Part shown: positions 1 to 64,000 of the stretch, piece after piece
How positions within the stretch are numbered: the stretch's first letter is position 1
Layout: the number at the start of each line of letters is the position of its first letter
Source: a bacterium
GTDB lineage: Bacteria > Zhuqueibacterota > Zhuqueibacteria > Oceanimicrobiales > Oceanimicrobiaceae
DNA length: 64,000 bases
Assembly (NCBI GenBank): GCA_037446635.1
Contig: JBBIIG010000011.1
Span: forward strand, 311 to 64,310
Reading direction: 5' to 3'
The notes under the pieces: generated by a model
Told to the model about the DNA's origin: nothing
What the model saw: the letters and a program-made list of their open reading frames with translations, nothing else
The model's database searches: none
Translations under genes and position numbers: made by a program

Positions 1-1656
1 GAAGATGCGGAGGAGCGTTTTGCTGCGATCGACGTTCAGGTCTCAGAAATCGAAGAAGAGGATGTGTTTGGAATACTTCGTGAGCTGCGGCGCAAAGCCA
101 AAGAGCACGACCGCCAGTTGCTGCTGTTGTGCGACGAAGCGGAAGAGCTCATCAACATCGAAAAAAATTCTCCGCAAGCTCTGCCCAAGCTGCGGCGCGC
201 GCTGCAGAAGGGTGAAACCATCCGCACCGTGCTCGCCGCCACCAAACGGCTGCAAATTCTCGAACACAGCTCCGCGCCCGAGACTTCGCCCTTTCTCTTC
301 GGTTTCGTTCCCCCCATTTATTTGGGCCGGTTGGAAGATCCGGAAGCGCGGCGGCTGATCGGTCTCGGCAATTTCGACGCGCCGGTCGTCGAAGAAATTA
401 TGGCAAAGACCAACAATCATCCCTACCTGCTGCAGTTGATCTGCCGGCGTTTGTACGAAACGCGCGATCTGCAAAAAGTCATTGAAGAGCTGAGCGCCGA
501 CGATCTCATCGCGCGTTTCTTTGCGGTGGATTTTCAAAACCTCGACGACAAAGACCAGCAAGTTCTGCTGCATATTCTGCAGAATAAAGCGCTGACTCTG
601 AAAAACCTGCAGGATCATTTAAGTGAGCCGCCGGGGAAACTGATCCCCCGCCTTCTCCAGCTCATGCATTTAGGGGCCATTAAGGAGGAAGATCGCCAAT
701 ATAAAATCGCCAATTATTTTTTTGAAAACTGGCTGCAGCGGGAGAAGGAAAATTTATTTTCGGACTCCGCGTTGAAACGCGCCATGCCGACGCAGCTCAT
801 CACGCCGCCGGAATTCGACGCCAACGAATTGCCTAAAATCGGGCAAACGCTTGGTGAACATGAAATTTTGGAAAAGCTGGGATCGGGCGGCATGGGCGCC
901 GTGTTTAAAGGCAAAGACCGCAAGCTCAACCGCACCGTAGCGCTGAAGGTTTTGCTGCCGGCTTACATGAACGATGCGGAATTTAGGGAGCGCTTCATTC
1001 TCGAAGCGCAGGCGGCGTCGGCGCTCAACCATCCGAACGTCTGCACCATCTATCAAATCGGCGAACACAACGGCGTTTATTTCATTTCAATGGAATTTGT
1101 CGAAGGGCAAAATTTAAGAGCCTGGCGCAAGGCCAACCCCTTCGATTTCAACAAATGCTTGGAGCTCGCGATTCAGACGGGCAAGGGGTTGGCGCACGCC
1201 CACAGCAAAGGCATCGTTCACCGCGATATCAAGCCGGACAATGTGATGGTTACCACGGAGGGTGTCGCCAAAATCATGGATTTTGGCCTGGCGAAATCGC
1301 TGCAGCGCACGCGCGTCAACATCACCAAAACTGGCGCCGCCTTGGGTACCCTGTGCTATATGTCGCCGGAGCAAGCCAGCGGAGTGCCGGCGGATCACCG
1401 CTCCGATATTTTCTCGTTCGGGGTGCTGCTGTACGAATTGTTTTCGGGAAAACTGCCGTTCTTTGGAGAGGTGGAAATAACGGTCTTGTATTCGATTTTG
1501 AACGAGGAACCCGCGCCGCTGCGGGAAGCCAACCCGGATTTACCAGAGACATTGGAAAGAATCGTGCACCACGCCCTGCAAAAGGACCGGGACAAACGCT
1601 ATCAAAATATGAACGATCTGGTTGTGGATTTGGAAGTGGTGAGATGTGAAACGTGA
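1..1656 (+). CDS. 5'-truncated P-loop NTPase (STAND/AAA-like) region fused to a C-terminal Hanks-type Ser/Thr kinase
   Basis: Frame open from base 1. Walker B-like LLLLCDEAE and NHPYLLQ. Kinase motifs LGSGGMG, VALK, HRDIKPDN, DFG, YMSPE. Confidence 0.85.
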   Translation, partial: EDAEERFAAIDVQVSEIEEEDVFGILRELRRKAKEHDRQLLLLCDEAEELINIEKNSPQALPKLRRALQKGETIRTVLAATKRLQILEHSSAPETSPFLFGFVPPIYLGRLEDPEARRLIGLGNFDAPVVEEIMAKTNNHPYLLQLICRRLYETRDLQKVIEELSADDLIARFFAVDFQNLDDKDQQVLLHILQNKALTLKNLQDHLSEPPGKLIPRLLQLMHLGAIKEEDRQYKIANYFFENWLQREKENLFSDSALKRAMPTQLITPPEFDANELPKIGQTLGEHEILEKLGSGGMGAVFKGKDRKLNRTVALKVLLPAYMNDAEFRERFILEAQAASALNHPNVCTIYQIGEHNGVYFISMEFVEGQNLRAWRKANPFDFNKCLELAIQTGKGLAHAHSKGIVHRDIKPDNVMVTTEGVAKIMDFGLAKSLQRTRVNITKTGAALGTLCYMSPEQASGVPADHRSDIFSFGVLLYELFSGKLPFFGEVEITVLYSILNEEPAPLREANPDLPETLERIVHHALQKDRDKRYQNMNDLVVDLEVVRCET

Positions 1657-1677
1657 AAGTTGTGTAGATCCCCCCCC

Positions 1678-1725
1678 AAAAAAAACTGGGACTTTCTCAT
1701 AAATCCTTTTATAAAAAAGTCCCAG
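1678..1725 (-). terminator. Intrinsic terminator (minus strand)
   Basis: CTGGGACTTTTTTATAAA-AGGA-TTTATGAGAAAGTCCCAG followed by T8; the G-U pairs form only on the minus strand. Confidence 0.7.
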
Positions 1726-1805
1726 CATCAGAAGAGTCACAGCATCCCTTTTCCCGAAAAAGACCGTTGATTTGCAGATCGGCGCCTCCATGCTCCGAAA
1801 TCTGC
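1678..1805 (-). ncRNA. Candidate sigma54-dependent GGA-rich sRNA (CsrB/RsmY-like)
   Basis: Follows a -24/-12 motif. Three hairpins with GGA in or at the loops, 6 GGA in about 125 nt, ending in an 18-bp stem plus U8. Confidence 0.5.
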
Positions 1806-1815
1806 TGCTCTTTTT

Positions 1816-1831
1816 CGCAAGTTGTATGCCA
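1816..1831 (-). promoter_or_regulatory. sigma54 (-24/-12) promoter
   Basis: TGGCATACAACTTGCG matches TGGCAY-N5-TTGC. Confidence 0.65.
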
Positions 1832-1914
1832 CAAGAAAGCCAACAAGTTTAACTTAATTAGTTTTAAATAGCTTACACTTACTACTCAAAAAGCCGGACG
1901 AGGATTAAACTTGT

Positions 1915-1936
1915 TTGAACAATGTACAATGTTCAA
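1915..1936. promoter_or_regulatory. Palindromic candidate activator site
   Basis: TTGAACA-N8-TGTTCAA, 85-105 bp upstream of the sigma54 motif, separated by an AT-rich tract. Confidence 0.4.
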
Positions 1937-2044
1937 CGATGAGACAGGGGCCTGCAGAAACTTTTTAAAAATATCAAAAACTCGTGAGAGTTTTTCGAGG
2001 TATAGATTGTCATTATTTTTCAGTAACGGGTGTAATTTTAATTA

Positions 2045-2160
2045 AGCAGTGTGTGAAGGTGGAGAATCCGGAATAAGATGGCTTGTGTGAGGCCCGGCCG
2101 GATGATGGGATGGGAAGCCGCTCAGTAGCTGGGAGACCTATTGGGCGGCTTATTTATTTT
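2045..2160 (+). ncRNA. Second candidate GGA-rich sRNA, divergent from the first
   Basis: GGA at 2061, 2070, 2100, 2108, 2113, 2132. Ends in a 14-bp stem (2115-2151, G-U pairs only on +) followed by ATTTATTTT. Confidence 0.4.
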
Positions 2161-2163
2161 GAG

Positions 2164-2541
2164 CTAAAATTGCTCGATAGTTTTGATTAATGAGTTGGTC
2201 AGCCCACGGTAAGATTTTTTGGGCGGCACCACAATCGCCAGCACCACTTCCTGATTAAAAGCTTGAAAGAAACGAAAGACGACTTTCCTGCGGTTGTTTC
2301 CTTCTACAATTAATTCCTTGATGTTGGAAATCTGCCCCATCAAATCCGCCATTTTTTTGAGCTCACGAAAGAGGAGAGAAAGCTCAACCAGTCGATCTTT
2401 GGGCAGCACGCCATTTCTATAGCACTCGGCAATGGGTAGGCCCTCGCTGGAAAACAGATGCACCATATCATAATTTCCGCTCTCTAAAATCTCGCGCATG
2501 GCATCTTGAATGAGAAATTGCGGCGGCTTTTGTTGATCCAT
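2164..2541 (-). CDS. Roadblock/LC7 domain protein
   Basis: LFSSEGLPIA motif; size; follows mglA in the operon. Confidence 0.7.
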   Translation of the reverse strand: MDQQKPPQFLIQDAMREILESGNYDMVHLFSSEGLPIAECYRNGVLPKDRLVELSLLFRELKKMADLMGQISNIKELIVEGNNRRKVVFRFFQAFNQEVVLAIVVPPKKSYRGLTNSLIKTIEQF

Positions 2542-2553
2542 TTCGAGCTCACC

Positions 2554-3144
2554 TCACTGTTCCACTAATGCGTCAATTTTATAAACCACTTCCGAGATGA
2601 TCATTTTCAGGGTAGAGACCACCTCCACGCCGCGCGAGGCGATGGCCTCGGTATGCGGCACGCCAAAAAAATTCAGCTTGGCCTGCATGGTTTCGATGGT
2701 TTCAATGTCCCGCAGATCGCGTTTGTTGTATTGGATGACCCAGGGAATATTTTGCAGCGACATGCCCATCTCGATCAAATTTTTTTCCAAATCTAAAAGC
2801 GAGTCGAGGTTTTCGCCCATGCGATTTTGCTGCGAGTCGGCTACGAACACCACCCCGTCGGCGCCGCGCAAAATGATCTTCCGGCTAAAGTTGTAATAGA
2901 CTTGTCCGGGAACCGTATAAAGATTGAACCGCGGCTTCAACCCTTTGATGCGCCCCAACTCGAGCTGCATGAAGTCGAAATAGAGCGTGCGTTCTTCACG
3001 CGTTTTGAGGGAAACCAGCTCGCTGCGCATGGTGGGGTCGAGGCGGGTGAAGATGTACTCCAGGTTGGTGGTTTTACCACTCAACCCTGGCCCGTAATAA
3101 ACAATCTTCAGGTTGATTTCCTGTAATGCTTTGTTGATGAACAT
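2554..3144 (-). CDS. mglA: MglA small Ras-like GTPase
   Basis: KIVYYGPGLSGKTTN, RTLYFDF, TVPGQ, NKRD. Confidence 0.93.
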   Translation of the reverse strand: MFINKALQEINLKIVYYGPGLSGKTTNLEYIFTRLDPTMRSELVSLKTREERTLYFDFMQLELGRIKGLKPRFNLYTVPGQVYYNFSRKIILRGADGVVFVADSQQNRMGENLDSLLDLEKNLIEMGMSLQNIPWVIQYNKRDLRDIETIETMQAKLNFFGVPHTEAIASRGVEVVSTLKMIISEVVYKIDALVEQ

Positions 3145-3164
3145 GGCGGTTTTGAAAATCAACG

Positions 3165-3665
3165 CTAAAGTTTCAACGAGCGGCTCAGCTCTTCGCTCAA
3201 CAACGTTTTGAACTCGAGATCAAACAGCTCTTTGGTTTTCTTTTCCTCCTCCTTAACCGCTCCGAGGAGCTTCGTCAACTCGTCGATGGCTTTTTTAGTG
3301 TAGATGCGAATGATGCCCAGCGCCACCTCGGCGTCGAAAATCACCAGCAGCACAAAGTTGAAACCCACGTTGGAGAGATACATGTTGGTATGTTCGCCCT
3401 CGTGGAAAAGAAACTTGAACGCATCTTTCTCCCCCAACATCGCGGCGATTTTGGCGGTGGCGGAAAAATTGTTGGCGGCGAGCGAGGAGATGATCGGAAG
3501 ATCTAAATTATCGACGCTGCCTTTGTGAAGAATCGGGTAACCGTTCGACTCGCAGAAAACAATCAGCTCCGCCCGTGTATGAGCAGCGAGATCGTCCAGA
3601 ACTTTGCTGATGCCGTCATAAACGTCTTCGGAAAGAATCAGTTGGCTGCCGTTGTTCATATCCAT
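3165..3665 (-). CDS. mglB: MglB roadblock protein (GAP of MglA)
   Basis: SSLAANNFSATAKIAAMLGEKDAFKFLFHEGE; directly upstream of mglA. Confidence 0.88.
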   Translation of the reverse strand: MDMNNGSQLILSEDVYDGISKVLDDLAAHTRAELIVFCESNGYPILHKGSVDNLDLPIISSLAANNFSATAKIAAMLGEKDAFKFLFHEGEHTNMYLSNVGFNFVLLVIFDAEVALGIIRIYTKKAIDELTKLLGAVKEEEKKTKELFDLEFKTLLSEELSRSLKL

Positions 3666-3705
3666 GGAATTACCTCCCGGACAACTTGATAAATGATTTC
3701 AAAAT

Positions 3706-4434
3706 CTATTGGCCTAATTCCAGCCGTTCAGCTAAAAACGGCGGCAAGCCCGACTGGAAAATTTTGCTTTGGGTTTCTGCGATGTCGTAATCCACCCGAA
3801 ACATCTCATAAATTTGCGACTCGGTTTCGTAAATGGCAAACGCCGCTTTGGGAATGAAATCGCGCGGCTGGCCAACGCTGCCCACGTTTATAATGTACCG
3901 CTTCTCCGGCTCGATGTGAACGGGATTGTCACGAATGACGCGATAATCGCCCTGGCCGTTCACCACCACGATCATCGGAACGTGCGAGTGGCCGATGAAA
4001 CAAACCTGCCCGCTAAACTCCGCAAAATTTTTGACCGCGTCGCCAATGGTGATAATGTAGTTCCAAGCCGCCGGATTGTTTGGAGTCGCATGAACTATAG
4101 TAAAACCGTCTAACTCTTTTTTTAAAGGTAAGCTCAACAAAAAGTCAATGGATTCCTGGTTTAATTGCGCCGCCGTCCACTCGATGGCAGAACGCGCCCA
4201 CGGATTGAAGTAAGATAAATCCAGCTTCCCCAGCGGCGCATAATCATGGTTGCCGGCGAGGGTCACATCGGCGCGCTTCTTAATCACTTCCACGCATTCG
4301 TTGGGGTTGGGGCCATAACCAACAATGTCACCCAAACACAAAAGCGAATCCACTTTCATCTTATCAATTTCCGCCAATACGCTCTCCAGCGCCTCCAAAT
4401 TGCCATGAATATCAGAAATGATCGCGTATTTCAT
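3706..4434 (-). CDS. Calcineurin-like metallophosphoesterase
   Basis: DIHGN, GDIVGYG, GNHD, GHSH, NVGSVGQPRD. Confidence 0.92.
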   Translation of the reverse strand: MKYAIISDIHGNLEALESVLAEIDKMKVDSLLCLGDIVGYGPNPNECVEVIKKRADVTLAGNHDYAPLGKLDLSYFNPWARSAIEWTAAQLNQESIDFLLSLPLKKELDGFTIVHATPNNPAAWNYIITIGDAVKNFAEFSGQVCFIGHSHVPMIVVVNGQGDYRVIRDNPVHIEPEKRYIINVGSVGQPRDFIPKAAFAIYETESQIYEMFRVDYDIAETQSKIFQSGLPPFLAERLELGQ

Positions 4435-4589
4435 GACCCTCGTAGATTTTGATAAGAATTAAGCGGAATATACAATTTATCGCGTTCGTAAGCAAGCACA
4501 TTCTCTGATTTTAAATGATATTAAAAAATAAAGCCAGAACCTGCAAATTGCATAATTCTGGCGCGGTTAAATTTTTAAGAAGAAATGTT

Positions 4590-5545
4590 TTACTGGATTG
4601 AGTGGACCGAGCCGCTCGCTTTGCTGGTTTTTGCCGACGATATCGGCGAGGGCGCCAACACCACAAAATTGGCGGCTTGCGTCGCCAGCGCGCCGCTGTT
4701 GATGTCTTCAACCGTGATCACCAGCTTGTAGCTGCCTAACCCTAAGTCGGCGATGGGAAGGCCGAAACTCAAGACGCACTCCGCCGCCGGCTTGGGATAG
4801 GTTTGCCTGAGGGTTTTGACGGCCTGCCCGTTTTGATCGAAAACCGTGGTTGCGACATTGAACGCGCTAAACGGCTTGGCGCCGATGAAATCCAAGTTAT
4901 AAATTTCTGAATAAAAATATAAGGTCGTGTATTCGAATCCAAAGAGATGCGGCACGTTGGGGATAATTTTGAGATTGTTTTTAACCAGCACGCTCTCGCC
5001 GGCGCTTTGCTCAATCGAAGACGACAATTGCAGCGAGCTTAACTTTAGAGTTCCATCAAAAAAGTCTGGCAGAGTGATTTTTTTGTTGAAGTGAAAATCC
5101 GCCAGCGTTTCGCGATCAACAACTCGAACCTTGGCCAGGTAATCGCCCGGATTAGCAAAAAGGTGAAGCGAATCAACTGCGGCTCCCACGGCAGGAAAAT
5201 CTCACTGTACGCGCCCACCTTCACCGAGTCCACGTGACGCAAGTTGGCGACCACCGCGTTTTGTGCGTCCAAAATCGTAATCGCGATTTCATAATTGGCA
5301 ACGAAGCCGTCCATCACTTTGATGAATTGAAATTTCTGGGCGGCGGGAATCTGGCAAAACACCTCGAGGAACGTTTGCGGAGGGGTATCGCCCTTAAACG
5401 TCAAAAACTCGAACGAGTAACTTTGTCCTAATTCTTCTACATCGTCATTGGCGGCGGCGAACATCGGGGCGCCAACCGCAAAAACTGCCAGCAAAATCAC
5501 CTGCAATCCTTGCAGAACCCGATTTGCTTTTGAGAATGACTTCAT
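4590..5545 (-). pseudogene. Secreted beta-rich protein (resembles the non-GWxTD part of GWxTD-domain proteins), split by a 1-nt frameshift near 5152
   Basis: Signal-peptide ORF 5045-5545 (..QLIRFTFLL) continues in another frame as NPGDYLAKVRVVD..; one added base joins them. May be a sequencing error. Confidence 0.6.
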
Positions 5546-5604
5546 GGTCCTACTCCTTTAGGTAGTAAAAATCTCGTGATTTTGGTTACGGCGAATCATT
5601 AAAC

Positions 5605-5620
5605 AGCAATTCGCATTCCA
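5605..5620 (-). promoter_or_regulatory. Candidate sigma54 promoter
   Basis: TGGAATGCGAATTGCT (GG-N10-GC) 60 bp upstream of the 5545 start. Confidence 0.45.
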
Positions 5621-5828
5621 GTTTTTTGGAATAGGGAGCGGGCGCGAGTCTGTTCCATTTAAGTTCATTTTATAGCGATATTTGTCTCAATTTGTGTCAT
5701 AAAATTTTCGGGAGTCCAGGGGCAAAACGCATCGGCACAATTTTCCACGAGCTACAAAATTGTAGGATATTTTTGCCTATTTAGGATGGTTGATTTCATC
5801 GCTCCTGTGTTATACATTGCAGTTTAAA

Positions 5829-7262
5829 ATGAGAAAAATCCGGCATCAAAATTTAGCCCTGCTGCTCGTCTCGGCGGCGGCCTCCGAATTCCTTTACCTG
5901 CTCATGGCGCAGGTGGAAAACTTGCGGGCGCACATCCCGGTGTTCATTTTTTATTATCTCCTTCTGTTCGGATTGTACTGGTTGGCGGCGCAGCGCGTCT
6001 TTACTGCGGCAAACCAGTCCGAAAGCCACCGCGCGTCCACCAAAAAGGTACTGATCATTGGAATTGGCTTTGCCGTTTTGTTCCGAATCACGATGCTGCT
6101 CAGTCCGCCCGCGCTTTCCGACGACATTTACCGCTACGTTTGGGATGGCCGGGTCGCCAACAGCGGAATCAATCCGTACCTTCACCCGCCCGCCGCCGAC
6201 GAGCTGGCGCCGCTGCGCGACGATCACATCTATCCCAAAATCAATCACAAGGACATTCCCACTATCTACCCGCCGCTCAGCCAGGTGATTTTTCAGATCG
6301 TTTATAAAATTCACCCCTCGCTTACCGCCTTCAAAATTGCACTGCTCGGTTTTGACCTGCTCACGATGGCGGTTGTGTTTTTGATTCTCAGGCATTTGGC
6401 CATCGATCTGAGACGAGGTTTGCTTTATGCCTGGAACCCACTGGCAATCGTTGAGATTTCCGGCAGCGGCCACGCCGATATCATCGGCGTCTTTTTTTTG
6501 ATGCTGTCGTTGTGGCTTCTATTTAAAAAGAGGCCGCTTTTCGCGAATATCTCACTGGCCTTGTCGTTTCTGTCGAAAATATTCTCTGCGATGCTCTGGC
6601 CCATTTATTTTTTCACCCAGAAGAAAAACAAAATCGCTCTCGCGCTGATGTTCCTAATTTTTGCCGCGGCGTTTTACTGGCCCTATGCCGGCGCCGGCCG
6701 CGGCTTATTCACCGGACTTCTAATTTATGGCGAAAAATGGCAATTCAACGCCTCGATATTTTGGATCATTTTATCGGCGGTGAAAGCGCTGCTGCCGGAA
6801 AGCTGGATCGTGCGCTGGATGATCGCACCCTACGGCTACACCGCCGACGCCGTCACCCTCGACAGCCGCGGCACGGATCTGGCGCTGATGATCGCCAAAG
6901 GCCTCGTGGCGCTGGTTTTCGCGGCGATGTTTTGTTACTATTTATTGAGGTTGAAGAAAGATGTTGAGCGCGCCGGCCCGGTGTGGCTTGCCAAACTCAG
7001 TTTAATTTTGCTGGGAAGTTTTTTTCTTTTGAGCCCGACGGTGCAGCCGTGGTACCTGTGCTGGCTGCTGCCGTTTTTGGCCCTCGCGCCGAGCCGCCCC
7101 TGGCTGCTGCTCACGGGGCTGGTTGCGCTTTCGTACTGGCAGTTGATTGAGTATGATCGCTCGGGGTTGTGGCAGGAGCTGCTGTGGGTCAAGCTGGTGG
7201 AATATCTGCCGTTCTATTTGCTGCTGGTGTGGGATTTTTGGAAGGGCAAACAGCGCGGATAA
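5829..7262 (+). CDS. Multi-pass membrane GT-C glycosyltransferase (GT87/DUF2029-like)
   Basis: LSDDIYRYVWDG, TIYPP, YAWNPL, PTVQPWY; many TM segments. Confidence 0.8.
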   Translation: MRKIRHQNLALLLVSAAASEFLYLLMAQVENLRAHIPVFIFYYLLLFGLYWLAAQRVFTAANQSESHRASTKKVLIIGIGFAVLFRITMLLSPPALSDDIYRYVWDGRVANSGINPYLHPPAADELAPLRDDHIYPKINHKDIPTIYPPLSQVIFQIVYKIHPSLTAFKIALLGFDLLTMAVVFLILRHLAIDLRRGLLYAWNPLAIVEISGSGHADIIGVFFLMLSLWLLFKKRPLFANISLALSFLSKIFSAMLWPIYFFTQKKNKIALALMFLIFAAAFYWPYAGAGRGLFTGLLIYGEKWQFNASIFWIILSAVKALLPESWIVRWMIAPYGYTADAVTLDSRGTDLALMIAKGLVALVFAAMFCYYLLRLKKDVERAGPVWLAKLSLILLGSFFLLSPTVQPWYLCWLLPFLALAPSRPWLLLTGLVALSYWQLIEYDRSGLWQELLWVKLVEYLPFYLLLVWDFWKGKQRG

Positions 7263-7900
7263 TGAGATGCGCGCTAAAAACTCTCATGTAATCTTCTGTG
7301 CGGATTCGTTCTTTTCAGCACGCCGTTCCATGTTGGAATGATCGCATCGGGGTTCGTTCGTTGAAGATAAAATTGGTATTCCTTGATTCCAAAATGTCTC
7401 ATTTTGGAATGCCTTTAAAAAAAAGTTGCCTATGAAGGACTTTTTGCTAACTTAGGAGCAGACTGACATTTTGTAGAGTTCACCGAATTGTTTTTGTCGA
7501 ACAACGAATTCAGGAGATGGTATCAACCTCTTATTTCTGTATTGATGAATTTAAGCAATACAAATGAAAGACAACAGTTGTTGGTTTACGGAACAATACG
7601 CTGGATGAAAAACATTTTATTACAAGTGCGAAGCCGAACTGGCCAAATAAACTTTCAAAAAAAAGCAAGCGGGAATGCGGTATAGGGAAGGTATATTTAC
7701 CTTTCGTGCTGAACCCTGAGAAGTATATAACTGGGTAAGAAGAAAACGCCCGCGGAATCTACTCCCGTGGAGCAGTCATTCGTTGGGTGTTTTTGAGCTC
7801 AAAATTTTTCAATGCAATAATAACTTATATAATTTTTAATAATCAAGCCCTTTTTTGGGGAAAGCCCGACTGATATTTATCAGAGTCAAAGGAATTGTAA

Positions 7901-9025
7901 ATGGAAACACTCTCCTCCCTCAACCCGCCGCAGCGGCTACTGATGGGACCCGGCCCCAGCAACGTTCATCCGCGCGTCTATCAGGCGCTGTCCACGCCCA
8001 TCATCGGCCACCTTGATCCGGAATTCCTCAACATTATGAACGATATCCAGAATCTCTTGCGCTACGTTTTTCAAACTAAAAATCAATTCACCATCGCCAT
8101 CTCCGGCACCGGCAGCGCCGGCATGGAAGCGGGGTTGGTGAACGTCATCGAGCCGGGAGACACGGTGATCGTTGGCGTCAATGGCGTGTTCGGGGGGCGG
8201 ATGTCAGAAATCGTGCGGCGCGGCGGCGGCAACCTCGTGCAAATCAAATCGCCGTGGGGCGAAATCATCGATCCCCAGCGCATCGCGGACGCGCTGAAAA
8301 CTGCCGGCAAAGTGAAGGCGGTTGCGCTGGTGCACGCGGAAACCTCCACCGGCGCGCTGCAGCCCATCGAAGAAATTGGTAAACTTTGCAAACAGCACGG
8401 CGCGCTGCTCATCGTCGATGCGGTCACCTCTCTCGGCGGCGTGCCGGTAAAAGTGGACGAGTGGCAGATCGATATCTGCTACAGCGGCACGCAAAAATGT
8501 TTGAGTTGCCCGCCCGGACTCGCGCCCATCACCTTCAGCGAAGCCGCACTGCAGGTGGCCCGCCATCGTCAAACCAAAATTCAAAGCTGGTATTTGGACG
8601 TCACCCTCATCGCGGATTACTGGGCCGACAGCAAACGCGCGTATCACCACACCGCGCCCATCAGCATGAATTACGCCCTGCGCGAGGCGCTGCGGCTGGT
8701 GCAGGAAGAAGGCCTCGAGGCGCGTTGGGAGCGCCACCGCCGCAACTGGCAGGAGCTGCTTGCCGGTCTTGCAGAGCTCGAATTGCAACCGTTGGTGGTT
8801 GAACCGTACCGCCTGCCGAGTCTCACTTCCGTGAACGTGCCAACCGGAATTGACGAGGCGAAAGTTAGAAGAACGCTTCTCAACGAATACAACATCGAAA
8901 TCGGCGGCGGCCTGGGCGATCTCGCCGGCAAAATTTGGCGCATCGGTCTCATGGGCGAATCGTCGCGCAAAGCCAACGTTGTGTATTTACTGGCGGCGCT
9001 CCATGAAATTCTTGTCGTCCGGTAG
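7901..9025 (+). CDS. Alanine-glyoxylate / serine-pyruvate aminotransferase (class V PLP)
   Basis: LLMGPGPSN, HAETSTG, SGTQKCLSCPPG, WRIGLMG. Confidence 0.93.
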   Translation: METLSSLNPPQRLLMGPGPSNVHPRVYQALSTPIIGHLDPEFLNIMNDIQNLLRYVFQTKNQFTIAISGTGSAGMEAGLVNVIEPGDTVIVGVNGVFGGRMSEIVRRGGGNLVQIKSPWGEIIDPQRIADALKTAGKVKAVALVHAETSTGALQPIEEIGKLCKQHGALLIVDAVTSLGGVPVKVDEWQIDICYSGTQKCLSCPPGLAPITFSEAALQVARHRQTKIQSWYLDVTLIADYWADSKRAYHHTAPISMNYALREALRLVQEEGLEARWERHRRNWQELLAGLAELELQPLVVEPYRLPSLTSVNVPTGIDEAKVRRTLLNEYNIEIGGGLGDLAGKIWRIGLMGESSRKANVVYLLAALHEILVVR

Positions 9026-9048
9026 GGGCAATTCATGAATTGCCCTAC
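9022..9048. repeat. GTAG-family REP palindrome
   Basis: GTAGGGGCAATTCATGAATTGCCCTAC; contains the upstream gene's TAG. Confidence 0.75.
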
Positions 9049-9091
9049 CGCGAAACACAGGGAGTGGCAATTAACCGAAAGGGAGTGGATC

Positions 9092-9295
9092 ATGAAGGAC
9101 ACGTACAAAATGCCGGACACCGCGGCGGTCTTCTGTCCGTATTGCGGCATAAAATTGGAGGTCTTTGTGGACGTGTCGGGCGGAGAAGTGCAAACCTACA
9201 TTGAAGACTGCGAGGTGTGCTGCCAGCCCATCGAATTTCGATTGGAGTGGCACGGCAAGCGCCCGCACTTATCGGCGAAACGAGGGAACGAATGA
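9092..9295 (+). CDS. CPXCG-motif cysteine-rich protein
   Basis: CPYCG...YIEDCEVCCQPI. Confidence 0.85.
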   Translation: MKDTYKMPDTAAVFCPYCGIKLEVFVDVSGGEVQTYIEDCEVCCQPIEFRLEWHGKRPHLSAKRGNE

Positions 9296-9912
9296 CGGGT
9301 GAAGTCATCGTTCTCCACCGGCCTTCATTAAAATCCTGGTTGTTATTTGCGGCCGTGCTTGCCGCCGCGGCGATCCTCGTGTGGCAGGCGCCGGCCGAAC
9401 GTTCGCTGGGCGACGGCATTAAGCTGGTTTACATCCACGTGTCGCTCATTTGGGCCGCAATGGTCGTGTTTATGGCGGCCGGGGTTCTGGGTTTATTTTC
9501 GATCTTCCTTCCAAATGGGCAATTGCAAACGTGGCAGGAAAGCGCAAGCTGGGTGGCGCTGGCGTGGTATGCGGCGGTGGGCGTGGCGATGGCAATGCTG
9601 GCCGCCAAAGTCAACTGGGGGGCGGTTCACTGGAACGAGCCTTTGTTAATGGCCTCGCTGCGATTTTTAGCGGCGGCGCTGATCGTGCAGGTTGCAAAAT
9701 TTTGGATAACCTCCGCGCGCGTCCGCGGCGCCCTTCATGCGCTGCTGGCGTTTTTTCTGATGTTTTCGATTTTGGGTGCCCCGCAGGTGATGCACCCGCA
9801 AAGCCCGATTCGGCAATCGCCTGCCGCGGCCATCAAACTGACTTTTTTAGGAATGTTTGTGCTGAGCTCGTCCGCGGCGATTTGGTGCGTCTGGCATCTG
9901 CGAAGACGGTAG
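9292..9912 (+). CDS. CcmC-like (cytochrome c assembly family) membrane protein
   Basis: YIHV, degenerate WGAVHWNEP motif, HP; ATGA overlap with the previous gene. Confidence 0.6.
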   Translation: MTGEVIVLHRPSLKSWLLFAAVLAAAAILVWQAPAERSLGDGIKLVYIHVSLIWAAMVVFMAAGVLGLFSIFLPNGQLQTWQESASWVALAWYAAVGVAMAMLAAKVNWGAVHWNEPLLMASLRFLAAALIVQVAKFWITSARVRGALHALLAFFLMFSILGAPQVMHPQSPIRQSPAAAIKLTFLGMFVLSSSAAIWCVWHLRRR

Positions 9913-10042
9913 GAATTTGATCCAACACCGTTTGCAACGTTGTTTTGAATACTGTGGTAGCAACATTATGAAATGGACGGGCCGCAGCAATTGCCAACTG
10001 CTCACTGCCAACTGGATCCCAACTTCAAACTGAAATAAAAAA

Positions 10043-10492
10043 ATGAATGCCCTAAACCAGTACCCTGTAATCATCGAAATCGCTCTGCACTGGGGCGAGA
10101 TGGACGCCTTTCAGCATCTCAACAACACGGTGTACTTCCGCTATTTCGAAAGCGCGCGCATCGCCTATTTTGAAAAAATCGGCTACCTGGAATTCATGCA
10201 AAAAACTGGTCTCGGCCCCATTCTCGCTTCCACCCAGTGCCGCTTCAAAATTCCACTGACCTATCCCGATCGCGTCTCCGTGGGCGCGCGAGTTACGCAA
10301 GTGGAAGAAGATCGCTTTTTGATGGAGTACGCCATCGTCAGCCACAACTTGCAGAAAATCGCCGCCGAAGGCCAGGGGGTGATTGTCTCGTTTGATTATC
10401 GCGAAAACAAAAAGGCGCCGCTGCCGGAGGAGATCAGACAGCGAATTCTTAAATTAGAAAGTGCGATTAGCACCGCCGCGGTTATTAAATAG
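10043..10492 (+). CDS. Acyl-CoA thioesterase (4HBT/YbgC family)
   Basis: WGEMDAFQHLNNTVYFRYFESAR. Confidence 0.92.
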   Translation: MNALNQYPVIIEIALHWGEMDAFQHLNNTVYFRYFESARIAYFEKIGYLEFMQKTGLGPILASTQCRFKIPLTYPDRVSVGARVTQVEEDRFLMEYAIVSHNLQKIAAEGQGVIVSFDYRENKKAPLPEEIRQRILKLESAISTAAVIK

Positions 10493-10508
10493 AACGGTCA
10501 GAGATACA

Positions 10509-10645
10509 AAAATCCGAATTCCTAAACTCGAAATACGAAACAAATTCTAAAGTACAATTGCAATATATGCTGAAACTGGATCGCAACCGTGTGTAGTTTT
10601 GATATTTGAATTTCAGATTGGTTCGTATTTCGACATTCGGATTTT
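10509..10645. repeat. Intergenic element with long imperfect inverted repeats built of about 7-nt units
   Basis: AAAATCCGAAT..TCGAAATACGAA on the left; TTCGTATTTCGA..ATTCGGATTTT on the right. Confidence 0.6.
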
Positions 10646-10665
10646 AATAACAGGAGTGATAATAC

Positions 10666-11223
10666 ATGTCATCGCAGAAATCCACCTTCCCCAACACCTA
10701 CGCCGATATCGAAACCGAAACATTGCTTTCAGCTTATTCCGCGGGACCGGAGCGGGTGCGGCAGGCCATTCAAGGCTTAAAACCAGCCGACCTCAAAGCC
10801 CACCCCATTGCAAACAAATGGTCGATTCAGGAGATCGTCGTGCACCTGGCGGATGCCGAAATCATGGGCGCGGCGCGCATTCGGCAAGCCTTTGCGCAGC
10901 CCGGCAGCACGGTCGCCGTTTACAATCAGGAAATTTGGGCGAAGGAAATGGCCTATCAGGAGTACGACACCAAAACCTTTTATGCCTCGTTGATGATGTT
11001 CGATGCCCTGCGGCTCGCCACCGCCAAACTGTTTCAACGCGCCGACGCTGCGGACTGGGAAAAATTCGTGGTGCACCCGGAATGGGGGACCCTCACCCTG
11101 CGCCAGCTTCTCGAACTCTACGCCGATCACAGCGAACGCCACCTCGAACAAATTCTTGCATTGCGAGAAAAGCTAAATAAATCGCTCAACTTGAAATTGC
11201 TTCTGGAAAAGAGACTCTACTAA
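10666..11223 (+). CDS. DinB/YfiT family protein
   Basis: KWSIQEIVVHLADAE...HSERHLEQI. Confidence 0.88.
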   Translation: MSSQKSTFPNTYADIETETLLSAYSAGPERVRQAIQGLKPADLKAHPIANKWSIQEIVVHLADAEIMGAARIRQAFAQPGSTVAVYNQEIWAKEMAYQEYDTKTFYASLMMFDALRLATAKLFQRADAADWEKFVVHPEWGTLTLRQLLELYADHSERHLEQILALREKLNKSLNLKLLLEKRLY

Positions 11224-11900
11224 TGACTGCGGAAATCAAAACCACCACCTACGAATGGCTCTACACTTTTTTCATGGCAATTTTCGTGACCTTTGTGCTG
11301 CTCACCAATACGGTGGGCGTCAAACTGTTCACCGTTTTCGGGCAAACGCTGCCGGTCAGCATTTTGTGGTACCCGCTGACTTTCCTTATCACCGACATCG
11401 TTTCCGAAATGTACGGCGAGCGGCGGGCGCGATATTTGGTGATCATGGGATTTGGGATGAGCATGATCATGCTGGTCTATTCGCTCATTGGCGTCGCCTT
11501 GCCGCCGGCGTCGTTTTATCCCTTGCAGGAAGATTACACCAACATCTTCGGTCCGGTGTGGCGGCTGCTGTTCGCCTCCATGTCCGCCTACCTGCTGGCG
11601 CAGATGATCGACGTTCGCCTGTTTCATTTCTGGAAACGGCTCACTAAAGGCAAACATTTGTGGCTTCGCAACAACGGCTCCACCATGATTTCGCAATTCG
11701 TGGACACCTTCACCGTCAACACCATTTTTCTTTATAACAACCCCATTGTCTTCACCGGCGATTTTGGCGATTTGATGCGAATCATTTTGGGAGTCTATGT
11801 GATCAAGTTAGCCATCGCGGCGCTGGACACGCCATTCTGTTACCTGGGCGTGTGGCTGGTGGAACGCGCAACCGGCGTGAAGGGTCGGGAGGTGGCATAG
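11223..11900 (+). CDS. yhhQ: Queuosine precursor transporter (YhhQ/VUT family)
   Basis: YPLTFLITDIVSEMYG, WLRNNGSTMISQFVDT, DTP. Confidence 0.88.
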   Translation: MTAEIKTTTYEWLYTFFMAIFVTFVLLTNTVGVKLFTVFGQTLPVSILWYPLTFLITDIVSEMYGERRARYLVIMGFGMSMIMLVYSLIGVALPPASFYPLQEDYTNIFGPVWRLLFASMSAYLLAQMIDVRLFHFWKRLTKGKHLWLRNNGSTMISQFVDTFTVNTIFLYNNPIVFTGDFGDLMRIILGVYVIKLAIAALDTPFCYLGVWLVERATGVKGREVA

Positions 11901-12027
11901 CATAGACAGAGAAAAGCTTAGCCACGAATTTTCATCAATTCACCAATTGCCCGCTCGACATGGCTTTGCCTGCCCGAAATCCCTTGTCGGTCAGTTGTTT
12001 GGGAATGTAACTCCAGAATTTGAAACC

Positions 12028-13062
12028 ATGAGCTGGCTTTCGGATAACGTTCTAAACCATCTGCGCGAAGTAGCGGAGCTGCCCGATTTAAGCCGCACCA
12101 AATACCGCTGCCTCGAAAAAATCGCCGCGGGCGGCATGGCCACCGTTTTCCTCGCCGAGGATACCGAGCTGCGCCGGCGCATCGCTCTGAAAGTGCTCAC
12201 CGCGGCCGACTCCCGCGGCGAGCTGGCGGAACGGATGATGCAGGAGGCGCGCGTCATCGCGGCGCTGGAGCATCCGAGCATCGTGCCCATTCACGACGTC
12301 GGCGCGCTGCCCGATGGCCGCGTCTTTTACACCATGAAATTTGTGAACGGCCGCCGGCTGGATGAATTTATCCGCGGCGCCCACTCGCTGCCCGAGCGGC
12401 TGCGCATCTTTCAAAAAATTTGCGAGGCGGTTGCCTTTGCCCACAACCGCAGCGTGATTCACCGCGATCTCAAACCGGAAAATATCATGGTGGGAGATTT
12501 CGGCGAAGCGCTGGTTATGGACTGGGGACTGGCTAAACTGCTCACAAGTCGCAGCGCAGAAACAGAAATCAATCCGGACTCACAACCGCGGTCGCTAAAA
12601 AACGCGTTTTCCAAAACCACGGAACACGGCACGGTGATGGGCACGCCGGCCTACATGTCCCCCGAACAAGCCCGCGGCGAAATCAATCAAATTGACGAAC
12701 GCAGCGACGTGTATTCGCTGGGGGCGATCCTCTATTTTCTGCTGACCGACACGCCGCCCCCAGCCTTCGATTCAAGTCAGGAACCAAACGCCAACCCCCG
12801 GCGGCTTAATCGTAAAATTCCAAAACAACTGGAGGCCATTTGCTTCAAGGCCCTCTCCCCTGCCAAAGAAAAGCGCTACGCCAGCGCGCGCGAGCTTTCC
12901 GAAGATATCGAGCGTTTTCTCAACGGGCTGGCGGTGAGTTCCTACCACGAAAGCCCGCTGGAAAAATTGGGGCGCTGGATTTCCAAAAACAAATTTGTGG
13001 CGACGCTGTTGCTGGTGTATGTGATCGTGAGATTTCTGATCTATTTTTTAAGCCGGCTGTAA
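12028..13062 (+). CDS. Ser/Thr protein kinase with C-terminal TM helix
   Basis: GGMATV, IALK, HRDLKPEN, DWG, GTPAYMSPE. Confidence 0.9.
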   Translation: MSWLSDNVLNHLREVAELPDLSRTKYRCLEKIAAGGMATVFLAEDTELRRRIALKVLTAADSRGELAERMMQEARVIAALEHPSIVPIHDVGALPDGRVFYTMKFVNGRRLDEFIRGAHSLPERLRIFQKICEAVAFAHNRSVIHRDLKPENIMVGDFGEALVMDWGLAKLLTSRSAETEINPDSQPRSLKNAFSKTTEHGTVMGTPAYMSPEQARGEINQIDERSDVYSLGAILYFLLTDTPPPAFDSSQEPNANPRRLNRKIPKQLEAICFKALSPAKEKRYASARELSEDIERFLNGLAVSSYHESPLEKLGRWISKNKFVATLLLVYVIVRFLIYFLSRL

Positions 13063-13129
13063 AGAAATCAAATCGGTTGTTTAATAGAAACGTAAAGCAA
13101 CGTTTCCTTGAATTATCAATGGAGGGAAT

Positions 13130-13495
13130 ATGTCGAAACCCGTACTTGGTTTGATTTTGGGAGCCGTTCTCGGCCTGATTGACGGATTTACCGCGTATCT
13201 CTACCCGGAGGCGCGGCCCGTTCTGGGCACGATTCTCATCGGCTCAACCTTCAAAGGGCTGCTGGTGGGCGTCATCGTCGGATTCGTGGCGCGCAAATAC
13301 AAATCGCTTCCGCTGGGCGTTGGACTCGGCCTGGGCTTGCAGCTCATCATTTGTTATTTTATCGCCGCCAATCCCCAGCCGCCGTTGACCCGGCCCTACT
13401 ATCTCGAAATCATGCTGCCCGGCGCGTTGGTGGGGGCGATTGTGGGCTACGCCACGCAGGTTTACGGCGGGTCTCCAAAACCAGCCGCCTCCTGA
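13130..13495 (+). CDS. Hypothetical 4-TM membrane protein
   Basis: GGAGG RBS; hydrophobic segments; operon context. Confidence 0.75.
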   Translation: MSKPVLGLILGAVLGLIDGFTAYLYPEARPVLGTILIGSTFKGLLVGVIVGFVARKYKSLPLGVGLGLGLQLIICYFIAANPQPPLTRPYYLEIMLPGALVGAIVGYATQVYGGSPKPAAS

Positions 13496-13514
13496 AAAAA
13501 TTCAGAGGTGAAAC

Positions 13515-14072
13515 ATGAAATCGGTTATTTTGATCTTTTTAATATTAATGGGGGCGAACATCCTCATGGCTCAATCGAATGAACGATTTATTTTCGCGGA
13601 GGCCGAGATCGGGGCTGGCGTCAAAGACGTCTGGACGGCCTGGACCACCGCAGAAGGCATCCGCAGTTTCTTCGCGCCAGATTGCAAATTAGATTTGAAA
13701 GCCGGCGGCGACTACGAGATCTACTTCAACCCGCAAGGCCAGCCAGGCGAGCGCGGCGCCGAGGGCACGAAGATTCTCGCCTTTCAGCCGGAGAAAATGC
13801 TGAGCTTCACCTGGAACAATCCGCCGATTTTACCGGGCATCCGCTGGCAGTACACAACGGTCGTTCTCCGCTTCAAACCAATTTCCGAAGCGCAGACGCG
13901 CGTGTCGCTTTATCAAATCGGCTGGGGCGAAGGTGAGGAATGGGACAAAGCGTTCGACTATTTTGAGAAGGCGTGGAAACAGGTGGTTTTGCCGCGCCTG
14001 CAGCATCGTTTCAAAGTCGGTCCGATTGACTGGAACAATCCGCCGGAAACAACTTCCAGAAAAACAGAATAG
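13515..14072 (+). CDS. SRPBCC/AHSA1 domain protein, secreted
   Basis: VWTAWTTAEGIRSFF, LSFTWNNPP; signal peptide. Confidence 0.85.
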   Translation: MKSVILIFLILMGANILMAQSNERFIFAEAEIGAGVKDVWTAWTTAEGIRSFFAPDCKLDLKAGGDYEIYFNPQGQPGERGAEGTKILAFQPEKMLSFTWNNPPILPGIRWQYTTVVLRFKPISEAQTRVSLYQIGWGEGEEWDKAFDYFEKAWKQVVLPRLQHRFKVGPIDWNNPPETTSRKTE

Positions 14073-14077
14073 AATTC

Positions 14078-14107
14078 CGGAGTGCAAAACTTAAGTTTTG
14101 CACTCCG
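14078..14107. repeat. GGAG-family REP palindrome
   Basis: Perfect 30-bp palindrome CGGAGTGCAAAACTTAAGTTTTGCACTCCG; relatives at 24825 and 33390. Confidence 0.8.
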
Positions 14108-14129
14108 TTTTGAAGAAGGGAGGAACCTC

Positions 14130-14540
14130 ATGTTTTCCGATTTGAATTACTTGGCAATTTTGGTTTCGGCTGCCCTCTACTGGATTTTAGGCGGCGTCTG
14201 GTACGCCGCGGTTTTCAGCAAAAGCTATCAGGCCGCTCTGAATTTTTCGGAAGCAGAAAAATCCAAAGCAACCAAAGAATTTCCGAAAGCGTTGGCGGCG
14301 CATTTCGTCAGCGGGCTGATTTCCAGTTTGATCATTGCCGGGCTGGTGAAAGGCCTGGGAGTCAATTCGTTCGTCGGCGGGATGGGCTACGGCTTGCTGC
14401 TGTGGCTGGCGTTCGCGTTTACCATCAACCTGAATTATTTCATGTTCGAAAAACGCCCGCTCTCGCTGTTTTACATCAACAACGGTTTCTTTTTGCTGGC
14501 GTTTGCCGTCCTCGGCGGGGTGTTGAGCGTTTGGAAATAG
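14130..14540 (+). CDS. DUF1761 family membrane protein
   Basis: LNYLAILVSAALYWILGGVWY...FEKRP...INNG. Confidence 0.8.
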   Translation: MFSDLNYLAILVSAALYWILGGVWYAAVFSKSYQAALNFSEAEKSKATKEFPKALAAHFVSGLISSLIIAGLVKGLGVNSFVGGMGYGLLLWLAFAFTINLNYFMFEKRPLSLFYINNGFFLLAFAVLGGVLSVWK

Positions 14541-14548
14541 CAATTAAA

Positions 14549-14582
14549 AAGTGCCAGGCACTTTTGAAGTGCCTGGCACTTA
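14549..14582. repeat. REP-like doubled palindrome between convergent genes
   Basis: AAGTGCCAGGCACTTTTGAAGTGCCTGGCACTT. Confidence 0.65.
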
Positions 14583-15254
14583 GGATCGCCGCTGCCACTT
14601 CAATTCATATTCGCACCAATCAAACACCGGACAGCGATCGCACAACGGATTCTGCGCTTTGCAGATTTGCCGTCCGTGCTTCAGCAAATTAATGTGAAAC
14701 GAAAACGCTTTGCCGGACGGCAGGATCTTCTGCATCAAAAAATGGGTTTTGTCCGCGCTGGCGTTTGGGGGGACAAACCCAAACCGCCGGCACAAGCGGT
14801 GGACGTGGGTATCCACCGGGAAAATGTCTTTGCCGCAAGCGAACGCCAGCACCACGCTGATGGTTTTGATGCCCACCCCCTTCAATTTTGTAAACGTAGC
14901 GATGACGTCTTCCTCGGGCAGCGAACAAATAAAATCGATGTTCAGCTCGCCGTACTCATTTTTGATCCACTTCAAAATCTCTAAAATGCGCTCGGATTTT
15001 TGATTGGCGAGGCCGGCGGATCGGATGACGTCGGCCAGTTGCTTTTTTGAAAGCTTGATCACCGCTTCCCAATTGGGATAGGATTTTTTCAGCGCCTCCC
15101 ACGCCAGATCGCGGTTCCAGTCGCTGGTGCTTTGAGAGAGAACGGTTTGAATCAGGCTGTCCAGCACGCTGCGCTTTTTGCGCCGCCAGGTCTCGGCGCC
15201 GTAGGTCTCCTCCAATTTGGCGATGACCGCCGGGAGCTTTTCATCTGATTTCAT
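14580..15254 (-). CDS. nth: Endonuclease III family DNA glycosylase
   Basis: HhH LKGVGIKT, FPVDTHVHR, FeS loop CKAQNPLCDRCPVFDWC. Confidence 0.88.
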   Translation of the reverse strand: MKSDEKLPAVIAKLEETYGAETWRRKKRSVLDSLIQTVLSQSTSDWNRDLAWEALKKSYPNWEAVIKLSKKQLADVIRSAGLANQKSERILEILKWIKNEYGELNIDFICSLPEEDVIATFTKLKGVGIKTISVVLAFACGKDIFPVDTHVHRLCRRFGFVPPNASADKTHFLMQKILPSGKAFSFHINLLKHGRQICKAQNPLCDRCPVFDWCEYELKWQRRS

Positions 15255-15822
15255 ACACGCCCTTTTCCGTAACCAGAAGGTTCACCCGCTCGTCGTCGGC
15301 GCGAACTGGAATCTCATCCACAATTTGAAAGTGGTAGCACAGGGCGATTTTAAAAGCGTTGGTGTGACGAAGGAAATCGTCGTAATAGCCGCCGCCGTAC
15401 CCGACGCGGTTTCCGTGTAAATCAAACGCCACCCCCGGAACCAGCACCACGTCGATTTCCGACAAGCTGATCACACGAATTTTTTCCGGCGCCGGTTCTA
15501 AAATGCCGAACGCGCCGGGGCGCAAATCTTCAAAATTAGAAATCAAAGAATGAATAAGTGTGTGTCGGTTCAAATCGACCACTGGCACCGCCACCCGCCG
15601 GCCCTCCGCCAGCAGGTCTTTGATAAGCTGGTGATTGTTGACCTCGTTGCGCCAGGCCACGTAGGTGTGCACGGTGGCCGCCGATCGAAATTGCGGAACG
15701 CCTTTCAGATGGGAGGCAATCTCTGCGCTTTTTGCCTCAACCCAATCCCACGACAGACTCCGCCGCTGTGTTTCGATACGCTGTCGAATGTCCTGCTTAC
15801 GCTGCTGATGGTCTTCCGTCAT
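15241..15822 (-). CDS. ygfA: 5-formyltetrahydrofolate cyclo-ligase
   Basis: FGILEP, VPGVAFDLHGNRVGYGGGYYD. Confidence 0.92.
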   Translation of the reverse strand: MTEDHQQRKQDIRQRIETQRRSLSWDWVEAKSAEIASHLKGVPQFRSAATVHTYVAWRNEVNNHQLIKDLLAEGRRVAVPVVDLNRHTLIHSLISNFEDLRPGAFGILEPAPEKIRVISLSEIDVVLVPGVAFDLHGNRVGYGGGYYDDFLRHTNAFKIALCYHFQIVDEIPVRADDERVNLLVTEKGVYEIR

Positions 15823-16120
15823 GCACGATCTCGAAAATTGACCTGGCAAAGGTGTCGTCCATGATGCCGATGATGCCGGTTTCCCCTCGCCCCAAAGCGC
15901 CGGCAAACGCGCTTTTCGATCCAAACACATACTGGGGGACGCTGGCGGGTTTCGCGGCTGCGATTTTGTGGCGGGCGTTTTCAGACAGGTCCTCGGCGAG
16001 GATGACCGCGCGCACTTTGTTTTTGCGAATCGCCTGCAGCGTGGCCTCCATTCCGAGGGTGAGTTTTCGCGCCCGCTGGGCAAATCCCAAAATCTTCAAC
16101 ACTCGATCAAACTCGTTCAT
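15797..16120 (-). CDS. ylxQ: L7Ae/L30e-family RNA-binding protein (YlxQ-like)
   Basis: LGFAQRARKLTLG, ILAEDLSEN, GALGRG. Confidence 0.8.
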   Translation of the reverse strand: MNEFDRVLKILGFAQRARKLTLGMEATLQAIRKNKVRAVILAEDLSENARHKIAAAKPASVPQYVFGSKSAFAGALGRGETGIIGIMDDTFARSIFEIVHDGRPSAA

Positions 16121-16388
16121 TTAAAAATTTCAAAAGCGCCGTTTTGAGTTCAAGTCCCGCGGCGGCTTTAAATTTTCGTTCAAAACTCTTTCGCTTAAAA
16201 GCATTTTCCACGCAGGCCGGGTTGTAACATAAGTAGGCGCCGCGCCCGGGTTTTTTAGCTTCAGAATCCATCTCAATTTTGCCAGCTGGCGTTCTCACGA
16301 TTCGCAGCAGCGCGTGCTTGAAACGTTTCGTCCCACAACCGCTGCAAGTGCGAATGGGCTGGTGCCTGAATGTTGACTCTTTTTCCAC
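16107..16388 (-). CDS. ylxR: YlxR (DUF448) RNA-binding protein
   Basis: PIRTCSGC, LLRIV, PGRGAYLC. Confidence 0.9.
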   Translation of the reverse strand: MEKESTFRHQPIRTCSGCGTKRFKHALLRIVRTPAGKIEMDSEAKKPGRGAYLCYNPACVENAFKRKSFERKFKAAAGLELKTALLKFLNERV

Positions 16389-16493
16389 GATTTAAAATCT
16401 GATAGTTGGGCAACAAATAATCTTGTTCGGCGTTTTTTCGGTGACTTCGGTGTTGAGCTGCTTTTGTGTCTTCAGTGATTTCAAGTGTTGAAA

Positions 16494-16799
16494 TTAAAAT
16501 TTAATTTTGCCCGTCAGAATATCCTTGAACATCACCCAATCACCCATGAAACTGAACAGCGGATACGTGAACGTCGCTGGGCGATTTTTCTCGAACACAA
16601 AATGGCCAACCCACGCGCAGCCGTAACCGATGACCGGCAGCAGGAGTAGCAGCGCCCATTTTTGAGCGGCGAGTACATAACCCAATAACAGGATCACGAG
16701 CAAGCTGCCAACAAAATGCAGCCGGCGGCAATTGGCGTCGCTGTGCTCGGAAAGATAGAATGGATAAAACTCCGCAAAGGTTTTGTATTCCTTCTCCAT
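16494..16799 (-). CDS. DUF962/Mpo1-like membrane protein
   Basis: FYPFYLSEH, RLH, GYGCAWVGHFVFEKNRPATF. Confidence 0.88.
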   Translation of the reverse strand: MEKEYKTFAEFYPFYLSEHSDANCRRLHFVGSLLVILLLGYVLAAQKWALLLLLPVIGYGCAWVGHFVFEKNRPATFTYPLFSFMGDWVMFKDILTGKIKF

Positions 16800-16817
16800 G
16801 TTTCTTCCTCCAGTTAA

Positions 16818-16845
16818 GTAGGGGCGTATTGCAATACGCCCCTAC
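16818..16845. repeat. GTAG-family REP palindrome
   Basis: Perfect 28-bp GTAGGGGCGTATTGCAATACGCCCCTAC; contains the stop codon of the M16 gene. Confidence 0.85.
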
Positions 16846-19655
16846 TCTGGCAGCAGCACGACTTTCACATAATTCTCTTTGTTGAAATAGCGCTGCGCCG
16901 CCTGTTGAATGGTTTCCAATTTGAGATTCGCAACTCGTTTTTCGTAGTCTAAAATTTCCTTCGGGTCATCTTGATATTCATAGTACGAGCGCAGAATGTT
17001 GAGCCAAAAGCCATTCTCTTTCAAGTCGGTTTCGCGCTTGCGGCGCTGGCTTTCCTTAACTTTGGCTAAATATTTTTCCGCAGTGCCAAAAGTTTTGAGG
17101 CTGTCGATTTGCTGAAAAACCGCAGCCGTCAACTCGTTCACACGCTCCGGTGCGCAACCAAACGAAATGTTGATGCTGTATTTTTCGTCGGGGTAGCGCG
17201 CCACCGAGGGCCACACGCCCACGCCGTAGGTTCCGCCCAAATCTTCGCGCAGCACCTCCCGCAGCTTGATGTCGAGTACGTCAGTCATGGAATTGAGCTC
17301 GTACGTGTTTTGGCGAGTCCACTGGAACGGGCCAGTGAAGATCATCGTCACCCGGCTCTTGGGCTCGACGCCTTTCTTCACCAATTTGTCGATGACGCCT
17401 TTTGGCGCATCTTTGCCAACGTCCTTCCACGTCTCATTTCTTTTGATGGCCGGCAACCCGCCGAGATACGTTTGCACCAACGGCTTGATGGCCGCCGGAT
17501 CAAAATTGCCGACAAACAGAAACGTGAAATCGCTGGCGTCAGCGAAGCGGTCACGATAAATGTTGAACGAAGTCTCGAGATTCATTTCATCTAACAGCGC
17601 TTCGGTCCACGGACGAGATCGAAAGTGATAGTTGGCCATTGTCACTTGAATCGTGTCCTGATATGCCGCCTCCGGGCTGGCGCCGCGGTTGCGGATGACT
17701 CCTTTGGTGCGCGACTGGAACGACAAAAACGCCGTGCTGTCTTTGCGCGGCGCGGTGAAGTAAAGATAGATCAACTGAAACATCGTCTCGATATCCTGCG
17801 GAGACGCGTTGCCGGAGAGCCCTTCCTGCAGCTCGTTGATCCACGGCGCCACGTTGACGATTTTGCCGGCTAATTTTTTCTGCAGCGCGATTTGATCGAA
17901 GCCATCGAGTCCGCCTTCTTGAATGAGCGCGGACGCCGTGACCGCGGCAACGTAATTGGAATCGGAGATCAGTGAATGTCCGCCCGGACTGAACGCGGTG
18001 AAGAGAATCTGATCGTTTTTGAAATCAGTAGGTTTGAGAATGACGCGCACGCCGTTGCTGAGCGTCCATTCCGTGACGCCCAATTCAGCGATGATTTTTT
18101 CTTCAGAAATATTTCCGGGAGTTGGCTGATCCGCCACCAGCGGCTGGTCGGAAACTTCATCGACGTACGGTTGAATTTCTTTTTGGTTGACCGACTCGAA
18201 CACTGCGGACAATTCGTCTTGCGTCGGAATGGCGAGCCCGGCTTTTTCGGGCGCACTCACCAGCACCACGCGGTTGCCATCGGTGATCCACTCGGTCGCC
18301 AGCCGGTTGACTTCCGCCAATTGAATGGTCGGTAAAAATTTTTTGTACAATTCAAATTCATATTGGATGCCGGGGATGGGTTCGTTCTCCAAAAAGTTGC
18401 GGATGTACTCGTCCGCGAACTGAACGGACTCGGTTTTGTCGCGCTCGTTGTATGCCTGCTCAATGCTGCGCAGCATCTCGATTTTTTCGCGATCCAACTC
18501 GGTTTGAGTGAAGCCGTGCTGCCGCACCCGCAGCGCTTCGGTGAGCAGCGTCTCCAGCCCTTTGGCAATGCCATCCTCTTTCACCGCCGCGCCCAAAAAA
18601 TAAAAATCTTTGGAGCGAATAAAACTGGCCTTGCTGGAAAAGCCGTACAGAAACGGCGGCGCCGGCGTTTGCAGCAATTCTTCGAGACGGTTGTTCAAAA
18701 TTGAATTATAAAGATTTTCGATCAACAGCTCTCGATACGCCGCGTGCGATTGCTGCTCGGTCAAATCCTGTTTGAAATAGAGACTAACTGTGGTGTTAGC
18801 GGCCTCGGGATCGCTGGCGATGGCAAACAAGGTTTCGCTGTGATCGGGAACAGGATAGTGCGGACGCTCGCGTTGAGGTTTCGACGCTTCAAGTTTTGAA
18901 AAATGTTTTTGAATCAATTTTTCGATAACCGTTTTATTGAAATCGCCGACGGCCACCACCGCCATCAAATCCGGACGATACCAATTTTCATAAAATCGCG
19001 TGCAGGCCTCGCGGGGCGCCGTCTCCAAGATTTCCTTTTTGCCGATGGGCAGACGCTGGGCGTAGCGCGACTCGTGAAATAGAATCGGCAGTTGTTTGTC
19101 CAACATGCGGGCGTTGGCGCCGCGGCCGAGACGCCATTCCTCCACTACCACGCCGCGTTCCCTTTCGATTTCAGTTGAATCGAAGGTGACGTTGTGCGCC
19201 CACTCCTCCAAAATTTGAAACGCGGTTTCGAGAATCTCGGCGCTGTCGGTGGGCACTTGCAGCATATAGACGGTTTCGTCAAAACTGGTGTAAGCGTTGA
19301 TATCCGGCCCAAAGCGCATGCCGATGGATTCGAGGTAATCGACGATTTCCTGCTTCGCGAAATTCTTGGTGCCGTTGAACGCCATGTGTTCCACGAAGTG
19401 CGCGAGACCCTGCTGGTCGTCGTCCTCCAAAACCGAGCCGGCATTCACCGCTAATCGCAGTTCGGCACGATTCTCCGGCTTTTTGTTTTCGCGGATATAA
19501 TAGGTGAACCCGTTCTCGAGTTTGCCGATGGTGATTTGGGGATCGACCGGCAGCGGGCGGTTCAGCTCTAATTCAGAATTTTTTGATTGGCTTTGGAGAG
19601 GATTCGTTACAATACAAAAAATCAGGATAATGAGCCGGCCTGAAAATTTTTTCAT
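16842..19655 (-). CDS. M16 zinc metallopeptidase (PqqL-like)
   Basis: Inverted zinc motif GLAHFVEHMAFNGT, NAYTSFDET, LREDLGGTY; signal peptide. Confidence 0.92.
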   Translation of the reverse strand: MKKFSGRLIILIFCIVTNPLQSQSKNSELELNRPLPVDPQITIGKLENGFTYYIRENKKPENRAELRLAVNAGSVLEDDDQQGLAHFVEHMAFNGTKNFAKQEIVDYLESIGMRFGPDINAYTSFDETVYMLQVPTDSAEILETAFQILEEWAHNVTFDSTEIERERGVVVEEWRLGRGANARMLDKQLPILFHESRYAQRLPIGKKEILETAPREACTRFYENWYRPDLMAVVAVGDFNKTVIEKLIQKHFSKLEASKPQRERPHYPVPDHSETLFAIASDPEAANTTVSLYFKQDLTEQQSHAAYRELLIENLYNSILNNRLEELLQTPAPPFLYGFSSKASFIRSKDFYFLGAAVKEDGIAKGLETLLTEALRVRQHGFTQTELDREKIEMLRSIEQAYNERDKTESVQFADEYIRNFLENEPIPGIQYEFELYKKFLPTIQLAEVNRLATEWITDGNRVVLVSAPEKAGLAIPTQDELSAVFESVNQKEIQPYVDEVSDQPLVADQPTPGNISEEKIIAELGVTEWTLSNGVRVILKPTDFKNDQILFTAFSPGGHSLISDSNYVAAVTASALIQEGGLDGFDQIALQKKLAGKIVNVAPWINELQEGLSGNASPQDIETMFQLIYLYFTAPRKDSTAFLSFQSRTKGVIRNRGASPEAAYQDTIQVTMANYHFRSRPWTEALLDEMNLETSFNIYRDRFADASDFTFLFVGNFDPAAIKPLVQTYLGGLPAIKRNETWKDVGKDAPKGVIDKLVKKGVEPKSRVTMIFTGPFQWTRQNTYELNSMTDVLDIKLREVLREDLGGTYGVGVWPSVARYPDEKYSINISFGCAPERVNELTAAVFQQIDSLKTFGTAEKYLAKVKESQRRKRETDLKENGFWLNILRSYYEYQDDPKEILDYEKRVANLKLETIQQAAQRYFNKENYVKVVLLPE

Positions 19656-19693
19656 CGGCGTTCCTTTTCTGGTGTGAATTGATATTTGCACCC

Positions 19694-19720
19694 GTAGGGC
19701 GTATGGCCATACGCCCCTAC
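19694..19720. repeat. GTAG REP flanking the RAYT 3' end
   Basis: GTAGGGCGTATGGCCATACGCCCCTAC. Confidence 0.85.
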
Positions 19721-19727
19721 GGGGTTG

Positions 19728-20297
19728 TCATTCAAAATTTTTCCAAAAATCTATTTCTTGCTGATCCGGTTTTCCTTCGAGATTCTCGCGATCAAATTGC
19801 CATCGCAATGGATTATACACACTGTATTCCCGAATACGATTCAATTCATGCTCGTTGCGAATAATGTGTTCGTAATAGTTTCGCTGCCAAACCGATGTGG
19901 AAAAACTTTTGCGTGCCTCGTTGATTTGTTTTGTAGTGGTGGATTTAAACCCTCTGACAATTGCACCTAAATTCTTTGATGGCGAGCGAAATGTGGTAGG
20001 GGCGTATGGCGATACGCCCCTACCGTCGTCGAGAATTAAGATGATCCCATGAACATGGTTAGGCATGATCACGGACTCATCCAAATCTACATTAGATCGA
20101 ATTTTCGGTGTCTTGTCCCATTCAGTTTTAATGATCTGACCGATGTGATTTAGGTGCATTTTGCCGTTAATGATTTCACCAAAGATGTTTTGGCGATCGT
20201 CGGTACAGATCGTCACGAAGTATGCTCCCGCTTGAGAATAATCGTATCCTTTCAAACGAATGGAACGGCGGTGATGTTTTTCAGAAGTATCGGTCAT
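19728..20297 (-). mobile_element. rayT: REP-associated tyrosine (HUH/Y1) transposase, RAYT
   Basis: RRSIRLKGYDYS, YFVTICT, HUH MPNHVH, WQRNYYEHIIR; flanked by REPs. Confidence 0.9.
19996..20023. repeat. GTAG REP inside the RAYT coding sequence
   Basis: GTAGGGGCGTATGGCGATACGCCCCTAC, read as GRGVSPYAPT. Confidence 0.85.
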
Positions 20298-20307
20298 CTG
20301 CAATTTC

Positions 20308-20335
20308 GTAGGGGCGTATGGCCATACGCCCCTAC
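20308..20335. repeat. GTAG REP flanking the RAYT 5' end
   Basis: Perfect 28-bp GTAGGGGCGTATGGCCATACGCCCCTAC. Confidence 0.85.
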
Positions 20336-20811
20336 CTAAAAAAATATCGAATGCCCACCGCTGCGCTCATGGTAAAATCGGTGCTGGGGACGAGTTCTAA
20401 AATGGGCACCACTTCGAGAAACACATCCAGCGTGACGTTTTCAAAATGATAAGCCAAGCCCACTGGCACGCGCACACCCAATCGCGTCTCGTCGTTATTG
20501 TTGCGGGGAGCGTCGTCGTCTCTCAATTTGATGCGGCCGCCGATGCCGTAGTAAAACGGCAGCGCGCCTTTATCGACTCTGATCAGACGAAAGTTGTGTT
20601 TAAGATAATCGACGTGAATGGTGAGAGAGTTGTAGCGCTCGAACGACCACGCCACCGCGAAATCCAACGCGCTGGATGGGCCAATCCAGCTTTTCAAACT
20701 GATACCCGTCGGCTCACCTAAAATGATGCCGACGCCGAAGCCGCGATTTTGCGCCGCCGCCGAATTGATGGTAATCATTAACAGCGGCGCGACGATCCAT
20801 TTTTTGCTCAT
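20332..20811 (-). CDS. Small outer-membrane beta-barrel (DUF3996-like)
   Basis: Signal peptide, GVGIILGEPTGISLK, terminal GIRYFF. Confidence 0.8.
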   Translation of the reverse strand: MSKKWIVAPLLMITINSAAAQNRGFGVGIILGEPTGISLKSWIGPSSALDFAVAWSFERYNSLTIHVDYLKHNFRLIRVDKGALPFYYGIGGRIKLRDDDAPRNNNDETRLGVRVPVGLAYHFENVTLDVFLEVVPILELVPSTDFTMSAAVGIRYFFR

Positions 20812-20909
20812 AAAATTTTTCGTTTGCAAGTTCGAGATTAATTTTATAATTTTTTCAGCGATAAACGCCACGAATATAAACTGATGGCCTTTGAATGTCA
20901 ATAAAAAAC

Positions 20910-21992
20910 ATGGACGGCTTTTTCATACGAATCGCCAATCGGGATTTTGGTCCGGTGTCGCTGGCCGCGCTCAAATACCTTGCCCACCGCGGCGATTTCA
21001 CCAGCGACGATCTGATCTGGAATGAAAGCAAAAGTGAGTGGGAAAATGCCGGCAGCCTTGACGAACTCAAAGATTGCTTCCACTCGCAGAACGGCCGCCG
21101 CTATCAGAACAAGTTGTACGCCGTGGCCAGCGGCAAGGGCGGCGTAGGCAAAACCGTGCTCACGGCAGCGATCGGGGTTGCGCTGGCCGCCAGGGGTAAA
21201 GAAGTAATTATGGTGGACGGCGATCTCGGCGGCCCCGATCTCCACACTTGCATGGGCATCCTCGAACCGCCGCTCACCTTTTTCGATTTTTACACCCTGC
21301 AAAAAGATTCCCTCAATGATATCGTGATTGACACGCCGGTGAAAAACCTGCGCATGATCAGCGGCTCGTGCGGCACCCTCGGCGTCGCCAATCCCAAATT
21401 TTTTCAAAAGCAGCGGTTCATCCGGGAATTGAAAACCCTCAAAGCCGATTTCATCATCCTCGATCTCGGCGCCGGCGCCGACTTCAACGTCATCGATTTT
21501 TTCCTGCTGGCGGAAGAGAAGCTGCTGGTGGTGACGCCGGAACCGACGTCGCTGCACGAGGCCTTCGGCTTCATCAAAATTTGTTTGCTGCGAGAGCTCA
21601 CCCGCGCGCTCAAAGGTCGTGCGCCGGCGCTGGAAATTCTCGCTAAAGACGAAGTCAACCGGCCCGGCAAAATTCGTTTGACCATCGCGGACCTTTTAAA
21701 AGAAATCGAAACGGTGGACGCGCCGGCCGGCGAAATCTTTCGCCAGGTGCTCGAGTCGTTCCGGCCGCGGTTAATTTTAAACATGGTAAAAGACTCCGAC
21801 GAGATCAAAGAAGGTCTGGCCATTCAAGCGGCGGCGCACGAGCTGCTGTCGGTGGACGTGCAATATTGGGGTCATATTTCCCTCGACCCGAAGGTGGCGG
21901 AGGCGGTGAAAGAATTCAAACCATTTTTGTTATATGATCCCAATTGCGCGGCGTCGCAGGAACTGTCTGCGCTGCTGCGGCTGTTGCGATAA
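20910..21992 (+). CDS. MinD/FlhG-family ATPase with N-terminal GYF_2 (DUF4339)-like domain, paralog 1
   Basis: FGPVS...DDLIW...W domain; SGKGGVGKT, DGDLGG, LDLGAG, PEPTS. Confidence 0.85.
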   Translation: MDGFFIRIANRDFGPVSLAALKYLAHRGDFTSDDLIWNESKSEWENAGSLDELKDCFHSQNGRRYQNKLYAVASGKGGVGKTVLTAAIGVALAARGKEVIMVDGDLGGPDLHTCMGILEPPLTFFDFYTLQKDSLNDIVIDTPVKNLRMISGSCGTLGVANPKFFQKQRFIRELKTLKADFIILDLGAGADFNVIDFFLLAEEKLLVVTPEPTSLHEAFGFIKICLLRELTRALKGRAPALEILAKDEVNRPGKIRLTIADLLKEIETVDAPAGEIFRQVLESFRPRLILNMVKDSDEIKEGLAIQAAAHELLSVDVQYWGHISLDPKVAEAVKEFKPFLLYDPNCAASQELSALLRLLR

Positions 21993-22022
21993 ATTAAAAC
22001 ATTTTGAAAGGAGGTTGATTTT

Positions 22023-22307
22023 ATGACCAACATCAAACCGCTGGGGGATCGCATTCTGGTCAAAAAATTGGAAGCGGCGACCCAAAAGGGCAGCATCATC
22101 ATTCCGGATACCGCCAAAGAGAAACCGCAACAGGGCGAAGTGATAGCGGTGGGCCCCGGCAAATTGGACAAAAACGGCAAGCGCATTGAGCCGCGCGTGA
22201 AAAAGGGCGACAAAATTTTATTCGGCAAATACGCCGGCGATGAGTGGAAAATGGGGAATGAGGAATACCTGTTTTTAACCGAGGACGAGGTGCTGGCGAT
22301 TTTGTGA
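22023..22307 (+). CDS. groES: Co-chaperonin GroES
   Basis: IKPLGDRILVK, IIIPDTAKEKPQQGEVIAVGPG, FGKYAG. Confidence 0.95.
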   Translation: MTNIKPLGDRILVKKLEAATQKGSIIIPDTAKEKPQQGEVIAVGPGKLDKNGKRIEPRVKKGDKILFGKYAGDEWKMGNEEYLFLTEDEVLAIL

Positions 22308-22318
22308 GCCGTTTGAAA

Positions 22319-22378
22319 ACGTTTACTAAACTTTTCCGCCAAAGCGGATCCGCCGAGTGGACAAAGTTTAGTAAACGT
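22319..22378. repeat. Nested palindromic element
   Basis: ACGTTTACTAAACTTT / AAAGTTTAGTAAACGT enclosing a CCGCCAAAGCGGATCCGCC core that recurs at about 24270, 24350 and 33219. Confidence 0.65.
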
Positions 22379-22389
22379 GAGTTAAATAG

Positions 22390-22423
22390 AAAAGCCCGAC
22401 TGCTAAGTTGGGCTTTTTATTTT
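22390..22423 (+). terminator. Intrinsic terminator after groES
   Basis: AAAAGCCCGAC-TGCTAA-GTTGGGCTTTT followed by TATTTT. Confidence 0.7.
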
Positions 22424-22809
22424 GGTATTACGCTCGCATAAATAGAATAGAAAGGTGAGTCCAGACAAACAGGAAGCACAGGTTAGACAAGTGAAATTTG
22501 AACATGCCGCTCCGAGAGTGAGCGATCAGCGGTTTGAGCGTCGCATCTTATTCAATACCCCCGTGTATTAACCGAATAGGTTTTCACCAATGGGAAAATG
22601 TCCTTGATTTATATGACAAAAAAAGAAAGTGAATCAAGAACAATTTTTCAGCGATTTGCGAGAGTATCATGTGAAATTGGCAGGCGACAGACGTAAGCTT
22701 CCCCTCTAAATCCTTTCCGCACTCACCTACCCACGAACGTACTCTTACAAAGTAACTTCAAATCCAATCTCGCCCCGGGGGAGGCAACACACAACGCTCG
22801 CTTACAGCT

Positions 22810-24138
22810 ATGGACGACCTCCTCATCAAAGTCAACGAAAACACCATCGGGCCGCTCTCCTTCAAAAAAGTCGAGAAGCTCGTGCACCAGGGCGTGCTCA
22901 CCTCCCACGATTTAGTTTGGGACGCCCGATTCGAACAATGGACTCCAGCGCAAACCATCCGCGAGCTGCAGCATCTGTTTGGCGCGCCGCCGGCGCGTGT
23001 CGCATCGCCTGTGTCTAATTTTTCCTCAGAACAGACCGGCTTTGCCAACAAACCAAAAATTTACGCTGTGGCCAGCGGTAAAGGCGGCGTGGGCAAAACC
23101 GTGCTCACCGCTTCGCTGGGGGTGGGACTCGCCACCATGGGCAGCGAGGTGATTTTGGTGGACGCCGATTTCGGCGGCGCTAACCTCCACACCTGCATGG
23201 GCATCCTCAAACCGGATTACAGCTTCGACGATTTTTACAGCAACCGCCAGCCCCTCAGCGATTTCCTGCTGGAGACGCCGGTGCGCAATCTGCGTATGAT
23301 CAGCGGCTCGTGCGGCTCCCTCAGTTTGGCTAATCCCAATTACCAACAAAAACAGCGTCTCATTCGCGCCCTCAAAACCTTGCAGGCCGATCACGTCATC
23401 ATCGATTTAGGCGCTGGCGCCGATTTCAACGTTATCGATCTTTTCCTGTTGGCGGATGAGCCGCTGCTGGTGGTTTCCAACGAGCCAACTTCCGTGCGGG
23501 AAGCGTTCGATTTTATCAAAGTGTGCACCTGGCGCGGCTTGCGCCACACGCTCAAAAATTATCCGCAAGCGCTGGACATCCTCGGCGGCGCGGAAATTCA
23601 TCGCCCCGGGCGCGAACAGCTTACCGTCGAAAACGTCGCCGCCATCATTCGCTCGGTGTCCTCCGAGGCCTATTTGATGGCGGTCAATTTTTTGAGATCG
23701 TTTCGCCCGCGCCTCATTCTCAATAAAATTCAGAGCAAAACCGACTTGGATGAAGGCGTCGCTATCGCCACCGCCGCCGCGGATCTGCTCTCCATTGAAG
23801 TCGATTACCTCGGATACATTTCTTATGATCCGCGCGTTTCCGACGCGGTCAAAAATTTTAAGCCCTTTCTTTTGTTTGATGCGCGATCGCGGGCGGCGCA
23901 AGATCTGGCCGCCTTAATTCGAGTGAAGTTGTTGGGGAAGAAAGGCTTCCGGGAAATGATCGAGAAGCGCCTTTGGCAGAGACAGGTAGCGGATTTTTCG
24001 CGAATCTATCCGCAAGTCGATTTACTGAAAGACGCCATCACCTGCTCGGACGCCTGTTTTTACTGGGAGAGCTGCGAGTTCAAAAACCCCCATCATCCCT
24101 GCCGCGTCCGCCATTTAGAATCCACCTTCCGGGACTAA
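22810..24138 (+). CDS. MinD/FlhG-family ATPase with N-terminal GYF_2-like domain and C-terminal Cys-rich tail, paralog 2
   Basis: IGPLS...HDLVW...W; SGKGGVGKT; tail CSDACFYWESCEFKNPHHPC. Confidence 0.85.
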   Translation: MDDLLIKVNENTIGPLSFKKVEKLVHQGVLTSHDLVWDARFEQWTPAQTIRELQHLFGAPPARVASPVSNFSSEQTGFANKPKIYAVASGKGGVGKTVLTASLGVGLATMGSEVILVDADFGGANLHTCMGILKPDYSFDDFYSNRQPLSDFLLETPVRNLRMISGSCGSLSLANPNYQQKQRLIRALKTLQADHVIIDLGAGADFNVIDLFLLADEPLLVVSNEPTSVREAFDFIKVCTWRGLRHTLKNYPQALDILGGAEIHRPGREQLTVENVAAIIRSVSSEAYLMAVNFLRSFRPRLILNKIQSKTDLDEGVAIATAAADLLSIEVDYLGYISYDPRVSDAVKNFKPFLLFDARSRAAQDLAALIRVKLLGKKGFREMIEKRLWQRQVADFSRIYPQVDLLKDAITCSDACFYWESCEFKNPHHPCRVRHLESTFRD

Positions 24139-24394
24139 TTACTAAGTGCCTCCGTTTCAGAAATATCTGTAGGGTTGGCTCTGCTGCCTCAATTTGTTGA
24201 CCCCATCCTAACCTTCTCCTATCAGGGGAAGGGATTTTATTCCCTCTCCTTTATATTAGGAGAGGGCTTCCGCCAAAGCGGATCCGCCTGCCTGCGCAGG
24301 CAGGCTTCGCGGAAGGGTGAGGTCTCAGGTATCCCTATCCGCCTTCAGGCAAAAGCGGATCTGCTCAGCGGACAAGCATTTTTGAAATGGTGTG

Positions 24395-24781
24395 CTAAGG
24401 GTTGGACTTAACCTCGACTTTGATCCACTCCGCGGCGCCGCCGTCTTTGCGCTCGTTGTTCACGTATTTGATCTCAACCCGGGCATCGGCGCGCAAATCC
24501 GCCAGCGTACCTTTTTGATTGCTAAGTTTCATGGGACTGCGATCCAACCAGATTTGGGTTTCGTCGCTGAGTTTGACTTTGTAACTCGCGGTCGAATCGG
24601 ACACCGTCAACATTTTTTGTTGGAGATCGAGGGACGCAATTTTGCCGATGCTGGTGAGCTTTCCCGACAGCCCCGGCGATTTGCCAATGGGGATGAAAAT
24701 TTCCGTGGCTTTTTGCGCCCGCGCAGACGCCGCGCCTAGCGCTAAAATAGCCGCGATTATTATTAGAGTTATTTTTTTCAT
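24395..24781 (-). CDS. Hypothetical secreted protein
   Basis: AGGAG RBS; signal peptide ending ARA. Confidence 0.75.
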   Translation of the reverse strand: MKKITLIIIAAILALGAASARAQKATEIFIPIGKSPGLSGKLTSIGKIASLDLQQKMLTVSDSTASYKVKLSDETQIWLDRSPMKLSNQKGTLADLRADARVEIKYVNNERKDGGAAEWIKVEVKSNP

Positions 24782-24824
24782 TTCTGAGTTCTCCTAAGTT
24801 TGAAAGTCTCGTTTTTTCGAGAAC

Positions 24825-24886
24825 CGGAGTGCAAAACTTAGTTTTGTGCGCCTGCCGGACGGGCGAGGCTGAAGCATTGCACTCCG
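24825..24886. repeat. GGAG-family REP doublet
   Basis: CGGAGTGCAAAAC...TTGCACTCCG ends. Confidence 0.65.
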
Positions 24887-24887
24887 T

Positions 24888-26228
24888 TTACTCCGAAATT
24901 TCCACCAGGTCAGCGCGCGCCAGTTTTTGCTGCTGAATGGCGTCGCGCACGTGTTTGTCTTTGAATAGGAAGCTATCCAATGCCTGCTCGGTTAGCCGGC
25001 GCGCTTCATTGAGATTTGCCACGGCCTGCGGGTGCAGACCGCCGCCGGCCAGCACGCGGATGCTGTCGTCGGTTTCTTCCAGCGCGCTTTGCAGCAAGCG
25101 ATCGGAGTCGCGGCCGCGTTCCAAACTGCTTTCCAAAAATTCGATGCTTTGGCGGATGTTTTCCAACGCATTCAACACGCGCAGGAACGCCGCCACCGCA
25201 ACAATCTGCGTCCCGTCTAACTCGATGCCGGCGCCGGTGGCCTGCGCCAAAAGCTGGCCCGCCGGCGAATTGTTGAAAGACTCGCCGTCGTAAAACGCCA
25301 CCGCGCCTTCGATGGTTTCGATTGAATTATTGTGGAAAAAGGGTCCGGAATCCGCGGCCTCGATGAGCGGCGGCGTGTTGAATTCGCCGTTGCCGGGGAT
25401 GCCGAAGCCATCGTCCGGCGGCACGAGTTCGCCCGTGAGCCGCGCTGGTTGATCTGGCAGCTCTTCCACGCCGGTGTCAAAATTGCGATTGTCGTTTGCG
25501 GCGCCAAAAATGGCGGGGTCGCCGTTGGCGCCGGCGTTGAAATGGCAGATGGAACATTTGCCCAGCGTGCGATCATTAAAAATCTCCTGCCCTCGCCGCG
25601 CCACGGTGCCTTTTAACGGCAGCGGCAAAGTTATTTCTTCCTGCCGGCCGAGGGAAAGTTGGAAGGCTTCGAGGGCGTCCAATTCCTCATCGGTGGGGAG
25701 ACGAAAATCCACGCCGGGCACACGATTCAAGGTTTTGGTGAAATGCTGAATCACCGCGCCGATGGCAAACGAACGCAGCGAGCCATCGCCGGGCGCGCCG
25801 TCGCCAGACCAGCCGGTGCGCGGACCGCTGCGGCTGTTGACGGAGGTGCCCAGCGCCAGCGTGTGCGGCACGCCGCGCATCACGAACTTGTTGGGCAGAT
25901 CATCGAAGCCGTCGAGGTTTTCTAAAATTAGCCCGAACTCGCGCATCAACCGCGGGTTCTCAAAATTTTCGCGAAGCTCCGGCACGAACTCGGCCACGAA
26001 CAGCGGATCGTTGTCTGGCAGCGCGGCGATGAACGCCGGGTCGATGGTGAAATTATTTTCAGCGGGATGGCAGGTGCCGCAGGTGCGGCCGTTGCCGTTG
26101 AAGGTTTCGTTGAAGAAAAGACCGCGGCCTCTGGCAATGAGCTTTTGTTCGGGCGAGGGTTCCGGCGGCGACTTACACGCCGAAATCGTCAGCCCCATCG
26201 CAATGACAAGCGTGATGAGTCTCTTCAT
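24888..26228 (-). CDS. Diheme cytochrome c peroxidase/MauG-superfamily lipoprotein
   Basis: Lipobox ISAC; CGTCH and CSICH; FNTPPL..PFFHN. Confidence 0.75.
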   Translation of the reverse strand: MKRLITLVIAMGLTISACKSPPEPSPEQKLIARGRGLFFNETFNGNGRTCGTCHPAENNFTIDPAFIAALPDNDPLFVAEFVPELRENFENPRLMREFGLILENLDGFDDLPNKFVMRGVPHTLALGTSVNSRSGPRTGWSGDGAPGDGSLRSFAIGAVIQHFTKTLNRVPGVDFRLPTDEELDALEAFQLSLGRQEEITLPLPLKGTVARRGQEIFNDRTLGKCSICHFNAGANGDPAIFGAANDNRNFDTGVEELPDQPARLTGELVPPDDGFGIPGNGEFNTPPLIEAADSGPFFHNNSIETIEGAVAFYDGESFNNSPAGQLLAQATGAGIELDGTQIVAVAAFLRVLNALENIRQSIEFLESSLERGRDSDRLLQSALEETDDSIRVLAGGGLHPQAVANLNEARRLTEQALDSFLFKDKHVRDAIQQQKLARADLVEISE

Positions 26229-26324
26229 CGGTTCCCCTCCTTTTGTAACAATAGTTGGAATCGTCAGTGTTTTTTAGAGGTACATTCGTGGATGAACGTA
26301 TTTTCTATGATCAACCGCTCTAGT

Positions 26325-27062
26325 TCAATTGGTCACCACGAGACGGTAATAATCGATATTCAGATTGACAATTCGAGTGTAGGGTATGACAAAGAATTCA
26401 CCCGGCATATCATAATAATTATCTTCGTTTTCATCATCTTCCAAATAACGGCGGTAAACATTCTTAAGAGTGATTGTCGATAACCCACCTTCGCTGGCTA
26501 ACTCATAAGCCACTAATTCACCCGAATAAATAATTGATTTGTCCGCATCTTTAACCAGAACATCAATCAAGGCAAAGCCGATATTTTTTGATTCACCACT
26601 AATTTTAGGGAAATCGAGAATTTCGCCGCTCAAGAGGTAATGCCATAAATTTCCGAAGCGGAACAACAAATATTTCCGATCGAGCTTAAAAGCCCTTACT
26701 GTTTTCATCGAACCCCACCCTAAAATCGCTGCGATCCCCCAGAGGCTAAGATTGTAGTACATGATTTCAGCAGAATGGTTTTTAAAAGAGGCAAACGCAT
26801 ACGCGGAGTTTGCATCATCCTTTGTTCCGATGAGCAAATAGGCTATCGAAGTAAAATTTATGTCATGATCAAACAATTCCTGAGTTGTGATGACGCCTAA
26901 AATCTGCAAAATTGCCCCAGGAACAATAGCCCACATTAATTCATCAATGGGTTTCGTGTTAAGATATTTTTTGGAGAAAGGTCCGGAGAGGTAGGTGCGT
27001 CGAAGGACAATGCCCGGAACGAAAATCAAAAATAAGAGTACCGTTCCGAATGCGATATTCAT
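26325..27062 (-). CDS. Hypothetical membrane protein (AT-rich, DUF6338-like layout)
   Basis: About three N-terminal TM segments and a soluble C-terminal beta domain; low GC. Confidence 0.7.
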   Translation of the reverse strand: MNIAFGTVLLFLIFVPGIVLRRTYLSGPFSKKYLNTKPIDELMWAIVPGAILQILGVITTQELFDHDINFTSIAYLLIGTKDDANSAYAFASFKNHSAEIMYYNLSLWGIAAILGWGSMKTVRAFKLDRKYLLFRFGNLWHYLLSGEILDFPKISGESKNIGFALIDVLVKDADKSIIYSGELVAYELASEGGLSTITLKNVYRRYLEDDENEDNYYDMPGEFFVIPYTRIVNLNIDYYRLVVTN

Positions 27063-27088
27063 GTTATCTCATTCGCGAAAGGGGAAAA

Positions 27089-27256
27089 TTATTTCTTTAT
27101 CCTCGAAACGCGCATGAGCCGGTAGGTCTTGCCGTCAATGGTAAATTTTTGTTCCTTACCGCTTTTTTTATTTCTGCGGATCTTTTGATTCAAAATTTTT
27201 GCTTTGAGGGGGTCGTTGATCAACTCTATTGCTTCTTTACTTAGCGGAGGCGCCAT
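27089..27256 (-). CDS. Small basic 55-aa protein (below the ORF track cutoff)
   Basis: AGGAG-N6-ATG; MAPPLSKEAIELINDPLKAKILNQKIRRNKKSGKEQKFTIDGKTYRLMRVSRIKK; ends 26 bp before the next gene. Confidence 0.6.
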   Translation of the reverse strand: MAPPLSKEAIELINDPLKAKILNQKIRRNKKSGKEQKFTIDGKTYRLMRVSRIKK

Positions 27257-27335
27257 ACAATTCTCCTGTGACTTAAACCGTGAAGTAATATAAAAAATTA
27301 ATTGGTTATTGCAAATAAAAAATTGTTCTGGGGAT

Positions 27336-29000
27336 TCACTGCAATCCCCGCAAGTACGCCACCATATCTTCCACTTCTTCCGGATCCAATTTGAAATCTT
27401 TCATCGGCGTGGCGGGGATGATCCGCTGCGGCGTTTTGATGAGATGATAGAGGTAGGAATCGGATAATTTCGCGCCCACGTGCGTCAGGTCCGGGCCGAC
27501 GTTCTGCCCCTCGCCGCTGACTTTGTGGCAGCCGACGCAGCCGTATTCAAAAATCAGATCGCGGCCGGAAAGCGTCATATCGCTGTCGGCTTCGGCCCAA
27601 TCGAATTCCGGCTCGGGGAAGTTCGAATCCATTTTGTTCCGCATCAGAAACGCCGCCAGGTCGCGGGCTTCCTGTTCCGTCAAATCAAAGTTTGGCATGC
27701 GAACGAGCGGCCGCTGATCTTTCGCCGCCCAGCGAACGCGATACGGCTGCGTGAGATAACCCACCAGCCAGCTCTCCTGATATTTGTTGCCGGCAAATTC
27801 CAACCCCGGCGGTATGTTCAACCCCTGCGAAGTTTGTTGATGGCACTCGCCGCATTTCAGCGCCGAGTACAGCGTCTCGCCGTTCCGCGGATCGCCGGGC
27901 TGGATTCGCACCACATCCTCGGGCTGAGCCTCAGCCTTCGCCTCCAACTGCTGTTTCGCGCGATTGGCATCCGCGGCGCCCCAGATGGTGAGAATTAAAA
28001 TCGCCATCACCGCGGTCGCGCCGACGCCGGAGGCAATGGGCCGCCGCGAAAGCTCGCGCTCGGGATCGCGATCGATGAAGGGCAGCAAAAGCATCAACGT
28101 AAAAAATGCGCCCGGCAAAATCACCGCGCCGATGATTTCCAACTTCCCCTCAAAAATTTTCAGCAATTGAAAGAGGCTGTAAAAATACCAATCGGGGCGC
28201 GGCACATAACTGGTATCGTTGGGGTCGGCTTTGGGTTCGAGGTGGGCGCCGTAGTTAGCGGCCAGCAACATAATGACCGCGATGACCAGAAACGCCGCCG
28301 CGCTGTCGCGGAAGAGCTGCTGCGGATAAAAGCGGCTCGGGTAGTCAACCGCGTCGCCTTCCTTTTGCCACGGCGGCGTGGGACCCAGCGAACGGATGTA
28401 GTACAAATGGCCGCCCACCAGCAGCACCAGCAGCAGCGGCAAAACGATCACGTGCAGAGAATAAAATCGCGACAGGGTGATGGTGCTCATCTCGCTGCCG
28501 CCCTGCATGATTTTGATGATATACGGCCCAATGACTGGCACGACGCCAGCGATGTTGATGCCGACTTTGGTGGCGAAGTACGCTTTCATGTCCCACGGCA
28601 GCAAATAGCCGGTGAACGCAAATCCTAAGGTGGCCAGCAGCAGCCCGACGCCGAACACCCACGTCCACTGGCGGGGACGTTTGTAGGCGCCGTAAAAGAA
28701 CGTGCGGCAAATGTGGGCGAAGATCACAATCACCATCCCGCTGGCGGCAAAATAGTGGATGCCGCGAATGAGCTTACCGAACAGCACCTGCGTTTCAATG
28801 TATTGGATGCTCTCGTAGGCGGCGTCGGCGTTGGGGGAATAATAAAATGAAAGAAGAATGCCGGTGACGATTTGCACAACAATGAGCGCCAGCAGGACGG
28901 AACCCAAAGTGTGCGGCCAGCTCACGCCTTTGGGCATGGGCTCGTCGAGCAAGTCTTTTACAATTGCAAGCAATCCCTTTTCGGAATCGGAATGGCTCAT
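27336..29000 (-). CDS. Cytochrome b (b6 plus subunit IV) fused to two c-type heme domains
   Basis: Four heme-b His (RGIH..AH; SLH..GH), GYLLPWD, PDWY, CGECH, CVGCH. Confidence 0.88.
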   Translation of the reverse strand: MSHSDSEKGLLAIVKDLLDEPMPKGVSWPHTLGSVLLALIVVQIVTGILLSFYYSPNADAAYESIQYIETQVLFGKLIRGIHYFAASGMVIVIFAHICRTFFYGAYKRPRQWTWVFGVGLLLATLGFAFTGYLLPWDMKAYFATKVGINIAGVVPVIGPYIIKIMQGGSEMSTITLSRFYSLHVIVLPLLLVLLVGGHLYYIRSLGPTPPWQKEGDAVDYPSRFYPQQLFRDSAAAFLVIAVIMLLAANYGAHLEPKADPNDTSYVPRPDWYFYSLFQLLKIFEGKLEIIGAVILPGAFFTLMLLLPFIDRDPERELSRRPIASGVGATAVMAILILTIWGAADANRAKQQLEAKAEAQPEDVVRIQPGDPRNGETLYSALKCGECHQQTSQGLNIPPGLEFAGNKYQESWLVGYLTQPYRVRWAAKDQRPLVRMPNFDLTEQEARDLAAFLMRNKMDSNFPEPEFDWAEADSDMTLSGRDLIFEYGCVGCHKVSGEGQNVGPDLTHVGAKLSDSYLYHLIKTPQRIIPATPMKDFKLDPEEVEDMVAYLRGLQ

Positions 29001-29025
29001 CAACTCCTCCCTTAAAATTGGCGGC

Positions 29026-29553
29026 TCACAGTCCGAACAAAAACCCCACGGCGATCATGTAGAAGTTGCTGTCCACTTCCTGGAAAGGAATGTCATCGAA
29101 ACGGTAATCGAGGAAGACATAACGGAGATCGCCGGTGAGCCGCGACTTGCCGCCCACGGGCAGCTCCACGCCGGCGCCAAAGTGCCAGCCGAATTCCTGT
29201 TTGGTCTCATTGTCCACGCCCGGAACGTTGACATCGAATGTGGTGTTGTACCAGCCGGCGCCCACCGCGCCGTAAACAATTGGCAGAGGATAGAACATGC
29301 CGGTCACGAGAATCGGCCAACTGCGGACGGTGAGCGCGTCGTTGCCATATTTTTCCTGGCGATAATTGATGGCGCCCTCGACGCCCAGCGCCGACGAGAG
29401 TTTGAGCCGCAGCGCCGCGCCAAACAGGAATCGGCCGTCATCGGCGTCCTGGGTCTTGTAATAGCCCACTTGCGGCCCCAATTTTATGCTCTGCGCGTTG
29501 ACTGGCGACGTCATCAAAACCAACACAAACACCAGCAGAATTCTCTTGAACAT
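29026..29553 (-). CDS. OmpA-like outer-membrane beta-barrel
   Basis: Signal peptide, alternating beta pattern, GWHFGAGVE. Confidence 0.8.
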   Translation of the reverse strand: MFKRILLVFVLVLMTSPVNAQSIKLGPQVGYYKTQDADDGRFLFGAALRLKLSSALGVEGAINYRQEKYGNDALTVRSWPILVTGMFYPLPIVYGAVGAGWYNTTFDVNVPGVDNETKQEFGWHFGAGVELPVGGKSRLTGDLRYVFLDYRFDDIPFQEVDSNFYMIAVGFLFGL

Positions 29554-29722
29554 TTCTATCTCCTGATTTTTTTCATGTATCATAAACTATTCAAATGAAA
29601 AAAGCAATATGCTAAACTGAATTATTCACTACAAAGTACACGAAAACTACTCGATTAAACTATAGTTAGTTCATCGTGAACTTCCTGCTCGTCGTGGTCA
29701 TTTATCAAATAGCGCGGCCAAC

Positions 29723-30148
29723 TCAATTTTTTGTCAAAACAAAATTTTCATTTTTCTTTTTAGAATCATTTAATAGAAGGTCGATGCTGGCCTTTTGCTG
29801 CTGGAGATTCTCGGCGCTGGCGGACTTGAGTTCCTGCAATTTTAGATTGAGTCTTTTTCTTTGCAGCTCCAGCTCATCAATCTCCTGAAACCATTCCACT
29901 CGCAATTCTCTTCCGGCATAATCGATGCGCGCTTTCAAAACCTCGATCTCGTCTTCGAGCTCCGCGATCTTCGATTGCACTTTTTTTTCGTATTCACGGA
30001 CTTGCTGATTTATCGAGGAGTCGCCCTTGCTGCAAGCAGACAGCAGCGTCCACAACAACGCCAAAATCAGAAACCCTAACACGCTGGCCGCGAGGTTGCG
30101 GGCACCGTTGATCAGCGCCGCGGCGAGTAGGTTCCATATCTTGTTCAT
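29723..30148 (-). CDS. Hypothetical coiled-coil lipoprotein
   Basis: LSAC lipobox; heptad E/K/L pattern. Confidence 0.65.
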   Translation of the reverse strand: MNKIWNLLAAALINGARNLAASVLGFLILALLWTLLSACSKGDSSINQQVREYEKKVQSKIAELEDEIEVLKARIDYAGRELRVEWFQEIDELELQRKRLNLKLQELKSASAENLQQQKASIDLLLNDSKKKNENFVLTKN

Positions 30149-30193
30149 GGTATCTTTCCTTTCTTCATCATTTCGAGAATCATTTTTAAGAAA

Positions 30194-30230
30194 AAGGCTT
30201 CACCCCGGTTAAACCGGAGTGAAGCCCTTT
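30194..30230. terminator. Hairpin / terminator after the LysM gene
   Basis: AAGGCTTCACCCCGG-TTAAA-CCGGAGTGAAGCCCTT with an adjacent A-run (U-run on minus). Confidence 0.55.
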
Positions 30231-30308
30231 AAATGCGCTCATAATGTGGTACCTGGTGTGTGTTTGTAACTCAGGTATGGGGTGAGGAAACAGTTATGAG
30301 CGCGGGGT

Positions 30309-31043
30309 TTACGAAACGATCGTTGCGTCTTTCTGCTTTTTCGTGCCGTTTTTGCGGCGCGCATCTTCATCGTCATCGAAAAAGTAGGCGCTCTTTTTCT
30401 CGTCATCTTCGGCTTTGGGCGCGCTGCCATAGAACTCTACTTCTTCGCGCTTCTTTTTGCGGACGTGCAAGAAAAGGCCCATCACCAAAATAACCGCCAA
30501 AACCACCACTCCTGTAACCACCGGCGTGGAAAGCCAGAACGAGGTGTCGGCGCCGTTGCCGGCTTCGATTTCGTACGGCTCACTTTCAAAGGCCGGCGAT
30601 TTGCTTGCGTGCGGCGCAATTTGCTTCTCGGATGGCTCGGGCGTCGGGGAGTCGGGGGCTTTAGCGTCGCGTTTGGCGAGGGGCTCGCTGTGGGCTTTTA
30701 CCCGTCCCGCCAAAATGTCTTGCTGCAAATCCACCACGGCATTGACATCCGAAAGCCGCCGCGACGTTCGAACTTTTTGGATCGCCTCAAAGCTGGGCAC
30801 GACGATCTTTTCGCCCGGGAAAATCAGATCGCCGTCCGGCGCGCGGTTGATCAGCGCCAGCTCTTTCCAATAAGACGTGTCGCCGTAATATTGCTGCGCG
30901 ATTTTGCTCAACCAGTCGCCCTCTTTGATTTCATGGGAGAGCGGCTGTTCGAGCCGCAGCAGGCTGCTCAACAGGTTGCCGGCGGGTTCCATGAAAATCA
31001 CGAACAGGCCCATGAGCAACACTGCAAACAAAAACCGTTTCAT
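30309..31043 (-). CDS. LysM domain membrane-anchored protein
   Basis: IKEGDWLSKIAQQYYG...N...LIFPGEKIVVP; C-terminal TM. Confidence 0.85.
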   Translation of the reverse strand: MKRFLFAVLLMGLFVIFMEPAGNLLSSLLRLEQPLSHEIKEGDWLSKIAQQYYGDTSYWKELALINRAPDGDLIFPGEKIVVPSFEAIQKVRTSRRLSDVNAVVDLQQDILAGRVKAHSEPLAKRDAKAPDSPTPEPSEKQIAPHASKSPAFESEPYEIEAGNGADTSFWLSTPVVTGVVVLAVILVMGLFLHVRKKKREEVEFYGSAPKAEDDEKKSAYFFDDDEDARRKNGTKKQKDATIVS

Positions 31044-31105
31044 AACTAAACCTCCATTTATTTTAATGGTGATGATCTGCCATTCAATTTCGCCAAAGCC
31101 CGTAT

Positions 31106-31121
31106 TACAAAGGCGATGCCA
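31106..31121 (-). promoter_or_regulatory. Imperfect sigma54-like promoter
   Basis: TGGCATCGCCTTTGTA 63 bp upstream of the LysM start; -12 has GT instead of GC. Confidence 0.3.
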
Positions 31122-31385
31122 GTTTTGAAACCGCCGGTCACTTGCCGCGCTAAGGCTTTCAAATTCATAAATTAATCTAAGGGCGAAGAAACGATTTTCA
31201 GGGGGAGGATCAAAGCGATTTTCAGGTAATCCATGTAATTGTTACACGACGAGAGGCAACGCCGGTTTTTCAAAAAATGTTCTTCTAAAAAGAGTTAGAT
31301 GAACCTCAAAATTTTTTTTGCAGAGGTTGCATTATTGCTTTTTTTTTCTTAAAAAGTTTCGACGAAAATCTTTTGGAGGACCAAC

Positions 31386-33185
31386 ATGGCAGCGAAAAAA
31401 GGCTGGATCATCTTTTTTGTGATTTTCGGTTTGTTCGTGCTGATGGGGGTGGCGTTCATATTCGCGATTCGCACGGCGCTGCAAGACAAGCCCCTCGTCA
31501 AAAAAGATACGGTTTTGAAGTTGACCCTTGCGGGCTTGATATCGGAACACTTTCCCAGGGATGCCGTGGCGCGAGAATTTGAGGGCGCCAACCTGCAATT
31601 GCATGATATTCTCAGCGGCCTCGCCAAAGCCAAAGTCGATGACCGCGTCTCGGGCGCGCTTTTGGTGATTCATACTCCGGACATCGGTTGGGCGAAAGCG
31701 CAGGAAATCCGCCGCGCAATTCTGGACTTCAAAAGCAGCGGAAAATTCGTGACCGCGTTCATGGAAACCTGCGATGAGCAGGCCTACTACCTCGCCTGCG
31801 CCGCCGACGCCATTTACCTGCAGCCCAACTCTTTCGTGGAATTCAACGGCTTCGCCGCGGAGACGCCGTTTTTGAAGCGGATGTTTAACAAACTGGGGAT
31901 GCAGCCGCAAGTGGAAAACATCGGCGAGTACAAAAGCGCCGGCGACATTTTGAAACGGGAGTCCATGAGCGACCCCCACCGCGAAGCCACCACGGCCCTG
32001 CTGCAGGATATTTATGATGAATTCGTGGAGGTGGTCTGCGCCCGCCGCGGCCTCCAGCGCCCGGCGTTCGAAGCGCTGCTCAACCGCGGGCTGTACGATT
32101 CCGAAGAAGCGCTGGCGGAAAAATTGGTGGACGAGCTGAAGTACGAAAGCGACCTCGAAGATTTGTTGAAAGAGAAAGTTTTTGGCGCACCAACCGGCGA
32201 CAGCAAAACCCGCAGCGTGAACACCATCGCGATCCAGAGGTACAACAAAATCCCGGCAGAGGAAGTGGGGCTGGCGCAGGGCAGCAAGATCGCGCTCATT
32301 TACGGCGTGGGCGCCATTGTCTCCGGCGACGGCGGCGTCGATCCGTTCTTTGGTCGCAACATGGGTTCGGGCGAAATCTCTGAGCTTTTGGAGACGGCCC
32401 GCAAAAATACAGCTGTCAAAGCGGTGGTGCTGCGCGTTGATAGCCCCGGCGGCAGCGCCCTCGCCTCGGATGTCATCTGGGCGGCGATCAACAAAGTGAA
32501 GAAAGAAAAACCTGTGGTGGTTTCCATGTCCGACGTGGCGGCCTCCGGCGGCTACTGGATTTCCATGGGCAGCGATGCCATCGTGGCGCAGCCCACCACC
32601 ATCACCGGCTCTATTGGCGTGGTGGGCACGGTTTTCGATCTCTCCAAAACTTACGATAAACTCGGCATCAACTGGGCGACGGTGAAAACCAACCCCTACG
32701 CCGATATCCTCACCGACAAGCGCCCCATGAGCAATGAAGAATGGAAAGTGTTTAAAACACAAATTGCGGACGTCTATCACACGTTCGTGAAAAAAGCCGC
32801 TGACGGCCGCGGCCAAACCTGGGACGAAATCGACCGCGTCGCCAAAGGCCGGGTGTGGACCGGCAAGCGTGCGCTGGAGTTTGGACTGGTGGATACCCTG
32901 GGCGGTTTGGAAGCGGCGCTGGCCATCGCAAAAAAGAAAGTCAACCTCGCCGCTGATGCGCCCACCCAGTGGGTGGTTTATCCGCAGCCCAAAGGGTTTG
33001 TGGAATCGCTGATGGAAAAAATCGGCGCGCGAGTGGCGAAAATGACGTCGCTGCCGAACGAATGGGCATTGATTCGAAATTTGCCGGCGGAGACGAAGCT
33101 CGCTCTGCAGCAGTTGGCAATTTTAAATCGCTTTTGGAATGGCGAGATTTTGGCGATTGAATCGCAGGTGCCGGTGGTCAAATAG
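31386..33185 (+). CDS. sppA: Signal peptide peptidase SppA, 67K type
   Basis: GEYKSA, RVDSPGGSA, AASGGYW, TGSIGV, GRVWTG. Confidence 0.95.
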   Translation: MAAKKGWIIFFVIFGLFVLMGVAFIFAIRTALQDKPLVKKDTVLKLTLAGLISEHFPRDAVAREFEGANLQLHDILSGLAKAKVDDRVSGALLVIHTPDIGWAKAQEIRRAILDFKSSGKFVTAFMETCDEQAYYLACAADAIYLQPNSFVEFNGFAAETPFLKRMFNKLGMQPQVENIGEYKSAGDILKRESMSDPHREATTALLQDIYDEFVEVVCARRGLQRPAFEALLNRGLYDSEEALAEKLVDELKYESDLEDLLKEKVFGAPTGDSKTRSVNTIAIQRYNKIPAEEVGLAQGSKIALIYGVGAIVSGDGGVDPFFGRNMGSGEISELLETARKNTAVKAVVLRVDSPGGSALASDVIWAAINKVKKEKPVVVSMSDVAASGGYWISMGSDAIVAQPTTITGSIGVVGTVFDLSKTYDKLGINWATVKTNPYADILTDKRPMSNEEWKVFKTQIADVYHTFVKKAADGRGQTWDEIDRVAKGRVWTGKRALEFGLVDTLGGLEAALAIAKKKVNLAADAPTQWVVYPQPKGFVESLMEKIGARVAKMTSLPNEWALIRNLPAETKLALQQLAILNRFWNGEILAIESQVPVVK

Positions 33186-33389
33186 TTTTTAAAAGCCGGC
33201 GCCGTTCGGGTTGCTTTTCCGCAAAGCGGATCCGCTGTGCCGAAAATCCGATTATTTTCGGAGAATCCGCGTTCTTCGCTTTGCTCGACAAGGATTTGCA
33301 ATCCTTGTCGGGCAATTATCTAGGAATTTTAATTTCCCTTTCAAACAGCGTTCGTAATTTTCTGACTGCACAGGCAAATTCCGAACACG

Positions 33390-33419
33390 CGGAGTGCAAA
33401 ACTGAAGTTTTGCACTCCG
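33390..33419. repeat. GGAG-family REP palindrome
   Basis: CGGAGTGCAAAACTGAAGTTTTGCACTCCG. Confidence 0.8.
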
Positions 33420-33443
33420 GTTTTACCGCTTTATTCCCGCCGC

Positions 33444-34973
33444 TCACCTCTGGTTAATCCGCTTATTTAATTCCACGGTAAATTCCGTGCCCTTCCCGAC
33501 CTCGCTGGCCACCGAAATTTTGCCGCCGTGCTCCTCCACCACAATGCCGTAGCAAATTGGCAGCCCCAGTCCCGTACCCACGCCGACGCCTTTGGTGGTG
33601 AATCCCGGGTTGAAGATTTTGTCGAGGTTTTCTGGTGGAATACCGGCGCCGCTATCTTTGATTTTCACCACCACCCGGCCATCTTCCTCAAACGTTTTTA
33701 TGGTAATCGCGCCTTTATCTTCAATCGCCTGAATGGCGTTGATCAGCAGATTCATAAATACCTGGTTTAGCTTGCGCGGCATACACTCGATTGCGGGGAT
33801 GTCGCCGTACTCTTTGATCACGGCGATGCGATTTTTCAATTTGTGATGGAGCAGAATGAGCGTTTCGTCGAGACACTCGTTCAAATTGGCTTTCTGGTAT
33901 TCCGCTTCGTCGAGGCGGGCAAAATGCTTCAAGCTGATTACCAGCGCGCCGATGCGTTCGCAGGCGATTTTGTTGATGCGATTCAACTCATCAGCGTTTG
34001 CTAAAATTTTCGTTAATTTGCCTTCGCTTTTTATTAATTCCGAAATTTTCGAGTCAGAAAAAATCACTTTCAGTTTTTGCAAAGCACGATGGATGATATC
34101 GTTGTTGCTGGCGATCGATCCCAGCGGATTGTTGATCTCGTGGGCGATGCCCGCCACCAATTGTCCCAACGACGCCATCTTCTCGGACTGGATGAGTTGC
34201 GCCTGCATCTGCCGCAGCTCGCGGGTGCGCTCTTCGACTTTGAGTTCGAGATTTTCGTTCAGCTCGCGAATCTGTCCGATGTGATAGCGCAGCAAAGCAT
34301 AATAAAAAATGAACGCCGCGATGGTGAACGGAATAAACGTAAACGAATGGGAGGGAATGCCCTGCAGCGGCAGCAGCAGCGCCAGCACGCCCCCGAAAAA
34401 GAAGATGATAACAAAGCCCGCGAGGTTATACTTCAGCCAGACTCGTTTTAACCAATCGCGGGACCGCCGGTACGAGTCGATCATCAGCGCCAGTTCCGTC
34501 GTCCCCACGTAGATGAAATAAAACACGGCCAGATTGAACAGGGGCCCGTAGGCGTGCTCGAAACCAGTTACCGGGTTGAATTCCACGCCGGCGATGATGG
34601 CGTCGCTAAAAATGAGCAGAGCGAGCAGCGCCAGGTTTAGCAGCACCACTAGCCAAAAATGGAAGCGAATGGGCGCGCCCAAAATTTTTTCATTCAACCG
34701 CTGCTGGCGGTCCGTCAGCAGCAGGACATAGTACAAACCAAGAATTTGGCTGGGAATGGCGAACAGGTAGGGAATCTTCGTCCACTGTTGGGCGGCGGCT
34801 TCCGTGGCGGCGAGATGAAACACAAACGCGCTGACGTTTGAAAGCGCCGCGACCAACATCAGCGCGCTGAAAATTTTGTTGATGCGCTCGTGGGGATTTT
34901 GCAGGTAGAGAATGATCCCTAACGCGCTCAGAAGAATCGTAGAGATGAGCGAAGGAATGGCGAACGGGTTCAT
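33444..34973 (-). CDS. Sensor histidine kinase with N-terminal 7TM domain (NtrB/AtoS-like core)
   Basis: EKMASLGQLVAGIAHEINNPL, NLLINAIQA, DSGAGI, GTGLGL. Confidence 0.92.
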   Translation of the reverse strand: MNPFAIPSLISTILLSALGIILYLQNPHERINKIFSALMLVAALSNVSAFVFHLAATEAAAQQWTKIPYLFAIPSQILGLYYVLLLTDRQQRLNEKILGAPIRFHFWLVVLLNLALLALLIFSDAIIAGVEFNPVTGFEHAYGPLFNLAVFYFIYVGTTELALMIDSYRRSRDWLKRVWLKYNLAGFVIIFFFGGVLALLLPLQGIPSHSFTFIPFTIAAFIFYYALLRYHIGQIRELNENLELKVEERTRELRQMQAQLIQSEKMASLGQLVAGIAHEINNPLGSIASNNDIIHRALQKLKVIFSDSKISELIKSEGKLTKILANADELNRINKIACERIGALVISLKHFARLDEAEYQKANLNECLDETLILLHHKLKNRIAVIKEYGDIPAIECMPRKLNQVFMNLLINAIQAIEDKGAITIKTFEEDGRVVVKIKDSGAGIPPENLDKIFNPGFTTKGVGVGTGLGLPICYGIVVEEHGGKISVASEVGKGTEFTVELNKRINQR

Positions 34974-35000
34974 ACCCTCAACACTGTCGTACGGCGCAGA

Positions 35001-35630
35001 TTATCTCAAAAAGAAGGTGACGCCGATTTTCAACGTGATCTCGTGGGCGGTGATATCGCGCTTGACAACCTCGTCGGGATTAACTTGGTTTTCTTCGGGT
35101 GCGGGGATATTATAAATTGTCTGATACTCAACCGACACATCAAGCCAGGGGCCGATGCCAATGTCGTACATCAAGCCGCCGCCGGCGTTCCAGCCCAGCG
35201 CGGCGTCGTTCTCGCTGGAAACGGTGTTGAATTGATCGAGATTGATGTTTGTTCTAAAAAAATAGAATCCCCCTAGCGCGCCCACATGAGCTTTGAAATT
35301 TCTGGTTCCGAATATGAATTGTGGGCCGAAGGTCAGGCGGAAGGCGTCGTTGCGCACCTCGGCCAGGATGGGGATGCCGCCGAAATTCACGGTGGTGAGA
35401 TCTCTGCCGTAGCTCAGAAAAGCAAAATCACCCCGCAGTCCAACGCCGCCGAGGGATTTCATTTTGCGCGCCACCTTAATTCCAAAACCGCCGCCGGTTT
35501 CAGAAACATTAGCAAAATCTGAGTTGGGAAAAGAGACCAGAATGTGCGGGCCAACCGACCACTGGGCGCGCGCGCCGTCCGGTGCCAGCGCCCAAAGCCC
35601 TAACGCAATTACGAGTATGAGTCGTTTCAT
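35001..35630 (-). CDS. Outer-membrane beta-barrel protein
   Basis: Signal peptide ARA; GWNAGGG; C-terminal GVTFF. Confidence 0.8.
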   Translation of the reverse strand: MKRLILVIALGLWALAPDGARAQWSVGPHILVSFPNSDFANVSETGGGFGIKVARKMKSLGGVGLRGDFAFLSYGRDLTTVNFGGIPILAEVRNDAFRLTFGPQFIFGTRNFKAHVGALGGFYFFRTNINLDQFNTVSSENDAALGWNAGGGLMYDIGIGPWLDVSVEYQTIYNIPAPEENQVNPDEVVKRDITAHEITLKIGVTFFLR

Positions 35631-35668
35631 TTAGCGTCCTCTAATTAAATTGGTGATTAATTACAATG

Positions 35669-35697
35669 GTAGGGAACGCATAATATGCGCTCCCTAC
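35669..35697. repeat. GTAG-family REP palindrome
   Basis: GTAGGGAACGCATAATATGCGCTCCCTAC. Confidence 0.7.
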
Positions 35698-35709
35698 GCG
35701 GATCATTAT

Positions 35710-37581
35710 TCAATTCTTAATCAAATCCTTCAACTTCTTGCCGGCTTCTTTCAGCCCCTTTTCTTTTTCAGCTTTGATTTTATTTTCTAACTCTTTTTTC
35801 TTGTCGTCCAAAAACGCCAGCTTGGAATTAATACCACTTTCGATGGCGGTTATTTCGCCCAAAATTTGATTTTCGAATTTGCTGACCGCCGCCAGCGCCT
35901 CCTGCTTTTTGGGAGCCACGAGGGCGTGCAATCGTTTTTCGATTTCCGCCTGCGCTGCTTTTACGGACTCGCCCAAGGCGCCTTTCATGCGCTCCGCCAG
36001 CACATTATCGATGTTCGAACCAATATGCAAACGCAAATTGTCCGGCGCGCCGCTGACGCGCGCCGAGAGGTTGAGCTGGTCGATAGAATGGAACACTCCG
36101 GAAGTAATTCGAGAAATAATGTCGTCGCGTTTGAGATGTTCCGCAAAGCCGAAGCTCACCGGCCGCGCTTCCAGCCCAAGTTGAAAATCGATTTGCTGGC
36201 CGACCAAACTAAAGCGGATGACGACGTCGGCGCGCTGCGCATCGATGCGGGAGGGGAGATACGGCCGCTCCGGCAGTTTAATGTCGCCCAATGGAATTCC
36301 GGAAGCTTTGATTTGAAAGCGCTCGGCCGGCGTCTCGGTGGTGTGATCGATTTCGCCGGTGAGCTGATAGGCGTTGGCATTGGGCAAACGCGCGTCCAAT
36401 TGAAAATTGAGCGGCTTGCCGTACACCGCTGGCTGCGAAGTGATGCCGGTCACTTTGCCAGCCAACCGAAAAACTCGGCTGGTGTCTTGCTGGTTGGTGG
36501 CGCCGCTGATGAAAATTTCTTCAATCAAAAATTTTGGTTTGGCTTCCTGAAGCGGGAAGTCGATATCCTGGCCTTCGAAACGCGGCGGGTTTTCCACTTT
36601 GCCGGCGCTGGCGAACTGCTGCAACTTTTGCGCTGCCGGCATGTACTCGCGTACTGTGTCGATGTACGGCAGCAGGTTGATTATTTGATCGACGATATTT
36701 TTGCCGAAGATCATGGCGCCGATGTTTTGCGGCGAGAAATCCGGCAAATTGGCTTTGCTCTTCACCGCGTTGAAATCGTCGGCGATCCAGTTGTCCACGC
36801 TGGCAATGGTGCTGGTGAATTGTTTGAAATCCTGGGTAGCGGAATTTTTCTTGTGCTCGAGATCTTTTTTGAAGCCGTTGAGCGTGTCGTAAATGCGCTT
36901 GGATTTGTCGAGCGCCGAAACGAGGTTTTCGACGCCTTTGATCTCCTGCGCGCGCAGCTCGTTGATCTGCGTCTCGATGCGCGCCAGCTCCTCCTTGGGA
37001 TCGAACTCGGCGATCGTCGCCCGCCAGCGCTGCTGGGTGGAATCGACCGTGAGCTTGAACGCCTCGAGGCGTTTCACCGACTGGATGTCGAAGAACGCCA
37101 TCAGGCTGTCCACGTTGATCTTCTGTTTCAACATGTTGGGGTCCAGCGCTGGCAGCGCCTCGACTTTTTGCTTGAGATTGGCGGTGATGTTTTGCATCCA
37201 TTCCGGCGGAGGTTCTTGCGGCCGCGGCGGCAGCGCGCCGTCGGTGGCGCGTTTGGTGCCGACGCGGATATCGGCAATCGTGATATTATTAATGATGACT
37301 TTTTTACGAGCCAGCGGCGCCGCCTCCATGTCGAACGCCATCTTGCCGGTTTCGAACAGGTTTTTCCAGGTGTCGTTGGGATTGGTCACCTGCAAACGGT
37401 CGAGAGAGATGGACAGCCCCACGAGGCTGAAATTCAAATTATCGATCTCCACCTTCGCGCCCACCATCGACTCGCCGGCGCTTTCAAGGCTGCTCTCGAT
37501 AAAGCGGTCGCTCAGCAAATAGGCGAGGCCCGCAACCAGCAAAACAATGACGGCCAGCGCAATTAATCCCTTTGGTCTCAT
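35710..37581 (-). CDS. TIGR03545 family (AsmA-like) protein
   Basis: N-terminal TM, GAKVEID, LQVTNP..W.NL; paired with TIGR03546. Confidence 0.85.
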   Translation of the reverse strand: MRPKGLIALAVIVLLVAGLAYLLSDRFIESSLESAGESMVGAKVEIDNLNFSLVGLSISLDRLQVTNPNDTWKNLFETGKMAFDMEAAPLARKKVIINNITIADIRVGTKRATDGALPPRPQEPPPEWMQNITANLKQKVEALPALDPNMLKQKINVDSLMAFFDIQSVKRLEAFKLTVDSTQQRWRATIAEFDPKEELARIETQINELRAQEIKGVENLVSALDKSKRIYDTLNGFKKDLEHKKNSATQDFKQFTSTIASVDNWIADDFNAVKSKANLPDFSPQNIGAMIFGKNIVDQIINLLPYIDTVREYMPAAQKLQQFASAGKVENPPRFEGQDIDFPLQEAKPKFLIEEIFISGATNQQDTSRVFRLAGKVTGITSQPAVYGKPLNFQLDARLPNANAYQLTGEIDHTTETPAERFQIKASGIPLGDIKLPERPYLPSRIDAQRADVVIRFSLVGQQIDFQLGLEARPVSFGFAEHLKRDDIISRITSGVFHSIDQLNLSARVSGAPDNLRLHIGSNIDNVLAERMKGALGESVKAAQAEIEKRLHALVAPKKQEALAAVSKFENQILGEITAIESGINSKLAFLDDKKKELENKIKAEKEKGLKEAGKKLKDLIKN

Positions 37582-38108
37582 GAGCCGAACTCCAGGTCGC
37601 GAATTTTGATATACCACTTAACCAAAATGTTGCCTTTGAGCGCCTTCATGAATTTCGACTGCTCCAACTTAGCAGCCCAGCGGTTGCGATAAGCGATGAT
37701 ACCTTTCTTGGTGAGGAAGTAAACCGGCGCTGCCAGAATGAGCGCAATCAGCAAACTGCCCATCACCACCGTGTTGTTGAAACGGGTAAACGGCGCGATG
37801 GGCCAGTTGTACATGGCCGTCCACAACGCGCGCAGATTTTCGATTTGCGCGAGGACGTAAAATCCCAAATTGTGAAAAACGGGATCAAAAATAAACGCCA
37901 CAAAACTGAAGAGGAAAATGGCGAAGAACACCGCGGCTAAATTTACTTTAGTTAAGATCGCGGCGGCGAGAATCAGCACGTTTTGCAGCGTCCAAAATGG
38001 CGAGAGCCCGATGACGAATCCCATAGCGAAGCCGCCGGCAATCAACCCCGGCGACTCCCCCGAGCGCAGCACTTTGATAAGCTTGCTGATGAATTGCAGG
38101 AAAAACAT
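37578..38108 (-). CDS. TIGR03546 family membrane protein
   Basis: SPGLIAGG, PFTRFNNTVVMGS. Confidence 0.88.
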   Translation of the reverse strand: MFFLQFISKLIKVLRSGESPGLIAGGFAMGFVIGLSPFWTLQNVLILAAAILTKVNLAAVFFAIFLFSFVAFIFDPVFHNLGFYVLAQIENLRALWTAMYNWPIAPFTRFNNTVVMGSLLIALILAAPVYFLTKKGIIAYRNRWAAKLEQSKFMKALKGNILVKWYIKIRDLEFGS

Positions 38109-38473
38109 GGTCTCCCTTCCCGGTAAGTTTCAGGCTGGAATATAGAATATTGAAAGGATTTAGTCAAAGAGTTTTTGGGGAGAGATTATCCTGTACTGCT
38201 GAATGCGTTTAACTCGCGAACTTAAATTTGAATCGGCTTTCTCCGCGTTTGTCATCAAATTTCAACACGCGTTTCGAGCCTATGCGGGATTCCTCAAACA
38301 TGCTCATGGTCCGAGTTTTGAACATTCGCAACTTGGTTGCAGCTAATCTTTGGACTACTTGAATAAGTAGGGAGAGTGTCGTTCTGTTACCGGATTTGGC
38401 GCTGAATCGTACTTCTAATATACAGACCTTCAAAAATTTAGTCAAAGAATTTTGTTGCTTAATGAATCTGTCC

Positions 38474-39949
38474 TCAGCCGCTCAGAACGCGCGCCAGACG
38501 CTGCACGCCTTTGTTGATTTCCGCTTCGGTGAATGCGGCGTATCCCAAAATCAGTCCCTTTTTGCGATTGGTTTTGAGACAATAATTGGATAAAGCGGGC
38601 GCCACCACCCCTGCTACTTTTAACCGCTCGGAGACGCGGCGATCGTCAACGCCGTTGGGCAGCCAGCCAACGAGATGCATACCCGCCCCCGAGGGGCGCA
38701 ATTCAAGCCGCCCCTGAAGTTGGCGCTCGGCCGCGGCGATGAGCGCATCGTGCCGCTGTTTGTACAGCGCCCTCATGCGGCGAATGTGGCGCCCGAAATG
38801 CCCCTCGGAAATAAATTGCGCTAACGCCGCCTGCTCCACGATGGCGCTGTGGCGATCGCTGCTGGACTTGGCCGACAAAAACGGCCCAACCAGGTCGGGC
38901 GGCACCAACATGTAACCCAGCCGCAACGCCGGAATCAGCACTTTGCTAAACGTTCCGATGTAAATTACCCGCTGCTGGCGGTCCAAGCCCTGCAGCGACG
39001 ACAGCGGCGGCCCGCTGTAGCGGTATTCGCTGTCGTAATCGTCCTCCAAAATCCAGGCGCCGGTGCGGTCCGCCCATTCGAGAAGTTGCAGCCGGCGCGT
39101 CAGGCTCATGGTGACGCCCAGCGGAAATTGGTGCGAAGGCGTGACATAAACCAGCCGCGCGTGCGGATCGAGTTTCACACCCGCGGCGACATCCAGCCCT
39201 TCGTCGTTGACGGGTACCGGCGTGAGGCGAATGCCCGCGCCCTGTAACGCTGCCCGTGCGCCGCGGTAACCCGGTTCCTCGAACCAGCAGGATTCGCCGG
39301 GGTCAAGCAAAACGCGAGCGCACAAATCCAGCGCCTGCTGCGAGCCATTGACGATGATGATTTGCTCGGCGTCGCAGCGGGCGGCGCGGGCGGTGCGCAA
39401 ATAAAGTGCGATCGCCTCGCGCAGGGGGCGATAGCCGGCGGCGTCGGCATATCCAAACGCTGTTTCCGGCAGCGTCCGCCACTGGCGAGTCAGCAATCGC
39501 GACCACAGCGCGAACGGAAATTCGCTGATGGCGGGCAGGCCGGACTGGAAAGGCACGAAGGACTCTGGCAGGCTCACGGCGCTGACGGAGGTTTTGGCAA
39601 TGGCTTGCCCGCGCTGGGAGAGCGTGCGCGGCGCAGTTTGGCGGCGCGGCTTTTTGAATTCAATGCGCAATTTCTCGGGCAGGGTTTCGGTGACAAATGT
39701 GCCCGAGCCGGGTTTTCCCAGCAGGTAGCCTTCGGCAAAAAGAAAATCAAACGCCAGCAGCACCGTGTTTCGCGACAGCCCCAATTCGCGGGCAAGAATT
39801 CGCGTGGGCGGCAGGCGCTGGCCCGGGCGAAGGCGGCCATCTAAAATTGCCTGCCGCAGGCAATCGTAAAGCTGGCGATAGAGCGGCGCGCCCGCGTCCG
39901 TTTTGAGCGCCAGGCCGGCGATCTGAAAATCGGTTTCGGTTTTTGCCAT
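38474..39949 (-). CDS. MocR/GabR family PLP-dependent transcriptional regulator
   Basis: GntR HTH (LPPTR..SRNTV), TPSHQFPLG, EDDYDSEY, GTFSK. Confidence 0.93.
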   Translation of the reverse strand: MAKTETDFQIAGLALKTDAGAPLYRQLYDCLRQAILDGRLRPGQRLPPTRILARELGLSRNTVLLAFDFLFAEGYLLGKPGSGTFVTETLPEKLRIEFKKPRRQTAPRTLSQRGQAIAKTSVSAVSLPESFVPFQSGLPAISEFPFALWSRLLTRQWRTLPETAFGYADAAGYRPLREAIALYLRTARAARCDAEQIIIVNGSQQALDLCARVLLDPGESCWFEEPGYRGARAALQGAGIRLTPVPVNDEGLDVAAGVKLDPHARLVYVTPSHQFPLGVTMSLTRRLQLLEWADRTGAWILEDDYDSEYRYSGPPLSSLQGLDRQQRVIYIGTFSKVLIPALRLGYMLVPPDLVGPFLSAKSSSDRHSAIVEQAALAQFISEGHFGRHIRRMRALYKQRHDALIAAAERQLQGRLELRPSGAGMHLVGWLPNGVDDRRVSERLKVAGVVAPALSNYCLKTNRKKGLILGYAAFTEAEINKGVQRLARVLSG

Positions 39950-39968
39950 CAGTATTCTCCGAAAAAAT

Positions 39969-40027
39969 TGGCTCTATGAATTTAGTTGAAAGTGGCTCTT
40001 TTGTCAATGCCAATTTTTAGGTATAAT
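39969..40027. promoter_or_regulatory. Candidate MocR operator and -10 box of the divergent operon
   Basis: TGGCTCT direct repeats at 39969 and 39993, inverted TGCCAAT at about 40008, TATAAT at 40022. Confidence 0.55.
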
Positions 40028-40061
40028 TGTCTGCTGAAATTTTAAACTTGGAGCGCAGATC

Positions 40062-40475
40062 ATGAATGAGCAACTGCAATATTATAAAAACAAACTGGCG
40101 TTTGAAATCGATTCCTGGGATCTGAGGGTTGCATTAGACAAGGGCGAAAACGTCATCGTGACCGATGCCCGATCCCCCGAGGCTTTTGACAACGAACACA
40201 TCCCGGGCGCCATCAACCTCCCGCATCGAAAAATGAGTGCGGAAACCACCAACCATTTTGACAAAACGGCGTTGATAGTTTCATACTGCGACGGCATCGG
40301 CTGCAACGCTTCAACCAAAGGCGCTTTGAATTTGGCGAAATTGGGTTTTCGGGTGAAAGAACTCATCGGCGGGCTGGATTGGTGGAAGCGAGACGGCCAT
40401 AAAACCGCGGGCCGGGCGGTCGGCGCTGCGCCTGCGGCGATTGCGTGTGGCTGTGACGATCACAAGCTATCATAA
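40062..40475 (+). CDS. Rhodanese-like protein
   Basis: DAR..F...HIPGAINLP, YCDGIGCNAS, LIGGLDWW. Confidence 0.9.
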   Translation: MNEQLQYYKNKLAFEIDSWDLRVALDKGENVIVTDARSPEAFDNEHIPGAINLPHRKMSAETTNHFDKTALIVSYCDGIGCNASTKGALNLAKLGFRVKELIGGLDWWKRDGHKTAGRAVGAAPAAIACGCDDHKLS

Positions 40476-40705
40476 ATTGGGGTGAGGATCATGTGCATCA
40501 ATCTTTTAAAAAACGGCGCGAGTTGGGCAAAAGAAAAAATCCTGATTCGCGCGTATGATTCGGCGTGCGCGTTGAAACAAGAAATTCGCAGCAAGATCAG
40601 CCAGCGCCAAAGAGAGAACTGGGAATTGTATTCGATGTCAACGCGCGGCCCATTTTTGACCCTGTGCTTTCGGAGGCACGAATAAGCGGGTTTCCCTCAA
40701 AAATT

Positions 40706-41623
40706 ATGAATTTGACTTTCTATTTAACAACCGTCTTGATTTGGGGCACCACCTGGATTGCCATTAAATTTCAGCTCGGAGTGGTGGCGCCGGAGCTTTC
40801 CATCGCCTACCGGTTCGGGCTGGCGTCGCTGCTGCTCACGGGCTACTGCCTGCTGCGCAAGTACTCCCTCAAATTCAGTTGGCGGCAGCATCTGGCGATG
40901 GCGCTGCAGGGGCTGCTGCTGTTTTCCGCCAACTATTTTTTGGTGTATCTCGCCAGCCAGTACCTCGCCAGCGGACTGATCGCGGTGGTGTTTTCCACCA
41001 TCATTTTGATGAACATCGCCTTCAATGTTTTTCTTTTTAAGAAATCGGTTCAGCAGCGGACTCTGATCGGGGCGCTGCTGGGCCTGGTTGGCATCGTGCT
41101 GGTTTTTTGGCCGGAGATCGTTGGGTTTGATTTGAGCAAATCGGGGTCGCGCGGCTTGCTGCTGGCGATCCTCTCCACCGCCATCTCGTCCTCGGGCAAC
41201 ATTGCCTCAGCGTATAACCAGAACCGCGGCCTGCCGATTGTGCAGTCCAACGCCATCAGCATGGCCTATGGAACCGGGTTGCTGTTGATGTTAGCGCTCG
41301 TTCGTGGAACCGCCGTCCGTTTCGATCCGGCGCCGGCGTACGTGCTCTCACTTTTCTACCTGGCATTGTTCGGCTCCGTGATCGCGTTTGGCGCCTACCT
41401 GACGTTGATTGGCCGAATTGGCGCTGATCGCGCGGCGTACGTCGCCATTCTTTTCCCAGTGATCGCGCTGGCCATCTCGACGGTTTATGAAAATTATCAC
41501 TGGCAGGCGCCGGCCATTTTGGGAGTGGCGCTGGTGCTGCTGGGTAACGTTTTTGTGTTGCTGCAGCCGCAGCATCTGCGGCTCATTAAAAACAGCTTTC
41601 GTAATGCTACCCGCCTGAAATAA
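40706..41623 (+). CDS. EamA/DMT transporter
   Basis: IWGTTWIAI, YRF, YLALFGSVIAF; about 10 TMs. Confidence 0.9.
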   Translation: MNLTFYLTTVLIWGTTWIAIKFQLGVVAPELSIAYRFGLASLLLTGYCLLRKYSLKFSWRQHLAMALQGLLLFSANYFLVYLASQYLASGLIAVVFSTIILMNIAFNVFLFKKSVQQRTLIGALLGLVGIVLVFWPEIVGFDLSKSGSRGLLLAILSTAISSSGNIASAYNQNRGLPIVQSNAISMAYGTGLLLMLALVRGTAVRFDPAPAYVLSLFYLALFGSVIAFGAYLTLIGRIGADRAAYVAILFPVIALAISTVYENYHWQAPAILGVALVLLGNVFVLLQPQHLRLIKNSFRNATRLK

Positions 41624-41732
41624 TTCTATTAAACAATAAGGATGAACTTTTTGGTGACGCGAGGCCGGCGCCGCCTCGAGTTGAAAGGTTCGTTATGCGA
41701 CTCGTATAACAAACTACAAATTTCCATGCACC

Positions 41733-42767
41733 TCAGAACGCGCCGCCATCCACATCCCGAATGAACCTGACCACTCCATCAAAATAGGTCTTCTGATCAT
41801 CATACATCGCCAGATGGCTGCCATTGGGACAGTAGAGGTAGCGGCCGTTCTGCACCGCGCTGGCCATCCATTCCATGTGTTTGGGGTCCATGGTGTCGTA
41901 CTGAGCGCCGATGACGAGGGTCGGCACGGCGATCTTTCCCAAATCGGCGGTGCGGTCCCATTTCACTAATTTACCGCTGGCGCCAAGCTCGCTCGGTCCT
42001 TGCATGAGCACATAAATGTTTGGGTTCAAATGTTTGAAAGCGCGATTCACCGGGTCGGGCCACTGCTCGAGCGGCATGCGCAGGATGTGATGAACGTAGT
42101 GATGCTCAAAAAGCAGCTCCATGTAGCGAGGATTCTGGTAATCCGCTTTTTTTTCAATGGCTTTGATCTCGGCCAGCGCGGCTTGATCCATGTCGGGCAT
42201 CAGCGCGTTCTCTGCATATTCGTTGTACGCTGGGATGCTGGCCATCATGTTGGAGATGATAAGTCCTTTGAGATGCTGCTGATACTTCAGCGCGTATTCC
42301 ATCGCCAGAATGCCGCCCCACGAGTGGCCGAGGAGATAAAAATTTTCCGGCGTCAATCCCAGCGCCTGGCGCACTTGCTCCACTTCCTCCACGAAGCGCG
42401 GCAAGTCCCACAGCTCCGAATCGTCGGGTTGGTCGCTGTAATAGGAACCGAGCTGATCGTAATAGTAATACTCGATGCCCGCCGCCGGCAAGTAGCTGTC
42501 GCACGCCTCGAAGTACTCGTGGGTTGCGGCCGGGCCGCCGTGCAGCAGCAGAACCTTGATGCGCGGATGGTTTCCGACGCGCTTCGTCCAAACCTTGAAC
42601 GTTCCCTTTGGCGTGTTGATGGGGATCAGCTTCACGCCGCCGCTCAGCACGTCGTCGCGGCCGCTGTTGTCGAAATAGGGTGCGGGAGTGGTTTGGTCAG
42701 AGGGGGGATTTTTAGTGCAGGCGTACCAAACCAAAGCACTGAGTACGAGCAAGAGGATTCGTTTCAT
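41733..42767 (-). CDS. Proline iminopeptidase-family (S33) hydrolase, lipoprotein
   Basis: LLHGGP, YDQLGS, GHSWGG, GSH. Confidence 0.88.
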   Translation of the reverse strand: MKRILLLVLSALVWYACTKNPPSDQTTPAPYFDNSGRDDVLSGGVKLIPINTPKGTFKVWTKRVGNHPRIKVLLLHGGPAATHEYFEACDSYLPAAGIEYYYYDQLGSYYSDQPDDSELWDLPRFVEEVEQVRQALGLTPENFYLLGHSWGGILAMEYALKYQQHLKGLIISNMMASIPAYNEYAENALMPDMDQAALAEIKAIEKKADYQNPRYMELLFEHHYVHHILRMPLEQWPDPVNRAFKHLNPNIYVLMQGPSELGASGKLVKWDRTADLGKIAVPTLVIGAQYDTMDPKHMEWMASAVQNGRYLYCPNGSHLAMYDDQKTYFDGVVRFIRDVDGGAF

Positions 42768-42975
42768 TAGTGAACCTCCTCGATCTTGTTTTTTTTTGAG
42801 ATGATCACCAGTTCCTGGAGAGACAACCAGAGGTTTTATACAAAAACCAGAAATGAATGTCAACAGAAATTTAGAGCAAATTATTAGAACCGTGGCGGTG
42901 GTAACCATCAAAATTATTTCTTGAATCTCTACTTTTTATTGAATAGATTGCATTAAAATCGTCGCGGAGGTAGCC

Positions 42976-43547
42976 ATGTCTATCAATCAGAGGTCTTCTA
43001 TCTCACCACAAGCTGTAATTGAACTGATTAGCCAGATGACCACTTATGAGAAAGAGGAACTTTCCAAACTTCTCGACTTGAAATCAATGGAAAAACCGAT
43101 CAACCCGAAAATGGTTGCCGTCGCGGCAATCCCAAATTTTATTTAGGCACGACCCCCAAAGGCTTGAACCTTGAAATTCCCGTCGAAAAGTTTGCGGCGG
43201 TTTTTCTGCTTTTTCTAGAAGAGATATCTCCCAAAAAAATTGAAATCTCCTCAAGTTACCGAGGTGAGTTTAAGGAAGAGCAGTTCGCTTTGGTGGCATT
43301 TCAAAATCTCATGAAATCTGAGCCGGAATATTTTCGTGATCGTAACGCCTTGATCGAGATGGACGAAAATGAAATCGTTTCCAGCGGTGGTGAATGTTTG
43401 TCGATTATTTTAAGCCCAGCTATGATGCGTAAACGCAATGAATTGGCGTCCAAGATTGCAGCTGCCTGCGGATATACCCATCAATTCAAACGAGGGCAAT
43501 TTTATGCAATCGTTTGGGAAGATGAAATGGAGATTAGAGAAAAATGA
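42976..43547 (+). pseudogene. Hypothetical protein, apparently frameshifted between about 43050 and 43146
   Basis: GGAGG-ATG at 42976 gives 56 aa (stop 43146); an overlapping -1 frame is open from 43050 to 43547. Confidence 0.45.
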
Positions 43548-43768
43548 AGAAAATCGTGAAGAGCACAATCAGCTTTTACAGGTTGCTCATTGAACATAGC
43601 CTAAAGCCCTATGAACCCTCTCCACAGCACTTGCTAAAAAGAATGTTGCTGCCGCTTTGCGAACAGTTCAATATTCTTGTCAAGCATAGTACTAAGAACG
43701 ACGCCTGGAACATCATTCAAGGATTTTCCACCGAATGCCAGACCTTAAAACAAGAATCAAAAATCTGA
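43544..43768 (+). CDS. Hypothetical 74-aa protein (possible fragment)
   Basis: ATGA coupling to the previous ORF; AT-rich. Confidence 0.5.
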   Translation: MKKIVKSTISFYRLLIEHSLKPYEPSPQHLLKRMLLPLCEQFNILVKHSTKNDAWNIIQGFSTECQTLKQESKI

Positions 43769-43953
43769 ATTGGCAACGAACTGCGTTGAGTCTTTCCCCA
43801 TCCTGATGCACCGCTGCAATTTTTCTTGATTTTTTTATCCCGATCGGTTATTTTGCCCACCGATATTTAGTCCCGACGCTTCGGGTGAAGCGCCTCTTAT
43901 CAGAAAATGGTAAGCGGCGTTTTGTATGATCAGCCGATTCGTTTTGGAAAATA

Positions 43954-45495
43954 ATGACAACTCAAAAACCTTATGATACTATCATCATCGGCAGCGGCTT
44001 CGGCGGCGCCATGACGGCGCACGTGCTGGTGAACGCCGGTTGGCGCGTGCTCATGCTCGAACGCGGGGACTGGGTGCCGCGCGGTCCGCATAACTGGGCC
44101 GCCGACGCCTCCGTGGATTTGACGCCCTACTACTCCACCGAAACGCCATATCGCGTGTTGGCCGGCGGCAATCGCAAAATTATGGGCGGGTACCACTGCG
44201 TCGGCGGGCCATCGGTGTTTTACGGCGCGGTGTCGATGCGGCTGCGGGAGGCGGACTTCGTGCCCGCGCCGGAGATCGTCGGTGATTCTGGCGCGGAGTG
44301 GCCGTTTCGCTACGCCGACCTCGAACCCTATTACTCCCGCGCCGAAAGCATCCTCAATATTGCCGGCGAGGCCGGACAGGATCCAACGGAGCCGCGGCGG
44401 TCGTCGGCTTATCCACAAGCGCTCAACCATCTTTCCCAAACCTCACAAAAAATTCAAACGGCGGCGCTGCGGCTCGGCTACCGCCCCTTTCGACTGCCGC
44501 TGGCGATTAATTATTCGAATCAGGATACCCAGCAACTTTGTATCGCATGCAACACCTGCGATACCTTTGCCTGCGCCATCAACGCGAAAAATGACATCGC
44601 CACACGCGTGCTTCCTGAGCTGATCAAGAAAGGATTGGAATTAAAACCCAATGCCGTGGCGCTCAAACTGGTGCCGGTGAAAGGCCGCATCCTCGGCGTG
44701 GAGTATTTCGACAAAACCACCGGCGAAATTGTGCGCGAGGAAGCCAATACTTTCATTCTATCCGCGGGCGCGTTGGCCTCGCCACATTTGTTGTTAGCTT
44801 CGGGGCTGGAGAAATTCAATCCCGGCGGCGAGGTCATCGGCCGCTATTTGACGCGCCACTGCAACGCCATCGCCTTCGGATTTTTCCCCAAAAAACATCC
44901 GGTCGAATTTCAAAAACAGCTTGGTCTTCACGATTTTTATTTCGGGCATCCCAGCATCAAAAAACCCGCGGGCAAATTGGGCAGCATGCAGCAGTTGCAG
45001 ACCCCGCCGATTGGATTGGTGCACGAAATCGTGCCGCGGCCGTTCGGAAGAATTTTAGGACTCGGCGTGCCGCACTTGACCGGCCTACTGGTGATGGCTG
45101 AGGATCAGCCGCGCTACGATAATCGCGTGGCAATCGATTGGACGCACCGCGATCGCTTCGGGCTGCCGCAGCTGCTCATCAGCCATCGTTACACTCGCCG
45201 CGACCGCGCCGCCCGCGACGCGCTCTTAGCCAAGGCGAAAGAAATTTTGAAAGCCGCGGGCGCGTGGTTTTGCTATGTGCATCATATCAAAACCTTTTCG
45301 CACGCGGTGGGCACCGTGCGCATGGGCCGCGATCCCCAAACCTCGGCCCTCGACGCCAATTGCCAATTCCGTGGCCTCGATAATCTGTTTGTGGTTGACG
45401 GCAGCTTCATGCCAACTTCGGGAGGACTCAACCCGAGCCTCACGATCTCGGCGAATGCATTACGAGTAGGAGAGTTTATTCGGAAAACGATATAG
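43954..45495 (+). CDS. GMC family oxidoreductase
   Basis: IIGSGFGG, VGGPS, HAVGTVRMG, VVDGSFMPTSGGLNP. Confidence 0.92.
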   Translation: MTTQKPYDTIIIGSGFGGAMTAHVLVNAGWRVLMLERGDWVPRGPHNWAADASVDLTPYYSTETPYRVLAGGNRKIMGGYHCVGGPSVFYGAVSMRLREADFVPAPEIVGDSGAEWPFRYADLEPYYSRAESILNIAGEAGQDPTEPRRSSAYPQALNHLSQTSQKIQTAALRLGYRPFRLPLAINYSNQDTQQLCIACNTCDTFACAINAKNDIATRVLPELIKKGLELKPNAVALKLVPVKGRILGVEYFDKTTGEIVREEANTFILSAGALASPHLLLASGLEKFNPGGEVIGRYLTRHCNAIAFGFFPKKHPVEFQKQLGLHDFYFGHPSIKKPAGKLGSMQQLQTPPIGLVHEIVPRPFGRILGLGVPHLTGLLVMAEDQPRYDNRVAIDWTHRDRFGLPQLLISHRYTRRDRAARDALLAKAKEILKAAGAWFCYVHHIKTFSHAVGTVRMGRDPQTSALDANCQFRGLDNLFVVDGSFMPTSGGLNPSLTISANALRVGEFIRKTI

Positions 45496-45504
45496 GGCAA
45501 TGAA

Positions 45505-45746
45505 CTTACTTTGGACTGCGCGAGCCGCGCTCGCGCCTTACTTTGGACTGCGTGAGCCCTGCTCGCGCCTTACTTTGGACCTTACTTTGGACTGCGCGAG
45601 CCGCGCTCGCGCCTTACTTTGGACTGCGCGAGCCGCGCTCGCGCCTTTACTTTGGACTGCGTGAGCCCTGCTCGCGCCTTACTTTGGACTGCGCGAGCCC
45701 TGCTCGCACCTTTACTTTGGACTAGGTGAGCCCTGCTCGCGCCTTA
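45505..45746. repeat. Tandem array of 32-33-bp hairpin units (7 full plus partials)
   Basis: Unit CTTACTTTGGACTGCG(C/T)GAGCC(GC/CT)GCTCGCGC; no unique spacers. Confidence 0.95.
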
Positions 45747-45819
45747 ACGCCCACAGCTAATTGAAGATTGGAATTTATTTGAAATTTTTCTTTGAAGTTT
45801 GTGATTTGACAAAAATACC

Positions 45820-46779
45820 ATGCCGCTGAATCAACCCTTGAACCTCGCCTTCCTCGGCTGCGGCTTCGCCACCCGGCTGCACAGCAAAACTCTGTCGAAG
45901 TTTGGAACTGAAGTGCGCCGTTTTTACGCCAGCCGCAACGCCGCGAAGGCAGCGGAATACAATCGCAAATTGGGCGGTAGCGGAACGTTCGCTTCCTACG
46001 AAGCCGCCATGCAAGCAAACGAAATTGACATCGTGCTGGTGGCCACGCCGCCGGCGCAGCATCTCGAGCAGACGCTTTCGGCGTTGAAAGCCGGCAAACA
46101 CGTCATCGTCGAGAAACCGCCGTTTCTGCGCGCCAGCGATTTTGAGGTCGTTCGCAATGCTGCAAAAGCAGCCAGGAAAAAAATTTTCATCGCGGAAAAC
46201 TATTTTTACAAACCGCTGGCGATGAAGCTGCGTGCGCTGATAAAATCCGGCGTGATTGCTGAGCCGCTGTTCATTCACGTGAATGCCTTGAAAGAACAGC
46301 GCATCAAAGACTGGCGCGGCGATCTCAGTTTATCGGGCGGCGGCGCGCTGTTCGAGGGCGGCATCCACTGGATCAATTTCATCGCCAATTTGGGTTGGGA
46401 GATCAAATCCGTGAGTGGCCTCCGACCCGGTCCGAAAACGGAATTCGAGAAAAGCATTTTGGTCAGCATTGAGTATGAAGACGGACCAGTGGGAGCGTTG
46501 TATTATTCTTGGGAAACGCCGTCGCTGTTCAAAGGCTTGCGGCTGTCGAAAATCTACGGGCGCGCCGGCAGCATTACGTTTGAGTCCAACGGCGTTTTCG
46601 TTTTTGTGAGAGGGAAGAAAAAGCAATTGATGTTTCCGGGCTTTAGTGACATCGCTGGATACAAAGGTATGTTCGCCGATTTTATAAAGTCGATACGCGA
46701 AAACGTTGAGCCGCAATTCACACTCGATTTGGCAGAACGAGATTTGAAATTGATTGAAATGATTTATGCAAGTATGTAG
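45820..46779 (+). CDS. Gfo/Idh/MocA oxidoreductase
   Basis: LGCG, ATPP..H, GKHVIVEKP, GGGALFEGGIH. Confidence 0.92.
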   Translation: MPLNQPLNLAFLGCGFATRLHSKTLSKFGTEVRRFYASRNAAKAAEYNRKLGGSGTFASYEAAMQANEIDIVLVATPPAQHLEQTLSALKAGKHVIVEKPPFLRASDFEVVRNAAKAARKKIFIAENYFYKPLAMKLRALIKSGVIAEPLFIHVNALKEQRIKDWRGDLSLSGGGALFEGGIHWINFIANLGWEIKSVSGLRPGPKTEFEKSILVSIEYEDGPVGALYYSWETPSLFKGLRLSKIYGRAGSITFESNGVFVFVRGKKKQLMFPGFSDIAGYKGMFADFIKSIRENVEPQFTLDLAERDLKLIEMIYASM

Positions 46780-46837
46780 TAGCGCCTCCAGGAACGACGT
46801 GTTCAATAAATATTAGAGTGCCTGCAGGCACTACTAC
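46776..46837. repeat. GTAG-ended REP doublet
   Basis: GTAGTAGCGCCTCCAGG...GCCTGCAGGCACTACTAC. Confidence 0.6.
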
Positions 46838-46864
46838 CAACAAATAATGGAGGGATTTCAACTG

Positions 46865-47686
46865 ATGGAATTACTGATTGCACTGATGGTCGGCCTCGTT
46901 GCCGGACTCCACACCTCAACCTGGGGCATGTACAAAGACGCGCCCTACGAAGGCTTCACCTGGCCGAAATATTTTCGCAGCACCCTCATCAGCGGCATGG
47001 TGGCGGTGGCGGTGACGCTGGTGACGAAACTCGACACCACCAACATCGCAAACCTGGTTGTGCTGTATGGGTTCACGTATGTCATCGAGCGCGCCATGGT
47101 GGAATTTTATAAAACCTTCCTGCGCGTGGAAGACCAATCGAAATATTTCATCCCGATGCAGTTCAGCGTGCAGGGCAATGTGGTGAAAAGCCGCGCCGTG
47201 CAGTTGTCCGCCGGCGCCCTCTACATGACCGGCGTGCTGCTGGGAGTTTATGGCATTTACTATTTGCAGAAGATCGATTTCCAGCCCACGGGCGTGGGCA
47301 CGGTACTCATCATTGGCAGCATTGGCGGCTGGATTTCCGCCTTCGGCGGCGCCTGGAAAGACGCGCCCAAAGAGGGCTTCCAGATTTTGAAATTTTTCCG
47401 CAGCCCGATCATTTCACTGATTTACGCGTTTATGCTGGCCAACTTCACCGATAATTACTTGTTCATCGCCATGGGCGCGCTGGGATACACCGTCGGCACC
47501 ATCGAGACTTACAAAACCTTTTTCTTCCCCAGCAAGCCGCGCGGCAAATTCGCCGGCAAAGAGATCAAATTTCCGGAGATGCTGCAGCGGCGGCAATATT
47601 TTGTGCCGTTGTACGTTGCCATCTGGGCGGCGGTGCTCACAGGCATGGTCGTTGCTTTCATGCAACCGCACCAGGGTTTGATTTAA
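46865..47686 (+). CDS. Uncharacterised membrane protein made of two homologous halves
   Basis: WGMYKDAPYEGF..KYFRS / GGAWKDAPKEGF..KFFRS; EFYKTF / ETYKTF. Confidence 0.8.
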   Translation: MELLIALMVGLVAGLHTSTWGMYKDAPYEGFTWPKYFRSTLISGMVAVAVTLVTKLDTTNIANLVVLYGFTYVIERAMVEFYKTFLRVEDQSKYFIPMQFSVQGNVVKSRAVQLSAGALYMTGVLLGVYGIYYLQKIDFQPTGVGTVLIIGSIGGWISAFGGAWKDAPKEGFQILKFFRSPIISLIYAFMLANFTDNYLFIAMGALGYTVGTIETYKTFFFPSKPRGKFAGKEIKFPEMLQRRQYFVPLYVAIWAAVLTGMVVAFMQPHQGLI

Positions 47687-47712
47687 ACAATTCCAGCGCC
47701 TCCCAATTTAAT

Positions 47713-47782
47713 TTAGGAATCCTAATAAAAAAATCTTGACATTCAGTTTAGGGTTTTTATATTAACTGCTTAGGATTCCTAA
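47713..47782 (+). promoter_or_regulatory. sigma70 promoter flanked by two palindromic operators
   Basis: TTAGGAATCCTAA (47713-47725), TTGACA (47736), TATATT (47758), TTAGGATTCCTAA (47770-47782). Confidence 0.7.
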
Positions 47783-47819
47783 TTAAATATTAACCATCAA
47801 AGTTTGGGAGGTGCGAACT

Positions 47820-48314
47820 ATGCTAAAACTCAATCACTCTGGCGTTTCAGCCGCTGCAATCGTTGCAATGTTTGCGCTTGCCTGGATGCCGTGGGCGGAT
47901 CACCATCAGGTGGACTACCCCGAAGGTTACCGCTCGTGGCCGCACGTCAAATCCATGGTCTTGCAGGAAGGCCATCCGCTTTATGAATCGTTCGGCGGCA
48001 TTCATCATGTTTACGCCAACGAGAAAGCACTAGCCGCGATGAAGGCGGGCAAGGCCTATCCGGACGGCGCCGTGCTGGTTTTCGATCTTTTGGAAGCAAA
48101 GGCGGAAAACAACGCCGTTGTCGAAGGCGCGCGCAAAGTGGTGGGCGTGATGCAAAAGGATTCCAAAAAGTTTGCTGCCACCGGCGGCTGGGGCTACGAG
48201 GGCTTCAAAGGCGACACCCAGGAGCGCCTGGTGACGGACATGCAGACCGCCTGCCATTCCTGCCATGCCGCGCAAAAGGATCAGGACTACGTGTTCAGCA
48301 CGTACCGCCAATGA
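47820..48314 (+). CDS. Cytochrome P460 / c'-beta family protein (Phe at the cross-link position)
   Basis: YPEGYRSW, HHVYAN, YPDGAVLVFD, GGWGY, CHSCH, DYVF. Confidence 0.85.
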   Translation: MLKLNHSGVSAAAIVAMFALAWMPWADHHQVDYPEGYRSWPHVKSMVLQEGHPLYESFGGIHHVYANEKALAAMKAGKAYPDGAVLVFDLLEAKAENNAVVEGARKVVGVMQKDSKKFAATGGWGYEGFKGDTQERLVTDMQTACHSCHAAQKDQDYVFSTYRQ

Positions 48315-48700
48315 AGCGGCTGATCTGGCTTGCGGGCGGCGCGGTGGTCTTTTTGGCTTTCGTGATTTTCTGCAAAGATTTTAATCGCGCCGCCGGTACA
48401 GCGGCGTTGAATCCAAACGACCTCGCCGCCGGTGCCAGCCTCTATGGCAGTTGGGGCTGCGCCACCTGCCACGGCGAAAGCGGCCGCGGCACGGCTAAAG
48501 GACCAGCGCTGGTGGAATTGTCGCGCAACTGGGAAATACAAATGCTCGCGGCGTATCTGCAAAATCCGCAGGCAGTACGCGCGCGTGATAAGCGGCTGCA
48601 GATGTTGTCGCAACGGTATTTCCCGCTGTCCATGCCAGCGGTGGAATTGCCGGCCGCCGATCGCAAAAAGCTGGCGGCCTATTTGCTTTCGCTAGAGTGA
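48311..48700 (+). CDS. Monoheme class I cytochrome c
   Basis: CATCHG, GPAL, distal MP; ATGA overlap. Confidence 0.85.
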   Translation: MKRLIWLAGGAVVFLAFVIFCKDFNRAAGTAALNPNDLAAGASLYGSWGCATCHGESGRGTAKGPALVELSRNWEIQMLAAYLQNPQAVRARDKRLQMLSQRYFPLSMPAVELPAADRKKLAAYLLSLE

Positions 48701-48707
48701 CTCACTG

Positions 48708-48742
48708 AACCTTGCGAAGATTCACAACCTTCGCAAGGTTTT
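48708..48742. repeat. REP-like hairpin / possible terminator
   Basis: AACCTTGCGAAG...CTTCGCAAGGTT followed by TTT. Confidence 0.55.
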
Positions 48743-48767
48743 TAAAAAGATTAAAAAGAACAAGTCC

Positions 48768-49382
48768 ATGAAATCCATTTTCAACCTCGATCATCAGCAC
48801 GAAGACCTCGACAGTAAAATTGCCGCCGCCCTCGAACGGCTATCGCAAGCGTTCCGGGTTTTGCTGTGGGAGAAAACCAAAAACTACAACCTCAGCCCCA
48901 TTCAAATTCAGATGCTGGTTTTTCTTTTGTATCACCAAAACATTGCCACGGTGGGGCAACTGGCGCGGGAGTTCAGCCTTACCCCGGCGACGGTAAGCGA
49001 TGCCATCAGCTCACTGGAACAAAAAAATCTCGCGGCGCGCCAGCAAAGCGAAAACGACCGCCGCAGCATTGCCGTGACCCTCACCAGCGAGGGCAAAAAG
49101 ATGGCGCGCAAGCTTTCCACCTGGGCCAACGTCGTTCACGAAAACATCGCGGCGTTTGACGCGCGCGACAAGTTGGTGGTGATGAATTTTCTCATGCGCC
49201 TCATCGAAAGCTTGCAGCAAGCCGGCGTCATCACCGTGGCGAGAATGTGCATCACCTGCAAATTCTTCCAACCCAATGCGCATCTCAAAACTGATGCGCC
49301 CCACCATTGCCTGTTGTTAGACAAACCGCTCGCCCACCACGCCCTTCGCCTCGACTGCCCCGAGCACGAAAGCAAAAATTAA
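48768..49382 (+). CDS. MarR-family regulator with C-terminal 4-Cys cluster
   Basis: wHTH (TVSDAISSLEQK, DRRS..LT..G); RMCITC..HHC..DCPEH. Confidence 0.88.
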   Translation: MKSIFNLDHQHEDLDSKIAAALERLSQAFRVLLWEKTKNYNLSPIQIQMLVFLLYHQNIATVGQLAREFSLTPATVSDAISSLEQKNLAARQQSENDRRSIAVTLTSEGKKMARKLSTWANVVHENIAAFDARDKLVVMNFLMRLIESLQQAGVITVARMCITCKFFQPNAHLKTDAPHHCLLLDKPLAHHALRLDCPEHESKN

Positions 49383-49385
49383 TTG

Positions 49386-49414
49386 TTGACATCCTGCGCC
49401 CACTTTGATATAAT
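49386..49414 (+). promoter_or_regulatory. Consensus sigma70 promoter
   Basis: TTGACA-N17-TATAAT. Confidence 0.75.
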
Positions 49415-49475
49415 CACAACCATAATCCACACCGATCAAAAACTTCCGTTTCATCCACCCAATTGGGAAGGTCGA

Positions 49476-52124
49476 ATGCTGCGAACTACTGAACACCAAC
49501 GGCTCGCCGACTCCGAAGCCCGCGTCGCCGATTGGAAAAACTGGGGACCGTATTTAGCCGAACGCGCCTGGGGTACGGTGCGCGAAGATTACAGCGCCGA
49601 CGGCGCGGCCTGGGATTATTTCCCGCATGAACACGCCCGCAGCCGGGCGTACCGCTGGAACGAGGACGGCCTCGGCGGATTTTGCAATCGTTTTCAAAAT
49701 ATTTGTATGGCAGTGGCGCTTTGGAACGAACGCGATCCAATATTAAAAGAGCGGCTGTTCGGACTCAGCGGCCCGCAGGGCAACCACGGCGAGGACGTCA
49801 AAGAATATTATTTTTATCTCGATGGCACGCCGACGCATTCCTACATGAAAATGCTCTACAAGTATCCACAGGTGGAATTTCCATACGCTGAGTTAATTGC
49901 AGAAAACCGCCGCCGCGGCCGCGATGCCGACGAGTTCGAGCTGTTCGACGCCCTGCACAGGGCTTTCGAGCAAAACCGCTACTTTGATATTTTTATCGAA
50001 TACGCCAAAGCCGATGAGGAAGATATTCTGTGCCGCATCACCGCGGTGAATCGTGGCCCCGAGCCGGCACCGATTTATGTTCTGCCCCAGCTTTGGTTTC
50101 GCAACACCTGGTCGTGGGGCTACCGTCTCGAGCGTCCGCAACTGCGCCGCGACGGCGACGCGGTGCTGGCCGAGCATCGCCACCTCGGCAAACGTTTCTG
50201 GTACGCGGGTTCGGAAAATCAAACGCCGGAATTTCTTTTCACCGAAAACGAAACCAACTTTGAACGTTTGTACGGCGTCGCCAATTCATCTCCGTTTGTG
50301 AAAGACAGCATCCACGACGCCGTGGTGCAGCGACAAAATCAGCTGGTTAATCCCGAACAGCGCGGCACCAAAGTCGCCGCAAAATTTTTTGATCGCGTCC
50401 CGGCTGGAGAAAACTTCGTCGTGAAAGTTCGATTCGCCGATTCAAAAAAAGAAAACCCGTTTGCGGATTTCGACGACGTCTTCGATCAGCGCATCGGTGA
50501 AGCCGATGAATTTTACGCCGCGGTTCAAAATCCTAAATTAAGCGCGGACGAAAAGCTTGTGCAGCGCCAGGCGTTTGCCGGACTTTTGTGGAGCAAACAG
50601 TTTTATCACTACGGCGTGCAAATGTGGCTCGACGGCGACCCGGGCCAGCCCCCGCCGCCGGCTTCACGCAAAAATGGCCGCAACAAAGATTGGACGCATC
50701 TCTACACCCTCGATGTGCTTTCGATGCCGGACAAGTGGGAGTACCCGTGGTTTGCGGCGTGGGATTTAGCGTTTCACTGTTTGCCGCTGGCGCTGGTGGA
50801 TGCGGAGTGGGCGAAGCGCCAGCTCACTCTGCTTTTGCGCGAGTGGTACATGCATCCCAACGGACAGATTCCGGCGTATGAGTGGGCCTTCGGCGACGTC
50901 AATCCGCCGGTGCATGCCTGGGCCGTGTGGCGGGTTTATAAAATCACCCGCAACCTCACGGGCAAGGCCGACAGCCATTTTCTCGAAAGCGCGTTTCACA
51001 AACTACTGCTCAATTTCACCTGGTGGGTGAATCGCAAAGATGCTGACGGTAAAAATATTTTTCAGGGCGGATTTTTGGGACTCGACAACATCGGCGTGTT
51101 TGACCGCAGCGCGCCGCTGCCCACCGGCGGCCACCTCGAACAGGCCGATAGCACCGCCTGGATGGGCATGTACTGCCTCAACATGCTGGCGATAGCGCTG
51201 GAGTTGGCGCGCACCAATCCAGCTTACGAAGACGTGGCGACGAAATTTTTCGAGCACTTCATTTACATTGCCCACGCCATCAATCACCTCGGCGATGGCA
51301 TGAGTTTGTGGGATCCCGAAGATCACTTTTTTTACGACGCCCTGCACACGCCCAACCACCCGCCGATTCGCTTAAAAGTGCGCTCGCTGGTAGGGCTGAT
51401 CCCGTTATTTGCGGTGGAAACCATTGAGCCGGACGTGCTGGAACGTCTGCCGCGCTTTCGCCGGCGCATGGAGTGGTTCATCCAATATCGGCCACAACTG
51501 GTGGCGGGTATCGCTTCGCTCACCGAGCCCGGCGAAAGCCAGCGCCGCCTGCTTTCCATTGTCAATCGCGAGCAGTTGCAACAAATTTTGCCGCGCATGC
51601 TGGACCCGATGCAGTTTCTTTCGGAGTACGGGCTGCGCTCGCTGTCGTGGCAGCATCTCCACGAGCCGTACACCTTTCGCGTCGACGGCGAAGTTTACAC
51701 CGTGAGTTACGAACCCGCAGAGTCGCGCAGCGGATTGTTTGGCGGCAACTCCAACTGGCGGGGACCGATTTGGTTTCCGCTCAATTTTTTGATGATCGAA
51801 TCGCTGCAGAAATATTATCACTACTACGGCGACGCCCTGAAAGCGGAGATGCCGCGTTACTCCGGCCAGCAGCGCACGCTCGATGAAATCGCAACGGAGT
51901 TATCGCGGCGGTTGGTGAAGATTTTTCTGAGAGATGAAAAAAACAGCGGCCGACGGCCGGTGTTTGGAGAGAATTCCTATTTTCAAACCGATCCGCACTG
52001 GCGGGATTGCATTCCGTTTTACGAATATTTTCACGGCGACAGCGGCGCCGGCCTCGGCGCCAGCCACCAAACCGGCTGGACCGCGCTAGTGGTGAAGCTC
52101 TTGCAGCAAAGCGGAGGTAAGTGA
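49476..52124 (+). CDS. GH63 / MGH1-like glucosidase
   Basis: [56 protein letters not shown]. Confidence 0.9.
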
Positions 52125-52193
52125 ACTGCAAGAGATGGCGACAGGAGTGTCGGCTATCCGCAGGAATACAAGTTAGCAACGATCATCTGACGA

Positions 52194-52556
52194 TTACTCC
52201 TCCCGGTGCACCGTCTCCATCGAAAATGCCGGCAGGCACACCGCGATGTACTCCGCGCCTTCCGGGCCGGGGGTGCTGTATTGCACCCACTCTCCTTCCT
52301 GCACGATCACCGCTTCGCCGGCGTTGACATCAAAAATCAGATCCTTTGAAGTCACTCGCAGCATCCCCTTCAAAACTACTGTGTACTCATCGAACTCCGG
52401 CGTTTGTCCGGGTTCAATCCAGCCGCTGGGACTTTTCATGCGGGCAATGCTCACTCGCAGAGTGCCGGTGTTTTCGCGCCCGATGAATTCTTCGATCAAT
52501 TTGGGCTGGTTGCCCGCCGCCTGAATGATCGCCGGCGCGTTGATCTTGATTGGCAT
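52194..52556 (-). CDS. Cupin domain protein (EutQ-like)
   Basis: KLIEEFIGR, EPGQTPEFDEY, YIAVCLPAF; GGGAG-like RBS before MPIK. Confidence 0.85.
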   Translation of the reverse strand: MPIKINAPAIIQAAGNQPKLIEEFIGRENTGTLRVSIARMKSPSGWIEPGQTPEFDEYTVVLKGMLRVTSKDLIFDVNAGEAVIVQEGEWVQYSTPGPEGAEYIAVCLPAFSMETVHREE

Positions 52557-52790
52557 AGAATCCCTCCAGTTTTTGTATTCATAAAAAGACGAATTTGTTG
52601 TAAATATATTCCTCAAAAACCAATTGAGACAAGATTTTCTTTGGCGATGTTCTATTTCCTCAGCGTTCATCTGCGAAATCTGCTCTACGAATTTTTGACT
52701 CATCGCTGTCCGAGAATCATGTTGCTTTTTGAGCGCGATTCGATTACTTTTTAACCCGAGGTCGGTCATTAGTTAGCAGGAGATATAATC

Positions 52791-53018
52791 ATGCCAACAA
52801 CCGAACAAGTGCCGCTGTCTCAGTTAGAAAAAATGCTGCGCAAACTCAATCTGCCGGGCGATACCCGAGTGACAGTGAGATTTGATGATGATGAAGCCGC
52901 TGAAAAAGTTCTAAAGCGGAAAAGAGCATTAGAAGCCATGAAAAAGCTGAGAGGCTCTGGAAATGGAAGGCTACTCGAAACCCTGCTCAAAGAACGTGAG
53001 AAGGATAAATCGCGGTGA
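52791..53018 (+). CDS. Putative antitoxin of the PIN toxin
   Basis: AGGAG RBS; 75 aa; GTGA overlap with the PIN gene. Confidence 0.65.
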   Translation: MPTTEQVPLSQLEKMLRKLNLPGDTRVTVRFDDDEAAEKVLKRKRALEAMKKLRGSGNGRLLETLLKEREKDKSR

Positions 53019-53439
53019 AAAAATACGTGCTGGATACATCAGCGCTTTTTGCCTACATTGAGAATGAAGATGGAGTTGAACAAGTCGAGTCTCTTTTTGA
53101 GCAAGCGATCAATGAAAAGATAGAACTCTATGTTTCAGAAGTTGCAGTCATTGAAGTCTTTTATGTTTCATTGAGCGAACAAGGTGAGAAAATTGCAAAT
53201 GAACGCTGGCGGCTGATAAATGACTTGCAACTCAACCGTGAGCCGCTTGACGATAGATGACAAAGATTGTTGGACGAATCAAATCCAACTATGTAATGTC
53301 ATTCGCCGATTGTTGCATAGCAGGTTTAGCAAAATTAAAGAAAGCAACACTCGTCCATAAAGATCCGGAATTCGAGCAGATCGAAAAAGAAATTAAACAG
53401 TTAAAATTACCTTATAAACAAAAGACGCGGGTTAGTTAA
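53015..53439 (+). pseudogene. vapC: VapC/PIN toxin split by a 1-nt frameshift near 53255
   Basis: YVLDTSAL...E in the first ORF; SFADC...VHKDPEF in the second. Confidence 0.8.
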
Positions 53440-53446
53440 AAATTAA

Positions 53447-54769
53447 ATGACCCTCTTCGACCAACAAGCCAAAGAAGACTTGGCCAAATCGACACCGCTG
53501 GCCGACCGCCTGCGCCCGAAAGCGCTGGCGGAGTTTGTAGGCCAGCAGCATCTCGTTGGCGAAGGCAAAATTCTGCGGCGCGCCATCGAGAACGATGAGT
53601 TGGTGTCGATGATTTTTTGGGGACCGCCGGGCGTGGGCAAAACCACGCTGGCGCAAATTATCGCGCACGAAACCAGGTCGGATTTTTTTACGCTGAACGC
53701 CGTCTCTTCCGGCGTTGCGGAAGTTCGGAAGGTTTTAGAGAAAGCCGCCGTCAATCGCAAGCTGGCCAAGCGCACAATTCTGTTCATCGACGAAATTCAC
53801 CGCTTCAACAAAGCCCAGCAGGACGCGCTGCTGCACGCGGTGGAAGACGGCACCGTGCTGCTCATCGGCGCGACGACGGAGAATCCTTCGTTCGAAGTTA
53901 TTTCGGCGCTGCTGTCGCGCTGCCGGGTGTATCAACTTTTCTCATTTTCGGAAGAAGAGCTAGCGGCGGTGATCGAGCGCGCGCTCATTGCCGATGAAAT
54001 TTTGCAAAAAGAAAACGTCTTTTTGGAAGATGCGGCGAGAAAAAGCCTCATTCATCTTTCCGGCGGCGACGCCCGCGTGGCGCTCAATGCGCTGGAACTG
54101 GCGGTGAAGTTAGCGCCCCAATCCGCGGACGGCCAGAAGCGCATCGACGTAAAATTGGTGCAGGAGGCAATGCAGCGCAAGACGCCGATTTACGACAAGA
54201 AAGGCGACGCTCACTACGACACCATTTCCGCGTTCATCAAAAGCGTGCGCGGCTCGGATCCCAACGGCGCGCTGCACTGGCTGGCGCGCATGATCGACGC
54301 CGGCGAGGATCCGAAATTCATCGCGCGGCGGCTGATCATTCTCGCTTCCGAAGACATTGGCAACGCCGACCCGCAGGCGCTGGTGCTGGCGACCGCGGCG
54401 TTCACCGCGGTGACGTATATTGGAATGCCGGAAGGCGCGCTGGTGTTGGCGCAGGCCACCACCTACCTCGCCTCCGCGCCCAAAAGCAACGCCTCGTACA
54501 AAGCGATTGCTGCCGCTTTGGACGATGTGCGCGGCCAGCCGCTGGAGCCGGTGCCGCTGCATCTTCGCAACGCGCCCACGCCGCTCATGAAAAACATCGG
54601 CTACTCCGACGGCTACCTCTATCCCCACGATTACGATCAGAATTTTGTCCAACAGGATTATTTGCCCGCGGGTTTGAAAGAGCGCGTGTATTATCAACCC
54701 ACAGAAAATGGATTTGAGAAAAATTTTAAGGAACGGCTGGCGCGATTGTGGGCGAAGTACAAGAAGTAA
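53447..54769 (+). CDS. rarA: Replication-associated recombination protein A
   Basis: PLADRLRP, GPPGVGKT, DEIHRFNKAQQD, ISAFIKSVRGSD. Confidence 0.95.
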   Translation: MTLFDQQAKEDLAKSTPLADRLRPKALAEFVGQQHLVGEGKILRRAIENDELVSMIFWGPPGVGKTTLAQIIAHETRSDFFTLNAVSSGVAEVRKVLEKAAVNRKLAKRTILFIDEIHRFNKAQQDALLHAVEDGTVLLIGATTENPSFEVISALLSRCRVYQLFSFSEEELAAVIERALIADEILQKENVFLEDAARKSLIHLSGGDARVALNALELAVKLAPQSADGQKRIDVKLVQEAMQRKTPIYDKKGDAHYDTISAFIKSVRGSDPNGALHWLARMIDAGEDPKFIARRLIILASEDIGNADPQALVLATAAFTAVTYIGMPEGALVLAQATTYLASAPKSNASYKAIAAALDDVRGQPLEPVPLHLRNAPTPLMKNIGYSDGYLYPHDYDQNFVQQDYLPAGLKERVYYQPTENGFEKNFKERLARLWAKYKK

Positions 54770-54791
54770 CACAACATTAATGTTGTGTTAC
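54766..54791. repeat. GTAA-type REP palindrome
   Basis: Perfect 26-bp GTAACACAACATTAATGTTGTGTTAC; contains the rarA TAA. Confidence 0.7.
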
Positions 54792-54794
54792 GAG

Positions 54795-57416
54795 ATGTTC
54801 AATATGCAAACGATTCGATTAGTTTTAATTGCATCTGCCGCCATCGGTTTTTGGATTATCGCCGGCAAGGCATCCCCGCAGGATTCGACGTTCACCCAAA
54901 CAGCAGCGCCACCAATTAATGTTTCGCGTGACACGACTCAAAGCGACATCCAACCCGCGAAAGTCGGCATCGACACCTCTGTCGCCTATTCCGCGCGCAT
55001 CGTGGACACCTTCAAAGATCGCAACGAGACTCACCTCATCGGCGACGCCACGTTGAAATACAAAAACATCACCATCACTGCCGGCAAGATCACCGTGAAG
55101 TGGAACGAGAACACGCTGATCGCCGAAACGCTGCCGGACAGCACGAACGGCCGGAACGCCAACGACGCGGATAGTCTTTCCACCCGCGCGAATGGCCGAC
55201 CTGTATTCACCGATGGCAAAGAGGAAATGACCGGCGATCGCATGGAGTACAATTTCAAAACCGACCGCGGGCGGATTTTGCGCGGCCGCACTCAATTTCA
55301 AGACGGCTACTACACCGGCGAAACCGTCAAGCGGGTGGAGGCCAAAGAATTCAACGTTGTCAACGGCCGCTACACCACTTGCGATCGCGAAGAGCCGCAC
55401 TTCCATTTTAAGGGAGATAAAATGAAAGTGATCATGGGCGACAAAGTGGTGGCCAAGCCGGTGACCTTTTTCATCGGCAAAATTCCGCTGGCGATTTTGC
55501 CGTTCGCGATGTTTTCCACGAAGGAGGATGGCCGGCAGTCGGGCGTTATCATTCCGCGGTTTGGAACCAGCCCGGATGAAGGGCGGTATTTGCAGGATTT
55601 GGGTTACTACTGGGCTGCGAACGATTACTTCGACGCCCGCGCTACACTGTCTTTTTTCGAAAAGACCGGCGTGCTGGTGAAGGGCGGCGTCAATTATGCG
55701 CTGCGCTATCATTTCACCGGTTCGGTTAGCGGTTCGTTCACCCGCAAAAATTTTGGCGCCACCAGCCAGCGCCGCTGGAACCTCGAGGTTCGGCATTCCC
55801 AGCAATTCAATCCCAACACCAGCCTCAACGTCAGCGCCAGTTTCGTGAACAATCGCAATTTCTATAGAGACTTGAGCGACAACCGCAATGAACGCCTCAA
55901 CCGCCAGCTTGTCTCCAACGGCACCTTTTCCACGCGCTGGGGCGAAGGCAAAAACAGTTTTTCCATCAACCTCTCGCAAACCAAAGATTTGGAAACCGGG
56001 CGCGAATTGATCACGCTGCCGCGGGCGAACTTCACCCGCAGCCAGAGCGCGCTTTTTCCGTTCGATGAAAAGAAAGCGCAGCGCACGAAAGCCAAGCAGA
56101 AGTGGTATAATTTCATCCGCTACAGCTACGGCAACCTGCTGGTTAACTCGACCAGTAGAGACAGCACCAACGACGCGAAAACCGATGTCGAGCGCCGGAT
56201 GGAACACGATTTGGCGCTGTCGTTTACGGCGCCGGGACGTATCTTCGGGTTTCTCACTTTCGGCCAGAATTTTAGTTTCGAGGAAGATTGGTTCGATCGC
56301 ACGCGCACCTTCAGTCTGGTGGATTCCAGTAACGCCATTGTTTTCAGAGAAGAAAAGGGGTTCGCCGCCCGGCACTTATTTCAATACAGCGTATCGGCCA
56401 GCACCAAACTCTACGGGACGTTTAATACGCGTGTGGGCCCGGTGCGCGGCCTACGCCACGTGGCCACGCCTTCGATTTCTTTCGCGTATCAACCGGATTT
56501 TTCTAATTCTTCCTGGGGTTATTACGAAACCGTTGTCGATACTTCCGGGCGCGAAATCAAACGGGATCGTTTTGAGGGCAGCGGCGCCAAACGTACTCCC
56601 ATGGGCGAATTGAACAACTTGAGCTTTTCCTTGAGCAATCTGTTTCAGATGAAATTGGGTCAGGGCGACAAAGAGAGGAAAATTGATCTGTTCAATCTCG
56701 ATTTTCGCGGCGGCTACAACTTTGCGGCGGACAGTTTCAAGGTGGCGAATTTGTCCACTAACTTTCGCGCCAATCCTAAAAAGGATCTCTCCGTCAGCAT
56801 GAATTTGAGCCACAGTTTTTATGATTTTGATCCCGCTACCGGCCGCCTGCGCAATCGGCTGCTGATAAAAGAAAACGGCTTTTTCAATGCGCTGCGGCTG
56901 CTGCAATTTAACTTCGACGCCCGTTGGAGCCTGCGCGGGAAAAGCGCCGCGGCGCAGCCGCCCGCCGGCGCGGCGCAGCCTCAAGGCGCGGAATCCCCAG
57001 GGCCAGCGGGCGCGCAGCCCGAAACCGGTTATCGCGATCCGCTGGCGCCGGAGAGGGCTTTCACGGCGTTGGATGTCCCCTGGAGCGCCAACATTGGGTT
57101 TTCGTACAGCGTCAACAAATTCAATCCCTTGAACACCACCCGTTCCGCCTACCTCGATCTCAGCAACGTGGAAGTGCAGCTCACCAAAAATTGGCGCGTG
57201 AGCTACAATCTGCGCTACGATATTGAGGGCGGCGAGGTGGCGGACCAGCGTATTGCGCTTTACCGTGATCTGCACTGCTGGGAGGCGCAGTTCAGTTGGA
57301 ACCCCTCGGGTATTGGGCAGGGGTTTTATTTTAAAATTGGCATCAAAGCGCCGCACTTGCAGGATATTAAGATCGAGCAGCGCGGCGGGACGACATCGGT
57401 GTTCCGGCCGTTTTGA
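54795..57416 (+). CDS. lptD: LPS-assembly protein LptD (FCB type)
   Basis: OstA-like N-domain, YTTCD..PH, RQSG..P.FG, YRDLHCW; start codon uncertain. Confidence 0.85.
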   Translation: MFNMQTIRLVLIASAAIGFWIIAGKASPQDSTFTQTAAPPINVSRDTTQSDIQPAKVGIDTSVAYSARIVDTFKDRNETHLIGDATLKYKNITITAGKITVKWNENTLIAETLPDSTNGRNANDADSLSTRANGRPVFTDGKEEMTGDRMEYNFKTDRGRILRGRTQFQDGYYTGETVKRVEAKEFNVVNGRYTTCDREEPHFHFKGDKMKVIMGDKVVAKPVTFFIGKIPLAILPFAMFSTKEDGRQSGVIIPRFGTSPDEGRYLQDLGYYWAANDYFDARATLSFFEKTGVLVKGGVNYALRYHFTGSVSGSFTRKNFGATSQRRWNLEVRHSQQFNPNTSLNVSASFVNNRNFYRDLSDNRNERLNRQLVSNGTFSTRWGEGKNSFSINLSQTKDLETGRELITLPRANFTRSQSALFPFDEKKAQRTKAKQKWYNFIRYSYGNLLVNSTSRDSTNDAKTDVERRMEHDLALSFTAPGRIFGFLTFGQNFSFEEDWFDRTRTFSLVDSSNAIVFREEKGFAARHLFQYSVSASTKLYGTFNTRVGPVRGLRHVATPSISFAYQPDFSNSSWGYYETVVDTSGREIKRDRFEGSGAKRTPMGELNNLSFSLSNLFQMKLGQGDKERKIDLFNLDFRGGYNFAADSFKVANLSTNFRANPKKDLSVSMNLSHSFYDFDPATGRLRNRLLIKENGFFNALRLLQFNFDARWSLRGKSAAAQPPAGAAQPQGAESPGPAGAQPETGYRDPLAPERAFTALDVPWSANIGFSYSVNKFNPLNTTRSAYLDLSNVEVQLTKNWRVSYNLRYDIEGGEVADQRIALYRDLHCWEAQFSWNPSGIGQGFYFKIGIKAPHLQDIKIEQRGGTTSVFRPF

Positions 57417-57431
57417 AGTTTTGAAATTCGT
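57378..57431 (+). repeat. Direct repeat copy 1 (lptD 3' end)
   Basis: Matches 58061-58111. Confidence 0.85.
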
Positions 57432-57721
57432 TAGAAATGTCTCGGGAAATCCATAGAATCATGCAAGACTCTTATGATCTCGATGCCTTCGGAAGTAGGA
57501 CGGTAGAAGATGACGTGCCGGCCGTCGTGATAGCTATAAGGTGAGCCAATGATTTCGTCGCGTTTTTTTCCACTCTGTGGTTGTTTAGCCAGGTAGGAGA
57601 ATCTATCTTTAAGCTGCTTTAAGTAGTTGAAGCGTTGTTCCCGGCCCCATTGTTGGTCCGTGTAACGGCTGATGTCTCGTAAATCGTCCAGAGCTTTGGG
57701 AGTGATCTTGACTTTTTTCAT
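57431..57721 (-). CDS. parE: ParE/RelE toxin
   Basis: ITPKALDDLRDI..YT..QWG, HVIFYR, IIRVLHDSMD. Confidence 0.9.
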   Translation of the reverse strand: MKKVKITPKALDDLRDISRYTDQQWGREQRFNYLKQLKDRFSYLAKQPQSGKKRDEIIGSPYSYHDGRHVIFYRPTSEGIEIIRVLHDSMDFPRHF

Positions 57722-57978
57722 TACTTCGCAGTTGTGTACCCTAACTCCTGATCAACTTCTTGCATTAGATCATCAAAATCAAACTCTATAAATTGCCCGT
57801 TATTCGCTTGCTCAAGGCCAATGGCAATTTCTTGATTCAACGCCTCGAGTTTCTTTTTGTAATAATTTCCATACCTTAAAACGATATCTGAGATAAATGC
57901 ATCAGCGTCCGCATAAATTCCGGACTCTACTTGGTTTTTTACAATTTCTGCGGCTTTTTCAGATAGTTGTATTTTCAT
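57721..57978 (-). CDS. parD: ParD-like antitoxin
   Basis: QVESGIY, KLEALNQEIAIGL; coupled to parE. Confidence 0.8.
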   Translation of the reverse strand: MKIQLSEKAAEIVKNQVESGIYADADAFISDIVLRYGNYYKKKLEALNQEIAIGLEQANNGQFIEFDFDDLMQEVDQELGYTTAK

Positions 57979-58060
57979 CGTACGTTCCTTTTTCTGTCGC
58001 TCTCAATTAAATAAATCCTAAAAATTATGCAAGCCATTTTTTGTGATATTTAGTTTGCAG

Positions 58061-58111
58061 CAACGCGGCGGCACGACGTCGGTATTCCGGCCGTTTTAGG
58101 TTGTAATTCGT
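58061..58111 (+). repeat. Direct repeat copy 2 (displaced lptD 3' end)
   Basis: Encodes QRGGTTSVFRPF-stop with synonymous changes only. Confidence 0.85.
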
Positions 58112-58218
58112 AAGCGCTTTGTAAATAAGGGCTTTCCTGCTCGCAACTTTTGCTTGCATTTACCTTGTCAAAATCTTATATTCACACGACTTGACGAATA
58201 TCTTTACAGGGAAGCGAA

Positions 58219-58986
58219 ATGTCCAGACGGATTATCACGATTGCGAACCAAAAAGGAGGAGTGGGGAAGACCACCACCGCCGTCAATCTTTCGGCGTGCC
58301 TGGCGGTGGCGGAGCACCCGACGCTTTTGATTGACATCGACCCGCAGGCCAACTCCACCAGCGGCCTCGGCTTGAATCCCAAAAACATCCAAAAAAGCAT
58401 CTATGAAGTCGTCATTGAAAATCTCGATATTGAGAGCGCCATCACCAAAACCAGTTTGGATTATTTAGACGTTCTGCCGTCGGCCACCCGGCTGGCCGGG
58501 GCGGAGATCGAGTTGGTGAACACTATGTCGCGCGAACGCGTGCTTACCGGCGCTTTGCAGGGACTGAAAAGAAAATACGATTACATTTTCATCGACTGTC
58601 CGCCGTCGCTGGGGCTGCTGACCATCAACGCCCTCACCGCCGCCAATTCCGTGCTCATCCCCATTCAATGCGAATATTATGCGCTGGAGGGGCTGGGGCA
58701 ATTGCTCAACACCATCCGCCTGGTGCAAAAAAATCTGAATCCGAAATTAGTCATCGAAGGCGTGCTGCTGACGATGTACGACGGCCGGCTCAATCTTTCG
58801 AAACAGGTGGCCGACGAGGTCAAAAAATATTTCGAAGACAGAGTTTTCAAAACCATCATCGATCGCAACGTGCGGCTGAGCGAAGCCCCCAGTTACGGCA
58901 AACCGATCATCCTCTACGACGCCATCTCCAAGGGTTCGGAAAACTATATGAACTTAGCTGAGGAAATCTTAAGCAATGGCCGTTAA
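58219..58986 (+). CDS. parA: Chromosome partitioning ATPase ParA/Soj
   Basis: [36 protein letters not shown]. Confidence 0.96.
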
Positions 58987-59851
58987 GCGGTTGGGCAAAG
59001 GCTTAGGAGCCCTCATCCCTGATTTTTCCGAGACCGATGTTCAGCAATCGGAGCGCCTGCGCGATATTGACGTCTCCAAAGTTACCCCGAACCCCTTCCA
59101 GCCCCGGGAAACCTTCGACCCCGTCGCCCTCGAGGAACTAAAACAATCGATCTCCGAAAACGGCGTCATCCAGCCCATCACCGTGCGCGAAGTGGATTCC
59201 GGCTACCAGCTCATTGCGGGCGAGCGCCGGCTGCGGGCGGTGCGCGATTTGGGATTGGATCGCATTCCGGCATACGTGCTGCAAGTGAACACCGATGCCG
59301 AGATGATCGAGCTGTCGCTTATCGAAAATATCCAGCGGGAAAACCTCAACCCCATCGACGAGGCCAACGGTTACCAGACCCTCATCACCAAGTGCCGGCT
59401 GACCCAGGACGAGGTAGCGAAAAAGGTCGGCAAAGACCGCTCGACCGTCACCAACTTTTTGCGGCTGCTGAAATTGCCGAAGATCATTCAGGACAGCCTG
59501 ATTGCCGGCGACATCACCACGGGCCACGCCCGCGCGCTGCTGGGGCTTCCCAGCGCCGGCGAGCAGGTGACGCTGTGGAAGAAAACCGTCGCCAACAAAT
59601 ACTCCGTGCGCCAGGTAGAAAATCTGGTCAAAAAATTCACCGAAACTCCAACCAAGAAAAAGGAAACGCGCAAAGAAAGCAACCCCTTTGTGCGCGAAAT
59701 CGAGGATAAAATAAGAAGCATTTTAGGAACGCAGGTCCGCATCCTCGAAAACAGCAAAGGCCGGGCTGGTAAAATCGAAATTGAATATTACTCGAAGTCC
59801 GACTTAGAACGAATTCTGGAAATGCTCGAGCAGATTCAGGCAGAAATTTGA
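58976..59851 (+). CDS. parB: Chromosome partitioning protein ParB/Spo0J
   Basis: [30 protein letters not shown]. Confidence 0.96.
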
Positions 59852-59949
59852 GCCTTGCTTTTTGTGGAAATTATCTCTAAATTGCGCGCCGTTTCTTCAC
59901 TTGTGATTTTTTTTCATATATATAGATGAAATTTTCAAACTTGAAATAC

Positions 59950-60861
59950 ATGCAAAAACGAAGCGCCAAACGAATCTCCATCATGGTGGTGCCGGAGGAC
60001 GACCGCGAGCCCGTCAGTTTTCGCCTGCGCACGAGCACCGTCAAACTTCTCTATGTCTTAGGCGCGATTTTGTTGGTGCACATCATCATTGGCGCCATTT
60101 ATTATTTTAAATACGCCAATCTGCTCGATTACAACCAGCAGATTCTGGCACACAACGGCCAGCTTCAGGAAGACAACAAGCGCGTCAATACTCTGGCCAA
60201 TCAACTTTCCATTTTAGAGCAAGAGTATAAAAAAGTTCGCAGCTTGCTGGGAGTGGACGGCGGCAGCGCCAGTAATACTCTGCACGCGCAAGCCAATAGC
60301 GCGGCAACCTATTCTGAGCCTTCTTTTCAAACGGACAATTTGCTGGCGCAGGTTGCAAACGAATTGGACAACAATTCCGGGTTGGATTTTTACGAAGCCC
60401 GCAACCGGGTTTTGGTCGCGAATAACCACCGCCGCCTGAATTTTTATCCCGAAAACATCCCCAGCCAGATGCCGGTGAAAGGCTTTCTTACATTGGATTT
60501 TCAAAAGGAGGCCTGGTTTTCGGCCAAGAGCCACTCCGGCATCGATATCGTCGCCAAAAAAGGCACCATCATTCGCGCCGCGGGCTCGGGGGTGGTGGTC
60601 TTCGCAAACTGGACAGTGGATTTAGGCAATTTGGTCATCATCGATCACGGCGGCGGCTTCCTCAGTTTTTACGGCCACAACCAGCGAATTTTGGTGGCGG
60701 AAAAAAACCTGGTGAAAAAGGGCGATCCCATCTCGCTGCTGGGAACCTCCGGCAAAAGCTCCGGACCGCATCTTCATTTTGAAATTTGGCGGGACGGCGT
60801 TCCGGTCGATCCCAAAGAGTATGTTACCGATTTTAACGAAGGCGTCAACGCTAAATTCTAA
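59950..60861 (+). CDS. M23 family peptidase with TM and coiled coil
   Basis: HSGID, YGH, GPHLHFE. Confidence 0.9.
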   Translation: MQKRSAKRISIMVVPEDDREPVSFRLRTSTVKLLYVLGAILLVHIIIGAIYYFKYANLLDYNQQILAHNGQLQEDNKRVNTLANQLSILEQEYKKVRSLLGVDGGSASNTLHAQANSAATYSEPSFQTDNLLAQVANELDNNSGLDFYEARNRVLVANNHRRLNFYPENIPSQMPVKGFLTLDFQKEAWFSAKSHSGIDIVAKKGTIIRAAGSGVVVFANWTVDLGNLVIIDHGGGFLSFYGHNQRILVAEKNLVKKGDPISLLGTSGKSSGPHLHFEIWRDGVPVDPKEYVTDFNEGVNAKF

Positions 60862-60891
60862 CTGGCTTTTTAAACTTCCAAGGGCAAACAC

Positions 60892-61329
60892 ATGATCGGC
60901 AGAAAAAACGGCGACGAATTCGAGGCCGGCGGCAACCTTAACACGATGCTCGGCAAAGGCTCATCTTTTGAAGGAACTCTGAAAGTGCAGAGCACTCTGC
61001 GCGTGGATGGGAAAATCAAGGGCAACGTTTCCGCCAGTGAGTCCCTGGTGGTGGGTAAAGAAGGCGATATCAACGGCGAGGTGGTGGTGCGCAACGCGGT
61101 CATTGGCGGAAAACTCAAAGGAAAATTGACCGCCTCCGGCAAAGTGGTGTTAGAGGCCAGCTCGGTTTTTTTGGGGGAGATGAAAACCGGCAAGCTGGTC
61201 ATTCACGAAGGCGCGGTGTTTGAGGGCAACTGCTCCATGGACGGCGCCAGCGGCGGCGACCGCAAAAGCGAATACGGCAAGAGTCTCTCCGCCATTCTCG
61301 AAAAGGAAGAAAAAGTAAGCAAATCGTGA
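60892..61329 (+). CDS. Bactofilin (CcmA family)
   Basis: TMLGKGSSFEGTL, LRVDG, IHEGAVFEGNCSM. Confidence 0.92.
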   Translation: MIGRKNGDEFEAGGNLNTMLGKGSSFEGTLKVQSTLRVDGKIKGNVSASESLVVGKEGDINGEVVVRNAVIGGKLKGKLTASGKVVLEASSVFLGEMKTGKLVIHEGAVFEGNCSMDGASGGDRKSEYGKSLSAILEKEEKVSKS

Positions 61330-61571
61330 ATCAGAAATCGCACAAGGCGGATCAGGGATTGAAAGGCGTGGCGTTTTATATGGATTTGGGGTGGCGGTTT
61401 GCGCTGGCGATTGCTTTGGGAGCGGGCGGCGGCTACTGGCTCGATTCAAAACTTCAGACTCTCCCATTATTTGTGATTGTTGGTTTACTTTTGGGGGCGA
61501 CCTCCGGCTTTCTGACGATCTATCGGGCGGTCTTTCCACCGAATTCGACAAAGACGCGTGAACGTGAGTGA
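61326..61571 (+). CDS. atpZ: AtpZ/AtpI family protein
   Basis: GYWLDSKLQTLP; two TMs; upstream of the atp operon. Confidence 0.8.
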   Translation: MNQKSHKADQGLKGVAFYMDLGWRFALAIALGAGGGYWLDSKLQTLPLFVIVGLLLGATSGFLTIYRAVFPPNSTKTRERE

Positions 61572-61953
61572 GAATTTCAAATTTCTGATTCAAATCAGCG
61601 GTCTGACCTCCGTTCTGCTTCTGGCGGCGCTCGTTCCGGTTTTGTACTTTGGCAGCCCCCGCCTGGCGTGGGGCGTCTTTTGCGGCTACCTGGTGAGCCT
61701 CGTCAACATCTTACTGGCGTTCTTTTCCATTCGCTGGGCGTTCCACAAATCCACCAAAACTTTCTTTGCGGTGGTGGTCGGCGGCATGGGATTGCGGTTT
61801 TTCATTTTAGCGGCAGTGATGTTTTTCGTGTGGAAATTGGCGTTGGCGCCGCTGCCGGCGTTTGCGATTTCGCTGGTGGGATTTTATTTAACGCTGCAAA
61901 TTTTTGAGATTAGGTTTATTCAGAGAGAGCTTCGAGCTAATAAAACAACCTAA
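61558..61953 (+). CDS. atpI: ATP synthase protein I
   Basis: Four TMs, GMGLRF; position in the operon. Confidence 0.7.
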   Translation: MNVSENFKFLIQISGLTSVLLLAALVPVLYFGSPRLAWGVFCGYLVSLVNILLAFFSIRWAFHKSTKTFFAVVVGGMGLRFFILAAVMFFVWKLALAPLPAFAISLVGFYLTLQIFEIRFIQRELRANKTT

Positions 61954-61991
61954 CGCGGACTAAATAGATTTCACCTGTAAGAGACTAAATT

Positions 61992-62783
61992 ATGATCAAT
62001 TGGCTTTTGACTGGCGGCGAAGAGAGCGGCGGGGAAAAATTAGGCGCCGATTTCATAATGGGCCACATCGTTGACCACCCGCTCGTGCACATCGAAATTT
62101 TTGGATTCGATCTCTCCATCACCAAGCACGTGCTGATGATGTGGATTGTGTCGGCGATACTGATCGCGGTTTTTGCGGCGGCGTTTCGCAAACCGAAACT
62201 TGTTCCGCGCGGCCTCGCCAACTTTTTCGAGTTCATCATCGAGTACCTCGACAAAGAGGTGATGAAACCGTATTTGGGCAGCCACTCTCATCATTACGCG
62301 CCTTATTTGTTGACGGCCTTCTTTTTCATTTTGATCAGCAACTTGCTGGGGCTGGTGCCGGGCGCCGCCACCGCCACCGGCAACATCAGCGTCACCGCCG
62401 CGATGGCGCTGCTGACGTTTGCGATGGTGCAGATCGCCGGCATCAAAAATCACGGGCTGGTGGGATATTTCAAGGGCCTCATCCCGCCCGGCCTGCCAAT
62501 CTTCATTTTGCCCATCATGGTGCCGGTGGAACTCATCAGCTTGTGCACCAAGCACTTCGCGCTGGCGATTCGTCTTTTCGCCAATATGGTGGCGGGGCAC
62601 GTAGTTATCTTCGCGCTGCTGCTGATTATCTTCACTTTCAAAAGCTACGTCATCGGCGCGGTCACCTTGGGCGGCATTTTGTTCGTGAGTTTGCTGGAGA
62701 TTTTGATCGCGCTGATACAGGCGTACATTTTCACGATTTTGTCGTCGGTGTTCATTGGCATGGCGGTGCATCAGGAGCACTAA
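61992..62783 (+). CDS. atpB: ATP synthase F0 subunit a
   Basis: NLLGLVP, ALAIRLFANMVAGH, IQAYIF. Confidence 0.96.
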   Translation: MINWLLTGGEESGGEKLGADFIMGHIVDHPLVHIEIFGFDLSITKHVLMMWIVSAILIAVFAAAFRKPKLVPRGLANFFEFIIEYLDKEVMKPYLGSHSHHYAPYLLTAFFFILISNLLGLVPGAATATGNISVTAAMALLTFAMVQIAGIKNHGLVGYFKGLIPPGLPIFILPIMVPVELISLCTKHFALAIRLFANMVAGHVVIFALLLIIFTFKSYVIGAVTLGGILFVSLLEILIALIQAYIFTILSSVFIGMAVHQEH

Positions 62784-62801
62784 CCGCCGATTAGTTTGAT
62801 A

Positions 62802-62937
62802 GGATGTGGTGGGATGTTGGAGTATTGGAGTGTTGAATAAACGCGGATTGATGGATTGATGGATTAATGGATGAGTGGACTACTGGCACTGATTCGCGAG
62901 TGGCGTTTCACGTCTCACTCCATTACTCCATTACTCC
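62802..62937. repeat. Octamer tandem repeats with complementary arm
   Basis: GGAGTATT/GGAGTGTT, (GGATTGAT)n, then ACTCCATTACTCCATTACTCC. Confidence 0.7.
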
Positions 62938-63018
62938 TCGTTATTGAGTGGACGAGGGAGAGGGTTACAAAATAAGTTTGGAAGGAATACATTTTAATCT
63001 AACCATTTAGGAGGATTC

Positions 63019-63246
63019 ATGTCAGAGATTGCCTATGCGTTTTTAGCGGGAGGATTTGGAGCGGGAATTACGGTAATTGGCGGCGCTTACGGCGTCAGCA
63101 AGTTGGCCAGCGCGGCAATGGAAGGCATTGCTCGTCAGCCGGAAGCCGCTGGCGACATCCGCGGCGTCACCATCATCACCGCCGCCATGATCGAAGGGGT
63201 GGCGCTGCTGGCGTTGGTTATCTGCTTCTTACTCAGCCTTAAATAA
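63019..63246 (+). CDS. atpE: ATP synthase F0 subunit c
   Basis: ARQPE, MIEGVAL. Confidence 0.96.
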   Translation: MSEIAYAFLAGGFGAGITVIGGAYGVSKLASAAMEGIARQPEAAGDIRGVTIITAAMIEGVALLALVICFLLSLK

Positions 63247-63258
63247 AAAAGTACGAAT

Positions 63259-63750
63259 ATGCTACTCGATCCACATTGGGGTACATTGTTTTGGACCGCG
63301 CTGACGTTTGTCTTGCTGCTGGTCATTCTCAAAAAGCTGGCGTGGACGCCCATCTTGCAAACGCTCGCGGAACGTGAGCGGCGCATCCGCGAGGCGCTGG
63401 AAAAGGCCGAGGCCACGCAAAAAGAAACCGAAGCAGCAATGGCGCAGCACCAGGCCAACCTCGAAGCCGCTAAACGCGAGGCGCAGGAACTGTTGGCCAA
63501 AAGTCGCAAAACCGCGGATGCCGCTAAAGAGGAAATTTTGCAGAAAGCGCAGGCTGAGGCCAACAGTTTGTTAGAGCGCGCCAAACGCGAAATTTCGCTG
63601 GAGCGCGAAAAAGCGGTGGAAGAAATCAAAAAGCAAACGGCGGAGCTGTCCGTGCAGATTGCGTCCAAGCTGATTGGCAAGTCGCTCTCGAAAGAGGATC
63701 ACAAACAGCTCATCGAGGAATCGCTTAAAAAAATGGTGCAGGTTAATTGA
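63259..63750 (+). CDS. atpF: ATP synthase F0 subunit b
   Basis: FWTALTF..AWTPI..ERE; coiled coil. Confidence 0.95.
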   Translation: MLLDPHWGTLFWTALTFVLLLVILKKLAWTPILQTLAERERRIREALEKAEATQKETEAAMAQHQANLEAAKREAQELLAKSRKTADAAKEEILQKAQAEANSLLERAKREISLEREKAVEEIKKQTAELSVQIASKLIGKSLSKEDHKQLIEESLKKMVQVN

Positions 63751-64000
63751 AAGAAAATATTCTGGCAAAACGTTACGCCAAAGCTCTCTTTCAATTGGCA
63801 AAAGAACGGCGGCTGCTGGAGAAAATTCCGAGCGAGGTTGAATTTTTGGACGCCAATGTGAGCGGCCATTCCGAGCTGCGGAGGCTGATTAGCTCTCAGG
63901 AAATCAAGAAGAGCGAAAAAAAGAAAATTCTCGAGAAGCTTCTGCAGGATCGCGTCTCCAACGTTTTCTTCAATTTCATCACGCTGCTGTTGATGAAAAA
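63747..64000 (+). CDS. atpH: ATP synthase F1 subunit delta (3'-truncated by the window)
   Basis: TTG start overlapping the atpF stop; LAKRYAKALF. Confidence 0.88.
   Translation, partial: MKENILAKRYAKALFQLAKERRLLEKIPSEVEFLDANVSGHSELRRLISSQEIKKSEKKKILEKLLQDRVSNVFFNFITLLLMK

Follow-up and report, generated by a model that had tools for sequence, protein, structure and literature searches.

Among the RNAs that act by sequestering a protein, those of the CrcZ type are driven by sigma-54 and sequester Hfq. The locus described here departs from that precedent in that Hfq (PF17209) was not found in its source genome (G000). Nearer in form are CsrB and CsrC, and RsmX, RsmY and RsmZ, of Gammaproteobacteria, which the part of PMC7652899 drawn on here describes as stand-alone RNAs with an intrinsic terminator and with ANGGA motifs presented in hairpin loops. 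The element that we report resembles them in each of these features, and in occurring with csrA and without fliW. It differs in having two to three sites rather than many (22 GGA in Escherichia coli CsrB; PMC7652899), in matching no Rfam family, in belonging to another phylum, in carrying a sigma-54 box and enhancer repeats instead of BarA/UvrY control, and in its derivation from coding sequence, with one site placed in the terminator loop. In the sections of PMC8249394 considered here RsmY and RsmZ are GacA-dependent and RsmZ is lowered by RpoN, and these sections therefore supply no precedent for a sigma-54-transcribed sponge.

Two further kinds of precedent were already known, namely small RNAs left behind by genes (OxyS, StyR-3) and CsrA antagonists borne on mRNAs (the flaA leader, RsmU). 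According to the portion of PMC8825220 used here, OxyS and StyR-3, like the element, occupy a locus that holds an intact gene in relatives, show homology on the coding strand and keep regulator sites of the parent; StyR-3, which also derives from a 5' end, is listed there without known function, whereas OxyS derives from a 3' end, replaced a gene in one family and is strongly diverged. CsrB and CsrC are absent from the ORF-overlap table (S3) of the same paper. The element is set apart from both OxyS and StyR-3 in that selection on its RNA structure operates even where the gene is intact, its coding and non-coding states are interleaved on the phylogenetic tree, and its predicted function is titration of a protein. 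The leader of flaA mRNA in Campylobacter jejuni, in the sections of PMC4894983 that bear on it, carries ANGGA hairpins, one of them over the ribosome-binding site, and titrates CsrA, an anatomy shared by nine coding copies of our element; flaA works with FliW in flagellar control and retains its coding region, whereas two of the three sites of the element and its terminator-like stem lie inside coding sequence, and neither fliW (21 family genomes) nor flagellin (source genome) was found. RsmU of Xanthomonas campestris, as presented in the part of PMC7694677 used here, is likewise an mRNA-derived RsmA/CsrA-binding sRNA of no earlier family, CsrA binding being only predicted for the element; it is processed out of a 3' UTR whose gene is still present, whereas the element comprises a 5' end and coding start, has its own promoter, and has outlived its gene.

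Protein-sequestering RNAs such as CsrB could plausibly arise by a route in which a CsrA target turns into a CsrA sponge. Within the openly accessible literature that we searched, one supplement included, we found no traced case of this route, no Csr-type RNA traced to a coding region or reported from KSB1 bacteria, and no paper joining KSB1 with CsrA or a 'GGAM' RNA motif with CsrA. Here we describe an element, present throughout one bacterial family, that on comparative sequence evidence is, in 12 of 21 genomes, the retained 5' end of a sigma-54-promoted gene, orfX, whose body has been deleted; we predict that it is made as a stand-alone RNA of ~128 nt, which is likely to bind and titrate CsrA. 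What is new is the presence of apparent living intermediates and of a repeated gene-to-RNA transition; because alleles with the intact gene and alleles reduced to the RNA occur side by side in one family, in which the body was repeatedly lost, the path is directly testable. The element would also represent a candidate CsrA antagonist for KSB1 bacteria, which have csrA without fliW, and an RNA structure written over a signal-peptide-like coding region.

Anatomy and conservation of the RNA unit

The element lies on the minus strand of the window (the whole stretch of 64,000 nucleotides analysed), where a sequence-only reading had proposed a sigma-54-driven small RNA with GGA motifs in hairpin loops, acting as a Csr-type sponge. 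The promoter had been correctly recognized: minus-strand positions 1831-1817 read TGGCATACAACTTGC, a -24/-12 box (1817..1831) kept in 21 of 21 family copies. The sigma-54 consensus by itself is not beyond chance (0.56 matches expected per 64-kb window; present in 45 of 100 shuffles), and we take the box to be real because it is conserved in all 21 family genomes. There are 177 sigma-54-like boxes in the source genome, and only that of the RNA unit has two looped ANGGA motifs downstream. The predicted RNA of ~128 nt (1678..1805, minus strand), with its start placed by promoter geometry and its end by the U tract, scores 90.6 bits with covariance model R1 and folds at -46 kcal/mol (z -4.21), none of 200 shuffles being equally stable.

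Hairpin 1 (1774..1805, minus strand) starts at 1805, as had been claimed, and presents an AUGGAG hexaloop (1791-1786) at the former Shine-Dalgarno of the parent gene. The middle domain (1729..1769, minus strand; former codons ~4-18) consists of a CAG..GAGUC / GACUC..CUG helix with a GGA-rich tip that includes AGGGA at 1749-1745; it is degenerate in the source genome. This is the conserved middle helix, and the second hairpin put forward earlier (CTTTTT-CGGG-AAAAG) proved to be a local fold of the genus. The terminal hairpin, or intrinsic terminator stem (1685..1726, minus strand; former codons ~20-33), bears AAGGAU at its tip (1708-1703) and agrees with the terminator as first read: a terminator scan gave a stem at 1726-1685 of 19 pairs, counting a closing G-U, a four-nucleotide AGGA loop, and then eight T, the U8 tract of 1678..1685. 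Two copies, L134 (G019) and L136 (G003), are shortened to about 100-110 nt; these keep the promoter, the 5' ANGGA and the terminal hairpin and have lost most of the middle domain.

The strand imbalance noted at the outset is confirmed, with six GGA on the minus strand (1796, 1789, 1754, 1747, 1722 and 1706) and a single one on the plus strand. Their supposed placement in loops holds in part. Only those at 1789 and 1706 are fully exposed ANGGA loops in the source genome (unpaired probability 1.0); the GGA at 1754 is mostly exposed yet forms no ANGGA, that at 1747 is partly paired, that at 1722 is buried within the terminator stem, and that at 1796 is mostly paired and absent from a close relative. 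The usable sites number two to three, not six.

The stretch 1679-1949 is matched without a break by contigs of a close relative from two runs, and a contig of this relative passes into other sequence right past the T tract. In this relative the N of the hairpin-1 ANGGA is changed, which removes the ATG, and a Shine-Dalgarno base is changed as well; one A-U pair is kept as G-U, and three one-base indels fall in the RNA (one run). An 83-codon ORF at 1791-1540 was rejected as a gene: its ATG sits in the hairpin-1 loop and reads ACG in the close relative (two runs), where the ORF is also hit by the three one-base indels.

A covariance model search retrieved one full copy from each of 21 family genomes and no credible copy from 104 other genomes of the class, where the single weak match had an E-value of 0.038. 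The model was trained on 18 copies, leaving out G003, G011 and G019; these three, and two new metagenome copies (L146, L148) among five metagenome pattern matches of which three duplicate known genomes, show the same pattern. With BLAST the 3' part of the element was recovered from 17 of 20 family genomes and from none of 40 genomes further removed. In a 21-row alignment, which was fitted to the structure and whose rows include kin that are not independent, 94.7% of 561 cells are paired, double changes occur in 14 of 27 pairs, and slid controls give 35-55%. The terminal helix has 18 pairs, with 96.8% of cells paired and 8 pairs changed on both sides, and helices 1-2 (middle domain, alignment A4) have 93.7% and 88.5% of cells paired. 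All 21 copies carry ANGGA at the terminal-hairpin tip, the N being G in 9, A in 7, T in 4 and C in 1, and all 21 carry another within the first 48 nt; the consensus of the middle-domain tip is GGAA(A/U/C)GGG(G)A. Invariance is highest in GACUCUUCUG and at the G-rich base of the terminal stem, a stretch that is base-paired in the consensus.

Two checks suggested with the sequence-only reading have an answer: the GGA loops are conserved among relatives with covarying stems, and comparison with Rfam gave no family match. A search of the element with E up to 10 yielded three chance matches, none Csr/Rsm, and a search of 10 loci at gathering score yielded one unrelated tRNA and no CsrB, CsrC, RsmX, RsmY or PrrB/RsmZ. 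By these sequence comparisons the RNA unit is a real conserved element. It appears to be non-coding, with its own promoter and terminator, in the source genome and in most non-coding copies, though not in the nine coding ones.

The parent gene and the loss of its body

The earlier statement that the unit contains no credible CDS holds for the source genome; what had been missed is that nine relatives have an intact gene whose start is homologous to the element. In these nine of the 21 genomes the RNA sequence constitutes the leader and first ~33 codons of orfX, a gene of 181-190 residues; hairpin 1 carries a GGAGG Shine-Dalgarno followed by ATG in all nine, and the encoded N-terminus is basic and then hydrophobic, resembling a signal peptide as judged by eye. 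The orfX body is missing from the other 12 genomes, including G000, in which the only trace of the gene (C11:2050-1952; tblastn and hmmsearch) is a translatable N-terminal remnant at 1642..1740 (minus strand; residues ~14-46) that a profile search matched to positions 9-46 of 187 (E 9.5e-4). Where two coding copies share a residue, they also share its codon in 86% of 674 pairs in the RNA region versus 38% of 1963 in the body; the RNA region is therefore nearly frozen at synonymous sites, and selection there acts on RNA. The terminal-loop codon specifies Trp, Gly or Arg in different coding copies, with its GG-A invariant.

Outside the family, the orfX body occurs in 36 of 146 genomes, distributed over six families. 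A sigma-54 box is present at 20 of the 21 outgroup loci fetched, where ANGGA lies mainly at the Shine-Dalgarno, and some of these loci share neighbours with the element. Since the body extends beyond the family and the RNA is confined to it, the gene predates the RNA structure; the orfX leader and first ~33 codons form three conserved helices under RNA-level selection in this family alone. NCBI names for the orfX protein read 'candidate division KSB1 bacterium' both inside and outside the family, with one cluster otherwise labelled Calditrichota/Caldithrix and one Bacteroidota, and KSB1 is the likely lineage label for the relatives.

The orfX protein, for which a large protein library holds 39 representatives, has no Pfam match above cut-off and no solved relative by sequence. 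Its model (pLDDT 80.5) predicts an Ig-like beta-sandwich, with no Foldseek match at E <= 0.001 and only unnamed Atlas clusters. The best structural matches were to MPT63 (Z 7.9, rmsd 4.1, 107 aligned) and YcdA (Z 7.4), none reaching 8; any resemblance to the fold of DUF4352 / MPT63-like Ig-fold proteins is model-based, of middling Z, and accompanied by no Pfam match. Scanning genome contigs with one protein query returned its own locus only. A second, near full-length orfX match occurs at G009:C127:9912-10436 without a second RNA match, in a genome with 8% contamination.

On an RpoB tree of 23 genomes, from which a divergent second G014 copy (74% identical to the first) and a second G020 piece (95%) were dropped, G000 and G001 share a starred clade with four coding genomes; the coding genome G017 lies among non-coding genomes, nested there beneath two starred branches. 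A single clade of all 12 non-coding genomes was rejected by the AU test (p-AU 3e-32). Plain parsimony on this tree gives three changes; if the body was never regained, we infer that it was lost at least four times (G000 with G001, G003 with G019, G015, and at least once among the rest), a phylogeny of loss that is based on RpoB alone. In a tree of the two upstream genes (16 rows) G017 again groups with the large non-coding set (80/94 support), and the starred branches there require just one change; this placement favours vertical descent over regain, without proving it. The orfX protein tree gave no resolution.

Coding and non-coding copies also differ in the RNA itself, in contrasts that are best read as trends, the genomes being related and p values thereby overstated. 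GGAGG is present in hairpin 1 of 9 of 9 coding copies and of 1 of 12 non-coding copies, the one being G000; in the other non-coding copies the Shine-Dalgarno now reads GGAU, GGAC or GGAA, with ANGGA retained. Mean hairpin-1 energy is -10.4 kcal/mol in non-coding versus -5.0 in coding copies, the hairpin-1 GGA is exposed at >=0.8 in 10 of 12 versus 1 of 9, exposed ANGGA sites average 2.5 versus 1.2, and the 9 nt past the stem contain a mean of 6.6 versus 5.1 T, with weak U tracts in some non-coding copies (4/9 in G005, 5/9 in G001 and G020). The sigma-54 box and upstream repeat are kept in all 12 non-coding and all nine coding copies. Over the aligned stretch, eight of the 12 non-coding copies are out of frame, one more contains an in-frame stop, and compensating shifts occur in one, the frame alignment being poor for G003 and G019. 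The non-coding copies L010 (G002) and L011 (G006) contain an open hydrophobic frame of 44-47 codons, possibly a small membrane peptide or the mark of a recent loss.

Proposed CsrA titration and competing explanations

The Csr-type sponge originally proposed is upheld as regards the presence of csrA and rpoN and the conservation of GGA loops on covarying stems; the origin of the RNA in a parent gene had been missed. As we envisage it, an activator would switch on the sigma-54 promoter, transcription would proceed from about 1805, and RNA polymerase would stop at the terminal hairpin (1685-1678); CsrA dimers would occupy the pair of ANGGA loops, and probably the GGA of the middle domain, and their titration would relieve the mRNA targets of CsrA. 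Some loops approach the CsrA SELEX consensus RUACARGGAUGU (PMC7652899), with agreement at 11 of 12 positions in hairpin 1 of G006 and G007 and at 12 of 12 in the terminal loop of G015. Capacity would be about one CsrA dimer per RNA, because only two to three sites are exposed. This small number counts against a sponge, as do the weak U tracts of some non-coding copies, the open frames of G002 and G006, and two further observations: the terminal hairpin, with 18 pairs and, in the source genome, a four-base loop, is unlike the SELEX ligands, which in the part of PMC7652899 drawn on here mostly have stems of four pairs or fewer and six-base loops; and csrA was not found in the fairly complete genomes G010 and G013, where ANGGA loops persist.

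In coding copies, CsrA bound to hairpin 1 would cover the Shine-Dalgarno and block translation. More speculatively, the block may allow premature termination at the in-frame hairpin, so that the mRNA would already yield a short sponge, and repeated loss of the body would thereby be explained. We offer as a tentative scenario, in which our confidence falls somewhat short of even, that the family preserves living stages from target mRNA through dual-function RNA to dedicated sponge. Ancestral signal-peptide codons of a sigma-54-driven secreted-protein gene would have been overprinted with CsrA hairpins and an in-frame terminator, forming a self-adjusting switch in which free CsrA blocks translation, the transcript ends early and a sponge results; at least four lineages would then have deleted the protein and tuned the RNA to the CsrA consensus, without FliW or Hfq.

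A cis-acting explanation is, in our estimation, unlikely. It holds that the element is a CsrA-controlled leader or attenuator of orfX and that, after deletion of the body, read-through puts a receiver-domain histidine kinase under sigma-54 and CsrA, titration being incidental. In its favour, all nine coding copies have hairpin 1 overlapping the Shine-Dalgarno, as is classic for a repressed leader. Downstream, a same-strand receiver-kinase gene follows the element in 11 of 12 non-coding genomes, starting 69 nt (G010) and 56 nt (G011) past the stem with no separate promoter pattern found there, but in 8 of those 11, and in three coding genomes, this gene has a sigma-70-like pattern of its own. 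The source genome provides a further exception: the next gene, encoding a Ser/Thr kinase (1..1656, plus strand; Pfam), is convergent and stands in place of the receiver-domain kinase gene of most relatives, no ortholog of the latter was found in G000, and the element is still intact. No competing antiterminator was seen in six of the 21 copies, folded with the 3' arm blocked, and an antiterminator switch was rejected on these six; the U tract is longer after body loss, not shorter.

We regard as quite unlikely a stand-alone sRNA that serves some other partner, either mRNAs, with which it might pair via its purine-rich middle loop, or a different protein, and whose GGA are structural or inherited from the Shine-Dalgarno and Gly codons. 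The small number of GGA sites would suit it, as would the persistence of ANGGA loops in two genomes in which csrA was not found. It can also draw on the high invariance of GACUCUUCUG and of the terminal stem at its G-rich base, although this stretch is paired in the consensus. For a partner among mRNAs or other proteins one must further set aside that hfq was not found in the source genome and that hairpin 1 drifts from the Shine-Dalgarno yet keeps ANGGA; moreover, the loops hold A and GGA constant while the N between them varies, which is the pattern given for CsrA/RsmE recognition in the relevant section of PMC7652899.

That non-coding copies are pseudogene stumps with a side function, as terminator/insulator or as source of a short hydrophobic peptide, is very improbable, for although G002 and G006 keep their open frames and the terminal hairpin is the best-conserved part, the middle domain being mostly lost in G003 and G019, the frame is broken or shifted in most non-coding copies as detailed above, and all 12 retain the enhancer repeat, the sigma-54 box and a fixed ANGGA loop despite diverging flanks, which an insulator would not keep.

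Upstream region and host factors

Two tandem inverted repeats of the form TGT-N11-ACA, at 1930..1946 and 1912..1928 (minus strand), constitute the conserved upstream repeat and are candidate sites for a sigma-54 activator. Every one of the 21 family genomes has at least one TGT-N11/12-ACA at 70-140 nt ahead of the sigma-54 box, against 3.7% in shuffles, and 14 of the 21 have two or more. The source genome has about 30 strong Sigma54_activat matches. An activator common to the RNA unit and the csrA operon was considered and gained no support: the repeat model, built from only six copies with that of the RNA unit among them, scores 36.6 at the RNA unit and -2.0 at the csrA operon promoter, the next best score being 19.1. 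The second-best upstream-repeat score belongs to a sigma-54-like box at G000:C18:63897 (minus strand), which has a GGAAAGGGA leader and a weak BLAST match (L024) and is possibly under the same activator as the RNA unit.

Between the enhancer repeat and the upstream gene, the spacer at 1949-2164 contains an inverted repeat near 1975-2000, and its 1949-2064 portion is partly replaced in a close relative. Beyond it lie, on the minus strand (2164..3665; Pfam), a Robl_LC7 (MglB-like) gene, a small GTPase (MglA-like) gene and a gene of 125 aa for which the Pfam search gave no match. The 125-aa gene adjoins the element at 16 of 21 family loci and the parent gene at outgroup loci L037, L040 and L055; the MglB-like/MglA-like pair followed by the 125-aa gene is kept near the element or the parent gene across the class.

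For CsrA titration by a sigma-54-transcribed RNA, the reading that we prefer, the presence of csrA and rpoN in the genome had been named as a check, and both were found: the source genome (97% complete) has one csrA, at C1:77450-77222, and rpoN is located at G000:C27. Of 20 relatives, 16 also have csrA; it was not found in G001, G010, G013 and G014. The case of G014 looks like an assembly gap, and G001 is only 74% complete; in G010 (98%) and G013 (94%) neither csrA nor its TPR neighbour was found, and the ANGGA loops are kept. Searches for fliW were negative in all 21 family genomes, as were those for flagellin and hfq (PF17209) in G000.

Aligned with solved CsrA structures, the CsrA of the source genome retains the N-terminal strand and Arg44, which we take to be the key RNA-binding residue. 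Fourteen family CsrA proteins (from L001, L063-L067, L070, L072-L075, L079, L085 and L086) are nearly identical at residues 1-54, mostly have Asn at position 55, a residue linked to control by FliW in Bacillus, and finish in variable tails of low complexity that look, from their sequences, as if a FliW-binding extension had decayed.

In the source genome csrA lies in an apparent sigma-54 operon (G000:C1:80882-75721; L001 and upstream), with a sigma-54 box at C1:79324. The order is activator gene, box, a 260-aa sigma-70-family factor, a GAF protein, a 148-aa secreted-looking protein, csrA and a TPR protein; the 260-aa factor is FliA/WhiG-like by eye.
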